Both the position numbers and the translations under genes were made by a program. A model generated the notes under the pieces. That model had not been told where the DNA came from. It did no database searches and was given only the letters and a program-made list of their open reading frames with translations. DNA of 62,977 nucleotides, filler included, from Dehalococcoidia bacterium (GTDB taxonomy: Bacteria; Chloroflexota; Dehalococcoidia; DSTF01; JACRBR01): assembly GCA_041494685.1 (NCBI GenBank). It is 5 parts of 4 records of this genome, joined end to end, with 100 filler letters (N's around TTAATTAATTAA, not from the genome) between each part and the next. Parts side by side here need not be neighbours in the genome. Positions count along the whole stretch, not along the records: positions 1 to 12,536 come from JBGQBE010000003.1; 4 more parts are not named here. One strand, written 5' to 3'. This document shows, in pieces, positions 1-62,977 of the stretch. Position 1 is the first letter of the stretch, and every line of letters starts with the position of its first letter.

Positions 1-357
1 CTCCGCCGGATCGCCGTCCGCGTCGGAGACGTTCTTCCAGTTCACGACGTAGCGGCCTTGCGGCAGACCGGGCTGCAGGGGCACCGACATCGTCGCGCGG
101 TCGGTGTTATCGAGCACGGCGGGGCCCGAGGCGACGGACTGGCCGCGGTCGCGGTTCACCTGGATGTCGTACGTGCCCGCGACCTTCTGGATGTCCTGCG
201 TGAACGTGATCGAGACCCGGTCGGGAGAGGCCGCGACGACCTCTCCCTTGCCCGGGATCGAACTCTTGTAGTGCGCATGAGCCAGCGCCGTCGTGGCGAG
301 CACGGCCATCAGCAGGAGGGCCGCGACCGTGGCTCCACCGATGCGTATCTTCCGCAT
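1..357 (-). CDS. copC: CopC-family copper-binding protein (3' end runs off window)
   Basis: Not in ORF track; manual translation MRKIRIGGATVAALLLMAVLATTALA|HAHYKSSIPGKGEVVAASPDRVSITFTQDI...GRYVVNWKNVSDADGDPAE; SD AAGGAG upstream; paralog of 375..1058. Confidence 0.85.
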   Translation of the reverse strand, partial: MRKIRIGGATVAALLLMAVLATTALAHAHYKSSIPGKGEVVAASPDRVSITFTQDIQKVAGTYDIQVNRDRGQSVASGPAVLDNTDRATMSVPLQPGLPQGRYVVNWKNVSDADGDPAE

Positions 358-374
358 GTGCGCTCCTTGCGTTG

Positions 375-1058
375 CTATGCCCTTCGTCGCGACATGATGC
401 CGCCGCCCAGCGCGAGTACCGCCGCCGCCAGCACGCCGCCGGCGATCCGCCACCCGTCGTGCGAGCCGCCCGCGGCGCCGCCCTCGCCGGTCTGCGGCAG
501 TGTACCGCCGGTCGCCGGCTTCGCCGCTGCCGGCGTGCCCTGCGGGGCCGGTGCGATGACGGTCGGCGCTGCCGCTGGCTGAGTCATCTCGGGCATCGGC
601 GTTGCCATCTCTTCCTGCCCGATGGTTTCCAGCTGCTTGTCGGCGGCCAGGTCGGCGGCCGTCGGCTGTGTGCCGATGTAGAACGAGAACGCGCCGGTCG
701 CGGCGTCGCCGTCGACCGACGACACGTTGTGCCACTGCACTTCGTAGCGGCCGTCCGCCAGCCCCGACTTCAGCGAGACCGCCAGCTTCGTGGCGTCGCT
801 TGCGTCCGGCTTCGGAGCGGAAGCCTCGGCCGATACCCCGTCCTTGTCGACGACCGTCATGCCGTAACTGCTGGCCGTGTTCTGGATCTCTTCGGCGAAG
901 GTGATGACCACCGAGGCCGGCGCCGTGCTCAACACGGCGCTCTTCGCCGGTGTGGAGCTGATGTAGTGCGCGTGTGCGGACGCGCTTCCGACGACTGCCA
1001 TCGCAGCCAGTGTCGCGGACATGGCCGCCGCGACCAACGTCCCTGTGAGTGTCTTCAT
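375..1058 (-). CDS. copC: CopC-family protein with C-terminal LPXTG-type sorting signal
   Basis: Signal peptide, HAHYISSTPA...ITFAEEI...GRYEVQWHNVSSVDGD CopC pattern; Pro/Ala linker; LPQTG + hydrophobic helix + RRR tail. Confidence 0.85.
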   Translation of the reverse strand: MKTLTGTLVAAAMSATLAAMAVVGSASAHAHYISSTPAKSAVLSTAPASVVITFAEEIQNTASSYGMTVVDKDGVSAEASAPKPDASDATKLAVSLKSGLADGRYEVQWHNVSSVDGDAATGAFSFYIGTQPTAADLAADKQLETIGQEEMATPMPEMTQPAAAPTVIAPAPQGTPAAAKPATGGTLPQTGEGGAAGGSHDGWRIAGGVLAAAVLALGGGIMSRRRA

Positions 1059-1081
1059 GAGTATGACTCCTGTCCAGTTTC

Positions 1082-1633
1082 CTAATGGGCCGCGGTCGAA
1101 CCCGCGGAGGGTGTTGTCGAACTGGCGGGCGCGGCCGTGGGAGCGGGGCCGCCGGCGTCCGCCGGCAGGTCCTTCGCCACGGCGTTGCCGACGCCCGTGC
1201 CGAACATGTGCCAGTCCTCGTGCAGCGTGGTCGACAATGCCTTCGTCTCGTCCGCCGTCTTGCCCGCGTTCAACGCCTGCAGCAGCGCCACCGCGTCGTC
1301 GTGGAACTTCGTGGTAGACGGCTTCACGTCATCGGTCCAGCCCGTGAGCGCGAGCACGCGGATCGCCGTGCGCAGCGTCGGCACGTACTTGCCGTCAATC
1401 TTGCCGCCCTGCAACGCGGTGTCCAGGTCGTGCAGCGGCAGGCTCGAGATCGTGACCCAGGCGTTCAGCATCTCGTCACGCTGCACACGAAGCGTAAGCG
1501 CGTCAAGACTCGCCTGCGTCGTCGGGTCGGTCTTCGCGTCGCTGCTGCTGCTCCCGCACGCCGCGGCGGCGATGGCGGCTGCCGCGACCGAGAGCGCGGC
1601 GAGCAGCAGCACACCTCGCTTGAGGTACGTCAT
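1082..1633 (-). CDS. His-rich predicted lipoprotein, unknown function, in copper operon
   Basis: Lipobox-like AAACG after hydrophobic stretch; helical body with LHDLD, FHDDA, LHEDWH; SD GGAGGA. Confidence 0.7.
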   Translation of the reverse strand: MTYLKRGVLLLAALSVAAAAIAAAACGSSSSDAKTDPTTQASLDALTLRVQRDEMLNAWVTISSLPLHDLDTALQGGKIDGKYVPTLRTAIRVLALTGWTDDVKPSTTKFHDDAVALLQALNAGKTADETKALSTTLHEDWHMFGTGVGNAVAKDLPADAGGPAPTAAPASSTTPSAGSTAAH

Positions 1634-1664
1634 GGACTTCCTCCGGTCAAACAGATCGAAAGGG

Positions 1665-2138
1665 TCAGGCGGCGGCGAGCGCCATGGGCGGCCGTGGCTC
1701 GGGCCGGCGCGTGATGCCGCGCAGCACCGGTTCGGCTACGACGACGAGGAGCGCCAGCATGGCGGGCGCCAGGATCAGCGGGTCGCTCAGCAGCAGTTGG
1801 CCCGGACCCGAGGTCATGGGGACGTCGCTGCAGTTGCCGGGCGAGACGTGGCAGTGCGCTACGTGCACGGAGTCCTCGGCGGCGGCATGGGCATCGGGGA
1901 GGAACAGGTGGTCGTAGGGGAGCACGGCGGGCAGCACGGCGAGGAAGACCAGTATCGAGAGCGTCGCCCTCGCGACGGTCCGCCGCGTGCGCTTGTGCCG
2001 CAGTGCCTCGTCCGGCCGCCAGATGGCGGCCATCGTGACGGCGAATGCGACGACGGCGGCGAGCGTGACGCGCGCGTCCAGCACCGGCGTCTGCGCGGCG
2101 CTCCGCGCCACGTGCAGCAAGGGGAGTGTTCCGGGCAT
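1665..2138 (-). CDS. Membrane protein with His/Cys cluster and C-terminal PEPRPP motif (putative CutF/CruR-like leader)
   Basis: TACACT -10 and GGAGG SD before ATG 2138; two hydrophobic segments; DH..H..HVAHCHVSPGNC; RRPEPRPP 6 codons before stop. Confidence 0.6.
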   Translation of the reverse strand: MPGTLPLLHVARSAAQTPVLDARVTLAAVVAFAVTMAAIWRPDEALRHKRTRRTVARATLSILVFLAVLPAVLPYDHLFLPDAHAAAEDSVHVAHCHVSPGNCSDVPMTSGPGQLLLSDPLILAPAMLALLVVVAEPVLRGITRRPEPRPPMALAAA

Positions 2139-2282
2139 ACGAGCCTCGTGCCTCCGGCCGGAGTGTACCAAGCACCCGGTGGGGGCCGCCCGGCCAATCG
2201 GCCCGTATTGCAGCCGCCCGCGGTCGAACGTAGAATGCGTCCAACCCCCGAGAGGGTGTGCCCCATAGCCAGGAGGCGCTCA

Positions 2283-2717
2283 ATGCCGCACGAAGAAGCT
2301 CTGCGTACCGTACAGCTGTTCTCGCAGCTCACCAGCAAGGACATCACGCGACTCGGCCGCGCCGTCGTGGAGCGCTCGTACAAGAAGGGTGAGACGATCG
2401 TGAAAGAAGGCGAGCAGGCCGTCGCCTTCTTCATCGTGATCGAAGGCAAAGTCGAGGTATCGCAATCGTCAGGCTCGAAGAAGGCCCAGGTGCTCAACAC
2501 GCTCGGCCCGAACGCGACGTTCGGCGAGATGGCGCTTCTGGATGGCGGCCCGCGCGCGGCCACGGTGAAGGCGTTGGAGGACACGAAGTGCCTGGTGCTC
2601 TCGCGCTGGGACTTCGTGGCGGAGTTGCAGACGAACCCGCACATGGCGGTGGCAATGCTGCCGATCCTGAGCCGGCGTCTCCGCGAGGTAGAGGCGAAGC
2701 TCGCCGCGACGCACTAA
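2283..2717 (+). CDS. Stand-alone cyclic nucleotide-binding domain protein
   Basis: FGEMALLDGGPRAATVKA phosphate-binding cassette; AGGAGG SD; no C-terminal HTH. Confidence 0.9.
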   Translation: MPHEEALRTVQLFSQLTSKDITRLGRAVVERSYKKGETIVKEGEQAVAFFIVIEGKVEVSQSSGSKKAQVLNTLGPNATFGEMALLDGGPRAATVKALEDTKCLVLSRWDFVAELQTNPHMAVAMLPILSRRLREVEAKLAATH

Positions 2718-2776
2718 GCGGGCGAACCGAACTCGGTGAACACGGACGGCGGGCGCGCAAGCGTCCGCCGTCTGCG

Positions 2777-3217
2777 TCAGTGGGAGACGGTCTCGCCGCC
2801 GCGGCCGCGCGGCCCCGGCGTCTTCCACCCGCCGAGCCCCACGGCGCCAGGACGCGCAAGGTTGTCGAGGATGCGTGCGATGACGGAGGGACGCTCCTTC
2901 TCCGTGAAGGTGTGCTCCAGCCCCCAATTCACGATCGCCTCGATGACCGGCGCCAGAGAGAGGCCCTTCTCCGTGAGCAGGTACTCCGCGCGGAGCGGGT
3001 GCGACCCGTAGAGCTGGCGCCGGACGAAGCCTTCCGCCTCGAGCATCTTCAGCCGGTCGGAGAGGATCTTGGTGGGCATGCCGGGCGAGCGCTCGCGCAG
3101 CTCGGTGAACTTCGTGCGGCCCGTGTAGAGCTCGCGCAAGATGATCAGCGTCCAGCGCTCGCCGATAAGGTCCATCGTGCGCGCGATGGGGCATGGCTGG
3201 TTGTAGCTTCGGTTCAT
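2777..3217 (-). CDS. HxlR-family winged-helix transcriptional regulator
   Basis: CPIARTMDLIGERWTLIILREL...KILSDRLKMLE...EYLLTEKG. Confidence 0.9.
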   Translation of the reverse strand: MNRSYNQPCPIARTMDLIGERWTLIILRELYTGRTKFTELRERSPGMPTKILSDRLKMLEAEGFVRRQLYGSHPLRAEYLLTEKGLSLAPVIEAIVNWGLEHTFTEKERPSVIARILDNLARPGAVGLGGWKTPGPRGRGGETVSH

Positions 3218-3339
3218 GGCAACTCGCTCCCTGACACGGGGTCCAACCGCAGGCTACCACGCACTTGACCGAAATTGGGGCATCACTTTAGAATCTGAAC
3301 TCACGGGCTGCTCACAGTCGCCGGCGAACGGGACTCCGT

Positions 3340-3822
3340 ATGGCTCACTCACCTGCCGCGCCACTCCACGACGCGATCCTCCTGCCGGCGCAGGAGATCG
3401 CCGACATCGTCCGCGCCATGAGCGGGGCCGATGCCTCCCGCCGTCCCGAACCTGGCACGTGGAGCGCGAGGGAGATCATCTCGCACCTCTGTCAGACTGA
3501 CAACGAGAGCTTCCTCGACGGCATCGGGCGCTTCGTGCTCGAGGACACGCCGGAGATCGAGGTGACGCCCGGCGTCACCCACTACACGCCGGAACGGCAC
3601 ACGATAGCGCTGGACGACCTCGTCGACGGGTTCCTGCGCCAGTACGAGCGCATCGCCGACTACGTGGCGCGCCTGGGCGACGAGCAGTTCGTGCGGCGCG
3701 CGCACATCGCGCACTTCAAGGACACGCCGCTCGGCGAATACCCCACGCTCGCGGATTGGGTACGTAGGATCAGTGAGTCACACCTGCAGGGGCACCTCGC
3801 CGAGTTGCGCGCGCGCCCGTAG
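3340..3822 (+). CDS. DinB-family protein
   Basis: WSAREIISHL and C-terminal HLQGH metal-ligand pattern. Confidence 0.8.
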   Translation: MAHSPAAPLHDAILLPAQEIADIVRAMSGADASRRPEPGTWSAREIISHLCQTDNESFLDGIGRFVLEDTPEIEVTPGVTHYTPERHTIALDDLVDGFLRQYERIADYVARLGDEQFVRRAHIAHFKDTPLGEYPTLADWVRRISESHLQGHLAELRARP

Positions 3823-3906
3823 CGTGGCCAGCAGGTTCGTCCGCCCCGCCCAAAGAGCAGTGAGAGCGTGCCTCAGACGGGGCACCATGCATGGAAGGAG
3901 CAAGAC

Positions 3907-4257
3907 ATGGCAGACAAACTCGTCCACTTCGAGATCCACGGCAAGGACGGCAAGCAGATCCAGCGCTTCTATTCGAGCTTGTTCGGCTGGGGCGTCAACA
4001 CGGACAACCCGATGAACTATGGAATGGTCACGGACGCTGGTATGGGCGGCGGTATTACGGGCTCCGACATGGCGCCGGCGGTCGTGCTCTACGTCGAGGT
4101 GCCGGACCTGCCTGCGGCGCTGAAGAAGGCTGAGGCGCTGGGCGCCACGACGATCATGCAGCCCATGCAAGTGCCGGGCGGGCCGGAGCTGGCCCAGTTC
4201 CGTGACCCGGCGGGCAACGTCTTCGGCCTCGTCCGCGCGGGCAGCATGGGCGCGTAG
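3907..4257 (+). CDS. VOC/glyoxalase-family protein
   Basis: LVHFEI...FYSSLFGW...FRDPAGNVFGL; AAGGAG SD. Confidence 0.9.
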   Translation: MADKLVHFEIHGKDGKQIQRFYSSLFGWGVNTDNPMNYGMVTDAGMGGGITGSDMAPAVVLYVEVPDLPAALKKAEALGATTIMQPMQVPGGPELAQFRDPAGNVFGLVRAGSMGA

Positions 4258-4330
4258 GTAGCGCACCCGCGAGTCGCCCGCAGCGCGTAGGCTGTGCGTA
4301 CTGAGTTCGTGGTTAGCGGAGGAGAGCGTG

Positions 4331-4684
4331 ATGGCGGAGGATTGGGCGCGGCCCGTCGTGGCCTGGCAGTTGCAGGCGCGGGATCCGGAGGCGATGAAGG
4401 CGTTCTACGCGCAGATGTTCAACTGGCAGGTCGGCGACGGCCCGATCATGCTGGTACCGGCGGGTATCGGCGGGCCCGAGCCGGGACCGATCGGCATCAT
4501 CACGAAGAGCGACACGTCGCGCGTGGTGCTGAACGTGCAGGTGCTCGACCTGGCGGCCGCGATCGAGAAGGCGAAGACCCTCGGCGGCTCGATGATCGCG
4601 GCGCCGTACGACGTGCCGAACGGACCGACGATCGCGTCGATCGCCGACCCCGAGGGGAACGTGCTTGGGCTAGTCCAGCAGTAG
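4331..4684 (+). CDS. VOC/glyoxalase-family protein
   Basis: FYAQMFNW...IADPEGNVLGL; tandem with previous VOC gene. Confidence 0.85.
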   Translation: MAEDWARPVVAWQLQARDPEAMKAFYAQMFNWQVGDGPIMLVPAGIGGPEPGPIGIITKSDTSRVVLNVQVLDLAAAIEKAKTLGGSMIAAPYDVPNGPTIASIADPEGNVLGLVQQ

Positions 4685-4687
4685 CGG

Positions 4688-5899
4688 CTACAGCACCAGC
4701 AGGAGCGGCGCTTCGAGCAGGCGCTTGATCTCGCCCAGAAACTGCGCGCCCTGCGCGCCGTCCGTGATCCGGTGGTCGGCGGAGAGCGCCACTTTCATCA
4801 CGTCCCGCACGACGACGGCGCCGTCGCGCGCGGCGGGCTGCGGCAGGACGCTGCCGGTGCCGAGGATCGCGGTCTGCGGCGGCTGGATGATGCCGATCAG
4901 CGTCTCGACGCCGTACGCGCCCAGGTTCGTGATCGTGAAGGTACCGGCGGTGATCTCGTCGGGCCGCAGCGAGCCGCCCTTCGCGCGCGCGACGAGGTCC
5001 GTCGACGCGCGGGCGATCTCGGCCAGCGTCTTCCGGCCCGCGTCCAGCAGGGCCGGCGCGATCAGCCCGTCGTCGAGCGCGATGGCGATGCAGACGTGCT
5101 GGGCGTCGCGCCGCACGGCCTGATCTCCATCGAAGGTGACGTTGAACGCGGGGTGGCGCTGCAGCGCCAGCGCGCACGCGCGCACGATGAGGTCGTTGAC
5201 GCTGATGCGTTCCTCCGCGGGCAGCGCGGCGTTCGCCTGCTTGCGGAACGCCATCGACTCCGTCATGTCGATATCGACGAGCAGATAGTAGTGGGGCGCC
5301 TCGCGCTTGCTCTGCGCCATGCGCCGCGCGATCGCCTGCCGCATCTTCGACCCGCCGAGCGGTTGCGGCGTACTCCCGGCCGCTGCGGCGCGCGCGGGTG
5401 CAGTGGCGGCCGCCTCGACGTCGCGCTTGATGATCCGGCCGTCGGGGCCGCTGCCGCGCAGGCCGCGCAGGTCGACGCCGCGCTCCTCGGCGATGTGGCG
5501 GGCGACGGGCGATACGCGCAGCCGGCCGTTCTCGCGCGGCGGCGCCGCGACGGCCGGTGCTGCGGGCGCGGGCGGCGCTGCCGCGATAACTGCACTGGCC
5601 GGCGCGGGCTTCGACGCCGCCGGCGCGAGCGCGCTGCTCGTGTAGCTGGAGATGTCATCGCCGGCGTCGGCGATGATCGCGATGACGCCGCCGATCGGGA
5701 TGACGTCGCCTTCCTGCGCCAGCGTCTTGCGGAAGACGCCGCTCTCGAACGCCTCGATCTCGACGTTCGCCTTGTCGGTCTCGATCTCGGCGATGATCTC
5801 GCCGCGCTCGACGGCGTCGCCCTCATGCTTGCGCCAGGCGACGATCGTGCCCTCGACCATGTCGGCGCCCATCTGCGGCATCACGACTTCGCTGATCAT
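4688..5899 (-). CDS. pdhC: Dihydrolipoamide acetyltransferase (PDH E2)
   Basis: Lipoyl domain IETDKA, E3-binding GSGPDGRI, catalytic DHRITDG. Confidence 0.92.
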   Translation of the reverse strand: MISEVVMPQMGADMVEGTIVAWRKHEGDAVERGEIIAEIETDKANVEIEAFESGVFRKTLAQEGDVIPIGGVIAIIADAGDDISSYTSSALAPAASKPAPASAVIAAAPPAPAAPAVAAPPRENGRLRVSPVARHIAEERGVDLRGLRGSGPDGRIIKRDVEAAATAPARAAAAGSTPQPLGGSKMRQAIARRMAQSKREAPHYYLLVDIDMTESMAFRKQANAALPAEERISVNDLIVRACALALQRHPAFNVTFDGDQAVRRDAQHVCIAIALDDGLIAPALLDAGRKTLAEIARASTDLVARAKGGSLRPDEITAGTFTITNLGAYGVETLIGIIQPPQTAILGTGSVLPQPAARDGAVVVRDVMKVALSADHRITDGAQGAQFLGEIKRLLEAPLLLVL

Positions 5900-6870
5900 C
5901 AGACCATGCCTCGTACCATGCGGATGATGTCCGCCTCCTGCGGCAGAGCCGCCTGCTCGAGCGCGCCGTTGTATGGCATCGGCACGTCGGCGCCCGAGCA
6001 GCGCAGCACCGGCGCGTCGAGGTCGTCGAACGCCCATTCCTGGATGATCGCCGCGATCTCGCCGCCGAAGCCGCCGAACTCCCAGTCGTCCTCGACGACG
6101 ATGGCGCGGTTGGTCTTGCGCACGGACGCCAGGATCGCCTCGGTGTCGAGCGGGCGCAGCGTGCGCAGGTTCAGCACCTCGCACGAGATGCCTTCCAGCG
6201 CGAGTTGCTCTGCGGCGCGGGCGGCCTGGTGCAGGCTGCCGGAATAGCCGATCAAGGTGACGTCGGTACCTTCGCGGAAGATCTCCGCCTTGCCGAACGG
6301 CAGGCGGTAGGGCTCCTCAGGCACGTCGCCCTTCGACGTGTAGAGCGCGGTGTGCTCGATGAAGATGACGGGGTTCTGGTCGTCGAACGCCGTCATCAGC
6401 AGTCCCTTGGCGTCGTACGGCGTCGCCGGCACGACGACCTTTAGCCCCGGCACATGCGCGTACCACGACTCCAGGCTCTGCGAGTGCTGCGCGCCGAGCT
6501 GGCTGCCCGCGCCGCCCGCCATGCGGATCACGATCGGCACGTTGATCTGCCCGTTCGACATGTAGTAGAGCTTCGAGGCGTTGTTCACGATCTGGTCGAT
6601 GGCGAGCAGGCTGAAGTTGATCGTCATCAACTCGACCATCGGCTTCAGCCCGGCCATCGCCGCGCCGATGCCCGCGCCCACGACGACCGACTCCGAGATC
6701 GGTGTGTCCTTGACGCGCCGCTCGCCGAACTCCTCCAGGAAGCCCTTGGTGACGGCGTAGGAGCCGCCGTAGGCGCCGATGTCCTCGCCCATGAGGAACA
6801 CGCGCTCGTCGTGCTGCAGCTGGTAGCGCAGCGCCTGCCGCAGTGCCTGGCGATACGTGATCTCAGGCAT
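5899..6870 (-). CDS. pdhB: Pyruvate dehydrogenase E1 beta subunit
   Basis: GEDIGAYGG, DTPISE, GAQHSQ motifs. Confidence 0.93.
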   Translation of the reverse strand: MPEITYRQALRQALRYQLQHDERVFLMGEDIGAYGGSYAVTKGFLEEFGERRVKDTPISESVVVGAGIGAAMAGLKPMVELMTINFSLLAIDQIVNNASKLYYMSNGQINVPIVIRMAGGAGSQLGAQHSQSLESWYAHVPGLKVVVPATPYDAKGLLMTAFDDQNPVIFIEHTALYTSKGDVPEEPYRLPFGKAEIFREGTDVTLIGYSGSLHQAARAAEQLALEGISCEVLNLRTLRPLDTEAILASVRKTNRAIVVEDDWEFGGFGGEIAAIIQEWAFDDLDAPVLRCSGADVPMPYNGALEQAALPQEADIIRMVRGMV

Positions 6871-7873
6871 CGGCGGCTTCCTTGTAGACGAAGCGGTGCA
6901 GGCTCTCGATCGGCGGCGCCGGGCTCTCCTCGGCGAACTGCGCCGCGTCGCGCGCGATCTCGTCCACTTCCGCCTGCAACGCGGCGATCCGCGCGGCGTC
7001 GATGACGCCGTCCGCGGTCAGGGCGTGCTGGAGCTGCTTGATCGGGTCGAGCGTGCGCCAGCGCTCCACCTCATCCTTCGAGCGGTAGAACTCCGCGTCG
7101 GCCATCGAGTGGCCGCGGAAGCGGTAGCAGAGCGCCTCCAGGAACACGGGACCGTCGCCCGCGCGCGCGCGCTTCGAGAGGCGCGCCACCGCGTCGCGCA
7201 CGGCGACGACGTTCATGCCATCGACCTGCTCGGCGTGGATGCCGTAGGCCTGGGCGCGTTTGTAGATCTCCTCCACGGCGGAGACCCGGCGGATCGCCGT
7301 GCCCATGCCGTAGAGGTTGTTCTCGACGATGAACACCACCGGCAGCTTCCAGACGGCCGCAAGGTTCAGCGCCTCGTGGAACTCGCCCTCGTTCACGGCG
7401 CCGTCGCCGAAGAAGTTGACGGCGACGCGGTCGCTGCCCTTGTACTGCTCGGCGAGCGCGAGTCCGCACGCGAGCGGCATGTGGCCCGCGACGATGGCGT
7501 AGCCGCCCATGAACGACTTCTCGCGGTCGAACAGATGCATCGATCCGCCGCGGCCGCCGCTCACGCCGGTCGCGCGTCCGTAGAGCTCCGCCATGATGCG
7601 ACGCGGCTCCAGGCCGCGCGCCAGCGCGTGGCCGTGCTCGCGGTAGTGGCTGACGATGTAGTCGTCCGGCCGCAGCGCCGCGATCGCGCCGGTGGCGACG
7701 GCCTCCTGGCCGATGTAGAGGTGCAGGAATCCCTTGATGCGCCCTTTGGCGTACATCTCCGCGCACTTCTCTTCGAAGCGGCGGATCAGCATCATCGTGC
7801 GCAGCAGGGCCACGCGGTCGGGCGGACCGTCGCTTGCGCCGCGGGGCGCGTCGTGCTGGGTGATGCTTGTCAT
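6863..7873 (-). CDS. pdhA: Pyruvate dehydrogenase E1 alpha subunit
   Basis: GFLHLYIGQEA, GDGA...ENN TPP motif, YRFRGHSMAD. Confidence 0.93.
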   Translation of the reverse strand: MTSITQHDAPRGASDGPPDRVALLRTMMLIRRFEEKCAEMYAKGRIKGFLHLYIGQEAVATGAIAALRPDDYIVSHYREHGHALARGLEPRRIMAELYGRATGVSGGRGGSMHLFDREKSFMGGYAIVAGHMPLACGLALAEQYKGSDRVAVNFFGDGAVNEGEFHEALNLAAVWKLPVVFIVENNLYGMGTAIRRVSAVEEIYKRAQAYGIHAEQVDGMNVVAVRDAVARLSKRARAGDGPVFLEALCYRFRGHSMADAEFYRSKDEVERWRTLDPIKQLQHALTADGVIDAARIAALQAEVDEIARDAAQFAEESPAPPIESLHRFVYKEAADA

Positions 7874-7874
7874 G

Positions 7875-9266
7875 TCACTCCGTCCAGAAGTGGATCGCCT
7901 CGCCACTGACGGCCAGCGCCGCTTCCTTGATCGTCTCCGCCAGCGTCGGGTGGGCCGCTACGGTCCATCCCAGTTCGCGCGGCGTCGCTTCCAGCGTCAT
8001 GCCCAGCGAAGCCTCGCCTAGCAACTCGGTGACCATCGGCCCGATCATGTGCACGCCAAGCGTTTCGCCGGTGTGCGCATCGGCGACGATCTTCACGAGA
8101 CCGTCCGTCTGGAGTATCGCCTTGGCACGCCCATTGGCACGTATCGGGAACTTGCCTACTTTCACCTCGATACCGGCGTCGCGGGCCTGTTTCTCGGTCA
8201 AACCGATGCTGGCGACCTCCGGCTGGCAGTAGGTGGCCACCGGGATGCGCGCGTAGTTGAGGTCGGGCGGCGTCAGCCCCGCGAGCCGCTCGACCAGCGT
8301 GACGCCCATGGCCGAGGCCACGTGCGCGAGGTTCTTCGTGCCGGTGACGTCGCCGATCGCGTACACGCCGGGCACGCTCGTCTGCATGCCGGCGTCGATC
8401 TTCACCCAGCCGCGCTCGATCGCCACGCCGATCGCGTCCAGTCCCAGCGCGGCGACATTCGCCTCAAAGCCGATGCTGACGAGCACCTTATCGGCTGTGA
8501 GTTGCTGCTCGGCGCCTTTCGCGGTGAACGTCACGGTGCCGCGGCCGTTTGCCGCAGCCGCGCCGGCGACCGTCGCGCCGGTGACGAACTTGATCCGCCG
8601 CTTCTTGAGCGAGCGCTCGAGCTGCGTGCTGATCTCCTCGTCTTCCAGTGGCAGCAGGTGGTCCATCGCTTCGACGATCGTGACATCGACGCCGTAGGCG
8701 CTCCAGAACGTCGCGAACTCGACGCCGATCGGCCCGCCGCCGATGATGGCCACGCTGCCCGGTTGCTCGCGCAGCTCCAGGGCGCCGCGACTGTTGATGA
8801 TCGTCTCGCCGTCCGTCTCCAGCCCGGGCAGCGCGCGCGGCCACGATCCAGTGGCGATGATCACGACGGCCGCCTCGACCGTCTCGTCGGCGCCCTGGAC
8901 GCGCAGGCGGTGCGGCGCCTCGAACGCGGCCTCGCCCGTGAGCACGCGCACCTTGTTCTTGCTCAGCAGGAACTCGACGCCCTTCACCATCTGGTCGACG
9001 ACGTCCCGGCTGCGGTCGATCGCCTTCGCCATGTCGACGCGCAGGTTGTCGAACGAGATGCCATACGCCTCGGCCTCGCGCAGCAGGCTGACGACCTCCG
9101 CGTTCCACAGCAGCGACTTGCTGGGGATGCAGCCCCAGTTCAGGCAGAGGCCGCCCACGCGGTCCTTCTCGATCAGCGCGACGTTCTTGCCCAGTTGCGC
9201 GGCACGGATGGCCGCCACGTAGCCGCCCGGGCCGCCGCCGACGATCGCGATGTCGTATTCAGCCAC
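7875..9266 (-). CDS. lpdA: Dihydrolipoyl dehydrogenase (E3)
   Basis: [17 protein letters not shown] redox disulfide, HPTLAE; GTG start overlapping lipA end. Confidence 0.95.
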
Positions 9267-10179
9267 GTTGCACCTGCTCGATCGGGATGATCTCGGACTG
9301 GTCGCCCGGCGCCAGGCCGGCCAGCTTCTCCGCGTGGTAGGAGGAGCGCACCAGCGGTCCCGCCTCGACGTGCGTGAAACCGAGTTCGCGGCCGTAGTCG
9401 CGGAACGCCTGGTACTCGGACGGGTCGTAGTAGCGGTCAATCGGCAGGTGCTGCATGCTCGGCCGCAGGTACTGGCCGATCGTCAGGATGTCGCAGCCGT
9501 GGGCGCGCAGATCGCGCATCACCTGGAACAGCTCATCCTGCGTCTCCCCCAGGCCGACCATGAAGCCCGACTTCGTCAGCATGTCCGGCGCGGCGTCCTT
9601 CGCGCGCCGGATCAGCTCCAGCGAGCGCTCGTAGCGCGCCTGCGGCCGCACGACGCGATACAGCCGCGGCGCTGTCTCGATGTTGTGGTTCAGCACGAAC
9701 GGCCGGGCATCGACCACCATCGCCAGCGCGTCCCAGTTGCCCTTGAAGTCGGGGATCAGCACCTCGACGCGCACGGCCGGATCGTTGCGCCGGATGGCGC
9801 GGATGCAGGCGGCGAAGATCTCGGCGCCGCCGCTAGGGACGTCGTCGCGGTTCACGGACGTGATGACGACGTAGTCGAGCGCGAGCGTTCGCACGGTCTG
9901 CGCGAGCCGGAACGGCTCCAGCACGTCTATCTCACCCGGCCGTCCCGTAGTGACGGCGCAGAAGCCGCACGAGCGCGTGCAGACGTCGCCGAGGATCATG
10001 AACGTCGCGGTGCCGGAGTTCCAGCACTCGCCGGCGTTCGGGCAGCGCGCTTCTTCGCAGACGGTGTGCAGCCCCTGCTCGCGCATCAACCGCTGCAGCG
10101 ACTGGTAGCGGTCGCCCGCCGGGAACCGGACCTTCAGCCAGTCCGGCTTGCGGGGTATCGGGTGCGTCTCAGCGACCAT
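9259..10179 (-). CDS. lipA: Lipoyl synthase
   Basis: [27 protein letters not shown]. Confidence 0.96.
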
Positions 10180-10849
10180 CGGCGACTCCAGCCAGCGCGT
10201 CCGCTTCGACGAGATCCAGCGCGAACCGCCGCGCGAGCGCGGCCGCGACTTCGTCCTCGACGGCGCGCATGTCGAAGGTCTCGTCTGTGAGCTGGCGCAT
10301 CGACGTGACGCCTGCGGACGCGTTGCCGCACGGGATGATCTGCTTGAAGTAGTCGAGGTCCGTATTGACGTTAAGCGCGAACCCGTGCGTCGTGACGCCG
10401 CGCGAGATGCGCACGCCGATCGCGGCGATCTTCTCGCCGCGCACCCAGGCGCCGGGCAGCCCCTCGGCGCGCTCCGCCGCGATGCCGAAGCGCGCGAGCA
10501 CGTCGATCAGCGCCGCTTCCAGCGAGCGGACGTATGCGACCGGCCCCTGCCCCCAGTCGCGGATCGGCAAGATGGGGTAGCCGACGAGTTGGCCCGGGCC
10601 GTGGAACGTCACGTCGCCGCCACGGTCGGTGCGGCGCACGTCCGCGCCGCGCGAACGGTACGCCTCCCGTGTGAGCAGCAGGTGCTCGGGATTGCCGCGC
10701 ACGCCGAGCGTGTAGACCGGCGGATGCTCGAGGAGGAGGATGGCGGGCGTGCCGCCGTCGCGCACCGCCTCGGCGATGCGTTGCTGTAACTGCCAGGCGT
10801 CCTGGTAGGGGGTGAGTCCGGGCCGGAGCAGGGTGCAGCGGGTTCCCAA
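10169..10849 (-). CDS. lipB: Lipoyl(octanoyl) transferase
   Basis: [43 protein letters not shown]; start codon uncertain (TTG 10849 or GTG 10900). Confidence 0.92.
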
Positions 10850-11002
10850 CGGCCTGTCTTCCAGAAGCGGTGAACGCGTCGTCCAGGTTGAGGGTAGCAC
10901 AGAGCTGCGCCTCTCACCTCAGTGTCGGCGGGGCGGGCCACTGCTGGCGTAGGGAGATGCCCGATCTGGTGCCGCAGGGGGCTGCGCCCCGGCGAGACAA
11001 GG

Positions 11003-11031
11003 AAAAAGGGCCTCGCGTTACGCGAGGCCCT
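11003..11031 (-). terminator. Rho-independent terminator
   Basis: Minus strand AGGGCCTCGCG-TAA-CGCGAGGCCCT followed by TTTT, downstream of 11063..11764. Confidence 0.85.
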
Positions 11032-11062
11032 CTGCCAGCATGGTCGCTACGTCGCCGCGGGG

Positions 11063-11764
11063 CTAGTCGCGCCCCCCGCCGTCGTGACCGCCGCCACCGT
11101 GGCCTTCGCCGCGCTGGCTGCCACTCTGGCCGCCACTCTGGCTGTCGCCGCGCTGCTGGCCGTCGTCCTTGCGCTCACACGAACCGCCTGCCGCAGGCGT
11201 GGTGCCGGCAGCCGGTGTGCCGGTGAAGGAGCCGATGCCGCAGCCTTCGTGTTCGGGCGCTTCCGTCGGGCACGCGACGGGCGTGGCGCCGGCGGCCGGG
11301 GTGCCGCTGGCAGCGCCGTGCTCGCAGTCGTTCTTGTGGTTACAGGGGACCGGCGTGCCGCTGAAGTTTGCCGCGGGCGTGTCGCCGGACTGGCTGTGCT
11401 CGCAGCCTTCGCCGCGGTGCTCTTCGCCCGTGCAAGCGGCGGTCGTCGTGGTTGTCGCAGCCGGCGTGTCGGTTGCTACCGGCGTCGTCGTGGCCGCGCC
11501 TGGTGTGGCGTTGCCCTTGTGGTGGTCGCATTCGTCGCCGGCGGCGGAAGTGGCGGCTGTGGCCGTGGCTGTCGGGGCCGGCGTGTCGGTTGCTACCGGC
11601 GTCGAGGTGTCAGTGGCCACCGGGGTGTTGGTGGCTGCGACGTCGGTGGGAGTGCTGGTCGGGTCGGCCAGGAAGTTCACCGCGTCCTGCGAGGCAAACG
11701 CCCCGACGGCGGCGAGCGAGACCAAGCCCACTCCGATGACTGTAGCGATGATCTTCTGTCTCAC
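11063..11764 (-). CDS. Secreted low-complexity Thr/Pro-rich protein with Cys/His modules
   Basis: Signal peptide; ATDTP-type repeats; CDHH, CEH, CNH, HEGC; AGGAG SD; terminator downstream. Confidence 0.7.
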   Translation of the reverse strand: MRQKIIATVIGVGLVSLAAVGAFASQDAVNFLADPTSTPTDVAATNTPVATDTSTPVATDTPAPTATATAATSAAGDECDHHKGNATPGAATTTPVATDTPAATTTTTAACTGEEHRGEGCEHSQSGDTPAANFSGTPVPCNHKNDCEHGAASGTPAAGATPVACPTEAPEHEGCGIGSFTGTPAAGTTPAAGGSCERKDDGQQRGDSQSGGQSGSQRGEGHGGGGHDGGGRD

Positions 11765-11863
11765 AGGCGTTGCTCCTGAATCTATAGCATGGGTCGTGAG
11801 GCTCTTGCCTCACAGGTGATATCGGCTCGGGGAGGCCAGAAGTAACGCTAGATGTGCCAATTC

Positions 11864-12535
11864 TTACGCCAGACGGGTCACGATGGTGCTCGCCGAGTGG
11901 GGCGGCAGCTCCACAATGCGCGTGCTCCGGATTCGGCGGTCGCTCATGCCGACGGCGTTGGGCCGTTCAAATGAGTTCGCCGAATCGACGCCGGCTCCGT
12001 TGATCTCGTATACCGCTGCGTCGGCATCCGCGACCGCGCCTGCGATCTCAAGTGAAGCCGTCTGGGTTCGATGCAGGTTCACGGCGTGGACGTATGCCGT
12101 GCCGGACGCGTCGTCGTAGGTGACCGCGACGTCCACCCAGGGCACGTCCTGGCCGCGCGCAGAGAAAGTCTCTGACTCCGCGAGGGCGTCCAGTGCGACG
12201 CTGCCGCGGTGCTCCGCATGCATCAGCAGCGGGTAGTAGATGGTCTGCAGGAACAGCCGATCCGGCGACGTGAAGATCGGCGCGATGACGTTGACCATCT
12301 GCGCCATGTTGGCCATGCCGACGCCCCAGGCGTTGCGGATCAGCGTATTCAGGTACGCCGCGACGCAGAGCGCGTCCGCCAGGTCGTACTGCTCTTCGTG
12401 CAGGGTGCCGTACTTCGCGAAGTCGTTGCGGCGGTAGAAGACGTTCCACTCATCGACGCAGATGCGGATCTCGCGCCGGATATCGTAGCGGTGGCGCGCC
12501 GCCTCGATCAGGCCCCAGAGGTCGCGCAGGTAGCG
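11864..12535 (-). CDS. Alpha-L-arabinofuranosidase (GH51), C-terminal part (5' truncated by contig end)
   Basis: DEWNV...EEQYDLADAL...MANMAQMVNVIAPI...ANSFERPNAV. Confidence 0.85.
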   Translation of the reverse strand, partial: RYLRDLWGLIEAARHRYDIRREIRICVDEWNVFYRRNDFAKYGTLHEEQYDLADALCVAAYLNTLIRNAWGVGMANMAQMVNVIAPIFTSPDRLFLQTIYYPLLMHAEHRGSVALDALAESETFSARGQDVPWVDVAVTYDDASGTAYVHAVNLHRTQTASLEIAGAVADADAAVYEINGAGVDSANSFERPNAVGMSDRRIRSTRIVELPPHSASTIVTRLA

Positions 12536-12536
12536 C

Positions 12537-12636
12537 NNNNNNNNNNNNNNNNNNNNNNNNNNNNNNNNNNNNNNNNNNNNTTAATTAATTAANNNNNNNN
12601 NNNNNNNNNNNNNNNNNNNNNNNNNNNNNNNNNNNN
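12537..12636. other. Artificial contig spacer
   Basis: 100-nt N-run containing TTAATTAATTAA (stops in all frames). Confidence 0.99.
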
Positions 12637-12637
12637 C

Positions 12638-12898
12638 ACGTCGGGGATGATCAAGCTGATCTTCGACCCGGAGACGCGCGGTATCCTCGGCGTCCACATC
12701 ATCGGCGAGCGGGCGTCGGAGCTCATCCACGTCGGCCAGATGGCGATGCACTACGCCGGCACGATCGACGTCTTCATCGAGAGCGTGTTCAACTTCCCCA
12801 CGCTCGCCGACGCCTACAAGTACGCCGCCTACGACGCGCTGCAGCAGATCCAGCGCCGCCGCGAACATCCCCCGTCCGCGCAGCCCGCCCCCGCGTAG
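12638..12898 (+). CDS. sthA: Soluble pyridine nucleotide transhydrogenase, C-terminal fragment
   Basis: KLIFD...LGVHIIGERASELIHVGQ...FNFPTLADAYKYAAYDAL dimerisation domain. Confidence 0.8.
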   Translation, partial: TSGMIKLIFDPETRGILGVHIIGERASELIHVGQMAMHYAGTIDVFIESVFNFPTLADAYKYAAYDALQQIQRRREHPPSAQPAPA

Positions 12899-12910
12899 CG
12901 TCGCGGGCCC

Positions 12911-13000
12911 TGCGAACACGCGCCGAACATCCACGCCACGGACCGCGGGTCGGCCGAGCTGATGTCTCCGTCGCTGTTCACATCGAAGTCCCGGATGTCC
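12911..13000 (-). pseudogene. Orphan dockerin-like repeat remnant
   Basis: Translates DIRDFDVNSDGDISSADPRSVAWMFGAC, resembling the dockerin repeats of the upstream gene but out of frame and after its stop. Confidence 0.5.
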
Positions 13001-13010
13001 TGGCCGCTCC

Positions 13011-15023
13011 CTACGCGCAGCGATGCATGCCGAACACCAGCGCCTGCTTGCCCAGGTCGCCGATCGTGATCTTGTTGTCGCCGTTCTGGTCGTAGGAGGC
13101 AGGCGCCGGCGGGATCGTCTGCGCGAACCACAGTGCGACCTTGCCCAGGTCGCCGATGCTCACGACGCCGTCACCCGTCACGTCGGCCAGGGCGATGGCC
13201 GCACACTGGGCCGCCGTGGGCGTGCTCGTCGGCGTGCGCGTGGCGGTCGCCGTTGGCGTGGGCGTGTTTGTGGCGCTCGGAGTAGGCGTATTCGTATTCG
13301 TCGGCGTGGGCGTGCTCGTGGCGGGCGGCGGGGTGTACACGATGCGCCTGAGCTCGCCCGTATTCAACGCCATGTAGTAGATGTTGCCGTCCGGGCCGGT
13401 CTCGAAGTCGACCGGGCCGTCCGCGTCGCTCGAGAACAGCTGCGCGCTCCCCGGCACCAGGTGGTTCGATCCGTCCGCCTTCAGCACGTGAATCTGGTTA
13501 CGGGAGTAGTCGCCCCAGAAGAAGGTGTTCTGGTACTGCGCGCTGTAGCCGTTATTGCCGGTGAAGCTGCCGCCGATGACCGAGGCCGGCCCGGGGTGAA
13601 AATACGTGTAGATCGGCTTCGTGTCGGTGCCCGCGGCGATGAGCGCCGGGCAGTCCGCTCCGGCGACGGACATGCCGGCATAGGTCGTCCCCCACGTCGG
13701 ATCGCCGTTCCAATCGAGCCCCTCCCAGCAGGGCCAGCCCAGGTTCGCACCGCCCGCGAACGCGTCGACCTCCTCCGTCGTATACCAGCCGACGTCGCCG
13801 CTGAAGATCGTGTTCGTGCCCGGCCGGAAGTTGAAGCGGAACGTGTTGCGCACGCCGTACGCCCACACCTTCGAGCGCGTCGCCGTCAGGTCGCATCCGG
13901 GGCTGCAGACCGTGAACGGGTTGTCGGCCAGCCCCTGCCCGTTCGCCGGGTTGATCCGCAGGATCTTCCCTGCCAGCCGGTCCTTGTTCTGCGCCCGCAG
14001 CGCCAGCACGTCCACGTAGTCGAAGCTTGCGCCGTCACCGGTCGCGGCGTAGAGCATGCCGTCCGGACCGAACTTCAGCGCCCCGACGGAGTGGCTCGCC
14101 CCGTCCGACGGGATGCAGTCGTCCGTCAGCGGCCAGTCTTCGCACGACGGCTTCAGGTGTGTGCCGACGCGGCTTCCCGCCAGCACGAGCTCACTGGCCG
14201 GCGAGGCCGTGTCCCCGCTCGCGGTCACGCGGATGATGCGGCCGTTCTTCGGGCCGCTGACGTTGGCAACGTCATTTTCGTACGTGAACGAGAAGTACAC
14301 GTACCCGTTGCTCCCGAAGTTCGGGTCCAGCGCCATCCCCAGCAGGCCGTGGTCCCAGTACGTGCTCACGTTCTGGATCTGATAGAACGGCGTCGGCAGC
14401 AGCGCGCCGTTCTTGTAGATCACCACCGTGCCGTCCTTCTCGCCGATGAAGATGCGCCCGTCCGGCGCGAACGCGAACGCCGTGGTGCCCCACGGCGCCG
14501 CGGTCACGACCGTTTCCGTCGTGAAGTTATCGAGGTCCTGCCGGCGCGTCAGCCAGAAGTGGATCGTCGCGCCGTTCGCTGCGTCGTAGAATTCCACCGT
14601 CACCACGTGCGGGCCGGCCGTCATGTGGCGCACGGCCGAGTGCACGGTCGGCGGCTCGTCGTACCATGCGTCGAGCGGGAGCGCGGCCGGGCTGCCGTCG
14701 AGGAAGATGCGCGCGCCGTCGTCGCTCTCCGCCGAGAACTCGTACACGCCGTCGACAACGTCGATCGTGCGCGTCCAGCGCACGCTGAAGCCGTCGGCGT
14801 TGACGCCAGGTCCCGGCGAGCCGGCCCAGACGAAGTTGATGTCGGGCCCGTCGTCGCGCGTGAGCACCGACGGTGCGGTCAGCGTCTTGTTGTTGAAGTA
14901 CGTCCCGATCCAGCCGGGAGCGACGGCGACGGCGCGTGGCGCCTGTGCCGGCGCAAGCAGCGCCACGGCGAGCAAGACGACGACTGCGGCCGCGCACGGC
15001 CAGCGCCAGAGCATCCGAACCAT
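13011..15023 (-). CDS. Secreted PA14 + glucose/sorbosone dehydrogenase (PQQ beta-propeller) + dockerin-like protein
   Basis: PA14 (FSVRW, SDDGARIFLDG), GSDH (GLLGMALDPNF, FGPDGMLY, GKILRI, YGVRN, NLGWP), PT linker, DVTGDGVVSIGDL and DQNGDNKITIGDL repeats. Confidence 0.85.
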   Translation of the reverse strand: MVRMLWRWPCAAAVVVLLAVALLAPAQAPRAVAVAPGWIGTYFNNKTLTAPSVLTRDDGPDINFVWAGSPGPGVNADGFSVRWTRTIDVVDGVYEFSAESDDGARIFLDGSPAALPLDAWYDEPPTVHSAVRHMTAGPHVVTVEFYDAANGATIHFWLTRRQDLDNFTTETVVTAAPWGTTAFAFAPDGRIFIGEKDGTVVIYKNGALLPTPFYQIQNVSTYWDHGLLGMALDPNFGSNGYVYFSFTYENDVANVSGPKNGRIIRVTASGDTASPASELVLAGSRVGTHLKPSCEDWPLTDDCIPSDGASHSVGALKFGPDGMLYAATGDGASFDYVDVLALRAQNKDRLAGKILRINPANGQGLADNPFTVCSPGCDLTATRSKVWAYGVRNTFRFNFRPGTNTIFSGDVGWYTTEEVDAFAGGANLGWPCWEGLDWNGDPTWGTTYAGMSVAGADCPALIAAGTDTKPIYTYFHPGPASVIGGSFTGNNGYSAQYQNTFFWGDYSRNQIHVLKADGSNHLVPGSAQLFSSDADGPVDFETGPDGNIYYMALNTGELRRIVYTPPPATSTPTPTNTNTPTPSATNTPTPTATATRTPTSTPTAAQCAAIALADVTGDGVVSIGDLGKVALWFAQTIPPAPASYDQNGDNKITIGDLGKQALVFGMHRCA

Positions 15024-15269
15024 GGGTACTAGAGCCTTTCGGCGGGCGCCAAGCGGAACCCTTCACATCGTGACGTTCGCGCGCGCCCGCCGTCACCTGC
15101 CGAACGGCCGGATAGTGAGTGGCCTGTCAACTTCCTTGATGACTGTTCGGGCCGGGCGTCCTTGACAGCGCGAAGTCCGAATGGCCCTTCAATATCAGGC
15201 CACGGCGGGCCATTCTGGTAGACGTTCACGTTGCGCGCCCGGCGGGGTGCGAGGAACACGGATGGTCTC

Positions 15270-16760
15270 ATGCGCCTTGTCCCGCTTCCGATGAGCCTGC
15301 CCGGCCGGACCGTGGCCGGCATCGCGCTGCTGGCGCTGGCGCTCGCCCTGGGCGCGGGCGCGCTCGGCGGCGGTACCACGCGCGCCTCGACGATCGACGT
15401 CGTCGCCGGCCCGGACAGCGCGTTCTGCCCCGTCTCGAGCCCGGATAACGTCTACTGCCCGGCGGACATCACCATCAACGTCGGCGACACGATCCGCTGG
15501 ACACAGGCGCCCGGCGCCGTGCCGCACGACGTGCGCGAGTTCACCACCGGCGCCTGGGGCGCGCGTTCCCTGCCGTTCACGAAGACCTTCGACACGCCCG
15601 GCGTCGTGGTCTACTACTGCTCTCTTCACGTCTTGCCGCCGGACAAGCCGCTGGTGAAGGCCGCGCTCGACACCAACGGCGACGGGCAGTTCACCCTCGA
15701 CGACCATCCGTCGCCCGACGTCTTCAGCACGTGGATGGTCGGGTGGATCATCGTCGCCGCGCCGCCGACGGCCACGCCGACGATCACCGACACCGCCGTG
15801 CCGGGCACCACGCCCACCATCACCGACACGCCCACGATCACCAGTACGCCGACCATCACCGATACGCCGACGATCACGCCCACGCGCACGCCCACCTTCA
15901 CGCCGACGCTCACGCCCACGCCCGCCCCCAACACGGAAACAGTGGACATGGGCAACTTCTTCTTCGCGCCGAAGCACCTGACGGTCCGCGTCGGCGACAC
16001 GGTGCGCTGGCTGAACAACAGCGACGTGCCGCACAATGCCACCTCCGACAGCGGGGTCTGGGACGCCGGCTTCGTCGATCCGGGCGGCGCCTTCGCCTTC
16101 AAGTTCGACAGGGTCGGGACCTACGCCTACCGCTGCACGATCCACGTCGCCCAGGGCCAGGTCGGCACCATCGTCGTCGAGCTGGAGGTGACGCCGTCCG
16201 CGACACCCTCACCCGGGCCGTCGCCGACACCCACGCGGACGGCCACCGCGCCTCCGTTCCCGACGGAGCCGCCCGCCGGCGTCAACGCCGTCCTCGGCGA
16301 GGAGATCGCCGCCCGCGCGCCGATGACCGTCGAGGTGGCGCAGGCCGACTTCTCGTTCGTGCCGCGCCGCATCGTCGTCAACGCCGGCGACACGGTGCGC
16401 TGGGTCAACCGGGGCGCCGTCCAGCACAACACGACCGCCGACGGCGGCCTGTGGGCATCGAAGCTGATGATGGAGCCGGGCGAGGCGTTCTCGTTCACCT
16501 TCACCGAGGCCGGCACCTACACCTACACGTGCACCCTGCACGCGCCGCTGGGACAGGTCGGCTCCGTCGTCGTCCAGCCGCCCGGCTCGCGCGGCCGCAC
16601 CGCGTCGGCCCTGCCGGTCGTCGGCAGCGGCCCGCCATCCGGCGGCCGGTCGCTGCGGCTCAGCCTCGTCGCCGCCATCGCGGCAACCGGCGCGGCCCTG
16701 CTCTTCGCGCCGCTGCGCCGCCGGCGCGGTGCGGGCATCGTGACCATTCGTCGCGATTGA
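15270..16760 (+). CDS. Surface-anchored protein with three cupredoxin (plastocyanin/azurin-like) domains
   Basis: Signal peptide; three GDTIRW/GDTVRW..PH/QH..YxCxxH domains separated by TPT linkers; LPVVG + TM + RRRR tail. Confidence 0.85.
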   Translation: MRLVPLPMSLPGRTVAGIALLALALALGAGALGGGTTRASTIDVVAGPDSAFCPVSSPDNVYCPADITINVGDTIRWTQAPGAVPHDVREFTTGAWGARSLPFTKTFDTPGVVVYYCSLHVLPPDKPLVKAALDTNGDGQFTLDDHPSPDVFSTWMVGWIIVAAPPTATPTITDTAVPGTTPTITDTPTITSTPTITDTPTITPTRTPTFTPTLTPTPAPNTETVDMGNFFFAPKHLTVRVGDTVRWLNNSDVPHNATSDSGVWDAGFVDPGGAFAFKFDRVGTYAYRCTIHVAQGQVGTIVVELEVTPSATPSPGPSPTPTRTATAPPFPTEPPAGVNAVLGEEIAARAPMTVEVAQADFSFVPRRIVVNAGDTVRWVNRGAVQHNTTADGGLWASKLMMEPGEAFSFTFTEAGTYTYTCTLHAPLGQVGSVVVQPPGSRGRTASALPVVGSGPPSGGRSLRLSLVAAIAATGAALLFAPLRRRRGAGIVTIRRD

Positions 16761-16838
16761 CAGGCACGCGTGGCCATCTGCCACGCCTTCTCGCTCGGCG
16801 ACGCCACGCGCGGCCGGTCCGTTTGGTGCAGACGCGTA

Positions 16839-17441
16839 CTACGATGCCTGCGCGCGCGGCATGCGGAGCAGCGGATGCCTGCGACGGCGCAGCGCCTCCA
16901 GCGCGAGACGGTCCAGGGGATACGTCAGCGCCGTGACGCCGCCGCGCTCCGGCACGATGCCGAGCGCCCGCGCGTCGATATCGGGCAGCAGCACGGCGGT
17001 GAGATGATCGCGCAGGCGCGCGACCAGGTCGCAGGGCAGCAGCTCCTGGCCGTGCAGGCGCAGCGTCTCCACCACGAACTCCTGTGACTGGCCGCGGTCG
17101 ATCGGCGCCAGGTCGAACAGCAGCACGCCCAGGTGCCGCCCGCCCTGCTCCGCCCGCGCCAGCTCCTGCTCCAGCCGCGCGAAGAACTGCTCCGCGTCAC
17201 GGAACCGCGGCTGCGGGGCGCCGCCAGCGCCGGCGCTCTCGGCATCCTCCCGGTCGAGACGGAGTTCGCCGGCCGAGCCGCCGCCGGCGCCCTTCTTGTG
17301 CGCCTTCAGCCAGCGGCGGATGTCGTCGTTCGGAGCCGGCAGCTCGATGGCGATGGCGCCGGACGGCAGTTGCTCGTCGAGCGACATCACCACGTCCAGG
17401 ATCTCGCCGGACAGCGCCTCGATGATCACGTAGAAGGGCAT
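16839..17441 (-). CDS. Protein with degenerate GGDEF-like domain
   Basis: FFARLEQELARAE...LGVLLFDL...DLVARL....AVLLPD pattern with GGDEF replaced by RDHLT. Confidence 0.6.
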   Translation of the reverse strand: MPFYVIIEALSGEILDVVMSLDEQLPSGAIAIELPAPNDDIRRWLKAHKKGAGGGSAGELRLDREDAESAGAGGAPQPRFRDAEQFFARLEQELARAEQGGRHLGVLLFDLAPIDRGQSQEFVVETLRLHGQELLPCDLVARLRDHLTAVLLPDIDARALGIVPERGGVTALTYPLDRLALEALRRRRHPLLRMPRAQAS

Positions 17442-17509
17442 GGCGCGCCTCGCTGCTGCCGCCCCTCCCCCGCACTAAGTATCGGCCTGGCCCGACGGAC
17501 GCGCAGCAG

Positions 17510-18040
17510 TCAGTCGGACCAGAAGCTGTAGCGCTGGGCCCGTCGCAGCTTGAAGTCCGTCTCCGGCAGCTTGAACCCCTGCACGCGGATCTGCTTCAGC
17601 ATCGCTTCGAGTTGCCGCTTCTCCACGGCGTTCAGCGCCGGCGTGAACAGGTCGTCGTACAACTCCTCGGACAGTTGCACGATCTCCTCAGCGACGGGCC
17701 GGCCCTGCTCGGTCAGCTGAAGCCCGACCGCCCGGCGATCCTTCGGGTCGGGCAGCCGCTCCACCCACCCGCGCGACTCGATGCGGTGCAGGATGCCCGT
17801 GATGCTCTGTGTCTCCTGGAATAACAGGGTCGCGACCGTGCTGGGCTTGATCGGCGCGGGCGAGAAGTACAACAGCGCCAGTACGCGCGCCTGCGACGCT
17901 GAGACGTCCAGGTGGTAGTACCGCCGGTCCAGCAGCTTGAACGACATCCAGTAGATCTCGGTGATCAGCACCCACGGCAGCGTCTTCTCCATCATCGCCG
18001 CCGCCTCGGACCGGGTCCTTTCCGCGCTCGCCGTCGTCAT
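17510..18040 (-). CDS. MarR-family transcriptional regulator
   Basis: SASQARVL...ITGILHRIESRGWVERLPDPKDRRAVGLQLTEQG. Confidence 0.9.
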   Translation of the reverse strand: MTTASAERTRSEAAAMMEKTLPWVLITEIYWMSFKLLDRRYYHLDVSASQARVLALLYFSPAPIKPSTVATLLFQETQSITGILHRIESRGWVERLPDPKDRRAVGLQLTEQGRPVAEEIVQLSEELYDDLFTPALNAVEKRQLEAMLKQIRVQGFKLPETDFKLRRAQRYSFWSD

Positions 18041-18296
18041 GCCCTCGTCCCTCCTGCCTTCGCCCTCGCCGTCCGGCGGCGACGAGCCCCCCTGCTGGAT
18101 GGTTCCGGCGCGCAACGGGCACCTACCGCGCCGCGCCCGGCATGCGCATCCGCGTCGCGCCGACACGGCACACGGATGCGAACTGACTTGATCGGTAGGT
18201 TCGTCGATACGCGTCGCAATGTCAACGCGGCACGGCCCGTTTGGCGCGACTTTTTTCACTGTCGCTGCCATAACCCGTCAACCGCGCGGCTACAGG

Positions 18297-18455
18297 CTAC
18301 GGCTTGCGGCCGGCGTTCTTGCGCAGGCGTTTCAGGATCGCGTTGCGGTAGGTCTCCGCCGTGCGGCCGCCGTGTTTGCGCATGCGGTCGCGCTCCGCCT
18401 GGCGGCGGCGCTCGCGGCGCTCGGCGCGTTCGTCGCGCGGCGGTTCATCGCTCAC
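18297..18455 (-). CDS. Small basic hypothetical protein (52 aa)
   Basis: Below ORF-track cutoff; GTG overlaps SDR stop (GTGA); MSDEPPRDERAERRERRRQAERDRMRKHGGRTAETYRNAILKRLRKNAGRKP; GC-rich third positions. Confidence 0.55.
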   Translation of the reverse strand: MSDEPPRDERAERRERRRQAERDRMRKHGGRTAETYRNAILKRLRKNAGRKP

Positions 18456-19273
18456 TTGAAGCGCGCCAGGAACTCGGCGTCACCCTGGTAGAGATCGACG
18501 CCGTTGTTGACGCGGTCGCGGAGCAGATGGCGGCTGTAGAAGTGCTGTCCGCTCAGCTCCTTCGCCTCGTCGCCGCAGAGGTAGATCGCCGCCTGGCCCA
18601 TCGCCTCCGTCCGCTCCAGCATCGGCCCGACGGACGGCATCGTCTCTTCCAGGCGGTAGAACAGCGTCCCCGGCGTCGGCACCCAGCCGAGCGGCGAGAG
18701 CGCGAACACGCGGATGTTGTGCTCCTTCTCCTCCGACGCCAGCCCCTGGGCCAGCTCCCGCAGAGCGTGCTTGGTCAGCATGTACGAGATGTTGCCCGCG
18801 CCGTCCTGGTCGGCCGCGATGGACGAGATGTTGATGATCACGCCGCCGCCCTGCGCGATCATTCGCGGCAGCACCGCCTTGCTACAGGCGATGGCGCCGC
18901 GGACGTTCACCCGCCACATGATGTCCCAGCGCTTCATCGGCATGTCCACCAGCTTCGCGGGGGCCATGATGCCGGCGTTGTTCACCAGCAGGTCGATGCG
19001 GCCGAACTCGTCCAGCGCGCGGGACACCATCGCCTCGATACTGGCGTCGTCGGTGACGTCGCAGCGGACCGGCACGGCGCGGACGCCGAGCGCGGCCAGC
19101 TTCGCCGCGGTCTCGGCGATCGTGCCTTCGAGCTTCGACTGGCCCTCCGCCTCGGTGCGGGCCGCGACGACGACGTTGCAGCCCTCCTTCGCCAGCTCGA
19201 TGGCGATGTACTCACCGACGCCCCGGCTGGCGCCCGTCACGATCGCGACCTTGCCGTCCATCCGTTTCGTCAC
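18452..19273 (-). CDS. SDR-family oxidoreductase
   Basis: TGASRGVG, NNAG, YMLTK; TATAAT 12 nt upstream of GTG. Confidence 0.92.
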   Translation of the reverse strand: MTKRMDGKVAIVTGASRGVGEYIAIELAKEGCNVVVAARTEAEGQSKLEGTIAETAAKLAALGVRAVPVRCDVTDDASIEAMVSRALDEFGRIDLLVNNAGIMAPAKLVDMPMKRWDIMWRVNVRGAIACSKAVLPRMIAQGGGVIINISSIAADQDGAGNISYMLTKHALRELAQGLASEEKEHNIRVFALSPLGWVPTPGTLFYRLEETMPSVGPMLERTEAMGQAAIYLCGDEAKELSGQHFYSRHLLRDRVNNGVDLYQGDAEFLARFK

Positions 19274-19313
19274 TGAACCCCCTTCATTATATAGAGGCAG
19301 TCTCTCGCCGCCC

Positions 19314-19862
19314 TCAACCGCCGATGCGCGGGCCGCGGCGCTGGTCCGGTTCCCCGCCGCCCACAAACTTCGGCTTGTATTCGTGCTTGCGGCCGGCGAT
19401 CTGGTCACGATGCATGCGGTCGTGGCGATAGTACGAGCGCAGCCACTGCAGCACGGTCAGCGTGCCGAACATGGGCTGCGAGGCCGTCCGATCGAACTGC
19501 TCCGGCGTCAGGGACTCGATCAGGGCGACGGTGCGGGCGCGCTGCTCGCGAAGCTGGGCCGTGAGCGCCGGCACGGCGTGGTCCTGGGCGTCCGGCAGGG
19601 GGATCGCGGGGTCCTCGCCGCGGACGCGGGAGACGTCGGCGCCGTCCTCTTCGAGGGCGCGCTGGACCCAGGCCCGGTACGAAGTCTCCATCTCGGCAAG
19701 GTGGGCCAGCTGCTGCTTCACGGACCACTGCCCCTCGCCCTCGGCGTCGGGCGCCTGCAGGGAGGCCCGTGCGTCGGAGAGAGCCTCGGCCTCGGCGAGC
19801 AGGGCCACGCGCTGCTCCGCCATCTTGTCAAGTAACTCCCGAATTGAATCTGCAGATGCCAT
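19314..19862 (-). CDS. DinB-family protein
   Basis: WSVKQQLAHL...HDRMH. Confidence 0.85.
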   Translation of the reverse strand: MASADSIRELLDKMAEQRVALLAEAEALSDARASLQAPDAEGEGQWSVKQQLAHLAEMETSYRAWVQRALEEDGADVSRVRGEDPAIPLPDAQDHAVPALTAQLREQRARTVALIESLTPEQFDRTASQPMFGTLTVLQWLRSYYRHDRMHRDQIAGRKHEYKPKFVGGGEPDQRRGPRIGG

Positions 19863-19902
19863 ACATGAAGCTCCTTCGCATTTCGGGCCGTCTGGCCGGG
19901 GC

Positions 19903-19928
19903 GTAACACCGGCCGCGTGTGGGACGTT
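19903..19928 (+). promoter_or_regulatory. Putative ECF sigma promoter
   Basis: GTAAC-N17-CGTT, 32 nt upstream of ATG 19961. Confidence 0.45.
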
Positions 19929-19960
19929 CTGTGTATGTCAAGCTTAACGGAGACGGACTG

Positions 19961-20185
19961 ATGACTAAACGAGACCCGCAGCGCACAGAGAAGCTCCGGG
20001 TGGCGGTGCGGTATCTGCTGGAGCGGGGCAGCCTGGTCCAGGGCAGCCAATCGCGCCTGGCAGAGCACTTCCGGGTGTCGCGGCAGCGGGTCCACCAGAT
20101 CGTGGTGGAGGAGCGCCGGCGGCTGGCGGACGCGCAGCGCGCCCAGCCCGCCGCGCAGCAGCACCGCCCTTCGCTCGCATCATAG
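19961..20185 (+). CDS. Small HTH protein (sigma region 4-like), paralog 1
   Basis: SQSRLAEHFRVSRQRVHQIV HTH; 74 aa; GGAG SD. Confidence 0.8.
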   Translation: MTKRDPQRTEKLRVAVRYLLERGSLVQGSQSRLAEHFRVSRQRVHQIVVEERRRLADAQRAQPAAQQHRPSLAS

Positions 20186-20233
20186 GCCGCAGCGGCGGCG
20201 GTGGACGGGTTCAGGCAGGGGAGACGACAGCAT

Positions 20234-20422
20234 ATGGCGAAGCGCGACCCACAACGCACCATGAAACTCCGCATCGCGGTGCGCTACCTGTTGGAGCGGG
20301 AGTGCCTGGCGAAGGGCAACCAGACGCGGCTGGCGGAGCACTTCAAGGTCTCGCGGCAGCGCGTCCACCAGATCGTGGTGGAAGAGCGGCAGAAGTACAT
20401 GCAGACGCCGATCCTCAACTAG
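20234..20422 (+). CDS. Small HTH protein (sigma region 4-like), paralog 2
   Basis: NQTRLAEHFKVSRQRVHQIV; 62 aa; 42/52 identical to paralog 1; GGGGAG SD. Confidence 0.8.
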   Translation: MAKRDPQRTMKLRIAVRYLLERECLAKGNQTRLAEHFKVSRQRVHQIVVEERQKYMQTPILN

Positions 20423-20452
20423 CACCGGCGGCATCCCGACGAACCGCCACAG

Positions 20453-20475
20453 GCCCCCCGCAAGGGGGGCTTCTT
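20453..20475 (+). terminator. Rho-independent terminator
   Basis: GCCCCCC-GCAA-GGGGGGC followed by TTCTT. Confidence 0.75.
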
Positions 20476-20499
20476 GCTGCGCCGCGTTGGGCGCGGCCC

Positions 20500-21582
20500 C
20501 TACCCCGTGAACCCCAGGCGGGTGGCGGCGGCGATGGCGAAGAGGTCGGTCATGCCGGCGATGTAGTCGGCGATGCGGCGGGCGAGCGGGTCTTCGGGGC
20601 GGGTGTACTCGGAGGCGGCGACTTCGTCAGGGTGCCGCATGAAGTGCTGCCAGAGGAACTCGATGACGCGGCGGGCGCGGTCGGCCTCGGCCAGGCGTTC
20701 TTCCCAGAGATAGACGTTCTCGAACAGGTAATCGCGCAACTCGTTGGTGGCGGCGGCGATCTCGTCGCTCATGGCGATGGGCAGCGCGCGCACCGGCGAC
20801 TGTGCGGCGTCCCACGACGCATCGACGATGTCGCTGACGAGGGTGTCGATGCGCTGGCCGTGCGTCTCGCCGAGAACGCGGCGGGCTCCGCGCGGCAGAT
20901 CCTCCGTGCGGAGGAGGCCGGCGCGGACGGCGTCGGCGATATCGTGGTTCAGGTACGCGACGGAATCGGAGAGGCGGACGATCTGGCCTTCGAGCGTGGA
21001 TGCGAGCGGGCCGCCCCAGTCGGCGGCGGACCAGCTGCGCTCTTCGAGCTCGTGAAAGATGCCCTCGCGCGGCTTGGAGTGCTTGAGGATGCCCTCGCGC
21101 ACCTCCCACGTCAGGTTGAGGCCGGCGCCCGACGCTTCGAGCAGGTCGACGATGCGCACGGACTGCTCGTTGTGGCGGAAGCCCTGCGGCAGCAGGTTGC
21201 CGAGGGCCTGCTCGCCGGCGTGGCCGAAGGGCGTGTGGCCCAGGTCGTGGCCCAGGCCGATCGCCTCGGCCAGGTCCTCGTTGAGGTCGAGCGCGCGGGC
21301 GATGGTGCGGGCGACCTGCGCCACCTCGAGCGTGTGGGTGAGGCGGGTGACGAAGTGGTCGCCGGCTGGCGCGATGAAGACCTGCGTCTTGTGCTTCAGC
21401 CGCCGGAAGGCCTTGGCGTGGACGATGCGGTCGCGGTCGCGCTGGTAATCGGTGCGCATGTCGGAGGGCGGCTCCGGGCGGGCGCGGCCGCGGGAGCGAG
21501 CGACGCGCGCGGCGGCGGGGGCGAGCGCCTCCTCGCGCGCTTCGAGGCGGAGGCGGACGGATTCGTGCGGGCGGGTGGTCAT
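20500..21582 (-). CDS. dgt: Deoxyguanosinetriphosphate triphosphohydrolase (HD family)
   Basis: RDRDRIVH, FRRLKHKTQVF, RLTHTLEV, GHDLGHTPFGHAGE, DYIAGMTD. Confidence 0.95.
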   Translation of the reverse strand: MTTRPHESVRLRLEAREEALAPAAARVARSRGRARPEPPSDMRTDYQRDRDRIVHAKAFRRLKHKTQVFIAPAGDHFVTRLTHTLEVAQVARTIARALDLNEDLAEAIGLGHDLGHTPFGHAGEQALGNLLPQGFRHNEQSVRIVDLLEASGAGLNLTWEVREGILKHSKPREGIFHELEERSWSAADWGGPLASTLEGQIVRLSDSVAYLNHDIADAVRAGLLRTEDLPRGARRVLGETHGQRIDTLVSDIVDASWDAAQSPVRALPIAMSDEIAAATNELRDYLFENVYLWEERLAEADRARRVIEFLWQHFMRHPDEVAASEYTRPEDPLARRIADYIAGMTDLFAIAAATRLGFTG

Positions 21583-21685
21583 GGCGGGAGTGTAGCGCGC
21601 TTGATCCCCCATACGGGCGGCGATAGATTGGCCTCGCCTGCACGTCAGGTGCGGGGTCCACTTCGCTATCCCCTGGAGGTGCCCT

Positions 21686-22843
21686 ATGGGACGTCCCGTC
21701 CTGCGCACGCGACTCTGCGACATCCTCGACATCGAATACCCGGTGATCCTTGCCGGCATGGGCGGCGTCGCCACCGCGGAGCTGGTGGCGGCCGTGTCGG
21801 AGGCCGGCGGGCTCGGGATCGTCGGGGCGGCATCGATGCCGGCCGACGAGATCGAGCGGCAGGTGCGGCGGATCCGCGACCTCACGTCGAAGCCGTTCGG
21901 CGTCGACGTGCTGCTGCCGAGCGGCGTGGCCGCGCCCAAGGCGCCGGCCGCACAGGGAAACGGAGAGCAGAAGGCGCGGAAGCGGCCGCTGGACTACCTG
22001 CCGCCGCAGTACGCGGAGTTCGTGCACAAGGCGGAGGCGGAGTTCGGGCTGCCGCAGAAGGGTGAGGACCAGGACTGGTCCGCCGGCATGCAGCGCCTGG
22101 GGGCGGCTGACTTCTCGAAGAAGCAGGTCGAGGCGATCCTGGAACTGAAGGTGCCGGTGTTCGCGGCGGGGCTGGGTAACCCGGCGCCGTACGTGGAAGC
22201 GTTCCACGCCCAGGGCGCGAAGGTGATCGCGCTGGTGGGCAACGTGAAGAACGCGCGGCGCGTCGCCGACGGCGGCACCGACGTGGTGGTGGCGCAGGGC
22301 ACGGAGGCGGGCGGCCACACGGGGCGCATCGGCACGATGGCGCTGGTGCCGCAGGTGATCGACGCGGTGCGGCCGACGCCGGTCTGCGCGGCCGGCGGCA
22401 TCGGCGACGGACGCGGCATCGCGAGCGCGCTGGCGCTGGGCTGCGACGGCGTCTGGATCGGCACGGCGTTCCTGGTGTCGCAGGAGGCGACGTGGCCGGA
22501 TCTGCTCAAGCAGCGCATCCTTGCCGCGACCGAAGAGGACACGCGGGTGACGCGGCTCTACAGCGGCAAGACGATGCGCAACATCAACAACCCGCTGATC
22601 GAGTACTGGGAATCGCAGAAGATGGACGCGCTGCCGATGGGCCTGCAGGGCATCGTGTCGGGCGAGCTGATGTCGGGCGCGCGGCAGGCGAACAAGCTCG
22701 AGTTGGTGATGAACCCGGCGGGCCAGATCAGCGGCATGCTGAAGGCGATGCGGCCGGCGAAGGAGATCCTGGAGGACATGGTGCGCGAAGCGGCGGAGAT
22801 CCTGTCGGGGGACCTGGCGCGGCGCGTGCAGGCGTCTGTGTAA
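21686..22843 (+). CDS. Nitronate monooxygenase / FabK-like FMN oxidoreductase
   Basis: VSEAGGLG, QGTEAGGHTG, AAGGIGDGRG, GVWIGTAF. Confidence 0.9.
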   Translation: MGRPVLRTRLCDILDIEYPVILAGMGGVATAELVAAVSEAGGLGIVGAASMPADEIERQVRRIRDLTSKPFGVDVLLPSGVAAPKAPAAQGNGEQKARKRPLDYLPPQYAEFVHKAEAEFGLPQKGEDQDWSAGMQRLGAADFSKKQVEAILELKVPVFAAGLGNPAPYVEAFHAQGAKVIALVGNVKNARRVADGGTDVVVAQGTEAGGHTGRIGTMALVPQVIDAVRPTPVCAAGGIGDGRGIASALALGCDGVWIGTAFLVSQEATWPDLLKQRILAATEEDTRVTRLYSGKTMRNINNPLIEYWESQKMDALPMGLQGIVSGELMSGARQANKLELVMNPAGQISGMLKAMRPAKEILEDMVREAAEILSGDLARRVQASV

Positions 22844-22855
22844 CGGGCGGGCCAG

Positions 22856-22895
22856 CCCTCACCCCCTGCCCCCTCGCCCACGAGGGGAGAGGGGG
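22856..22895 (+). repeat. REP-like extragenic palindrome (CCCTCACCCC...GGGAGAGGG type)
   Basis: CCCTCACCCCCTGCCCCCTCGCCCACGAGGGGAGAGGGGG imperfect hairpin between co-oriented genes. Confidence 0.6.
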
Positions 22896-22917
22896 AAGAT
22901 TGAGAAAGCGACGGGCG

Positions 22918-24201
22918 ATGACGGAATCAGCGCTGTCTGATCTGCGGGTGCTGGACCTGGCCGGCGAGACCGGCGTGTACGCCGGCAAGCTGCTGGCGGA
23001 CCTGGGCGCGGACGTGATCCGCATCGAGCCGCCGGACGGCGACCCGCTGCGCGACGTGCCGCCGTTCTTCCACGACGTCCACGCGGCGGATCACAGCCTC
23101 ACCTTCTTCCACCTCAACACCAACAAGCGCAGCGTCACGCTGGACTTCACGAAGCCGCAGGGCCGCGCGCTGTTCGAGCGCCTGGTGAAGAGCGCGGACA
23201 TCGTGATCGAGTCGTACACGCCGGGATATCTCGACGGGATGGGGCTGGGATACGACGGGCTGTGCAAGATCCGGCCCGACATCGTGCTGACATCGATCAC
23301 GGGGTTCGGGCAGGACGGGCCGCACGCGCGCTGGGCGTGGAGCGACATCGTCGGCGTCGCGATGAGCGGGATGATGACGCTGGCGGGCGACAAGGAAGAT
23401 CCGCCGAACCGTCCGTACGGGAACCAGGGCTACGTGTGCGCGGGCATCGACGGCGCGGCGGGCGCGCTGATGGCGATCGTGCACCGCGACAACACGGGCG
23501 AGGGCCAGCACGTAGACGTGTCGATGCAGGAGGCGCTGTCGATCAACCAGGAGACGGCGATGATGGTGTTCGACATGAACCAGCGCGTGGCGACGCGCAC
23601 GGGCGCGCGCGGGCTGATCCCGATCGACCTGCCGGGCATCGGCGTGTTCGAGTGCAAGGACGGGCAGGTCTTCGCCTATCTGGGGTCGCCGGGCGGCGCG
23701 CCATGGACGGTGATGCTGGACTGGATGATCGCGGAGGGCAAGGCTGAGGACCTGACCGAGGGCGAGAACCTGGAGGTCGTGCGGCAGTTGAACCTCCGCT
23801 TCCTGACGGCGCTGGTGCAGGAGCCGGAGAAGCTGCCGGCTCGGCTGAAGGTGCTGTCGCACATGCGCGAGGTGTTCCAGCGGTTCTGCCTGAGCATGGA
23901 CAAGTGGACCCTGTATCAGGAGGCGCAGAAGCGGCGGCTCATGATCGGCATCATCAGCACGCCGGAGGACCTGGCGAAGAACCCGCAGCTCGCGGCGCGG
24001 CACTGGTACCAGGACGTACAGCACGACCACCTGGGGGAGACCGTGCGCTACGCGGGCCCGCCCTACCGGCTCAGCCAGACGCCGTGGACGATGCGCCGCC
24101 GGCCGCCGCTGCCGGGCGAGCATACGGTGGAAGTGCTGTGCGACGAGCTGGGCGTGGCGCCGGCGGAGCTGGACGCGCTGCGTGCGGCGGGCGTCGCGTA
24201 G
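22918..24201 (+). CDS. Family III CoA-transferase (CaiB/BaiF) subunit
   Basis: LRVLDL...KLLADLGADVIRIEPPDGD...NTNKRSVTLD...PPLPGEHT. Confidence 0.92.
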   Translation: MTESALSDLRVLDLAGETGVYAGKLLADLGADVIRIEPPDGDPLRDVPPFFHDVHAADHSLTFFHLNTNKRSVTLDFTKPQGRALFERLVKSADIVIESYTPGYLDGMGLGYDGLCKIRPDIVLTSITGFGQDGPHARWAWSDIVGVAMSGMMTLAGDKEDPPNRPYGNQGYVCAGIDGAAGALMAIVHRDNTGEGQHVDVSMQEALSINQETAMMVFDMNQRVATRTGARGLIPIDLPGIGVFECKDGQVFAYLGSPGGAPWTVMLDWMIAEGKAEDLTEGENLEVVRQLNLRFLTALVQEPEKLPARLKVLSHMREVFQRFCLSMDKWTLYQEAQKRRLMIGIISTPEDLAKNPQLAARHWYQDVQHDHLGETVRYAGPPYRLSQTPWTMRRRPPLPGEHTVEVLCDELGVAPAELDALRAAGVA

Positions 24202-24205
24202 GGAC

Positions 24206-24312
24206 GACAGCAAACAACAACCGGCAAACAGCAAAGGGCCGGCAAGAACAGGCAACCGATTGCGAAGCGGCAGACTGCTAACAGCTAACAGACCGCTAAC
24301 CGCCGACAGCTC
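24206..24312 (+). repeat. Degenerate heptamer tandem repeats
   Basis: ACAGCAA ACAACAA CCGGCAA ACAGCAA ... ACTGCTA ACAGCTA ... ACCGCTA ACCGCCG ACAGCTC. Confidence 0.7.
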
Positions 24313-24324
24313 GAAGGAGTGGGG

Positions 24325-25569
24325 ATGAGTGCGAGGCTGCCGCTTGAGGGGATGAAGGTCGCCGACTTCTCGTGGTTCGGGGCGGGGCCGATCTGCGCGG
24401 AGAACCTGGCGCGCTACGGCGCGACGGTGGTGCGCGTGGAGTCGGAGGCGCATGTCGACGGACTGCGCTCGGTGCAGCCGTTCGCTACGGGGAAGACGGG
24501 CTACAACGTCAGCGGCTACTTCAACAACTACAACGCGGGCAAGCTCGGCGTGACGTTCAACCTGAGCACCGAGCTGGGGCGCGAGATGGGGCGCAAGCTC
24601 ATTCGATGGTGCGACGTCTTCGTCACAAACCAGACGTCGCGCATCCTGGAGCAGTGGGGCTACACGTACGACGACCTGGTGAAGATCAACCCGACGATCA
24701 TCGCGGCGTACCAGCCGATGCAAGGCGCGGACGGACCGCACAAGAACTTCTTCGGGTTCGGGGCGGTGCTGAACGCGATCACGGGCTACAACAACCTGAG
24801 CGGGTTTCCGCACCGGCCGCCGATGGGCCTGGGCACGAACTACCCGGACTACGTGATCAACCCCGGCCACACCCTGATCGCGATCCTCGCGGCGTTGCGG
24901 TACCGCAAGAAGACGGGCAAGGGGCAGCGCATCGAACTGGCGCAGATCGAGTCGAGCGTGGCGCCGCTGGCGCCGGCAATCATGGAGTACACGGAGAACG
25001 GCCGGGTGATCACGCGCAACGGCAACCGGCTGGCGTACGCATCGCCGCATGGGGCGTTCCGCTGCGCGGACAACACGTGGCAGGATCAGCCGGAGGACCG
25101 CTGGGTGGCGTTCGGCGTGTTCAACGACGCGCAGTGGCAGGCGCTGGTCGAGGCGATGGGCGCGCCCGCGTGGGCGGGCGATGCGAAGTTCGCGACGCTG
25201 GCGTCGCGCAAGCAGCACGAAGACGAACTGGAGGCGAACGTCACGGCCTGGACGCGCGAGCGGCGCGCGGAGGACGTGATGACGCTGCTGCAGTCGAAGG
25301 GCGTGCCGGCGGGCGTGGTGCAGAACTCGCGCGACGTGCTGACGGCGGACGAGCATTTGAAGGCACGGCAATACTACCAGTACCTCGACCACCCGGAGAC
25401 GGGGCGCGCGGCCTATGACGGCCCGCCGTTCCGGCTCTCGAAGACGCCGGGCACGCTGAAGACGCCAGCGACCTGCCTGGGCGAGTACAACGAATACGTG
25501 TGCAAGGAGCTGCTCGGCATGACGGACGACGAGATAGCGGAGGCGCTCGTCGAGCAGGCGCTGTTCTAG
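24325..25569 (+). CDS. Family III CoA-transferase (CaiB/BaiF) subunit
   Basis: PLEGMKVADFSW..AGP...GATVVRVES...NYPD. Confidence 0.92.
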   Translation: MSARLPLEGMKVADFSWFGAGPICAENLARYGATVVRVESEAHVDGLRSVQPFATGKTGYNVSGYFNNYNAGKLGVTFNLSTELGREMGRKLIRWCDVFVTNQTSRILEQWGYTYDDLVKINPTIIAAYQPMQGADGPHKNFFGFGAVLNAITGYNNLSGFPHRPPMGLGTNYPDYVINPGHTLIAILAALRYRKKTGKGQRIELAQIESSVAPLAPAIMEYTENGRVITRNGNRLAYASPHGAFRCADNTWQDQPEDRWVAFGVFNDAQWQALVEAMGAPAWAGDAKFATLASRKQHEDELEANVTAWTRERRAEDVMTLLQSKGVPAGVVQNSRDVLTADEHLKARQYYQYLDHPETGRAAYDGPPFRLSKTPGTLKTPATCLGEYNEYVCKELLGMTDDEIAEALVEQALF

Positions 25570-25596
25570 CGGGGAGTTACGCGACGTGACGAGATG

Positions 25597-25630
25597 ACAG
25601 GGACGCAGGATGCTGCGTCCCTGTTCGTTT
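25597..25630 (+). terminator. Terminator hairpin between convergent genes
   Basis: ACAGGGACGCAG-GATG-CTGCGTCCCTGT perfect 12-bp stem followed by TCGTTT. Confidence 0.8.
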
Positions 25631-25638
25631 GTCTGCGG

Positions 25639-26280
25639 TCAGGCGACGTAGGAGGTGGTGATCGGGGCGGTGCGCCACTCGTCGTCGCCCAGGAGATGGC
25701 TCAGCGTGGCGCCGTCGATGGGGTACTGCGCAACGCGGACGACGACGTCCGGCGAAGCGGCCTGCAGGCGCTCCGCGACGACCAGCGCGCCGGCGCGTTC
25801 GGTCTGCGGGAGCACGGCCGCGAGCTTGTTGCCCAGATCGCCCGCAAAATCCACCTGGCGGAGCGAGTGCTTGAGCGCGATGCGCGTGCTGTCAAGCGCC
25901 TTCGACGATTCCGCGGAGACGGTGAGCACGGTGAACGGCTGGCCGAAGCGCGTGGCCCGGCCGATCTCTTCTTCGGCGCGCAGACGGAAGTACCACGCCA
26001 CGCAGAGCCCCGTGTCGCGGTCGAACGTCGTGAGGCGGCGGTCGCTGCGGAGCGCGGCAGCGATCGGCCTCGAGAGCGGCAGCATGTCGCCGCGGCCCGA
26101 TTCATCTTCATCGCCGGAGGCGGCGCGCCAGAGCATAACGGCGACGGCGACCACTGCGACGGCCTGCAGCGCGACGCGCAGCGCGACCACATCGACGGCC
26201 GACGCGACGGCGACGGCGGCAACGCCGGCGACGAGCGCGGGCGCGATGAGCATGACGACCTGGAACGGCGAGCGCCTCAT
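25639..26280 (-). CDS. Membrane protein with degenerate GGDEF domain
   Basis: Two N-terminal TM segments; DRDTGL...EEEIGRATRF...LRQVD...AAVLPQT...AERL...YPIDG; no GGDEF signature. Confidence 0.7.
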   Translation of the reverse strand: MRRSPFQVVMLIAPALVAGVAAVAVASAVDVVALRVALQAVAVVAVAVMLWRAASGDEDESGRGDMLPLSRPIAAALRSDRRLTTFDRDTGLCVAWYFRLRAEEEIGRATRFGQPFTVLTVSAESSKALDSTRIALKHSLRQVDFAGDLGNKLAAVLPQTERAGALVVAERLQAASPDVVVRVAQYPIDGATLSHLLGDDEWRTAPITTSYVA

Positions 26281-26789
26281 TGTGCGCCTCCCGCAACGTC
26301 GGTAACGCAGAGCACGGGGCCGCCGGCGAAGGCGGCCGGGACATCGGCGGGGCAGTTGTCCCGCTGCGGCCAGACCTGCGTGTGCGCCACGAGCGTGAAG
26401 GTCGCGCCGTCGGAGCGGTAGTAGTAGGCGTACTGGCCATCGGAGGCCGGGATCTTGCCAGCGAGCGACGGCAGCACGCAGGTGGGGTCACCCGCGGCGA
26501 AGCAGACGGGCTTGTACACGCCGTCGGTCGAAGGGAAGACGCCGTCCTTCGCACGAAGCGACTTGAGCGTCTCGGCGAGTTTGCTGAGGTCGACGAAGCG
26601 GCGCGCGTCGAGCAGGATCTCGTCCGCGCCCGGGGTGCGCACCACGCGCGCCGCCGCGGTGGGCGTGGCGGCCTGCGGAGCGGCGCTGGCGCCGCCGGAG
26701 CGGGCGGCGAGCACGGCGGACAGCGCGATGACGCCGATGAGTACGGCAAGCGATCCGAAGTAGCGCGGGTCTCGGAAGGTCTTCAGCAC
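26277..26789 (-). CDS. Membrane-anchored protein with pilin/pseudopilin-like domain
   Basis: N-terminal TM; DARRFVDLSKLAETL...DGVFPST helix and YYYRSDGATFTLVA strand recall GspG-like pseudopilins; four Cys; no prepilin cleavage motif. Confidence 0.5.
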   Translation of the reverse strand: MLKTFRDPRYFGSLAVLIGVIALSAVLAARSGGASAAPQAATPTAAARVVRTPGADEILLDARRFVDLSKLAETLKSLRAKDGVFPSTDGVYKPVCFAAGDPTCVLPSLAGKIPASDGQYAYYYRSDGATFTLVAHTQVWPQRDNCPADVPAAFAGGPVLCVTDVAGGAQ

Positions 26790-27082
26790 CTTCTGTCCTC
26801 TCGTCCAGTCTCCGGAGGGAGTATCGACGCGCCGGAAGGCAATCTGCAACCGCCCAGGGGCTGAAATCGGCCGGCATACGGGGGATTTCCCCGATTCCGG
26901 GCGGTGCGTAGCCTTAGAACGCCCGTCTCCACGCCGATGATTGGATGACGGGTTCGCCCTGCGCGGCACAACGCCGCAGCGAGCGGGGGTGCCAGAGCGA
27001 GCGGCCGCGTAGCGCCGGGCGGTCGCGATCCACGCATCACGTCGCAACGATGAGGTTGATCGCGCCGCGCTCGAACGGAGCG

Positions 27083-28003
27083 TTACGGCGCGCCGACGAA
27101 GGCGACGGCGGCCTTCACGGCGTCGGGGGCGGCGTTGATGGCGTCGTGGCTGAGCAGCGCCGGCGAGTCGATGGCATACGACCGGGAGACGGCCGCCTGG
27201 TCCGGCAGGAACTGCGTGTCGCTGTCATCGACGAAGGGGCCGCCCGGCGCACAGTGGTCCGTGTTGTAGAGACAGTCGAACACGTTGCCGAAGGTCGCGA
27301 GGCGGATGCCCTGTTGCGCCATGACGGCGCTCTGATAGCGCCGGATGTCGGGCGTAGCGGGATCGAGCTTCGCCTCGACGATGTCGGCGCCGGCGAGGTA
27401 CGTCTTGTCGCACGGCAGGATGTCGATGACGACCTTCTTGTCCGGCGAGATGCCCTTGAGCGGCGCGTCCATCGTGACGACGACGTCGATGCCGAGCTTG
27501 TCGCCGTCGGCGCGGGCGGCTTCGCGCGCGCCCTCGAGAAACGCGAGGTAGCCGCCGAGGCTGTGGCCGACGAGCGTGAAGTGTGCGCCGGGGCGCCGCT
27601 TGCGCAGGTCCTTCAGCATCTGCTCGAGCGGCGCGAGATTCGCGACGGGCGCGCGGTCGGTGAGCGCGCAGTCGTAGGGCGCGGGGCGCCAGGCGCCGCC
27701 GGCGTCGACGGTGCCGCCGGCATAGCTGAAGTCGAGCAGCGACGACCGTTCGTAGCCGCGCGCGATGAAGGCCGTCTTGAGCGTGTCGAAGCGATGCGCT
27801 TCGACGCCGTTCGGCTGCGTGCCGGTGGCGTCATAGGTGGTGTAGATGCCCTGCAGGAAGATGACGACGCGGGTGCCGGGCGGGTAGCAGCGCGCGGCGG
27901 TGAGCAGCGCCATCGCCGCCAGCAGCGGCAGCGCGAAGGCGGCCACGCGCAGGCGCGGCCTGCGCGGGCGGCTCACCCGCGTTACGTCGACGCGCTCGTT
28001 CAT
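27083..28003 (-). CDS. Exported alpha/beta hydrolase
   Basis: Signal/lipoprotein-like N-terminus; IFLQGI, GHSLGG nucleophile elbow, C-terminal SHD. Confidence 0.8.
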   Translation of the reverse strand: MNERVDVTRVSRPRRPRLRVAAFALPLLAAMALLTAARCYPPGTRVVIFLQGIYTTYDATGTQPNGVEAHRFDTLKTAFIARGYERSSLLDFSYAGGTVDAGGAWRPAPYDCALTDRAPVANLAPLEQMLKDLRKRRPGAHFTLVGHSLGGYLAFLEGAREAARADGDKLGIDVVVTMDAPLKGISPDKKVVIDILPCDKTYLAGADIVEAKLDPATPDIRRYQSAVMAQQGIRLATFGNVFDCLYNTDHCAPGGPFVDDSDTQFLPDQAAVSRSYAIDSPALLSHDAINAAPDAVKAAVAFVGAP

Positions 28004-28055
28004 CGCATTCCCTTCCGACAGTATCGGCAGCGGGCGCGGCCCGATCAGGGGCCGA

Positions 28056-28697
28056 TCAGCCCAGGAACTCATAGCCGCCGGTGACGCCCTCGGGCTTCTG
28101 GTCCATGATCACGTTCACGCAGGCGGGCTTGCCGCTCGCGAAGGCGCGCTCGATCGCCGGGAAGATTTGGTCCGGCTCGGTGACGAACTCGCCGTGGCCG
28201 CCGAGCGCCTCTACGACCTTGTCGTAACGGGCGTTGTCGCCCAGGCGCGTGGCAACCACGCGGTCCTCACCGTACATCTTCGCCTGGCCGACGATGATCT
28301 GGCCCCACTGACGGTCGTTGCCGATGACGGAGACGACCGGCATGTTGAAACGCACGAACGTGTCGAAATCGAAGCCGTTGAGGCCGAACGAGCCGTCGCC
28401 GTTCACCATCAGCAGCTTCTTCTCCGGATGGACGACCTGGGCGGCCATGCAGAAGCCGGTGCCGACGCCGAGCGTGCCAAGCGGACCGGGGCCCATGAAC
28501 TGGCCGGGGTGGTTGACGGGCAGCACCTGCGACGCCAGGCCGACGATGTCGCCGCCGTCGCCTACGACGATGGTCTCGTCGTCGACGAACTTGGCGATCT
28601 CGTTGCAGAGGCGCAGCGGGTGGATGGGGTTGGCATCGGAGTGGAGCCAGCGCTGGCGCAGCTCCGTGACCTTCGTCTCGCCGTCGCGAAGCTTGGC
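28056..28697 (-). CDS. Thiamine pyrophosphate-binding enzyme (acetolactate synthase-like), C-terminal part
   Basis: GDGGD, PGPLGTLGVG, GDGSFG...GND TPP motif; truncated by contig end. Confidence 0.85.
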   Translation of the reverse strand, partial: AKLRDGETKVTELRQRWLHSDANPIHPLRLCNEIAKFVDDETIVVGDGGDIVGLASQVLPVNHPGQFMGPGPLGTLGVGTGFCMAAQVVHPEKKLLMVNGDGSFGLNGFDFDTFVRFNMPVVSVIGNDRQWGQIIVGQAKMYGEDRVVATRLGDNARYDKVVEALGGHGEFVTEPDQIFPAIERAFASGKPACVNVIMDQKPEGVTGGYEFLG

Positions 28698-28699
28698 GA

Positions 28700-28799
28700 N
28701 NNNNNNNNNNNNNNNNNNNNNNNNNNNNNNNNNNNNNNNNNNNTTAATTAATTAANNNNNNNNNNNNNNNNNNNNNNNNNNNNNNNNNNNNNNNNNNNN
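28700..28799. other. Artificial contig spacer
   Basis: 100-nt N-run with TTAATTAATTAA. Confidence 0.99.
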
Positions 28800-28925
28800 C
28801 CGCGCGGGGTCCTTGGCGAGCAGCGCGTGCGCGCCCAGTCCGATCTCGTCCACGTCCTCGAACTCACTGGTGGCGTCCACGTTCGGCACGCCGATCGTGA
28901 CGGAGTTCATGCGGTGGAGCGCCAT
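28800..28925 (-). pseudogene. VOC/extradiol dioxygenase-like gene start, apparently internally deleted, running off contig
   Basis: AAGGAGG SD; MALHRMNSVTIGVPNVDATSEF joined directly to EDVDEIGLGAHALLAKDPAR. Confidence 0.5.
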
Positions 28926-29094
28926 AGCGTCCTCCTTCGCCGCGCCCTTGGTGAACCGAACTGGCCCGGCGTGCTTCCGGGATCCTATCGCCAGGCTGGC
29001 GGGCGGCGCACCGTGGCCCCCGCGTCGTCGCCGTCCCCATACGCGCCGCCGGCGCTACAATCGACCCAAGACGCAGCAGCGAGGAGTGTGCGAC

Positions 29095-29865
29095 ATGACC
29101 GTCCGATACGAGACTCACGACGAGGTTGCGGTCGTCACGATCGACCGGCCGCAGGTGCGCAACGCGGTCGACCGGCCGACGGCGGCGGCGCTGGCGGACG
29201 CCTTCCGCCGCTTCGACGCGGACGACGCGCTGAAGTGCGCCGTGCTCACGGGCGCCGAGGGCGCGTTCTGCGCGGGCGCCGACCTGAAGGCGGTCGCGAC
29301 CGACCGGGGCAACCGCGTCGATGCGGCCGCCGACGGGCCGATGGGGCCGACGTTCATGCTGCTCTCCAAGCCGGTGATCGCGGCCGTCGAGGGTCACGCC
29401 GTCGCGGGCGGGCTGGAACTGGCGCTGTGGTGCGACCTGCGCGTGGCGGCGCGCGACGCCGTGTTCGGCGTCTACTGCCGCCGCTGGGGCGTGCCGCTGG
29501 TCGACGGCGGCACCGTGCGGCTGCCGCGGCTGATCGGCCAGAGCCACGCGCTGGATCTGATCCTGACGGGCCGCGGCGTCTCCGGCGACGATGCGCTGCG
29601 CATGGGCCTCGCGAACCGCATCGTCGAGCACGGCCAGGCGCTGGACGCGGCGCTGGCGCTCGCGCGCGACCTGGCCGCGTTCCCGCAGCGCTGTTTGCGC
29701 TCCGACCGGCAGTCGTCGTACGAGCAGTGGGGCATGCCGCTGCGCGACGCCCTGGCGAACGAGACGGCGCGCGGGCTGGAGACGATTCGCTCCGGCGAGA
29801 CACTGGCGGGCGCGGCGCGCTTCGCCGCGGGTAAGGGCCGCCACGGCAACTTCGCGGACATCTAG
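29095..29865 (+). CDS. Enoyl-CoA hydratase/isomerase (crotonase)
   Basis: RNAVD, FCAGADLK, AVAGGLELALWCDLR. Confidence 0.93.
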   Translation: MTVRYETHDEVAVVTIDRPQVRNAVDRPTAAALADAFRRFDADDALKCAVLTGAEGAFCAGADLKAVATDRGNRVDAAADGPMGPTFMLLSKPVIAAVEGHAVAGGLELALWCDLRVAARDAVFGVYCRRWGVPLVDGGTVRLPRLIGQSHALDLILTGRGVSGDDALRMGLANRIVEHGQALDAALALARDLAAFPQRCLRSDRQSSYEQWGMPLRDALANETARGLETIRSGETLAGAARFAAGKGRHGNFADI

Positions 29866-29869
29866 CGGA

Positions 29870-29895
29870 CCGAGAACCCGGAACTTAGAACCTGG
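29870..29895 (+). repeat. Heptamer repeat array, left arm
   Basis: CCGAGAAC CCGGAAC TTAGAAC CTGG. Confidence 0.65.
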
Positions 29896-29934
29896 CCGCG
29901 TCCGGGAGAGTCGAAACGAATCAACGCCGTCCGC

Positions 29935-30561
29935 TCACTCGACGATGAGAACGGGCCGCGTCGCGTGCTTCACGATGTGATCGGAGACGGATCCGAGAAG
30001 CGCACGGCTGACGCCGGCGCCACGGCGGCCGACGATGATCAGGTCCGCCTGCTCGCGGTCCGCGAGCCGCACGATCTCCTCTCCGGGTTGCCCGAACGCG
30101 ACGGCGATGCGCGCGGGTACACCTCCGGAGCCGAGCGCTTCGAGCGTGGCTCCCGTCATGGCCGCTACGCTCGCGTCGCGCTCTCTGCCGGCCTGTTCGC
30201 TGTTCCCGGGCTCAGCTTCGTGGGGGAGCACACAGACAAGGATCACTTCAGTGTTCCCGCTCCCGTCTCTCAGAATGTGGTCCGCGATACGAGATCCGGC
30301 CGCGGACCCGTCACTGCCCACGACGATACGGGTTCGACCCGGAACCTTGCGGGTGCCGGGCGCCGATGGCCGCCGCTGGCGTTCGACGTCAGCGCTTCGC
30401 GTTCCGATCAGCGCGATGATGGCGATTGGTCCCATCGCCGCCGAGAGCAGCAACCAGCCGAAGGGGTCGCGTCCCCACCGCAGGGCCAGATACGTCACGA
30501 TGATCATCGTGACGAGCACGAGAATCAGCCAGGGCACCACGATTTCCAACAGCAGAAGCAC
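29935..30561 (-). CDS. Universal stress protein with N-terminal membrane anchor
   Basis: Two TM segments; IVVGSDGS...ADLIIVGRRG...LLGSVSDHIVKHATRPVLIV. Confidence 0.9.
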   Translation of the reverse strand: MLLLLEIVVPWLILVLVTMIIVTYLALRWGRDPFGWLLLSAAMGPIAIIALIGTRSADVERQRRPSAPGTRKVPGRTRIVVGSDGSAAGSRIADHILRDGSGNTEVILVCVLPHEAEPGNSEQAGRERDASVAAMTGATLEALGSGGVPARIAVAFGQPGEEIVRLADREQADLIIVGRRGAGVSRALLGSVSDHIVKHATRPVLIVE

Positions 30562-30674
30562 GATATCCCCGGGCGGCAGCGAACTGCCGCGGCTCGAAAC
30601 GCTTGGGCGAGTGATAAATGGTAGCCCTTATCCGTTTCGTAAGGAACGTCGCGACTCATGCTAGGCTCCGGCGT

Positions 30675-30713
30675 CCGGTTCCGAGTCTTGGGTTCTTGGT
30701 TCTAAGTTCTCGG
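30675..30713 (-). repeat. Heptamer repeat array, right arm (inverted)
   Basis: Reverse complement CCGAGAAC TTAGAAC CAAGAAC CCAAGAC TCGGAAC CGG. Confidence 0.65.
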
Positions 30714-30717
30714 ACAA

Positions 30718-32787
30718 CTACCGCAGGTGGCGTTGCAAGGGCAGCTCGCGGATGCGCTGGCTCGTGCGGTCGTACACCGCATTCGCGATCGCCGCGGCGA
30801 TCGGCACGATGGCGGGCTCGCCGGCGCCGGTCGAGGGCGTCGTGTCGTCGCCGCAGAGCAGCGTCTCGATCGCCGGCGCGTCGTTGGTGCGCGGCACGCG
30901 GTAGCGGGTGAAGCCGGCGTTCAGCACGCGGCCGCCCTGGAAGTCGATCGCCTCGTACAGCGCGGTGCCCATGCCCTGCACGATCGAGCCTTCCACCTGG
31001 TTGCGCACGCCGTCGGGGTTCACGACGAGGCCGCAGTCCAGCGCCGCCGTGACGCGCTCGACGCGCGCCTCCGTGCCCTGCACGTCGAGCTGCACGCACG
31101 TCGCCGCGTAGCTGCCGACGTCGATGCCGATGGCGACGCCCTGGCCTTTGCCCGCGCCCCAGCCATGCGCTTCGGCTGCGCGCTCCAGCACGCGCCGGAA
31201 GCGCGGGTTGGCGAGGTTGCGCAGCCGCAGCTCGACCGGATCGATCTTGAGCAGCGCCGCGATCTCGTCGATGTGGACTTCGCGCGCGAAGTGGTTGACC
31301 GCGCCGCCCAGCGAGCGGTAGGAGCCGGGCGGCAGCGGGCTGTCGCTGGTGTACGTCGTCACCTTGACGTGCGGCGTCTCGTACGGCGTGTCCGAGCCGC
31401 GGCGCCCGATGAACGGGCGGTCGCCGGCGTGGTAGGCGTCGCACTGCCACGCGACGATCGTGCCGTCGGCGCGGAAGCCGCTCTTGATCGTGATCAGCGC
31501 GGCGGGGCGAAACGTCGCGTAGGTCATCTCGTCGGCGCGGTCGTACGCCACGCGCACCGGCCGACCCGCCAGCTTCGCCAGCCGCGCCGCCTCGATCGCC
31601 AGCGGGTACGGGCTCTTGCTGCCGAACGCGCCGCCCACTTCCGGCACGATGACGCGGATCTGCGTCTCCTCGATGCCGAGCGCCTGCGCCAGCTCCGTGC
31701 GGATGCCGAACGGGCGCTGGGTGCCGGCCCAGACGGTCACGCGACCGCCGTCCCAGCGCGCGACGGCCACGCGCGGCTCCATCGGCGCGTTCGAGACGAA
31801 CGGGATGAAGTAGGTCGCCTCCAGCACGCTCGCGGCGGCGCGGAACCCTTCGTCGAGAGACCCGGCCTCCTGCGTCACGAACGGGTCGTGGCCGCTGCTC
31901 AGCAGCAGCGCCGGCAGATCGAGATGCGACGGGTGGTCCGCGCGCTCCGACCACTGCGCCTGCACGATGGACGCCGCCCGCGCGGCGTGCTCGTCCGTAT
32001 CCGCCAGCACGGCGGCGAGGTCGCCATCGTGGATGACCTGCGCTACGCCGGGCATGCGCTCGGCGACGGAGAGATCGACCGAGGCGAGCTGCGCGCCGCG
32101 TGAGGGCGGGCGCAGCACCGCGGCGAAGAGCATGCCGTCCGTCGCGATGTCCTGCGTGTACTTCGCCGCGCCGGTGACGCGCGCGACCGCGTCGATACGG
32201 ACGTGGCGTCCGCCCATGACGGTGAATTCCGCCGGGGGCGTGAGCGCGATCTCCTCGTCGACGTCGCGCGCGATGCTGCGGCCGGCGATGAGGTCGCCGT
32301 AGCTGATGGCGCGTGACACGTCGCCGCGCGGCGCGACGCGGCCGTCCGACGCCGTCAGCTCGCCCGCCGGCAGGTCGAGGCGGTCGGCGGCCATCTCGAT
32401 CAGCGCCTGGCGCGCGGTGGCGGCCACCTTGCGCAGCTGCAGGCCAACGCGCGCGGTCGACTGGCTGCCGAACGTGCCCATGTCCCACGGCACCAGGTCC
32501 GTGTCCGCCAGCACGACCTCCACCGACTCCAGCGGCACGCGCAGCTCGTCCGCGACCTCGATGGCAAAGCCGGTGCGGATGCCCTGGCCGTACTCCACCT
32601 TGCCCGCGTACGCGACGACGCTGCCGTCGGGCCGGACAGTGAGCCAGCGCGCGCTGACGGTGTCGGGCTGGGTGTTGCCGTAGGCGGCGTTGGCGTAGCT
32701 CTGGCGGGGCAGCGGGAAGCCCATCGCCACCTGCCCTACGACGTGCAGCCCCGGCTCCTGGGTCGCCGCCGCCGTGTCGCCGCTCAT
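30718..32787 (-). CDS. Molybdopterin-dependent oxidoreductase large subunit (IorB/xanthine dehydrogenase family)
   Basis: GKVEYGQG, GTFGSQS, PMEP, VGGAFGSK, NQVEG, GAGEP. Confidence 0.9.
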   Translation of the reverse strand: MSGDTAAATQEPGLHVVGQVAMGFPLPRQSYANAAYGNTQPDTVSARWLTVRPDGSVVAYAGKVEYGQGIRTGFAIEVADELRVPLESVEVVLADTDLVPWDMGTFGSQSTARVGLQLRKVAATARQALIEMAADRLDLPAGELTASDGRVAPRGDVSRAISYGDLIAGRSIARDVDEEIALTPPAEFTVMGGRHVRIDAVARVTGAAKYTQDIATDGMLFAAVLRPPSRGAQLASVDLSVAERMPGVAQVIHDGDLAAVLADTDEHAARAASIVQAQWSERADHPSHLDLPALLLSSGHDPFVTQEAGSLDEGFRAAASVLEATYFIPFVSNAPMEPRVAVARWDGGRVTVWAGTQRPFGIRTELAQALGIEETQIRVIVPEVGGAFGSKSPYPLAIEAARLAKLAGRPVRVAYDRADEMTYATFRPAALITIKSGFRADGTIVAWQCDAYHAGDRPFIGRRGSDTPYETPHVKVTTYTSDSPLPPGSYRSLGGAVNHFAREVHIDEIAALLKIDPVELRLRNLANPRFRRVLERAAEAHGWGAGKGQGVAIGIDVGSYAATCVQLDVQGTEARVERVTAALDCGLVVNPDGVRNQVEGSIVQGMGTALYEAIDFQGGRVLNAGFTRYRVPRTNDAPAIETLLCGDDTTPSTGAGEPAIVPIAAAIANAVYDRTSQRIRELPLQRHLR

Positions 32788-33251
32788 TGCCGCTCTCCGC
32801 TCATGCGCTGCGCGGCCTGCTCGACCGCCCCGAGGATGCGCTGGTAGGTGCCGCAGCGGCACATGTTCAGCGCCAGTGCCTCGCGGATCTGGGCGGAGCC
32901 CGGGTGCGCGTCGCGGGCGAGGAGCGCCACCGAGGTCATGATGAAGCCAGGGATGCAGTAGCCGCACTGCATCGCGGACGCGTCAACGAACGCCTGCTGC
33001 ACCGGGTGCAGCGCGCCGTCCGCCGCCAGCCCTTCGATCGTGGTGATGTCGCCACCGGCCACCGCGCCGACGGTTGTGGTGCAGGACCGCAGCGCCTGGC
33101 CATCGACCAGTACCGTGCAGGCGCCGCAGAGCCCTTCGCCGCAGCCGTACTTCGTGCCCGTGAGCCCCACGTCGTACCGGATGAAGCTCAGGAGGTTGCG
33201 TCCTGGCTCCGCCGCCTCGTGAGGCTGCCCGTTGATGCGCAGCGTGACCAT
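32784..33251 (-). CDS. (2Fe-2S)-binding small subunit (IorA/CoxS family)
   Basis: GCGEGLCGAC, QCGYC, CRCG. Confidence 0.93.
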   Translation of the reverse strand: MVTLRINGQPHEAAEPGRNLLSFIRYDVGLTGTKYGCGEGLCGACTVLVDGQALRSCTTTVGAVAGGDITTIEGLAADGALHPVQQAFVDASAMQCGYCIPGFIMTSVALLARDAHPGSAQIREALALNMCRCGTYQRILGAVEQAAQRMSGERQ

Positions 33252-33392
33252 CGCGCGTCCCTCCGCAAATGAGACATGATCGGCGATCTGATCGTTACGG
33301 TGGGGCAGGCCAGTGTCAAGGAGAGAGGCCGGCGCTTGCCCCGCCGGCCGGGATCGTGCCACGATGACGCACTTGCTGAAGGAGGGTGCGGC

Positions 33393-34499
33393 ATGGGCGA
33401 CGCGACGGACTTTCCACGGGCTCTGGATCAGGTCACGCCGGGCTGGCTGACGCAGATTCTGCGTGGCGCGGGCGCGATCACGAGCGCCAGCGTCACGTCG
33501 TTCGGCATGGAGCGCGTCGGCGTGGGAGTCGGCTTCCTGGGCCAGCTCGGGCGGATCACGCCTGCGTACGACCGCCCGGAAGCTGGCGCGCCGTCGGCGC
33601 TCATCGGCAAGTTTCCGGCGGACGACGAGGCCGCGCGCGACATGGCCGCGATGTACGGCTTCTACAGCGCCGAGCTCAACTTCTACCGCGAGATCGCACG
33701 CGAAGTCTCGACGCGCACGGCGCACTGTTACTACGCCGCGATTACCGACGACGGGCGCGAGTTCGCACTGGTCACGGAGGACCTGTCGCAGACCGGGCAC
33801 GTGGGCGACCAGGTGCGCGGCTGCTCGCTCGAGCAGGCGCGCATGGCGCCCCGCGAGCTGGCGCGCTTCCACGCCGCGTGGTGGGACCACCCCGGGCTGC
33901 CGGCGATGTCGTGGCTGCCGGTGGGCACGGACCTGACGCGGATCTCCTGGGAGCAGGCCTATCCGTACGGCTGGCAGCCGGCGCTCGAGCGCTACGAGCG
34001 GTTTCTGACGCCCCAGGTGCGGGAGGCCGCGCCGCACCTCAACGAGCGGCTGCTCGCCATGCTGCCGCAGTTCGACGCGATGCCGCAGACGATCATGCAC
34101 GGCGACTACCGGCTGGACAACATGTTCTTCGGCGATCCGGGAAGCGGCTACGACGTGGCGGTCATCGACTGGCAGATCCTCAACCGCGGCTGGGCCACGT
34201 ACGACGTCGCCTACTTCGTCAGCCTGAACCTGCCGGTGGCGGACCGCCGCGCGCACGAACGGGATCTGGTGCGCGAGTACTACGACACGCTGACCGCCGC
34301 GGGCCCGCGCGTGAGCTACACATGGGAGGCCTGCTGGCAGGACTACGTCCGTTCGCTCGCGGTGTACCTGTGCAACAACATCGGCAACGTGGCCACGCTG
34401 GACACGGCGAACGAGCGCGGCGCTCAGCTCTTCGACGAGATGTTCGAGCGCGTCGCCACGGCCGTGATCGACCTCGACGCGTTGTCGCTGGTGCCCTGA
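33393..34499 (+). CDS. Aminoglycoside/ecdysteroid kinase-like phosphotransferase
   Basis: HGDYRLDNMFF, VIDWQ. Confidence 0.85.
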   Translation: MGDATDFPRALDQVTPGWLTQILRGAGAITSASVTSFGMERVGVGVGFLGQLGRITPAYDRPEAGAPSALIGKFPADDEAARDMAAMYGFYSAELNFYREIAREVSTRTAHCYYAAITDDGREFALVTEDLSQTGHVGDQVRGCSLEQARMAPRELARFHAAWWDHPGLPAMSWLPVGTDLTRISWEQAYPYGWQPALERYERFLTPQVREAAPHLNERLLAMLPQFDAMPQTIMHGDYRLDNMFFGDPGSGYDVAVIDWQILNRGWATYDVAYFVSLNLPVADRRAHERDLVREYYDTLTAAGPRVSYTWEACWQDYVRSLAVYLCNNIGNVATLDTANERGAQLFDEMFERVATAVIDLDALSLVP

Positions 34500-34554
34500 C
34501 GGCGTAGCCGCCGCCGCGTGGTGCTGCTAAGGTGGCGCGGGAGCGGCGAACCTC

Positions 34555-35523
34555 ATGCGGTACATCATCTTCGGAGCAGGCGCGGTCGGCGGCGTCATCG
34601 GAGCGCAGCTGCACCGGCACGGGCACGACGTGGCGCTGATCGCGCGCGGCGCGCACCTCGACGCGATCCGCGACTGCGGCCTGACGCTGGAGACGCCGCT
34701 CGGCAGCGAGACGCTGCGCATCCCGGCCGTCGCGCACCCTTCGGAGTTGCGATTCGGCGCGGACGACGTGGTGCTGCTGACCATGAAGACGCAGCACACC
34801 GCCGCCGCGCTCGCCGACCTGCGCTCCGCGGCGGGGCCGGACGTGCCGGTGGTCTGCGCGCAGAACGGCGTTGAGAACGAGCGGATGGCGGCGCGGCTCT
34901 TCGCGCGGGTCTACGCGATGCTGGTGATCCTGCCGGCGACCTACCTGGTACCCGGCCTCGTGCAGGCGCACGCCGCGCCGGTCAGCGGCGTGCTCGATAC
35001 GGGCCGCTATCCGTCCGGCACGGACGATCTGATCGCGCGCGTCGCGTCGGATCTCGATGCGGCGGGCCTGTCGTCGCACGCCGTCCCGGACGCGATGCGC
35101 TGGAAGTACGCGAAGCTGCTCTCGAACCTGGGCAACGCCGTGCAGGCGGCCTGCGGGCTGGACGCGGCGGCGGGCGCGCTGCACGCGCGCGCCCGCGACG
35201 AGGCGCTCGCCTGCTACCGCGCCGCAGGTATCGACTGGGCGAGCGACGCGGAGATGGAGCAGCGGCGGAAGTCGATGTCGCCGCTCGGCGCGATCGCCGG
35301 GCGGGCGCGGGCCGGCGGATCGTCGTGGCAGAGCCTGGCGCGCAGCGCGGGCACTATCGAGTCGGACTATCTGAACGGCGAGATCGTGCTGCTCGGACGG
35401 CTCCACGGCGTCGCCACGCCGGTGAACGCGGCGCTGCAGCGCATCGGCCAGCGGATGACGCGCGAAAAGCTCGCGGCCGGGTCGCTGAGTGCCGCCGACG
35501 TCGAGCGCGAGATCGCCGGCTGA
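34555..35523 (+). CDS. Ketopantoate reductase-family protein
   Basis: GAGAVGG, QNG, KLLSN, E.DYLNG. Confidence 0.85.
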   Translation: MRYIIFGAGAVGGVIGAQLHRHGHDVALIARGAHLDAIRDCGLTLETPLGSETLRIPAVAHPSELRFGADDVVLLTMKTQHTAAALADLRSAAGPDVPVVCAQNGVENERMAARLFARVYAMLVILPATYLVPGLVQAHAAPVSGVLDTGRYPSGTDDLIARVASDLDAAGLSSHAVPDAMRWKYAKLLSNLGNAVQAACGLDAAAGALHARARDEALACYRAAGIDWASDAEMEQRRKSMSPLGAIAGRARAGGSSWQSLARSAGTIESDYLNGEIVLLGRLHGVATPVNAALQRIGQRMTREKLAAGSLSAADVEREIAG

Positions 35524-35524
35524 G

Positions 35525-36298
35525 CTACGCCGCCGGCACCGGCGACGCCTCGGCCAGGAAACGCAGCACCGCGGGCGCGAACGCGGGGCCGAGCGCGGTG
35601 AGGTGATCGCCGGGCACCTTCACGTACTTCGCGCCGGGGATCGCCGCGGCGAGCTTGTCCGCGGGGCCGACCAGCGTGTCGCCCTCGCCGATCAACACCA
35701 GCACCGGCTGCTTCACCTGCCGGAGCTTCGCGGGATCGTAGTTGTGGCGGCGCGGCGTGCGCTGCATCGCTGCCAGCGCCGCCAGGTCGTTGCCCAGGCG
35801 CTCGGCGAAGATGCGGAAGTTGCGCGCCACCTCGGGCTCCGACTTGCCGCGGTCGCCGCTCTCCATCGCCCGGGCGATCGATTCGCTGCGCTCGCGCGGC
35901 ATCCCGCCCTGCACGAGCGCGTCGCCTACGCCCGAGAGGATGACGGCGCGGAAGCGCTCCGGATGCGTGACCAGCAGCGTCGCGGAGATGAAGCCGCCCA
36001 TCGAGTAGCCCATCAGGTCGGCCTGCGCGATGCCGAGGTGGTCCATCAGCGCGATCACGTCGTTCGGCATGGCGTTGTCGGCGTAGGCCTCCGGGTCGTG
36101 CGGCTTGCCGCTCCGCCCGTGGCCGCGGCAGTCCAACGCGATGACGCGCCGCCCCGACTTCACCAGCGCGTCGAAGATGCCGGGCGCGCGCCAGTTCCCC
36201 TCGAGGTTCGCCGCGAAGCCGTGCACCAGCACGATCGGCGGGCCGGCGCCCTCCACGACGTAGTTGATGCTCACCCCGTTCGAGTCGAATGCCGGCAT
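35525..36298 (-). CDS. Alpha/beta hydrolase
   Basis: VHGF, DCRGHGRS, GYSMGG, GDH. Confidence 0.9.
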   Translation of the reverse strand: MPAFDSNGVSINYVVEGAGPPIVLVHGFAANLEGNWRAPGIFDALVKSGRRVIALDCRGHGRSGKPHDPEAYADNAMPNDVIALMDHLGIAQADLMGYSMGGFISATLLVTHPERFRAVILSGVGDALVQGGMPRERSESIARAMESGDRGKSEPEVARNFRIFAERLGNDLAALAAMQRTPRRHNYDPAKLRQVKQPVLVLIGEGDTLVGPADKLAAAIPGAKYVKVPGDHLTALGPAFAPAVLRFLAEASPVPAA

Positions 36299-36381
36299 GC
36301 CGTACCTCCGCGCGCTATCGATGCTTGCCGTCGCAAGTCTACGCCTCCCCCGCGCAACGCGGCAGACCCGGGAGGCCCATC

Positions 36382-36981
36382 TTACGTCGCGTGGCGCAGA
36401 TCGTCGGGCGTGTTCAGGTCCGCCAGCACGGCCGGATCGTCGAACGGAACCTCCTGGACGCGGGCGGGGTCGCGCGCCACGACGGCGCGCGCGCCCTGCG
36501 TGGCCTCGTCGATCGCCAGCAGCTCCGGCAGCAGCGTGCGCGCGAACACCACCGGATGGCCGCGCCGCCCGGCGTGCGCCGGCACGCTGATCGCCACGCC
36601 GGACGCGTCGTGCGCGTCGTGCGCGTCGAGCAGGCGGCGCAGGACAGCTGCCTCGCGCGGCTGATCGACGGCGCAGAGCAGGATCGCGTCAACCGCGGCG
36701 TCGAGCGCGCGCAGGCCGGCGAGCACCGAGCCGGCCTTGCCGCTCTGGTACGCCGGATTGTGCGCGGCGCGGGCCTTCGGCTCGGCCGCGATGATCGCCG
36801 CGAGCGCGGGGGCATCGTGCCCCGTCACGACGATGATCTCGGAGACGTCGGCCAGCGACGCCAGCTCGCGGAGTTGGTACGCCAGCAACGGCACACCGTG
36901 CCAGGGGAGCAGCGCCTTCTGCGCGCTCATACGAGTCGACAGGCCCGCGGCGAGGACGATGGCGGAGACGCGGGCCGTCAC
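36382..36981 (-). CDS. mocA: Molybdenum cofactor cytidylyltransferase-like nucleotidyltransferase
   Basis: LAAGLSTRM..QKALL, DQP, GHPV, DLNTPDD; next to xdhC and Mo-hydroxylases. Confidence 0.85.
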   Translation of the reverse strand: MTARVSAIVLAAGLSTRMSAQKALLPWHGVPLLAYQLRELASLADVSEIIVVTGHDAPALAAIIAAEPKARAAHNPAYQSGKAGSVLAGLRALDAAVDAILLCAVDQPREAAVLRRLLDAHDAHDASGVAISVPAHAGRRGHPVVFARTLLPELLAIDEATQGARAVVARDPARVQEVPFDDPAVLADLNTPDDLRHAT

Positions 36982-38087
36982 GCCACCGGGCGCCGCCGCG
37001 CCGCGGCGACCGTATCCGAGCGCTCGCGCAGCGGCGTGCCCGCGCCGCCCAGGCGGTCCATCGTGATCTCCGCGACGATGCTCAGCGCGATCTCCTCCGG
37101 CGTCACCGCGCCGATGTCGAGCCCGATCGGCGCGTGGATGTCGCGCAGCCGCTCTTCGGGCACGCCGTCGGCCAGCAGCTGGCGGTAGATCAGCGCGACC
37201 TTGCGGCGGCTGCCCATCAGCCCCACGTAGCCGGCCTGCGTGCGCGCGGCCGCGGCGAGCGCCTGGTAGTCGTACTTATGGCCGCGCGTGACGATGACGA
37301 TGGCGCTGTTGCGCGTGGCGGAGTAGCCCGCAACGGCGGCCTCGATATCGGCGGCGATCACGGTCTCGGCGTCGGGGAAGCGCTCGCGGCTCGCGAACTG
37401 CTCACGGTCGTCGATGACGCTGAAGCGGTAGCCGCTGACCTTCGCGACGGCGGCCAGCGCGTGCCCGACGTGCCCGCCGCCGACGATCACGATCTCCGGC
37501 GACTCGGCGAAGACGTCGGCGAAGGCGCGCGCGCCGTTCGCGAGCACCAGGAGCGCGGGCGCGGGCCGCGGCGCATGCACGACGGTCGTCGCGAGGTGCA
37601 GCGCCTCCGCGTGCAGCGGCCCGAGGTCGCCGCTGCTGCGCCCATCGTCCCAGGCAGCCAGCTTCGACGCCGCCGCGACACCGTCCGCGCCATCGAGCAG
37701 GCTGAGCACGACGCCGCGCCGTCCGCCGGTCGCCGCCTCGCGCATCTGCTCGGCGAGTTGGAGATCGCGCGGGCCGAACGTCGGGTCGATCAGGATCACC
37801 TCGGTGCCGCCGCAGGCGAGGCCGTAGTCCACCGCGATCTCCTGGTTCAATTCGAAGTCCAGCACGCGCGGCGCCCCGCTGGCGATCGCCTCGCGCGCCG
37901 CCTCGAAGACCTCCGCCTCGATGCAGCCGCCGCCCAGCGTGCCAGCGGTGGAGCCGTCGGCGCGGACGAGCAGGCGCGCGCCCACTTTCTGCGGCGTGCT
38001 GCCGCGGGCATCGACCAGCGTGGCCAGCGCGACGCGCTCGCCCGCCTCCAGCGCCCGGCAGAGTTCACCCAGGACATCGCTCTTCAT
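36978..38087 (-). CDS. xdhC: XdhC/CoxI-family Moco chaperone
   Basis: GSTP, GTLGGGCIE, CGG, GLMGSRRK, PIGLDIGAVTPEEIA. Confidence 0.9.
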   Translation of the reverse strand: MKSDVLGELCRALEAGERVALATLVDARGSTPQKVGARLLVRADGSTAGTLGGGCIEAEVFEAAREAIASGAPRVLDFELNQEIAVDYGLACGGTEVILIDPTFGPRDLQLAEQMREAATGGRRGVVLSLLDGADGVAAASKLAAWDDGRSSGDLGPLHAEALHLATTVVHAPRPAPALLVLANGARAFADVFAESPEIVIVGGGHVGHALAAVAKVSGYRFSVIDDREQFASRERFPDAETVIAADIEAAVAGYSATRNSAIVIVTRGHKYDYQALAAAARTQAGYVGLMGSRRKVALIYRQLLADGVPEERLRDIHAPIGLDIGAVTPEEIALSIVAEITMDRLGGAGTPLRERSDTVAAARRRPVA

Positions 38088-38182
38088 GCGTCCACCCCGT
38101 ACTCTTGCTCCTGTAGTGTAAGCGGTCGCGGCGATATGCTGCATCCAGCCTATCGATCGTAGCGACGCGGGAGAGTCACGGC

Positions 38183-39055
38183 ATGCAAGACATCGAATAC
38201 GTAGCGCCGCGCACGCTCGCAGAGGCGGTGGGCGTGCTGAGCCGGCACGGGCCATCGGCGCGCGTGCTGGCCGGCGGTACCGACCTCATCGTGCAGGCGC
38301 GGGAGAACCGCCGGGACGTCGCGGTCATGGTCGACGTGAAGCACGTGCCCGAGACCACGGAGCTTCGCCTCGAAGCGGGCGGGCTCACCATCGGCGCGGC
38401 CGTGCCGTGCGCCCGCATCTACGGCGACCCGGAGATCGCGCGCCGCTACCCGGCGCTCATCGAGTCGGCGTCGCTGATCGGCGGCATCCAGGTGCAGTCG
38501 CGGGCGAGCCTGGGCGGCAACCTCTGCAACGCGTCGCCGGCCGCCGACTCGATCCCGACGCTGATCGCGCTGGGCGCGGTCTGCCGCATCGCCGGCCCGA
38601 ACGGGCGGCGCGAGGTGCCGGTCGAGGAGTTCTGCACCGGCCCCGGCCGGAACCAGCTCGCCGCGGATGAGCTGCTCGTGGCGCTGGTGCTCCCGGCGCC
38701 GTCGGCGCACGCGGGCGCGGCGTTCCAGCGCTTCATCCCCCGCAACGAGATGGATATCGCCGTCTGCAACGCGGCCGCGAGCGTCACGCTCTCCGCCGAC
38801 GGCGCGGCGTTCGTGTCGGCGCGCATCGCTGTCGGGGCCGTCGCGCCGACGCCGCTGTTCGTGCGCGCCGCGGGCGACGCGCTGGCCGGACGGCCGGTCG
38901 GCGCGGCGGCGATCGACCGCGCCGTCGAGGCGGTGCGGGCCGCCGCGCAGCCGATCACGGACATGCGCGGCTCGGCGGCGCAGCGGCGCCACCTGGCGGG
39001 CGTCCTGGCGCGCCGCGTGATCGAGACGGCAGTGGAACGAGCGAGGACGGCATGA
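38183..39055 (+). CDS. Xanthine dehydrogenase-family FAD-binding (medium) subunit
   Basis: LAGGTDL, ASLGGNLCNASPAAD. Confidence 0.92.
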   Translation: MQDIEYVAPRTLAEAVGVLSRHGPSARVLAGGTDLIVQARENRRDVAVMVDVKHVPETTELRLEAGGLTIGAAVPCARIYGDPEIARRYPALIESASLIGGIQVQSRASLGGNLCNASPAADSIPTLIALGAVCRIAGPNGRREVPVEEFCTGPGRNQLAADELLVALVLPAPSAHAGAAFQRFIPRNEMDIAVCNAAASVTLSADGAAFVSARIAVGAVAPTPLFVRAAGDALAGRPVGAAAIDRAVEAVRAAAQPITDMRGSAAQRRHLAGVLARRVIETAVERARTA

Positions 39056-39543
39056 GCGGCAAGACCCACGTCACGACGACGATCAACGGCGAGCGCATGG
39101 AGTTCCTGTGCGAGCCGCGCCAGAGCCTGCTGGAGGTCCTGCGGGACGACCTGGGGCTGACAGGCTCGAAGGAAGGCTGCAACAACGGCAACTGCGGCGC
39201 CTGCAACGTCACGCTGGACGGCGCGCTCGTAAACTCGTGCTGCGTGCTGGCGGTAGAGGTGCAGGACGCGGAGGTCCGCACGATCGAGGGCATCGCGACC
39301 GGCGACCAGCTGCACCCGCTGCAGCGAAGCTTCCTCGAGAACGCGGCCCTGCAGTGCGGCATCTGCACGCCGGGGTTCATCGTGGCCGCGAAGGCGCTGC
39401 TGGACCGGGAGCCGGACGCCGACGAGGCGCGCATCCGGCACTGGCTGGCGGGCAACCTCTGCCGCTGCACGGGATACGACAAGATCATCCGCGCGGTGCT
39501 GGATGCCGCGGCGGAGATGCGACGCACGCCCGCCGGGGCGTAG
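39052..39543 (+). CDS. Xanthine dehydrogenase-family (2Fe-2S) small subunit
   Basis: GCNNGNCGAC, QCGIC, NLCRCTGY. Confidence 0.93.
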   Translation: MSGKTHVTTTINGERMEFLCEPRQSLLEVLRDDLGLTGSKEGCNNGNCGACNVTLDGALVNSCCVLAVEVQDAEVRTIEGIATGDQLHPLQRSFLENAALQCGICTPGFIVAAKALLDREPDADEARIRHWLAGNLCRCTGYDKIIRAVLDAAAEMRRTPAGA

Positions 39544-39560
39544 CCGACAGGAGCGAGACG

Positions 39561-41822
39561 ATGGTGACGACGAACAAGCCGCAGTACAGGGTGATCGGCA
39601 CGCGCCCGGTGCGCCCGGACGGCATCGACAAGGTGACGGGGCGCGCGCAGTACGGCGCGGACATCCGCCTGACCGGCATGCTCTACGGCAAGGTGAAGCG
39701 CAGCCCCCACGCCCACGCGGTCATCAAGAAGATCGACGTCTCGAAAGCGCTGGCGCTGCCCGGCGTGAAGGCGGTGATCACGGCCGCCGACTTGCCGGAA
39801 GCGGAAGACAAGGTGCAGGACCTCGGCGAGAGCACCGCGAACCTGCGCGAGCTGTCGAGCAACGTGCTGGCGGCGCACAAGGTGCTGTACCGCGGCCACG
39901 CCATCGCCGCCGTCGCCGCGACCAGCGCCCACATCGCGCGGCAGGCGCTCGAGCTGATCGACGTCGAGTACGAGGTGCTGCGGCCCGTGCTGGACGTGCG
40001 CGAGGCGATGCGGCCGGACGCGCCGTTGCTGCACGAAGGGCTGCGCACGCGCTCTGTCGCCGGCCCGTCGGAGCGGCCATCGAACGTCGCCGCGCACACG
40101 CAGTTCAACTTCGGCGACGTGGAGCAGGGGTTCGCGGCGGCGGACGTGATCGTCGAGCGCGAGTTCGCGACGAAGATGGTGCACCAGGGCTACATCGAGC
40201 CCCAGGCCGCGACGGCGACGTGGAACGCCGACGGCCAGGTGACGGTGTGGACGGCGACGCAGGGCTCGTTCGCGGTGCGCGCGCAGTGCGCCGAGGTGCT
40301 GCGCCAGCCGATCTCGAAGATCAAGATCGTGCCGACCGAGATCGGCGGCGGCTTCGGCGGCAAGATCAACGTCTACCTGGAGCCGCTGGCGGCGCTGCTC
40401 GCGAAGCGGACCGGCAGGCCCGTGAAGCTGCAGATGGACCGCACCGAGGTCTTCGAGGCCACCGGCCCGACCTCCGGCACGTCGATCAAGATGAAGATGG
40501 GCGCCACGAAGGAGGGCAAGATCGTCGCCGCGCAGGCGGAGCTTGCCTACGAGTCCGGCGCGTTCCCCGGCTCGCCCGTGGTCGAGGGCTCGCTGACGAT
40601 GCTCGCGCCCTACGACATCGAGCACGTCCGCCTCGACGCGTACGACGTCGTCGTGAACAAGCCGAAGACATCCGCGTACCGCGCGCCGGGCGCGCCGGCC
40701 GCCGCGTTCGCCGCGGAGCAGGCGATCGATGAGCTGGCGGAGAAGCTGGGCATCGACCCGCTCAAGTTCCGCCTGCAGAACAGCGCGTTCGAGGGCGTGC
40801 GCGGCCCCGGCGGCAGGCCGCACGGCCGCATCGGCCACGGCGAGTGCCTCGAGGCGGCGCTGAACTCGGCGCACTACAACGCCCCGATCGAAGGGCCGAA
40901 CCGCGGGCGCGGCGTCGCGTCCGGCTTCTGGTTCAACGCGGGCATGCGCTCCAGCGCGACGGTGACGCTGCTGCCCGACGGCACCGTCAGCCTGATCGAG
41001 GGCTCGACCGACATCGGCGGCACGCGCGCGTCGCTCGCGATGCAGCTCGCCGAGACGCTCGGCATCGACTACGACGACGTGAAGCCGAGCGTGGTCGACA
41101 CGGACTCCGTGGGCTACAACGACGTGACCGGCGGCAGCCGCGTCACATACGCCTCCGGCATGGCGGTGCACGAGGCCGGCCTCGCGCTGCAGCGCGAGAT
41201 GATCGAGCGGCTGATGAAGCACTGGCAGTGCGCCAAGGACGACATCGAGTACGGGGACGGCACCTTCCGTACGAAGGACGGTGCGAAGCAGGGCACGTTC
41301 AAGGAGCTGGCCGGCCAGTTGCTTGGCCGCGGGCCGGGCATCACCGCCAGCGGCTCCGTGCAGGCGGGGTTCGGCTCCGCCGCGCTGGCCACGCACATCG
41401 CCGACGTGGAGGTGGACCCGGAGACCGGCAAGGTGACGGTGCTGCGCTACACCGCCGTGCAGGACGCGGGCACCGCGATCCACCCATCGTACGTCGAAGG
41501 CCAGATGCAGGGCGGCGTCGTGCAGGGCATTGGCTGGGCGCTGAACGAGGAGTACTACTATGACGACAGCGGCCGCATGGCCAACTCCAGCTTCCTGGAC
41601 TACCGCATGCCGACGGCGCTCGACGTGCCGATGATCGACACGATCATCGTCGAGGTGCCGTCGCCGCTGCACCCGTACGGTGTGCGCGGCGTCGGCGAGG
41701 TGCCGATCGTGCCGCCGCTCGCGGCGATCGCGAACGCCGTGTACCGCGCGACGGGCGTGCGCCAGACGCAGCTGCCGATGTCGCCGCGCCGCATCCTCGA
41801 GACCACGCTCGGCATCGTGTAG
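39561..41822 (+). CDS. Xanthine dehydrogenase-family molybdopterin-binding (large) subunit
   Basis: KVTGRAQY, GGGFGGK, AYRAPG, GGSR, GVGEVP. Confidence 0.93.
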   Translation: MVTTNKPQYRVIGTRPVRPDGIDKVTGRAQYGADIRLTGMLYGKVKRSPHAHAVIKKIDVSKALALPGVKAVITAADLPEAEDKVQDLGESTANLRELSSNVLAAHKVLYRGHAIAAVAATSAHIARQALELIDVEYEVLRPVLDVREAMRPDAPLLHEGLRTRSVAGPSERPSNVAAHTQFNFGDVEQGFAAADVIVEREFATKMVHQGYIEPQAATATWNADGQVTVWTATQGSFAVRAQCAEVLRQPISKIKIVPTEIGGGFGGKINVYLEPLAALLAKRTGRPVKLQMDRTEVFEATGPTSGTSIKMKMGATKEGKIVAAQAELAYESGAFPGSPVVEGSLTMLAPYDIEHVRLDAYDVVVNKPKTSAYRAPGAPAAAFAAEQAIDELAEKLGIDPLKFRLQNSAFEGVRGPGGRPHGRIGHGECLEAALNSAHYNAPIEGPNRGRGVASGFWFNAGMRSSATVTLLPDGTVSLIEGSTDIGGTRASLAMQLAETLGIDYDDVKPSVVDTDSVGYNDVTGGSRVTYASGMAVHEAGLALQREMIERLMKHWQCAKDDIEYGDGTFRTKDGAKQGTFKELAGQLLGRGPGITASGSVQAGFGSAALATHIADVEVDPETGKVTVLRYTAVQDAGTAIHPSYVEGQMQGGVVQGIGWALNEEYYYDDSGRMANSSFLDYRMPTALDVPMIDTIIVEVPSPLHPYGVRGVGEVPIVPPLAAIANAVYRATGVRQTQLPMSPRRILETTLGIV

Positions 41823-41892
41823 GGGCGCGGGGCGCCACGCCCGCCGGGCGTCGCATATGGCATGGTAGGGGCGCAGCCTGCTGCGCCCGCCG
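41819..41892 (+). repeat. Two GTAG-type REP elements in tandem
   Basis: GTAGGGGCGCGGGGCGCCACGCCCGCCG (41819-41846) and GTAGGGGCGCAGCCTGCTGCGCCCGCCG (41865-41892). Confidence 0.75.
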
Positions 41893-41906
41893 CAGGGAGA
41901 CGCAAG

Positions 41907-42668
41907 ATGGACGCGCCCACCGACTTCTCGCTAACCGGCAAGGTCGCGCTGGTGACCGGCGGCAGCCGCGGGCTCGGGCGCGCGATGGTGCTCGGCTTCG
42001 CGCGCGCCGGCGCGGACGTGGTGATCGCCAGCCGCAAGCTGGACGCCTGCCAGGCGCTGGCGGCCGAGGTGGAAGCGACGACGGGGCGCCGGGCGCTGGC
42101 GCACGCGTGCCACGTAGGGCAATGGGACCAGATCGACGGGCTGGTGGAGGCCGCGTACGCGCGCTTCGGGCGCGTCGACGTGCTGGTGAACAACGCCGGC
42201 ATGTCGCCGGTCTACCCGCGCCCGGTCGACGTCACCGAGGAGCTGTACGACAAGGTGCTGGACGTCAACCTGAAGGGGCCGTTCCGGCTGACGGCGCTCG
42301 TCGGCACGCGCATGGCGGCGGACGACGGCGGCTCGATCATCAACATCAGCAGCACGGCGTCGATCCGGCCGAGCGAGTTCGTCATCCCGTACGCCGCGGC
42401 CAAGGCCGGCGTCAACGCGATGACCGAGGCGTTCGCGTACGCCTACGGGCCGAAGGTGCGCGTGAACTGCATCATGCCGGGCCCGTTCCTGACGGACATC
42501 TCGAAGGCGTGGGATATGCCCGCCTTCGAACGGCAGGCGCAGCGCTTCGCGATGCGGCGCGGCGGCGAGCCGGACGAGATCGTCGGCGCGGCGCTCTACT
42601 TCGCCAGCGACGCGTCGAGCTTTACGACGGGGGCGATCCTGCGCATCGACGGCGGCAGCCGGGCGTAG
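41907..42668 (+). CDS. SDR-family oxidoreductase
   Basis: TGGSRGLG, NNAG, YAAAK. Confidence 0.93.
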   Translation: MDAPTDFSLTGKVALVTGGSRGLGRAMVLGFARAGADVVIASRKLDACQALAAEVEATTGRRALAHACHVGQWDQIDGLVEAAYARFGRVDVLVNNAGMSPVYPRPVDVTEELYDKVLDVNLKGPFRLTALVGTRMAADDGGSIINISSTASIRPSEFVIPYAAAKAGVNAMTEAFAYAYGPKVRVNCIMPGPFLTDISKAWDMPAFERQAQRFAMRRGGEPDEIVGAALYFASDASSFTTGAILRIDGGSRA

Positions 42669-43868
42669 CTACTTCGCCGCGGCGCGCGCGTCCTCTTCGA
42701 TGACGTGCTCCAGCGTCGCCAGCCCCTGCTCCAGCTCTTCGTCGGTCACGGTGAGCGGCGGCACGATGCGGACGGCGTTCGGCCGGACGTTGTTCACGAT
42801 GACGCCGGCCTTCAGCGCGGCGTCGGTCACGCGCTGGCCGATGTCGCCGGTGAACTCGATCGCCCACATCAACCCCTTGCCGCGCACGGACGCGACGTTC
42901 GCGCAGCGGTCCAGCAGCGACTGCAGCCGCCGCTCGACGATCTTCTCCTTGCGCGCGACGTCCGCGGGGATGTCGTTGTCGATGATGTACTTCATCACCT
43001 CGTAGCCCACGCGCGTCGTCAGCGGCTCGCCGCCGTACGTGCTGCCGTGGTCGCCGGGCGTGAACACCGCCGCGTGCTCCTTCGCCAGGAACGCCGCCAG
43101 CGGCACGCCGCCGCCGATGCCCTTGCCGAGCGTCATGATGTCCGGCTCGGCGCCGAAGAGCTGGTAGGCGAAGAGCGTGCCGAGCCGGCCGCAGCCCGTC
43201 TGCACCTCGTCGAAGATCAACAGGATGTGCTGCTCGTCGCACCAGGCGCGCAGCGCCGGCAGGTAGCCCGCGTCCGGCACGTTGATGCCGCCCTCGCCCT
43301 GGATCGGCTCGATGAAGATGGCCGCCGTCTTGCCTGTCGTGGCGCGCTTCACCGCGTCGATGTCGTTGAACGGGACGTGGACGAAGCCCTCGGGCAGCGG
43401 CGCGAACGGCGCCTTGTAGCGCTCGGTGCCGCCGGCGGTGATCGTCTGCAGCGTGCGGCCGTGGAAGGCGTTCTCGGTGCAGATGATCTCGTACGCGCCC
43501 TGCTTCTTCTCCTTGCCCCACTTCCGCGCCAGCTTCAGCGCGCCCTCGTTCACTTCGGCGCCGCTGTTCTGGAAGTAGACGCGGTCGAAGCACGAGTTCT
43601 CGATCAGCAGCTCCGCGAGCTGGAGCTGGGGGATGGAGTAGAACGCGTTCGAGACGTGGATCAGCTTCGACGCCTGGTCGCGCAGCGCCTCGACGATCAC
43701 CGGGTGCGAGTGGCCGAGGCTGATCGTCGCGGGGCCGCCGAAGAAGTCCAGGTACTCCTTGCCGTCCTCGTCCCAGATGCGCGTGCCCTCGCCGCGCACG
43801 GCCACGATGTCCATGCGGCGGCCGGTGCGCATGAAGTAGCGCTCTTCCTTGGCCCGCCAGTCAGTCAT
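42669..43868 (-). CDS. argD: Acetylornithine aminotransferase (class III PLP)
   Basis: NSGAE.NE, FHGRT, EPIQGEGG, DEVQTG, TLGKGIGGG, HGSTYGG. Confidence 0.85.
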   Translation of the reverse strand: MTDWRAKEERYFMRTGRRMDIVAVRGEGTRIWDEDGKEYLDFFGGPATISLGHSHPVIVEALRDQASKLIHVSNAFYSIPQLQLAELLIENSCFDRVYFQNSGAEVNEGALKLARKWGKEKKQGAYEIICTENAFHGRTLQTITAGGTERYKAPFAPLPEGFVHVPFNDIDAVKRATTGKTAAIFIEPIQGEGGINVPDAGYLPALRAWCDEQHILLIFDEVQTGCGRLGTLFAYQLFGAEPDIMTLGKGIGGGVPLAAFLAKEHAAVFTPGDHGSTYGGEPLTTRVGYEVMKYIIDNDIPADVARKEKIVERRLQSLLDRCANVASVRGKGLMWAIEFTGDIGQRVTDAALKAGVIVNNVRPNAVRIVPPLTVTDEELEQGLATLEHVIEEDARAAAK

Positions 43869-43930
43869 GCACGAAGAATACCATGCTGGTCGGAGGGGGA
43901 CGGCGTCGGGCGGTCGGAGTGCGGCGGGAT

Positions 43931-45151
43931 CTAGCTCTCGAGTTCGTCCAGGTGCGCGCGGATCTTGAGGATGCCGTCGCACAGGTCGTCGACGTCCGCC
44001 GCCGTGCCGAGGAAGATCTCGTGCGGCAGCCAGATCATCTCCTTGCCGGCCGCCTTCTCGGCGACAGGGCAGTGCGTCTGGCTGTAGTCCACCTCGATCG
44101 GCGCGTCCTTCCACGCGAAGAGCGGGTTGCTGTAGACGGGCGTGTAGAACGCCCCGTAGAGCTTCATCCCCTCGGCGGAGAGCGCCCGCGCGAAGCGGTC
44201 GCGCGGGGTGCCGCGCCAGGCGCGCTCGTCGTAGCGCAGCACCACGCCGTAGCCGGAGCGCTGCGTCATCCGCTCGTCCTGCGGCAGCGTGCTGACGCCT
44301 TCGATCTCGGCGACGCGGCGCTCGAAGTGCGTGATGTTCTCGTTGCGGCGCGCCACCTGCTCCGGCAGGCGTTCGAGCTGCGCCAGCAGCACGGCCGCCT
44401 GGAACTCCGTGATGCGGTAGTTCCAGCCGAGCATCGTGCCCTCGGCGGCCTCGCGGTCCGTCGTCTTCACGCGGCCGGAGTTCACGTACGCGTGGCAGCG
44501 CTCCTCCATAGCGTCGTCGCTGGTGATGATGATGCCGCCCTCGCCGCTGGTCATCAGCTTCGACGACTGGAAGCTGAACGCACCGAGGTCGCCCAGCGTG
44601 CCGGCGCCGCGGCCGCGCCAGAAGCCGCCGTGCATGTGCGCGCAGTCCTCGATCACGCGCAGGCCGCGCGCCCGCGCGATCTCGCCGATGCGGTCCATGT
44701 CGGCCATGCGCGAGCCCAGGTGCACGGGCAGGATGGCGCGCGTATCCGGCGTGATGTGCCGCTCGATCTGCGCGGCGTCCATGCACCAGGTCTGCGGGTC
44801 CACGTCCACGAATACCGGCTTGAAGCCCTGCACGAGCGCCGCGAACGCCGTGGCGTAGAACGTCAGCGCCGGTACCAGCACCTCGTCGCCGCGCTCCAGG
44901 CCGGCGGCGCGCAGCGATACTTCGAGCGCGGTGGTGCCGCCCGTGGTGCAGATGCCGTACTTCGCGCCGTGGTAGTCCGCGAACTTCTGCGCGAACTCGC
45001 CCGCAAAGACGTTGGGCGACGGGAATCCGCCCCAGTTGCCGCTCTCGACCACGCGCTGCAGGTTCCGGAGCTCGCGCTCATCGTGCTGCGGCCAGTCCGG
45101 CCAGGGCTCCGTGCGCAGCGGCTCCCCGCCGCGGATCGCGAGATGTGGCAT
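43931..45151 (-). CDS. DegT/DnrJ/EryC1/StrS-family aminotransferase
   Basis: IEDCAH, FSFQSSKLMTSGEGG, GWNYR. Confidence 0.93.
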   Translation of the reverse strand: MPHLAIRGGEPLRTEPWPDWPQHDERELRNLQRVVESGNWGGFPSPNVFAGEFAQKFADYHGAKYGICTTGGTTALEVSLRAAGLERGDEVLVPALTFYATAFAALVQGFKPVFVDVDPQTWCMDAAQIERHITPDTRAILPVHLGSRMADMDRIGEIARARGLRVIEDCAHMHGGFWRGRGAGTLGDLGAFSFQSSKLMTSGEGGIIITSDDAMEERCHAYVNSGRVKTTDREAAEGTMLGWNYRITEFQAAVLLAQLERLPEQVARRNENITHFERRVAEIEGVSTLPQDERMTQRSGYGVVLRYDERAWRGTPRDRFARALSAEGMKLYGAFYTPVYSNPLFAWKDAPIEVDYSQTHCPVAEKAAGKEMIWLPHEIFLGTAADVDDLCDGILKIRAHLDELES

Positions 45152-45172
45152 GCGTGCAGGGTAGCGGAACGG

Positions 45173-45248
45173 CCGCTGGTCGCTAGTTGCTGGTCGCTGG
45201 CACAAGCTTCCAACTGCCCACTACCCAACTACCAACTACCAACTCCCC
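45173..45248 (+). repeat. Two heptamer repeat arrays in opposed orientation
   Basis: GCTGGTC GCTAGTT GCTGGTC GCTGGC ... CCAACTG CCCACTA CCCAACTA CCAACTA CCAACTC. Confidence 0.65.
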
Positions 45249-45914
45249 TCACACCGTCACCGGCTCTCGCTTCGTGAACGTGAAGAGCTGCGCGGGGCGG
45301 TGCGCGCCCTCCATGCGGGTGCCGCCGGCGGGCTTGATGATGCCGAGCGAGAGCATGCGGCGGCGGAAGTTCCGCTTGTCCAGCTCATGGTCGAGGATCG
45401 CCTCGTACACCTGCTGCAGGTCGCTGAGCGTGAACTGGCGCGGCAGCAGGCTGTACGCCACGTTCGTGTAGTCGAGCTTCGATCGCAGCCGCCGCACGGC
45501 GTAGTCGACGACGGCGTTGTTCTCGAACGCCAGCGCCGGCAGCTTGTACGCGCTGTGCCATGCGGGACGCCACGCCTCGCTGTCGCGCAGCCGCACCTGC
45601 GTGTGTTGCACCAGCGCGAAGTAGGCGATTGCGACGCCGCGCCCCGCGCCGTCGCCGCGCGACAGTTCGCCGAAGGTGTAGAGCTGCTCCAGGTAGACGT
45701 CCTGCACGCCGGTCTCGTCGAGGAGCTTGCGCGCGGCCGCGCGGTCAAGCGTCTCGCCCTCGGCTAAGAGGCCGCCCGGCAGCGCCCAGTAGTCGCGGAA
45801 CGGCTCGGCGCTGCGCCGGATCAGCAGCACGCGCAGGTCATCCTCCACGACGGTGAGGATGACGACGACGACCGCTACGAGCGGCGCGACTGGGGTGCGT
45901 TGTGCGGGAGGCAC
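45249..45914 (-). CDS. nrtR: NrtR-type NUDIX + winged-helix regulator
   Basis: WALPGG...ETLDRAAARKLLDETG, EQLYTF, FTLSDLQQVYE...DKRNFRR, HRPAQL. Confidence 0.85.
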   Translation of the reverse strand: MPPAQRTPVAPLVAVVVVILTVVEDDLRVLLIRRSAEPFRDYWALPGGLLAEGETLDRAAARKLLDETGVQDVYLEQLYTFGELSRGDGAGRGVAIAYFALVQHTQVRLRDSEAWRPAWHSAYKLPALAFENNAVVDYAVRRLRSKLDYTNVAYSLLPRQFTLSDLQQVYEAILDHELDKRNFRRRMLSLGIIKPAGGTRMEGAHRPAQLFTFTKREPVTV

Positions 45915-45918
45915 GGAA

Positions 45919-46038
45919 CTATCGCTGATCCTTGCGGCGTTCCTCGAAGTACCCTTCGGTCAGGTTCCAGACCAGGCCCACAGCGGCGAACGCGCCGATG
46001 CCGGCCAGCAGTGGCAGTACGAGTGCGTCGAGTGACAT
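45919..46038 (-). CDS. Small single-pass membrane protein (39 aa)
   Basis: Below ORF-track cutoff; MSLDALVLPLLAGIGAFAAVGLVWNLTEGYFEERRKDQR fills the miaB-nrtR gap (2 nt after miaB stop, 4 nt before nrtR start). Confidence 0.55.
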   Translation of the reverse strand: MSLDALVLPLLAGIGAFAAVGLVWNLTEGYFEERRKDQR

Positions 46039-46040
46039 AT

Positions 46041-47321
46041 CTATGCACGGACCGGTGCGGGGAGCGCTGTTCCTTGCAATGACCACGCGGTTGCGTTTGC
46101 GATGCGGACCGCGGCCATGCGGCCGATCTCCGCGTCGCCTTCGAAGTGTACCAGCTTGCCCGCGCGGTTACGACCGCTCCAGCGCCCTTCGCGGCGGCCT
46201 TCGACAAGCACCTCCTGCACCGTGTCAAGGAGCCGCCGGTTGATCTCCAGCGAGATCCGCGCCTCCAGCTCCTCGACCGCGTGCAGCCGTTCCTGCTTCA
46301 CCTCGGCGGGCACGTCGTCCGCCAGCTTGCGGTGCGCGATCGTCCCCGGACGCGGCGAGTACGCGGCCACGTGCACCTTGTCGAAGCGCAGGCGCTCCAG
46401 CAGCGCGTACGTGTTGTGGAACGCGGCGTCCGTCTCGCCGCAGAACCCGACGATGATGTCCGTCACCATCGCGGCGTCCGGCATGCGCGACTTCACCAGC
46501 TCGAACTTCTCCAGGTACTCGGCCAGCGTGTAGCCGCGGCGCATGCGCTCCAGCACCGCCTCGTCGCCGGCCTGCACCGGGATGTAGAAATTCTCGCAGA
46601 CCTTCGGCAGTTCGGCGACGGCGTCGATGATCCGCGCGGTCATGTCCTTCGGGTACGACGTGAGGAAGCGGATGCGCTCCAGCCCTGGCGTGTCGTGGAT
46701 GGCGCGCATCAGGTCGCCCAGGTCGGGCGCGTCCGGCAGGTCGTGGCCGTACGCCTCGACCGTCTGGCCCAGCAGCGTCACCTCGCGCACGCCGCGCGCG
46801 CAGTAGTGCTCGATCTCGTTGCGGATGTCGGCGATCGTGCGGCTCTGCTCTCGGCCGCGGCGATACGGCACGATGCAGTACGTGCAGAACTTGTCGCAGC
46901 CGTGGATAACGGGCACGAACGCGGTCACGGCGTCCGGCTCGGCGAAGGTCGTCGGCCAGAACTCGCCGCCGCTGTCGTCGGCGCCGGCGATCTCCATGAT
47001 CGGCGAGAAGTCCTGCGGCCGCGCGAAGACGTCGACGTACGGGAAGCGGCGCCGCAGGTCGTCGTCCTTCGGGCCGACCATGCAGCCCATGACGGCGATC
47101 TTCATGTCGTGCCCGCGCGAGCGCAGCTTCTTCAGCCGGCCGAGCTGGCCGATGGCGCGGTCTTCGGCGTGCTCGCGGACAGAGCACGTGTTGAGCACGA
47201 CCAGGTCGGCCAGCTCAGGCGCGTCGACGGCGCTCAGGCCGGCGCGGTCCAGCCCGGCGGCCAGCTTCCGCGAATCGGCCACGTTCATCTGACAGCCGAC
47301 GGTCCAGATGTGGTACTTCAC
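46041..47321 (-). CDS. miaB: tRNA 2-methylthio-N6-isopentenyladenosine methylthiotransferase
   Basis: GCQMNVADS, NTCSVRE.AE, GCDKFCTYCIVPYRRG, TRAM domain. Confidence 0.95.
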   Translation of the reverse strand: MKYHIWTVGCQMNVADSRKLAAGLDRAGLSAVDAPELADLVVLNTCSVREHAEDRAIGQLGRLKKLRSRGHDMKIAVMGCMVGPKDDDLRRRFPYVDVFARPQDFSPIMEIAGADDSGGEFWPTTFAEPDAVTAFVPVIHGCDKFCTYCIVPYRRGREQSRTIADIRNEIEHYCARGVREVTLLGQTVEAYGHDLPDAPDLGDLMRAIHDTPGLERIRFLTSYPKDMTARIIDAVAELPKVCENFYIPVQAGDEAVLERMRRGYTLAEYLEKFELVKSRMPDAAMVTDIIVGFCGETDAAFHNTYALLERLRFDKVHVAAYSPRPGTIAHRKLADDVPAEVKQERLHAVEELEARISLEINRRLLDTVQEVLVEGRREGRWSGRNRAGKLVHFEGDAEIGRMAAVRIANATAWSLQGTALPAPVRA

Positions 47322-47411
47322 GGAGGGAGTGTAGCGCGTCAGCCGGTCAGCACGTACCAAACGACAAAGCGCCGCCGCCAGCCTCGCGCAAGATCCTGTA
47401 GAGGTCCGGCG

Positions 47412-48077
47412 CTACACGCCCTGCTCAACCGGAAGGCCCGCAGCCTGCCACTCGGGGAATCCGCCTTCAAGGCGGCGCGCACGCCGGCCGTTCGCGTGCA
47501 GCAGTTCGATCGACTGCGGCGCCAGCACGCAATACGGGCCGCGACAGTACGCGACGATCTCGACATCGGCAGGCAGCTTATCGAGTCGAGCGGACAATTC
47601 TTCGAGTGGGATCGAGAGTGCCCCACGGATGTGGCCGGCCGTGAACTCCTCTACCGGGCGCACATCGAGCACCACGACGTCGCCGGTGTCGATCCTCCGC
47701 AGCAGTTCTTCACGACCGACAGGATCGAGCGCGTCGCGTGCGGCGAAATACGTCCGCACCGTCTGTTCCACCTCGGTCAAACGGGCCCGCGCGAGGTCTT
47801 GGAGAGCCACCAGGAATTGCGACACGGTGTCGTCGGCGATCCGATAGTAGACGCGCGTGCCCTCCTTGCGCGTGGACACGAGACGGGCCTGGCGCAGTAG
47901 CTGTAGGTGCGAGGATGCGGTGGTCAGGCCGAGATCGGTCGCCGCGGCGATCCCTTCGACGCTGCGCTCCCCCTGGCGGAGCAGGTCGAGGATTTCGAGC
48001 CGTTTTGGGCTGCCCGCTGCCTTGCCGACTCGGGCGAACTGCTCGTACAGGGCGTCCTTTACTTCGCGTGGCTGCAC
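47412..48077 (-). CDS. ArsR/SmtB regulator fused to rhodanese domain
   Basis: SPKRLEILDLL...SSHLQLLR HTH; LDVRP.EEF..GHI.GA, YCRGPYC. Confidence 0.93.
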   Translation of the reverse strand: MQPREVKDALYEQFARVGKAAGSPKRLEILDLLRQGERSVEGIAAATDLGLTTASSHLQLLRQARLVSTRKEGTRVYYRIADDTVSQFLVALQDLARARLTEVEQTVRTYFAARDALDPVGREELLRRIDTGDVVVLDVRPVEEFTAGHIRGALSIPLEELSARLDKLPADVEIVAYCRGPYCVLAPQSIELLHANGRRARRLEGGFPEWQAAGLPVEQGV

Positions 48078-48095
48078 GACTTGCGCTTCCCCCTA

Positions 48096-48118
48096 TATTC
48101 CATATATGTTTGGATAAT
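48096..48118. promoter_or_regulatory. Putative ArsR operator palindrome between divergent genes
   Basis: AT-rich TATTCCA-TATATGTT-TGGATAAT imperfect inverted repeat. Confidence 0.55.
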
Positions 48119-48182
48119 CGTAGAACTTACCTCCCGCGACCGCAAGTCGCCTCTTCCGTACGAGACAGCATTGGAGACCGAG

Positions 48183-49337
48183 ATGGCCGAATCACCACGC
48201 GTCGTAGTGCTCGGAGGCGGCATCGGTGGCGTCGTCGCCGCACGCCGCATTCGCTCCCTCGCCCCGGGCGACACCCGTGTGATCCTGATCGATCACCAGG
48301 CGCTTCAAACCTTCCCGCCCTCCTACACGTGGGTGATGACCGGCGAGCGCAACACCGCTGCCATCACGCGTGATCTCCGCCGGCTCCGGCGGAAGGGCAT
48401 CGAGGTGATCGAGGGCGCGGTCGAGGCCATCGACTTCGAGACCAGGAAGATCGTCGCTGGCGCCTCGGAGATCGCGTACGACTACCTCGTGGTGGCGCTG
48501 GGCGCCGAGCTCGCCTCCGATGCCATCCCGGGACTCGCCGACCAGGCGTTTTCCTATTACCGCGCTTCCGACGCCGAGCGGCTGCATGGAGCATTGGCTG
48601 ATTTCACGGGCGGCCGTGTCGCCGTGTTGATCCCATCGCTCCCGTACAAGTGCCCTGCGGCTCCATACGAGGGCGCCATGCTGCTCGATGCACTCTTCCG
48701 CAAGCGCGGCATCCGCAGCCGCGTCGACATCTCGCTATCGACGCCCGAGCCGCAACCGCTGCCGGTGGCCGGTCCCGTGCTCGGATCCGCTGTCGTCTCC
48801 ATGCTCGAACAGAAAGACATCGCCTACCACCCGCAGCGCAAGACCACCGAGATCGCCGCGAGTGAGCACGAGATCGTCTTCGACGACGGCGTACGCGAGA
48901 AGTACGACCTTCTTGTCGCCGTGCCTCCCCACCGGCCGCCGGTCGTCGTGCGCGAATCAGCGATCGCAGCTCCCTCAGGATGGGTGAAGGTCGATGCCAA
49001 TACGCTGGCTACGGAGCGTCCGCATGTGTACGCGATCGGCGATGTCACCGCCATTCCGCTCTTCGACGGCATGATGCTGCCCAAGGCCGGCGTCTTCGCC
49101 CATGCCGAGGCCGAGGTCGTCGCCCGGAACATCGCCGCTGAGATCCGCGGACGCGGCGAGCGTCGCCGCTTCGACGGCCACGGGTACTGCTTCCTCGAAG
49201 TGGGCGACGGCAAAGCGGCGTCCGCCAACGGCGATTTCTACGCATCGCCCCGGCAGGTGCAGATGCAGGATCCTGCCCGCTTGCGGCGTCTCGGGAAGAT
49301 GCTGTTCGAGCGCTGGTGGCTCTACAGGTGGTACTGA
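48183..49337 (+). CDS. Sulfide:quinone oxidoreductase-like flavoprotein
   Basis: GGGIGG, YKCPAAPYE, YAIGD, PKAG, GYCFLE, aromatic C-terminal helix. Confidence 0.8.
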   Translation: MAESPRVVVLGGGIGGVVAARRIRSLAPGDTRVILIDHQALQTFPPSYTWVMTGERNTAAITRDLRRLRRKGIEVIEGAVEAIDFETRKIVAGASEIAYDYLVVALGAELASDAIPGLADQAFSYYRASDAERLHGALADFTGGRVAVLIPSLPYKCPAAPYEGAMLLDALFRKRGIRSRVDISLSTPEPQPLPVAGPVLGSAVVSMLEQKDIAYHPQRKTTEIAASEHEIVFDDGVREKYDLLVAVPPHRPPVVVRESAIAAPSGWVKVDANTLATERPHVYAIGDVTAIPLFDGMMLPKAGVFAHAEAEVVARNIAAEIRGRGERRRFDGHGYCFLEVGDGKAASANGDFYASPRQVQMQDPARLRRLGKMLFERWWLYRWY

Positions 49338-49413
49338 CATGAGGCTCTCGCAGGGATCAGCCCAGCACCCGCCAGGTGCGGGTTACACCACAGTCGCATT
49401 GAGGTAGGAAGTC

Positions 49414-49764
49414 ATGAACGCTCTCTTCATCATCAACGACCCGCCATATGGCACGGAACGAGCCTACAACGCGCTCCGGCTGGCGTATTCGCTCGTGCAG
49501 CGTGACGGTGCCGGCGTGCGTGTCTTCCTGATCGGCGACGCCGCTTCATGCGCGAAACGTGGACAGCAGGTGCCGAACGGCTACTACAACTTGGAACGCA
49601 TGCTCAGCGCCATCGCCCGCCGCGGCGGTGACGTCGGCGTGTGCGGCAGCTGCATGGATGCGCGCGGCATCACCGACCCGGAACTCGTTGAAGGGGCGCA
49701 TCGCAGCAGCATGGACGAGTTAACCGACTGGACACTGGCAGCCGACCGCGTCCTCACGTTCTGA
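49414..49764 (+). CDS. DsrE/YchN-family sulfur relay protein
   Basis: NDPPYGTERAYNALRLA, CGSCMDARG. Confidence 0.9.
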   Translation: MNALFIINDPPYGTERAYNALRLAYSLVQRDGAGVRVFLIGDAASCAKRGQQVPNGYYNLERMLSAIARRGGDVGVCGSCMDARGITDPELVEGAHRSSMDELTDWTLAADRVLTF

Positions 49765-49805
49765 TCTCCACGCGGCGAACGGCAAACAGCGGGCAACAAA
49801 GGGCT

Positions 49806-49871
49806 GTCAGCTGGTCAGCCTGTCAGCTAACAAACTCTCGTCCTGACAGGCTGACTAGCTGACCCGCTGCC
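49806..49871. repeat. Octamer-repeat inverted repeat
   Basis: GTCAGCTG GTCAGCCT GTCAGCTA ... CTGACAGG CTGACTAG CTGACCCG; related GTCAGCCG GTCAGCAC at 47338-47353. Confidence 0.7.
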
Positions 49872-50827
49872 TACGCCGCGCGACGCGCCGTCACCTGCAG
49901 CTTGTTGCCCCAGCGGCCGAGCGCGGCGTCGGCCAGCGAGACGGCGGCGCGGTAGGCGCGGCGCGTGATCGGGCGCGAGGCGAGGCGCATGACGCGGCCG
50001 GGCTCGTGCTTGTAGTACATCAGGTAGCGGCCCTGCGCCGTCACGTCGAAGCCGTGAGCGCGCAGCTCGCGAGCGACATCCTCCGGGCGCAGGCGCGCGA
50101 CGCGGTTGCCGGCATCCTCCCACGCCTGCGAGATGCCGAGCTTCACCATGGCGGCCGTGCCCAGCGCGTCGGCGGGCTCGTTGACGCTGACGGCGCCGCT
50201 CGCGACGCGCGCCAGCTCGCGCAGACCCAGGGCGGGCTGCCCGAGGTGGTGCAGGCCGTCGTGCACGTAGCCAATGTCCGCCGCGGCGTCGCGCAGCGGC
50301 AGGTGCTCGACGTCGCCGACGACGACCAGGTAGTCGAGGCCGTAGCGCTGCGCGCGGGCGAGCGCACGCTGCGCGCAGCCCTCCGAGATATCGACGGCGA
50401 TCACGCCGGCGCCCTCCCGCGCCAGCAGCTCCGCGTCCATGCCGCTGCCGCAGCACGCGTCGACGACGGTCGCGCCGCGCAGCGGCGGCAGGTGCTCGAC
50501 GCTGCGCCGGAACTTCTGCTGGATCAGCCAGCGGTACGCCTCGGGCGCATCGTTGGGACGGCTGATCTCGAACTCTTCGGCGACACCACGGTCGAAGTAG
50601 TCCGCCTGCTGGTGCTTGTGGGCGTGCATGTGGTCGATCTCGTCATGCACGTCCGACGCGTCGAAGCCGGCCGGCAGCAGGATCGGGATGCCGCCGTGGA
50701 CGTGGTAGGCGGCGGCGCAGAGGCTGCAGATGATCTCGCCGTCGCGCATTGCCACGTCGAGGCCGATCAGCTCGCCGTCGCGGCAGTCGGGGCAGACAAG
50801 GAGTCCGAGCAGATCAGGCCGCTGCAC
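49871..50827 (-). CDS. Class I SAM methyltransferase with N-terminal Trm112-like zinc ribbon
   Basis: LVCPDC...CSLC...GIPILL; VVDACCGSG; GDVEHLP. Confidence 0.85.
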   Translation of the reverse strand: MQRPDLLGLLVCPDCRDGELIGLDVAMRDGEIICSLCAAAYHVHGGIPILLPAGFDASDVHDEIDHMHAHKHQQADYFDRGVAEEFEISRPNDAPEAYRWLIQQKFRRSVEHLPPLRGATVVDACCGSGMDAELLAREGAGVIAVDISEGCAQRALARAQRYGLDYLVVVGDVEHLPLRDAAADIGYVHDGLHHLGQPALGLRELARVASGAVSVNEPADALGTAAMVKLGISQAWEDAGNRVARLRPEDVARELRAHGFDVTAQGRYLMYYKHEPGRVMRLASRPITRRAYRAAVSLADAALGRWGNKLQVTARRAA

Positions 50828-51695
50828 GGGTCTCTCCTTCCGACACAGCGTCGCGGCCCGCGTCCGACGCCGGCCCGGACGCGCCGGCGATGCGGCGCTC
50901 CGCCAGCCTGGCGTCGATCATCAGCTCGTACATGGCGATCAGGGCGCAGAACAGCAGGCCGCGCCGCCCGTCGAGGAAGCCGCGCTTCACGACGTACAGC
51001 CACGCGAAGCGGATCAGCGGCCGGCCCGGCAACCGGAACCAGACGCGGTCCTTCATCGCGCGGCGACGGTCCGCCCACGATCCCATCCACGACCCCTTCT
51101 TGCGGTCCGCGGCGGGGTCCATGATCTGCGCTGCCTCGAGCGCCGCGTAACGGTTGTGCCGCTCGATGAAGGCGGTGAGCCCCTTGCGGTTCTCGTGCAT
51201 CAGCGCGACGCGCAGAGGGCGCGCCTCGCCGTCGACGATCATGTGCTCGTGCACCTGCACATCCTCGCAGCGGGCCCCTGCCCTGCGGAACAGGCGCAGC
51301 TGGTAATCCGGGTACCACCACGCGTGCTTCAGCTCCTGTCCCAGGAAGATGTAGCGCCGCGCGACGTAGTAGCCGGCCACACCCGGCGCGCCCACGGCGT
51401 CGCGCATCTCAGCAACCGCGGCTTCGGGCAGGTACTCGTCGGCATCGAGAAACAGCACCCAGTCTGTAGTTATGTCGAGTTCGCGGAGCGCCCAGTTCTT
51501 CTGCCCCGCGTGCCCCTCCCACTCGTGCTGCACCACCTCCGCGCCGTGCGCCGTCGCAATCTCGCGCGTGCCGTCGCTGCTGCCGCAGTCCACGACGATG
51601 ACGCGCCCGAGCGGCCGCGCCGAGCGCACGCAGCGCGCGACGTGCAGCGACTCGTCGCGCGTCGGGATGATCACTGTGATGTTGCTGTCGCTCAT
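50814..51695 (-). CDS. Glycosyltransferase family 2
   Basis: VIIPTRDE, VDCGSSDGT, FLDADE, RGFLDG. Confidence 0.92.
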   Translation of the reverse strand: MSDSNITVIIPTRDESLHVARCVRSARPLGRVIVVDCGSSDGTREIATAHGAEVVQHEWEGHAGQKNWALRELDITTDWVLFLDADEYLPEAAVAEMRDAVGAPGVAGYYVARRYIFLGQELKHAWWYPDYQLRLFRRAGARCEDVQVHEHMIVDGEARPLRVALMHENRKGLTAFIERHNRYAALEAAQIMDPAADRKKGSWMGSWADRRRAMKDRVWFRLPGRPLIRFAWLYVVKRGFLDGRRGLLFCALIAMYELMIDARLAERRIAGASGPASDAGRDAVSEGETRAAA

Positions 51696-52867
51696 GCCGC
51701 CACCCTCTCGTACATCGCAGCCAGCCGCGGGCCGACCGCGGCCCAGTCGTAGCGCCGCGCAAACGCGCGCGCGGCAACGCCAAGCGATGCGCGCCGCGCA
51801 CCGTCGCCCAGCAGCGAAGCTATCGCAAGGGCGAACGCCGCCGCATCGAGGTCGCAGATCACGCCCGCGCCCGCGTCAGCGATCTCCGGCGCGATGTTGA
51901 CGCCGGGCGCGATCACGGCCGCACGGCCCGCCGCCAGCGCTTCCGCGACGGCGATGCCGAAGTTCTCCGAGTGAGACGGCAGCGCCCAGACATCGGCCGC
52001 AGCCAGGGCGGCGAGCTTGTCCCGCCCGCGGAGCATGCCGGTGAACGCGACGCCGTCCCCCACGCCTTCGCGCACGGCCAGCGTTTCGAGTTCCGGCTGC
52101 AGGCCCTCGTCGTCCGGGCCGACGATCGCCAGGCGGCACGCCGGCACGTCGCGGCGGACGATGGCGTACGCGCGGATCAGCACGTCGAGCCCCTTCTTGC
52201 GCGAGAGCCGGCCGAGGAACATCAGCACGGGGCCGTCGTGGCCGCCGAGATGGCGCGCGCGGAACTCCTCGCCGGACGGCAGGTCCTGGAACTCGTCCCA
52301 GCGGATGCCGTTCGGGATGACATCGCGCGGCACGCCGGGGGCGACGTCGTCCGTGAGCCTCGCCTCCTCGTCGGACGTGACGTGCAGCGCCGACGCGTGC
52401 CGCAGCATGCCGCGCTGCCACAGCGCATCGGCGATCAGCTTCACCGGGCGGTTGCGCGCGCGCAGGTACGGGTCCAGCGAGCCTCGTGGCGAGACGACGT
52501 ACGGCACACCGCCGCCGCGCGCGCCGCGGTAAGCGGCGAACTGCGGGAACAGGAAGAGCGAGTGGATGTGCACGACGTCGTAGTCCTTCGCCTCGCGACG
52601 CAGCGCGCCCCACAGCTCCGGCGAGAACGCCAGGCGGTACGGCGCGCGCGCCGGGAAGAGGCGCAGGTCCAGCGTCTCCGCGCCCTGCGGCAGGTCCGCC
52701 GCGTCCACGCGCGCGTGGTACGACGCCGACGCGGCCTCCGCCATGTCCGTCGTGAAGATCGTTGTCTCGACGCCGCAGCGCTCGAGCGCCAGCGACGACT
52801 CGACGACCGCGACCGGCGGGCCGCCGGTGCGGGCAGCGAGGTTCGGGATGACGTGCAGCACTCTCAT
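51692..52867 (-). CDS. Glycosyltransferase family 4
   Basis: IPNG, GRL..KKG, PSHSENFGIAVAEA. Confidence 0.92.
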   Translation of the reverse strand: MRVLHVIPNLAARTGGPPVAVVESSLALERCGVETTIFTTDMAEAASASYHARVDAADLPQGAETLDLRLFPARAPYRLAFSPELWGALRREAKDYDVVHIHSLFLFPQFAAYRGARGGGVPYVVSPRGSLDPYLRARNRPVKLIADALWQRGMLRHASALHVTSDEEARLTDDVAPGVPRDVIPNGIRWDEFQDLPSGEEFRARHLGGHDGPVLMFLGRLSRKKGLDVLIRAYAIVRRDVPACRLAIVGPDDEGLQPELETLAVREGVGDGVAFTGMLRGRDKLAALAAADVWALPSHSENFGIAVAEALAAGRAAVIAPGVNIAPEIADAGAGVICDLDAAAFALAIASLLGDGARRASLGVAARAFARRYDWAAVGPRLAAMYERVAA

Positions 52868-54720
52868 GCGGCACGTCCGACCGGCGTCGCGATGGTTTGC
52901 GCCCAGCGGCAGAGCGCAAAGAGCGACCAGGCGGAGAGCCAGCGCCGCCCGTCCACGACGAACCGCTCCCAAACGTCGATCATCGCATCGGGGTTCAGCA
53001 GTTCGGACAGCGCGGCCGGCGGCTCGCGCAGCGTCGATTCGACCTCCGCGCGCATCGATTCGCGCATCCAGCGGCTGATCGGAAGCGCGAACCCCTGCTT
53101 CCGGCGATCCATGATCTCCGGCGGCAGCAGATCGCGCGTCGCCTCGACGAGCAGCCGCTTGTGGCCGCCGCGCCTCGCCGGCCCCGCAAGGTTGAGCACC
53201 CATTCGACGAGCGGCTGGTCGAGATACGGTACGCGCACCTCCAGGCTGTGAGCCATGCTCATCGCGTCCGTATCGCGCAGCAGCACGTTCTTCGTGTAGT
53301 TCGTCAGGTCGAGCGCGGACACCTGCCCGGACAGATCCCGCGATCGGTCGACCGCTTGCACTGCGGACACAATGCCGCGGTCGTCTCGACACGGCGAGAG
53401 GCGCGCCACCTCGTTCGGCAGAAAGAGCCGCCTCAGCAACTCGTACGATGAGTCACCCTGCTCGCGATGCGAGAGCCAGGCGTCGAGCTTGTCATCGTTT
53501 CCGGACCTGCCCGCCGCCCGCATGACGCCGCCGGCGAACCGCGCGACCGGCTGAGGCAGCCTCCGGGCAAGCTCGAGCGACGCCATCCGGCTCTCGTAGC
53601 CGTAGCCGTCAAACAGCTCGTCGGCGCCGAGGCCGCTCAGCGCGACCTTCAGCCCGCTGCTCGCGGCGGCACGCGACACAACGTAAGAGTTCACGCCGTC
53701 GAACGTCGGCTGGTCCATCGCCGCGAACGCGCCGCCCAGCGATTCCAGCAGGCTGTCCGGACGCAGCATCACCGATACGTGATCGCTTCCGATACGTTCC
53801 CTGACCAGATCGATGTACGGCCGTTCGGAGAACGCCGGATCGTCGAACACCACCGACACTGTCCGCAACCGCGACGTTCGGCTCGCCGCGAGCGCCGCCA
53901 GTACCGACGAGTCGATGCCGCCGGAGAGGAACACGCCAAGCGGCGCGTCGCTGACGAGATGGCGGTCGATGCTGTCTTCCAGTAGCGCCCGTAGTTCGAC
54001 CGCCGCGTCCTCGCGGCTTCGCTGCACGCCGCCGCTGTGGGGCGGCGACCAGTACCGGGCTACCCGTAGGTCGCCGTCGCGGAGCACAGCGGTGCATCCC
54101 GCCGGAAGCGCGAAGACGTCCTCGATCGCGGTGAGCGGCTCGCTGACCGCGCCAAAGGCCAGGTAGGTCTGCAGACCGCCGGCCGAGATGCGAGCCGGCA
54201 CGCGGCCGGACTGCAGCAGCGCCTTCACCTGCGAAGCAAACAGCAGCGAGCCGCCGTGCTGCCAGTAGTACAGCGGCTTGATGCCGAGCGGGTCACGCGC
54301 CATGAACAGCTGCCGCCTGCGCCCGTCCCAGATCGCGAAGGCGAACATGCCGCGCAGGCGCCGTACGCACGCCTCGCCATAGCGGGCGTATGCCTTCAGC
54401 ACGACCTCGGTATCGCAGCTCGATGCGAACTGCTCGCCGTCCCGCGCCAACTCTTCGCGCAATTCTCGATAGTTGTAGATCATCCCGTTGAAGACAACCG
54501 TCAGTCCGCGCGCTTCGTCCCGCATGGGCTGGTGCCCTGCCGGCGTCGGATCGATGATGGCGAGCCGGCGGTTGCCAAGCGCCACCGAACGATCGCCCGC
54601 CGCGATGTCGACGACGCCGCCGTCATCAGGCCCGCGCGCGACCATCTGGTCGCACATCGCGGCCACCGCCGCGCGCATGTCGTCGCCTCGGCAGCCAACA
54701 GCTCCCGCTATGCCGCACAT
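52864..54720 (-). CDS. asnB: Asparagine synthase (glutamine-hydrolysing)-like amidotransferase
   Basis: N-terminal MCGI, RGPD, FNG.IYN, LSGGIDSS, SGLGADELF. Confidence 0.92.
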   Translation of the reverse strand: MCGIAGAVGCRGDDMRAAVAAMCDQMVARGPDDGGVVDIAAGDRSVALGNRRLAIIDPTPAGHQPMRDEARGLTVVFNGMIYNYRELREELARDGEQFASSCDTEVVLKAYARYGEACVRRLRGMFAFAIWDGRRRQLFMARDPLGIKPLYYWQHGGSLLFASQVKALLQSGRVPARISAGGLQTYLAFGAVSEPLTAIEDVFALPAGCTAVLRDGDLRVARYWSPPHSGGVQRSREDAAVELRALLEDSIDRHLVSDAPLGVFLSGGIDSSVLAALAASRTSRLRTVSVVFDDPAFSERPYIDLVRERIGSDHVSVMLRPDSLLESLGGAFAAMDQPTFDGVNSYVVSRAAASSGLKVALSGLGADELFDGYGYESRMASLELARRLPQPVARFAGGVMRAAGRSGNDDKLDAWLSHREQGDSSYELLRRLFLPNEVARLSPCRDDRGIVSAVQAVDRSRDLSGQVSALDLTNYTKNVLLRDTDAMSMAHSLEVRVPYLDQPLVEWVLNLAGPARRGGHKRLLVEATRDLLPPEIMDRRKQGFALPISRWMRESMRAEVESTLREPPAALSELLNPDAMIDVWERFVVDGRRWLSAWSLFALCRWAQTIATPVGRAA

Positions 54721-55904
54721 ACGGTCCTCCGCTCATTGCCGCCATCACCGGGCTTCGCGCCACCGGACTCCGCCACAAGCTCGTACGCTCGCGCGACGCC
54801 TTCGATCGTCCGCGCCCACGTGAACTGAGCCGCGCGCTCGACGCCGCGCCGGCGCATCCTGGCAGCGAGTTCGGGCGACTCGAGGATCGCGCGCACCGCC
54901 GCACCAAGACCGGGAACATCGCCGGCGCCGGCCCGTAGCCCGGCATCAGCGACGACTTCGACAAGCGACTGGCAGTCCGAGGTGACGACCGGCAGCCCGC
55001 AGGCCATCGCCTCAAGCGGCGGCCAGCCGTAGCCCTCGTAGAACGATGGGAAGAGCAGGACGTCGCACGCGTTGTACAGCTCGACGAGGCGCTGGTCCGA
55101 CACGCGGCCGCACTCGATCACCGCACCTGCGACGTTGAGCCGCAGCGCGAGGTCCCGTTCGGCCGCATCGAGCGGCACGCCCACACGCACGAGCGCGACA
55201 TCGACGCCTGATTGCCGCAGCGCGGCCAGCACCCGCAGCGTGCCGGCGACGTTCTTGTATGCGTCGCCCGTCGACACGTGCAGGATCGTCTGCCGCGCGG
55301 CGCCCGGAACGGCCAGCTTCACGTGGTTCCGCGCACCGTCGGGCATCACGCGGAAGCGCGCGTCCACGCCGTATGGCACGACGCTGATCCGATCCGGATC
55401 GACGCCGCGCAGCGCAATCAGGTCGCGCTTCGTCGCGTCGCTGGGGCAGATCACGTGCGCGACGCGCCGCAGCCACGACGTGCTCCAGCGAAATCGCGCC
55501 AGCGAGACGCGCCGCGGCGTGAAGCCCGCGACGCCTTCGGCCGCCTTCAACTGCATCAGGTCATGGCACGAGATCACCGTACGCTCGTGCGGCAACAGCG
55601 CCGCAAGATGGCCGTAGCCGTGATCCAGGATGTGGTAGATCCCCACCCGTTTCGACCGCGCGGCGAGCGGATAGCGCGCGAAGCGGGTCGCGTAGCTGTC
55701 CAGCCGGCGGAGGCCGAGGCGGGCCGCAAGCGCCGATTCGTGCAGCATCGTCGACGTCATGACGATGGACTCGTGGCCGGCGAAGCCGCGCTCGATCTCA
55801 TCGGCGAGCCGCTCCATCGAGTACAACCGCTGCTCCGGCACGTCGCGCAGGAGCAGCACGTTCGTCCGGCGATCACTATGCTGCGCGTCACCGCGATGGT
55901 TCAC
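54708..55904 (-). CDS. Glycosyltransferase family 4
   Basis: FPSFYEGYGWPPLEAMACG. Confidence 0.9.
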   Translation of the reverse strand: MNHRGDAQHSDRRTNVLLLRDVPEQRLYSMERLADEIERGFAGHESIVMTSTMLHESALAARLGLRRLDSYATRFARYPLAARSKRVGIYHILDHGYGHLAALLPHERTVISCHDLMQLKAAEGVAGFTPRRVSLARFRWSTSWLRRVAHVICPSDATKRDLIALRGVDPDRISVVPYGVDARFRVMPDGARNHVKLAVPGAARQTILHVSTGDAYKNVAGTLRVLAALRQSGVDVALVRVGVPLDAAERDLALRLNVAGAVIECGRVSDQRLVELYNACDVLLFPSFYEGYGWPPLEAMACGLPVVTSDCQSLVEVVADAGLRAGAGDVPGLGAAVRAILESPELAARMRRRGVERAAQFTWARTIEGVARAYELVAESGGAKPGDGGNERRTVCAA

Positions 55905-56539
55905 TTGCGCGCCCTCAGTTCCCAGCTCGATCCCCACAGTGCGTCGAACAACGGCATGCGCAGGAGGTGCGGCACGGCGTCCAGGAAGCCGAGGCGGGAC
56001 GAGAGCGGCACGCCGCCCATGCGCCAGACCGCTTCGACGTGGAAGCCCACGTCTTCGAGCAGCAGCCGTGCCGACCGCTCCGTGAACCCGCGCAGGTGCG
56101 TGTAATCGGCCCACACGCGCCTTGGGCGCGCCATCACCACAGAGGCAACGATGACACCGCCGGGCCGTGTCACACGAAAGGCCTCGCGGGCAAGGTGGCC
56201 GGGATCCTGCACGTGCTCGAAGATGTCTTTCGCGAGCACGCCGTCGAATGTCGCGTCCGGATACGGCAGCGGCGCGGCGTCGAGGTCGACGCACAGCGCG
56301 CGCTCGTGCTCCATCGCTTGCGCAACCGCCGCCGCGTCGACGTCGACGCCGTGCACCACCACGTCCTCCAACGGGCGGAGCCTGCCGAAGTCTCCGGTAC
56401 CGCAGCCCACATCGAGCAGCGTGCGCGCGCCCGCGAACTCGCGGTGGTAGCGCGCCGCAAGCCCCGCCGGCATGCCGCCGCCACGGTAGTACGCCTGCTT
56501 CTCGACGGCGCTCAGCCGAGCGCTTCCTGCCGCTTCCAT
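55901..56539 (-). CDS. Class I SAM-dependent methyltransferase
   Basis: LLDVGCGTG, FEHVQDP, RPGG. Confidence 0.9.
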   Translation of the reverse strand: MEAAGSARLSAVEKQAYYRGGGMPAGLAARYHREFAGARTLLDVGCGTGDFGRLRPLEDVVVHGVDVDAAAVAQAMEHERALCVDLDAAPLPYPDATFDGVLAKDIFEHVQDPGHLAREAFRVTRPGGVIVASVVMARPRRVWADYTHLRGFTERSARLLLEDVGFHVEAVWRMGGVPLSSRLGFLDAVPHLLRMPLFDALWGSSWELRARK

Positions 56540-56651
56540 GCGGCCTCCTCTCTCCGGCCGCCAAGGCACGCCCTGACGATGCCGTCCGCGCACGCCTCGA
56601 TACTGTAGCCCTGGACGATCTTCCGGCTGCGCGCGCCGTATCGCTCGCGCA

Positions 56652-56751
56652 NNNNNNNNNNNNNNNNNNNNNNNNNNNNNNNNNNNNNNNNNNNNTTAAT
56701 TAATTAANNNNNNNNNNNNNNNNNNNNNNNNNNNNNNNNNNNNNNNNNNNN
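56652..56751. other. Artificial contig spacer
   Basis: 100-nt N-run with TTAATTAATTAA. Confidence 0.99.
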
Positions 56752-56752
56752 G

Positions 56753-57523
56753 CAGGGCGCGCTGCGACGTCTGTACGGAGTCGGCCATGGTGTTGACATC
56801 GTGCGCCAGCGCGCGCACCTCCGCCGGTCCGGCGATCGGTACGCGCTGGCGGTAGTCACCGCGGGCGACGGCGCGGATGCCGCCCGTCACCCTGCCCAGC
56901 GGCCGGTACATCCACGCCCACAGCACGAAGGCCGCCAGCAGCGCGGCGACCAGGCCGATCGCCCCGGCGAACAGCAGGCGCGGCAGCAGGTCCCGGAAGA
57001 CCTGCCGCCCGGTCGCCTGCGGCAGCGCGACGACGATCGCGGCGACGCCCGCGGGCTGCGCGCGGACGACGCGCGGCATCGGCACGGCGACGTAGAGCAG
57101 CGTGCCGCCGCTGCTGACCTTGTGCGTGTGCGTCGGCAGTTCGGCGAAGTTGGGGCCGCGTTCGGGCGCCGGCGGCACCGGGAAGGTCTCGCCCGCCAAC
57201 TGCGGATTCGACCCGGCGCCGACCACGCGTCCTTTCTCGTCCATCAGCAGGACGATGACGCCCGTATCCTGCGACGCCTGCCGCAGGTACGCATTCAAGT
57301 CGTTGCGGAACTGTTGGGCGCCGCCCGCATCGCGGGCGGTGTTGGCGGGCGCGATCGACACGTTGTAGTAGACCGGCGCGGCAACGGAGCGAAGCGTGCT
57401 GGCCGTGAGCTGATCGTGGTAGCCGCCGAGCCGTGTGAACAGCGCCACGCCGGCCGCTACCAGCGTGATGCACACGATGAGGACGAACGAGACGAGCAGC
57501 CGGGACCGGAGGCTTCTGAACAC
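56753..57523 (-). CDS. Sensor histidine kinase, N-terminal part (TM + HAMP), truncated by contig end
   Basis: Two TM helices; RPL....AVARGDY...EVRALAHDVNTMA HAMP; follows response regulator. Confidence 0.85.
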
Positions 57524-57531
57524 AGGCCCGC

Positions 57532-58227
57532 CTATCGGCCGCTCTCGTCGACCAGCTTGTAGCCGACGCCGCGTACCGTCGTGATACCCAGGCCGGAGCC
57601 GGCGAGCTTCGCGCGGACGTGTTGCACGTGGACGTCCACGGTGCGCGTCTCGCCGTAGAAACTGTAGCCCCAGACGCGGTCGAGCAGCTGCTCCCGCGTG
57701 AGCACGATGCCCGCATTCTCCGCGAGCGCCGCCAGCAGGTCGAACTCCTTCGTCCGCAGGGCCAGGTCGCGGCCGGCGGCGGTCGCCTCGCGGCGCGCCT
57801 TGTCGATCAGCAGGTCGCCGAGACGGATCACCGACGCGGCGACCGGGTCGTTCGCGTTCTCGGCGCGGCGCAGGATCGCCTTGACGCGCGCCACGAGTTC
57901 GCGCGGATTGAACGGCTTGGTGAGGTAGTCGTCCGCGCCCAGCTCCAGGCCGACGATCTTGTCCACGTCCTCGTCGCGGGCGGTGAGCATGATGATCGGG
58001 ACGTTGCTCTCCAGCCGCAGCTGCTTGCAGACGTCGTAGCCGCTCATGCCGGGCAGCATGAGGTCCAGCACGACGAGGTTCGGGCTCAGCTGCTGGATCT
58101 TTTCGAGCGCGCTGGTCCCGTCGCCGGCCCAACTCACGTCGAAGCCTTCCTTCTGCAGGTACAGCGACGCGAGCTCGCGGATGTGTTCGTCGTCGTCGAC
58201 GATCATCACCTTGCCGGCGGCGGCCAT
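57532..58227 (-). CDS. OmpR/PhoB-family response regulator
   Basis: VDDD, LDLMLP, GADDYLTKPF, RTVDVHV. Confidence 0.95.
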   Translation of the reverse strand: MAAAGKVMIVDDDEHIRELASLYLQKEGFDVSWAGDGTSALEKIQQLSPNLVVLDLMLPGMSGYDVCKQLRLESNVPIIMLTARDEDVDKIVGLELGADDYLTKPFNPRELVARVKAILRRAENANDPVAASVIRLGDLLIDKARREATAAGRDLALRTKEFDLLAALAENAGIVLTREQLLDRVWGYSFYGETRTVDVHVQHVRAKLAGSGLGITTVRGVGYKLVDESGR

Positions 58228-58364
58228 AGCGCTCCCTTTCATCCGTACGTGTCCTCCCTCAGAGTATCGTCTCCCGGGCACCGGCTGCGGCGGGTGGCAA
58301 CCACGTAAACAGCGGCGAAATCGCCGCAAATCGTCGTGGGCCGGGGTCGCGGAGCGGCCCGCCG

Positions 58365-58464
58365 NNNNNNNNNNNNNNNNNNNNNNNNNNNNNNNNNNNN
58401 NNNNNNNNTTAATTAATTAANNNNNNNNNNNNNNNNNNNNNNNNNNNNNNNNNNNNNNNNNNNN
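58365..58464. other. Artificial contig spacer
   Basis: 100-nt N-run with TTAATTAATTAA. Confidence 0.99.
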
Positions 58465-58482
58465 GCGGAAGACGAGCGGGCG

Positions 58483-58665
58483 TCAGGTTGTCTCGGCAAT
58501 CGGCAGGGATCGGATCCGAATGCGCGTTCCCTCGAGGACAGCGATGCAGCCCTGCGCGAGCGCCGCCCGCATGTCGTACTCGCGTACGTGCACCGCATCG
58601 TGGCCGCGCTCGCGCAGCCCCTCCGCCACCGCCGGCGAGAGCGCGTTGTCGATGAGGAACCTCAC
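58483..58665 (-). pseudogene. DUF5615-type PIN toxin with internal deletion
   Basis: MRFLIDNALSP...GHDAVHVR N-terminus joined to IRIRSLPI C-terminus in 60 aa; central D-x-DF segment absent. Confidence 0.75.
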
Positions 58666-58889
58666 GGCGCCGTCAGCGGAAGCTCCCGCTCGCGCACGGC
58701 CTCGGCGGCGTAGCGCAGCGCTTCGTGGATGTCCTCCGGCTCGAGGTCTGGGAATGCGTTGACGATTTCGACCTCAGCCATCCCCTCGGCGATCATGCCG
58801 ACGATCGTGGCCACCGGGATGCGCAGTCCGCGGATGCATGGCGCGCCCGCCATCTGAGAGGGGTTCACGGTAATGCGCGTGTATCTCAT
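58662..58889 (-). CDS. DUF433-family antitoxin
   Basis: RITVNP..MAGAPCIRGLRIPV...FPDL..EDI.EAL.YAA. Confidence 0.92.
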   Translation of the reverse strand: MRYTRITVNPSQMAGAPCIRGLRIPVATIVGMIAEGMAEVEIVNAFPDLEPEDIHEALRYAAEAVRERELPLTAP

Positions 58890-59249
58890 GGTTGGCGTCT
58901 CCCTTTTGCGTCCCATGATACGGCGTTCTGAGCGGCTTCGCGCGGGCAGATCTTTCGCCCGTGTGGCCCAGCAGCGACGATGCCGCCTCGCGGCGAAGGG
59001 ACCGAGGTTCGTGCCAGCGCGGACCGCGACGGAAAGGAACCTGGCTAAAGCCTGTGCCCCGCCTATCTGCGATCCGAAGCTAGGATCGCGAAGTTATCTG
59101 CGGTTCGCGCGACGTTCGAACAGCACCTGCCACGGGCGATCTACACCGTTGCGCATCTTCGATACGTTATCATCCCCGCAGCCTCGCGCCTATCCGGTGC
59201 TCGCGAACGAGCGTTATGCTGGGGATCGAGCAAGAGGAGGGGATTGCAC

Positions 59250-60407
59250 ATGAACACGACCGAGCGAACTGAAATCGAGGACGACTCCGAACCCCTGGCC
59301 GACGTCGAAGTACAGGACGACGAACCAGACCTCGAGGACGAGCAGGACGTATACGACATTCCACCTGACTACACCATCGTCTCGTTCGGCGCTGACTACG
59401 ATGTCGCGGGCCTAGTAGCTCGTCTGAAGTCCGGGGAGGTCACGGTGCCGGGATTTCAACGTAGTTACGTGTGGAAATACCGCCAAGCGGCGCGATTCAT
59501 CGAATCGCTGCTAATCGGCCTGCCGGTACCGGGCGTCTTCCTCTGGCGTGATCCGGCAGCCCAGCAATTCACCGTCATTGACGGGCAGCAACGACTCCGT
59601 ACGCTGCAGTTCTTTAAGGAGGGGGTCTTTCCGCCGACCGCTGGTAAGACAGTTGGCAAAGAGTTCGTGATGCCGGAGCGAACCTCTAGGTACCAGCGCG
59701 TACACGATAGGTTCCAGAACCGCAAGTACTCCACACTCGACGAGTCCGATCGACGACGGCTTGATAACAGCATTATCCATGCCACGATCATCAATCAGGA
59801 GAAGCCCCCTAAAGATGATACGAGCATGTTTTACCTCTTCGAGCGCCTCAACACAGAGGGTACACCGCTTCAACCACAAGAGATCCGCGTCGCCATATAC
59901 CAAGGGAAGCTCATTCAACTTCTCTTCGAGCTCAACAAGAACAACGCGTGGCGAGTTGTGTATGGGCCGGTCTCGCCTCGGATGAAAGATCAAGAGCTTA
60001 TCGCCCGCTTCTTCGCGCTCTTCTACGTGCTCGAACCTTACGCCCGGCCGATGAAGGAATTCATCAACCGCTACATCTCAAAGAACCGTCACCTAGATAT
60101 CCAATCGGCCGAGTCGCTAACGACGATCTTCGCCACAACCATCGAGGCCGTCAACTCGGCGATCGGTCGACGAGCGTTCCGCCCTGTCAAGGCGCTAAAT
60201 GCGGCCGCTTTCGACTCTGTGATGATCGGCATCGCGCGGCGGCTACAACAACAACCGTCGTTCAATAAGAAGGAACTCGGCCTTGCCTATACACGCCTCA
60301 TGGCCCGCAAAGATTTCTCCCAACTAGTGTCTCGAGCTACCGCGGACGCCGACAACGTCACGAAGCGACTAGACATAGCCACGACAGCTTTCGCAGAAGT
60401 CGGATGA
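59250..60407 (+). CDS. DUF262 (ParB/Srx-like, GmrSD N-terminal) domain protein
   Basis: FQR, IDGQQR, FERLN motifs; acidic N-terminus; more AT-rich codon use; GAGGAGG SD. Confidence 0.9.
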   Translation: MNTTERTEIEDDSEPLADVEVQDDEPDLEDEQDVYDIPPDYTIVSFGADYDVAGLVARLKSGEVTVPGFQRSYVWKYRQAARFIESLLIGLPVPGVFLWRDPAAQQFTVIDGQQRLRTLQFFKEGVFPPTAGKTVGKEFVMPERTSRYQRVHDRFQNRKYSTLDESDRRRLDNSIIHATIINQEKPPKDDTSMFYLFERLNTEGTPLQPQEIRVAIYQGKLIQLLFELNKNNAWRVVYGPVSPRMKDQELIARFFALFYVLEPYARPMKEFINRYISKNRHLDIQSAESLTTIFATTIEAVNSAIGRRAFRPVKALNAAAFDSVMIGIARRLQQQPSFNKKELGLAYTRLMARKDFSQLVSRATADADNVTKRLDIATTAFAEVG

Positions 60408-60869
60408 CCATTCTATCGGTGCGTCAAAAGCGCGACAGTTTGGATGCACTCCTTGCTCGCGCCTCCAAGCTACCGCCTGGCGATCCGCTCCAAGCTGACT
60501 TGGCGCGATACTTGTGCGTGCGAGTGGCAGGCTTCCTAGAGAAGGCGACAGAGTCGATTTACTTTGAGTACGCCCGCGCGCGCGCCCAACCCGAAGTCGC
60601 CAGGTTCGTCGGTGCTCGACTTGAAGACAGTCCCCTTCCGAAGAGCGAGAACCTTTGCCTGCTCGCCGGTTCGTTCGATAAGCGGTGGGAGGACAACCTT
60701 CGCGTCTTCCTCGATCCAGAAGTCAAGGGCGCCATCAACAGCATCATCGGGCAATCGCAATAACATCGCCCATGGCGAGAACGTTTCCTTCGGCCTCGTG
60801 CAACTGAAGGACTGGTACAAGTGCGTCCTAACGTACATTGCGTTCATCGAGACCCAGACCGGTACATAG
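60404..60869 (+). pseudogene. HEPN ribonuclease (RiboL-PSP/MAE_28990-like), frameshifted
   Basis: ATGA overlap with DUF262 gene; frame stops at 60763, next frame continues NRNNIAHG...; removing one G from GGG 60749-60751 gives a 154-aa ORF with RxxxxH. Confidence 0.8.
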
Positions 60870-61026
60870 CCGCTCGCCGCAGGCAGGAAGGTCGGTGATC
60901 CTCTTCGATTCCACCGACCTTCGGTCGTCCAGCGGGACGCGCGCCGGCGGCGGAGGGCGTTGACAGAGGCCCCGCGGAGCGGGCAGTATTGGCTTCATTC
61001 TGAGAACCCACGAATGGAGGCGTGCG

Positions 61027-62184
61027 ATGGCTGAGCGGGTGCGATTACTGGTCGGGACGAAGAAGGCGGCGTTCATCTATACGGCGGATGAGCGGCGCGA
61101 GCGGTGGCAGCTGTCGGACCCGATCTACACGGGCTGGTCGGTGTATCACATGGCGGCGGACCCGCGCGGCGGCGACGTGCGGCTGTACGCGGCGGCGAAC
61201 CACTGGGCGTGGGGGCCGTCGGTGGCGAAGAGCGCGGACCTGGGCAAGAGCTGGGATTACCGCAGCAAGGGGCTGGCGTTCCCGGAGGGCAGCGGCCGCG
61301 TGAACCAGAACGTCTGGCACGTGCGGCCGGGGCACGATCGCGAGCCCGGCGTGGTGTACGCGGGCACGCAGCCGGCGGGGCTGTTCCGCAGCGAGGACTG
61401 GGGCCACACGTGGGCGTCGGTGGAGGGGCTGCATCGCCACGGCGCCGGCGCGGCATGGCAGGGCACGGGCGGCGGCGACTCGTGCCTGCACTCGATCGAG
61501 ATCGACCCGCGCGACCCGCGACACGTGTACGTCGCGATCAGCTCGGGCGGGTCGTACGTGACGCGCGACGGCGGCGAGACGTGGGAGAAGTTCGCGTATG
61601 CCGTCGTCCCGACGAACGAGGGCGGGCGCGAACTGACGACGGCTCTCGGGAAGCTCTTCCCGGACGCGCCGCGCCCCGACGACATGGACCCGCTGGCGAT
61701 CGACGAGATGCACAAGCTGTGGCTGGACGCGAAGGACCCCGACCGCCTGTGGACGCAGACGCACGTGGGGGTCTTCCGCTCGGACGACGGCGGCTCGACG
61801 TGGGAGGACGTGACGCGCGGCCTGCCGTCGTTCCACGGCTTCCCGATCGCGGTCACGCGACGCGCGCCCGATGCGGCGTACGTCGTGCCGCTGGCCTTCG
61901 CCGAGCTGTACGACAACTTCCGCGTCTGCGACGGCCAGTTCACGGTGTATCGCACGCGCGACGGCGGAGCGACGTGGCAGCCGCTCACGGACGGCCTGCC
62001 GGGGCCGCAGAACTACCAGAGCGCGTACCGCGACGCGCTGGACACGGACGGCCAGTCGCCCGAAGGTGTGTATGTGGGCACGAGCAATGGCGAGGTCTAC
62101 GCCAGCGCGGACGGCGGCGATCGCTGGCAGCGGCTGCCGGGCACGCTGCCGCCGGTGCTGTCGGTCACGTGCGCGGTGTGGTGA
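61027..62184 (+). CDS. BNR/Asp-box repeat beta-propeller (sialidase-like) protein
   Basis: Repeated SxDxGxTW boxes; LLVGTKK N-terminus. Confidence 0.85.
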   Translation: MAERVRLLVGTKKAAFIYTADERRERWQLSDPIYTGWSVYHMAADPRGGDVRLYAAANHWAWGPSVAKSADLGKSWDYRSKGLAFPEGSGRVNQNVWHVRPGHDREPGVVYAGTQPAGLFRSEDWGHTWASVEGLHRHGAGAAWQGTGGGDSCLHSIEIDPRDPRHVYVAISSGGSYVTRDGGETWEKFAYAVVPTNEGGRELTTALGKLFPDAPRPDDMDPLAIDEMHKLWLDAKDPDRLWTQTHVGVFRSDDGGSTWEDVTRGLPSFHGFPIAVTRRAPDAAYVVPLAFAELYDNFRVCDGQFTVYRTRDGGATWQPLTDGLPGPQNYQSAYRDALDTDGQSPEGVYVGTSNGEVYASADGGDRWQRLPGTLPPVLSVTCAVW

Positions 62185-62213
62185 GCGCGGTGGGAGCGGC
62201 GGCCACGGGGTTG

Positions 62214-62242
62214 TCCACAGATGACGCAGATGGGCGCAGATT
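62214..62242 (+). repeat. Nonamer tandem repeat
   Basis: CACAGATGA CGCAGATGG GCGCAGATT. Confidence 0.55.
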
Positions 62243-62279
62243 GAGGTGGGGTCGCGGTGCGCGGCGCCCGGTCCTCGCA

Positions 62280-62307
62280 CGGCGGGCGCAGCAGGCTGCG
62301 CCCCTAC
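62280..62307 (-). repeat. GTAG-type REP element
   Basis: Reverse complement GTAGGGGCGCAGCCTGCTGCGCCCGCCG, 28/28 identical to 41865-41892. Confidence 0.8.
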
Positions 62308-62354
62308 TCGGTGAGGCGGCGGTAGAGGGTGGGGGGGCGCTGGGGGAGTTGTAG

Positions 62355-62633
62355 CTAACCGGTCGCGCGCTGCCTGGTCGCGGGCAGGAGCAGGTCGTAC
62401 TTCGCCAGGTACTGGGCAATGTCCCGCCGAACGACGTCCTCCGCGAGGCCATCGTCCATCTGATAGATGTGGACCTGGATGAACCCGAAGAGCAACGCTT
62501 CAGGGCTTCCCGTCTGGTCGAGTTCAAGAGACTCATCGACATGGCCGTGGATGAAGCGGTCGAGCGCGGCTAGATCCACGCGCCCGGATATGTAATCGTT
62601 CGCGAGCGCGACGAGTTCAGTGGCGAGCGTCAT
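62355..62633 (-). CDS. Small acidic helical hypothetical protein (immunity/antitoxin-like)
   Basis: Strong SD GGGGAGGA; MTLATELVALANDYISGRVDLAALDRFI...; 92 aa. Confidence 0.6.
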   Translation of the reverse strand: MTLATELVALANDYISGRVDLAALDRFIHGHVDESLELDQTGSPEALLFGFIQVHIYQMDDGLAEDVVRRDIAQYLAKYDLLLPATRQRATG

Positions 62634-62973
62634 GGCCGCATCCTCCCCGGAACCGACCCATGAAGTCGATTCGACTACGCTGCGCGCGTTGTTTCGCGCG
62701 GCGCGGATCGAAGATCGCCTGGCGTCGGGCGAGCTGACGATCGTCGTCAAGCGCGGCACGGAGCGGCGCGCTCCCGCACGCATCGGCGAACCGCGAGGCA
62801 CGGTCAGCCATGCCGTAGTGTATCTCGACGGTCAAGGGCGTGCCCAGGCCATCGCGCACGAGTACCTGCGCCCGGACGGCTCGATCGGCGCGGGCGGGCA
62901 GCGCGATCCGAAATGGCTGCGGTACGAGGGGGCTGTCTGGCAGCTACAGAGACCGCGCGCGGCCACGGAGTAG
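62632..62973 (+). CDS. Hypothetical protein (possible small toxin)
   Basis: Protein-like ORF with AIAHEYLRPDGSIGAGGQRDPKWL; start uncertain, weak SD. Confidence 0.55.
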   Translation: MAASSPEPTHEVDSTTLRALFRAARIEDRLASGELTIVVKRGTERRAPARIGEPRGTVSHAVVYLDGQGRAQAIAHEYLRPDGSIGAGGQRDPKWLRYEGAVWQLQRPRAATE

Positions 62974-62977
62974 TAGC

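Follow-up and report, generated by a model that had tools for sequence, protein, structure and literature searches.

A gene at the head of a copper operon in a Dehalococcoidia bacterium (GenBank assembly GCA_041494685.1) encodes a small protein that is probably a membrane-inserted copper sensor acting during its own synthesis. The protein, here called the leader, belongs to a family in which a His/Cys cluster and a Pro-Pro pair close to the C-terminus are invariant and stand at a fixed spacing, and its gene lies before copper genes. From these observations we infer copper binding, exposure of the cluster to the outside, stalling and any regulation by it. Judged from its sequence, the leader is a sequence-distinct analogue of the proteobacterial copper sensors CruR and CutF, and stalling is strongly suggested.

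The leader gene and its operon

Positions below refer to the window, the whole stretch of 62,977 nucleotides that was analysed. The features of the locus are as follows.

1..357, minus strand: CopC gene 2, with its 3' part beyond the window (Pfam CopC, E 4.1e-15; start Met read)
375..1058, minus strand: CopC gene 1, 227 aa (Pfam CopC, E 5.7e-19)
1082..1633, minus strand: lipoprotein gene, 183 aa, four-helix bundle with conserved His, no Pfam family
1634..1664, minus strand: 31-nt intergenic gap with a predicted hairpin and the lipoprotein GGAGG ribosome-binding site (1644-1640)
1665..2138, minus strand: leader (putative sensor) ORF, protein P0001, 157 aa plus stop, from ORF and translation
1665..1685, minus strand: tail MALAAA (6 residues) and TGA (1667-1665), from translation
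1686..1703, minus strand: PEPRPP, residues 146-151, with putative stall codons P150 (1689-1691) and P151 (1686-1688)
1722..1781, minus strand: hydrophobic segment 3, about residues 120-139, within the fixed-length spacer (translation; AF2 helix 120-143)
1818..1865, minus strand: candidate copper site H92-x2-H95-C96-H97-x5-C103-x-D105-x-P107, from conservation
1908..1967, minus strand: hydrophobic segment 2, about residues 58-75, ending in PYDH, from conservation across relatives
2019..2069, minus strand: hydrophobic segment 1, about residues 24-40 (translation; AF2 helix 22-40)
2144..2147, minus strand: GAGG ribosome-binding site, 5 nt 5' of the leader ATG at 2138, from sequence

The leader ends in ...RRPEPRPPMALAAA, with RRPEPRPP at residues 144-151, and carries neither RAPP nor RGPP. 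An earlier sequence-only reading of this DNA had described two hydrophobic segments; translation gave three, the third lying between the Cys cluster and PEPRPP. Its other counts held. The His/Cys cluster it had reported was found as H92, H95-C96-H97 and C103, PEPRPP is followed by six codons (MALAAA) and then TGA, and the distance from the last Cys to the prolines, which it had put at about 46-48 residues, was counted as 46 intervening residues from C103 to P150 and 47 to P151. The next ATG is at 1633, which leaves the 31-nt gap that it had given. The comparative checks that it had suggested all turned out as expected. Taken as a whole, its observation was partly confirmed and its interpretation partly supported.

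The PYDH that closes hydrophobic segment 2 corresponds to residues 74-77, and an Arg-rich loop separates segments 1 and 2. By the positive-inside rule, segment 2 is likely an export anchor of N-in/C-out orientation. An Arg-rich stretch and a hydrophobic segment 5' of the metal cluster were present in the leader and in its single-anchor relatives alike. The AF2 model of the leader was poor (pLDDT 63, pTM 0.33) and contained no folded domain. No Pfam or NCBIfam family was assigned to the protein, the best match being DUF7378 at E 0.017, below threshold.

Just past the window, on the same contig and strand, lies a gene whose 794-aa product joins CopC, CopD, a YtkA-like domain and cytochrome c in one fusion. 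Upstream of the leader, on the other strand, a 144-aa cyclic-nucleotide-binding protein is encoded. The lipoprotein belongs to a family without a Pfam name, in which C26, H68, W99 and H138 are fully conserved, and H142 almost fully, among 27 aligned sequences. Its AF2 model is a confident four-helix bundle (pLDDT 88), and a PDB search with this model returned generic bundles only, the best being cytochrome c' at E 0.07. The operon, with the lipoprotein, two CopC proteins and the CopC-CopD-cytochrome c fusion, has the appearance of a set for acquiring and delivering copper, and presumably resembles YcnJ-type systems. A promoter and terminator scan of positions 1-2400 detected no promoter-like sites. 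The same scan gave one terminator-like site at 705-692 on the minus strand, inside a CopC gene.

A family with an invariant His/Cys cluster and Pro-Pro

A word-indexed search yielded 40 homologues of the leader at E<=0.01, and a profile search of 1.84 billion representative proteins yielded 167 relatives at E<=1e-3; only two relatives carried organism names, one from a Chloroflexota MAG and one from a Dehalococcoidia MAG. Queried as a single protein, the leader was found in 28 of the 35 genomes from the taxonomic family to which the window belongs, and in 2 of 25 other genomes of the order. A broad profile detected it in 49 of the 401 genomes sampled from the class, corresponding to 33 of 222 genera and roughly a dozen families, and in 5 of the 401 sampled across the phylum.

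Close relatives share all three hydrophobic segments and are about 50% identical over the whole length. An N-terminal PLLHV motif is kept in this three-segment subfamily, and P74, Y75, D76 and H77 are invariant in the alignment of its members. Many distant relatives are shorter (100-135 aa), with a single N-terminal anchor, a His-rich linker, HxxHCH-x5-C and a terminal xPPPRxx. Hydrophobic segment 1 is confined to the three-segment subfamily and is missing from the shorter relatives, whose single anchor corresponds to segment 2.

The sequence-only reading had proposed that conservation of the His/Cys cluster and the terminal Pro-Pro be checked. When 64 diverse members were aligned, the sole invariant residues were H92, H95, C96, H97, C103, P150 and P151, with H77 and P107 nearly invariant. 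Invariant in the family and at fixed spacing, these motifs are, on sequence comparison, far above chance. In the larger set, HC[HP]x4-7C was present in 177 of 185 proteins, with the x5 spacing in 175 of the 177, and a PP followed the metal motif in 168 of them. The nine proteins without PP were mostly truncated; four formed a subclade with PDVPVP, which retains the copper context and is also represented by locus L027. The residues around the PP take two forms: xRPP in 88 of 111 membrane-type tails, and a Pro before the PP (PPPR) in 28 of 37 others. Neither RAPP nor RGPP occurred among 53 locus tails. A C-terminal ...LAA degradation tag was considered for the ends of these proteins and rejected, as AA endings were found in only 13 of the 111 membrane-type tails and 3 of the 37 others.

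Copper genes downstream of the leader

Copper-related genes followed the leader at nearly every locus, as the sequence-only reading had expected: of the 54 loci, the window included, 50 had a gene for CopC, SCO1 or PCuAC on the same strand downstream. CopC was downstream in all 19 other loci of the window's family, with the lipoprotein in between in 14. In a set of 12 further loci, from which the spurious match L033 was left out, CopC was downstream in 11 and missing only at L022, a second copy whose spacing is 50. The 22 loci from other families of the class had CopC in 13 cases and SCO1/SenC in 6 (one also with PCuAC). The remaining three were without a copper gene: L046, at a contig end, L050, which adjoins a periplasmic binding protein gene downstream, and L056. 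Both L022 and L050 are second leader copies without copper neighbours. Genome G021, marked as unpublished, is part of the basis of any claim in which L003 or L045 is counted.

A coding-strand test based on GC phase gave the right strand for the leader gene in 49 of 50 cases. Of its 43 confident calls for the DNA 150-650 nt upstream, 36 were for the opposite strand, so in most cases the leader heads its unit. Five related genomes had no leader match, and the lipoprotein query matched nothing in them either. We conclude that the leader is almost certainly a real, conserved first gene of copper operons.

Fixed spacing between the cluster and Pro-Pro

The distance from the second Cys to the last Pro was 45-49 residues in 165 of the 168 proteins that have both motifs, which agrees with the fixed spacing proposed in the sequence-only reading and is near the 48 residues described for CruR. 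The mode was 47 residues (101 proteins), followed by 48 (37 proteins), 49 (17), 46 (8) and 45 (2), and spacings of 51, 53 and 192 residues occurred once each. The protein with the spacing of 192 (361 aa) leaves the family pattern after the Cys cluster and was read as a frameshifted or chimeric gene call. At the genomic loci, the spacing was 45-49 in 51 of 53. In two Ralstonia DUF2946 genes, 48-49 residues were counted from Cys to the last Pro and 45-46 to the Arg.

The linker between H77 and H92 served as an internal length control in the same 64 proteins. The C103-P150 spacer ranged from 44 to 48 residues (sd 1.0), whereas the His-rich linker ranged from 11 to 66 (sd 9.3), and column conservation was similarly low in both (0.29 for the spacer and 0.27 for the linker). 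The fixed spacing is no artefact of the profile search, because 18 of 22 matches in which the profile alignment ended before the C-terminus still had 45-48 residues; the remaining four were one protein with an earlier PP at 48 and three truncated or aberrant ones.

Of 180 proteins, 111 have a membrane-like spacer and 37 clearly lack one, and the spacing was equal in both groups. Once the protein is finished, its PP would therefore lie on one side of the membrane in some members and on the other side in others, which points to a function exerted while the chain is still attached to the ribosome. After the last Pro, 1-13 residues follow in 165 of the 168 proteins. The first Pro was encoded by CCG, CCA, CCT and CCC in 26, 12, 11 and 4 of the 53 loci, respectively; such synonymous variation indicates that the amino acids, rather than an RNA motif, are under selection. 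The PP codons as an anti-ribosome-binding-site sequence were likewise rejected as a general rule, since CCTCC was present in only 13 of the 53 loci and the codons vary freely.

We propose the following course of events. Hydrophobic segment 2 would bring the nascent chain to the translocon and expose the H-x2-HCH-x5-C cluster at the outer face of the membrane, where the cluster very probably binds copper. When the ribosome is at the invariant Pro-Pro, 47 residues on, the cluster would be just out of the ribosome tunnel and the translocon. Copper occupancy of the cluster would then alter the duration of a pause at Pro-Pro, and this pause, which in most members would fall 2-11 codons ahead of the stop, would set the expression of the downstream genes, here those for the lipoprotein, the two CopC proteins and the CopC-CopD-cytochrome c fusion. 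On the strength of the spacing and of the analogy with known sensors, Pro-Pro probably acts in translation through the length constraint of tunnel plus translocon.

Comparison with known arrest peptides

CruR (Bp2923) of Bordetella pertussis, a Pfam DUF2946 protein, carries CXXC at 90-93 and RAPP at 139-142 according to PMC9426467, and its arrest is reported as demonstrated in PMC12992588. As described there, CruR resembles the leader in being a small exported protein, first in a copper operon, with a Cys-containing metal motif and an Arg-Pro-Pro-type ending a few residues from the stop (the CruR tail after PP is 3 residues). The distance from the last Cys to the Arg is 45 residues in both, give or take 1-2, and that from the last Cys to the last Pro is 48 residues in CruR and 47 in the leader. 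DUF2946 genes are likewise described as preceding CopC, PCuAC, Sco and YcnI genes. The two are different in that no sequence similarity is detectable between them, and the CXXC and RAPP of CruR stand against HCH-x5-C and RPP or PPPR in the leader family. The leader family also has up to three membrane segments and belongs to Chloroflexota instead of Proteobacteria, and the described gap to the next gene is 162 nt for cruR compared with 31 nt for the leader in the window.

CutF of Rhodobacter capsulatus is described in PMC9973294 as a co-translationally exported copper sensor encoded by the first gene of a copper operon; export of the leader is predicted. The reported CutF end, PEPEGPPPRL (bioRxiv 10.1101/2025.02.05.636593), with a tail of 2 residues after PP, closely resembles xPPPRxx in the single-anchor members and PEPRPP in the window. 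CutF is distinguished, in the published accounts, by a CxxxC motif, a cleaved signal peptide and a distance of about 42 residues between Cys and the last Pro (counted by the numbering of the paper). It also has a proven stem-loop over the next ribosome-binding site, whereas no such conserved structure was found at the leader loci. A looser description in the same preprint, a site of Cys and His residues, applies to the leader family.

Arrest outside Proteobacteria has been reported for seven RAPP/RGPP proteins of Streptomyces lividans, both in vitro and in vivo; several of them have membrane segments, and two precede metal-related genes (PMC12992588). Compared by description, these proteins, such as SLIV_16130 and the four-segment SLIV_18480, share with the leader a signal sequence or membrane segments, conserved Cys/His, a C-terminal Arg/Pro-Pro motif, genes upstream of copper-related genes and a non-proteobacterial host (PMC12992588). 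They were, however, found by a search for RAPP/RGPP, a motif that is absent from the leader family. Arrest peptides of this kind are therefore known outside Proteobacteria, but through a motif that the leader family lacks. SecM, MifM and VemP, as the CutF preprint describes them, are also exported or inserted nascent chains in which an arrest motif near the stop controls the next gene; they sense translocation or insertion and not metal, and precede sec or yidC genes.

The intergenic hairpin

The sequence-only reading had drawn a CutF-type switch, in which a hairpin in the intergenic gap hides the ribosome-binding site that serves the lipoprotein gene and a ribosome stalled at PRPP melts it. 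The hairpin CUUUCGAUC/GACCGGAGG, with arms at 1662-1654 and 1648-1640, was indeed present in the minimum-energy fold, and the lipoprotein ribosome-binding site was predicted to be 97% paired, masking that was equalled in 4 of 40 shuffles of the upstream sequence. The fold energy, however, was at the level of chance: the 79-nt region folds at -21.3 kcal/mol with a z of 0.14, and 97 of 200 shuffles were at least as good. Neither the structure nor the length of the gap was conserved among the homologous loci, where the gap from the leader to the next gene ran from 12 to 197 nt. By its estimated footprint, the leading edge of a ribosome stalled at PP reaches about 1676, and the hairpin begins at 1662; such a ribosome would thus not reach the hairpin of the window.

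Openness, defined as the mean unpaired probability of the next gene's ribosome-binding site, was calculated for 45 junctions; these loci are related and the tests are uncorrected. Mean openness was 0.165 in free RNA and 0.195 with the upstream sequence shuffled (p 0.06), so that masking was hardly above that of shuffles. A ribosome placed at PP gave 0.261 and one at the stop codon 0.248, and a mock ribosome set 30 nt upstream gave 0.183 (PP against mock, p 0.017, uncorrected). At about 12 of the 45 junctions the PP-stalled ribosome raised the predicted openness by at least 0.15, for example at L003 (0.02 to 0.98), L005, L011, L016, L029 and L062, which favors such a switch at those loci. At the junction of the window, in contrast, the stall left the predicted openness at 0.03 to 0.02, and a terminating ribosome gave 0.20.

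What stood of the masking hairpin is therefore its presence in the minimum-energy fold and the paired ribosome-binding site, and what fell is its significance above chance, its conservation and its reach by the stalled ribosome. A switch of this design, or any hairpin output specific to this window, appears quite improbable. Unmasking of the ribosome-binding site would be at most one of several outputs in the family, and for this window it is not supported. Rho is encoded in this genome, which leaves room for an output like that of CruR; both Rho protection of this kind and plain translational coupling are possible.

Sensor, stable protein or DUF2946 descendant

The leader might instead be a conventional, stable membrane protein that binds copper, such as a membrane-tethered chaperone handing copper on to the lipoprotein, CopC, CopD or SCO1 proteins, with the C-terminal proline motif as a structural or partner-binding element and the upstream position as mere operon order. 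We regard this as considerably less probable than the sensor, although several observations speak for it. The full-length identity of about 50% in the window's subfamily, with its three membrane segments, together with the PLLHV motif, fits a lasting function of the finished protein, and six conserved His/Cys are beyond the needs of a minimal sensor. The leader also co-occurs with the lipoprotein, neither being found in the 5 related genomes, and the PVP subclade does without PP. This subclade, which keeps its copper context, also counts against the sensor, as do the two second copies without copper neighbours, the proposed stall motif xRPP where arrest was shown for RAPP or RGPP, and the CutF-like PPP in only part of the family. 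A stable protein, on the other hand, leaves unexplained why a spacer of free sequence should keep a fixed length beside a linker of variable length, why PP should be invariant on differing sides of the membrane and constantly close to the stop, and why a confidently folded domain is absent. In the three-segment subfamily both roles may be combined.

A separate question is whether the leader family is a remote, diverged member of DUF2946, related to CruR and CutF by descent, which we consider unlikely. The overall layout and spacing are alike, and one of 65 members aligned end to end with PF11162 (E 0.97, 10.6 bits). The nearest named ESM Atlas cluster is called "DUF2946 domain-containing" and is assigned to Pfam DUF6769 (PF20558), at 0.89, below the 0.9 line, and scarce CutF-like proteins of Chloroflexota are mentioned by Ozturk et al. 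2023 (PMC9973294); judging from that mention, these may overlap with the leader family. However, PF11162 had no match at E<=1 to the leader or in the whole genome, and none of the 65 members was significant against it (gathering score 23.7 bits). An hhalign comparison of the 64-member family with six Ralstonia DUF2946 sequences gave a probability of 0.4% over 6 aligned columns, a weak negative, as the comparison alignment was thin and only five close Ralstonia homologues were collected. The metal motif also differs, HCH-x5-C against the CXXC or CxxxC of DUF2946 proteins. The claim of the sequence-only reading that the leader is distinct in sequence from DUF2946 thus agrees with both comparisons, neither of which gave a relationship. 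On sequence evidence the family is not a demonstrable DUF2946 member, yet its functional layout matches point by point.

That a copper-sensing arrest peptide arose independently in Chloroflexota, with a spacer of 47 that matches the 48 of an unrelated CruR, is a serious possibility, which we put forward tentatively. If true, the length of the spacer would be set by the physical path through ribosome tunnel and translocon, Pro-Pro would work whether the finished C-terminus is inside or outside the cell, and the spacer could be a general signature of nascent-chain sensors of extracellular ligands in any phylum.

Only two proteobacterial DUF2946 proteins are known to mediate control by copper through an exported nascent chain, and arrest has been demonstrated for RAPP/RGPP proteins; the leader family carries a CruR/CutF-like layout into Chloroflexota. 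Since its metal and proline motifs differ and homology is undetectable, surveys based on the RAPP/RGPP motif or on Pfam DUF2946 would miss it. The contrast between a spacer of fixed length and free sequence and a variable linker is a clean comparative signature, which makes the equation of the spacer with tunnel plus translocon testable and could serve in searches for other such sensors. The likely regulated cargo is identified as well: a CopC/CopD-type copper acquisition set headed by an undescribed four-helix lipoprotein.

In the ESM Atlas, unnamed Acidobacteriota clusters were also seen at 0.92, which we note as a lead only.

The lipoprotein downstream of the leader

The genes surrounding the putative copper-sensing leader were as follows.

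window 2283-2717, (+): cyclic-nucleotide-binding protein of 144 aa consisting of that domain only, divergent from the leader
window 1082-1633, (-): lipoprotein gene of an unnamed family, first after the leader
window 375-1058, (-): first CopC, in which a long linker is rich in Pro, Ala and Thr and the C-terminus forms a hydrophobic tail
G000:C3:126880-129264 (547-2931 in locus L074), (-): 794-aa fusion protein joining CopC and CopD to a YtkA-like domain, with cytochrome c (CxxCH) at the C-terminus

Throughout the class, most loci had a member of this unnamed lipoprotein family following the leader. In an alignment of 27 sequences, C26, H68, W99 and H138 were invariant and H142 was nearly so. 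The structure of the lipoprotein was modeled confidently as a four-helix bundle (pLDDT 88), and comparison of this model with the PDB gave no specific match. It is likely a new copper-binding lipoprotein.

Other genes following the leader

In three loci (L007, L013 and L015), CopC came directly after the leader, and the gaps of 106-168 nt behind the leader showed very strong folding, from -73 to -96 kcal/mol; these folds could be attenuator-like structures. In L026, L064 and L066, the place of the lipoprotein as the first gene after the leader was taken by a secreted protein with the mature N-terminus AHERRTVG.Y..IVGF, represented in L026 by AHEHRDVGEYSLVV. A Pfam scan of the copies from L064 and L066 gave no match at E<=0.001.

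Extent of the operon and its divergent neighbor

The operon runs on, on the same strand and just past the window start, into the 794-aa fusion. Contig C3 covers window positions 1-12536 only, and positions 12537-62977 are N or lie off this contig. When a GVDTG sorting-domain model was compared with the hydrophobic tail of the first CopC, the match was weak (E 4.6e-4) and below the cut-off.

The cyclic-nucleotide-binding protein was present at the same position in 22 distinct related loci with 68-88% identity, and is thus far more conserved than the leader.

Variants and second copies of the leader

One subclade of the leader family, composed of P0039, P0047, P0057, P0101 and the homolog at about 2443-2910 in locus L027, carries RRPDVPVPL at the position of the Pro-Pro pair, the putative stall codons. 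The lipoprotein and CopC neighbors were retained in this subclade, which provides a natural test case for the need of Pro-Pro. Second leader copies within a genome, lacking downstream copper genes, were found at L022 (G020:C8) and L050 (G636:C45). In the L022 copy, the distance from the second Cys of the His/Cys cluster to the last Pro was 50 residues, and the spacer was not membrane-like. The L050 copy was followed by a gene for a periplasmic binding protein (Peripla_BP_2).
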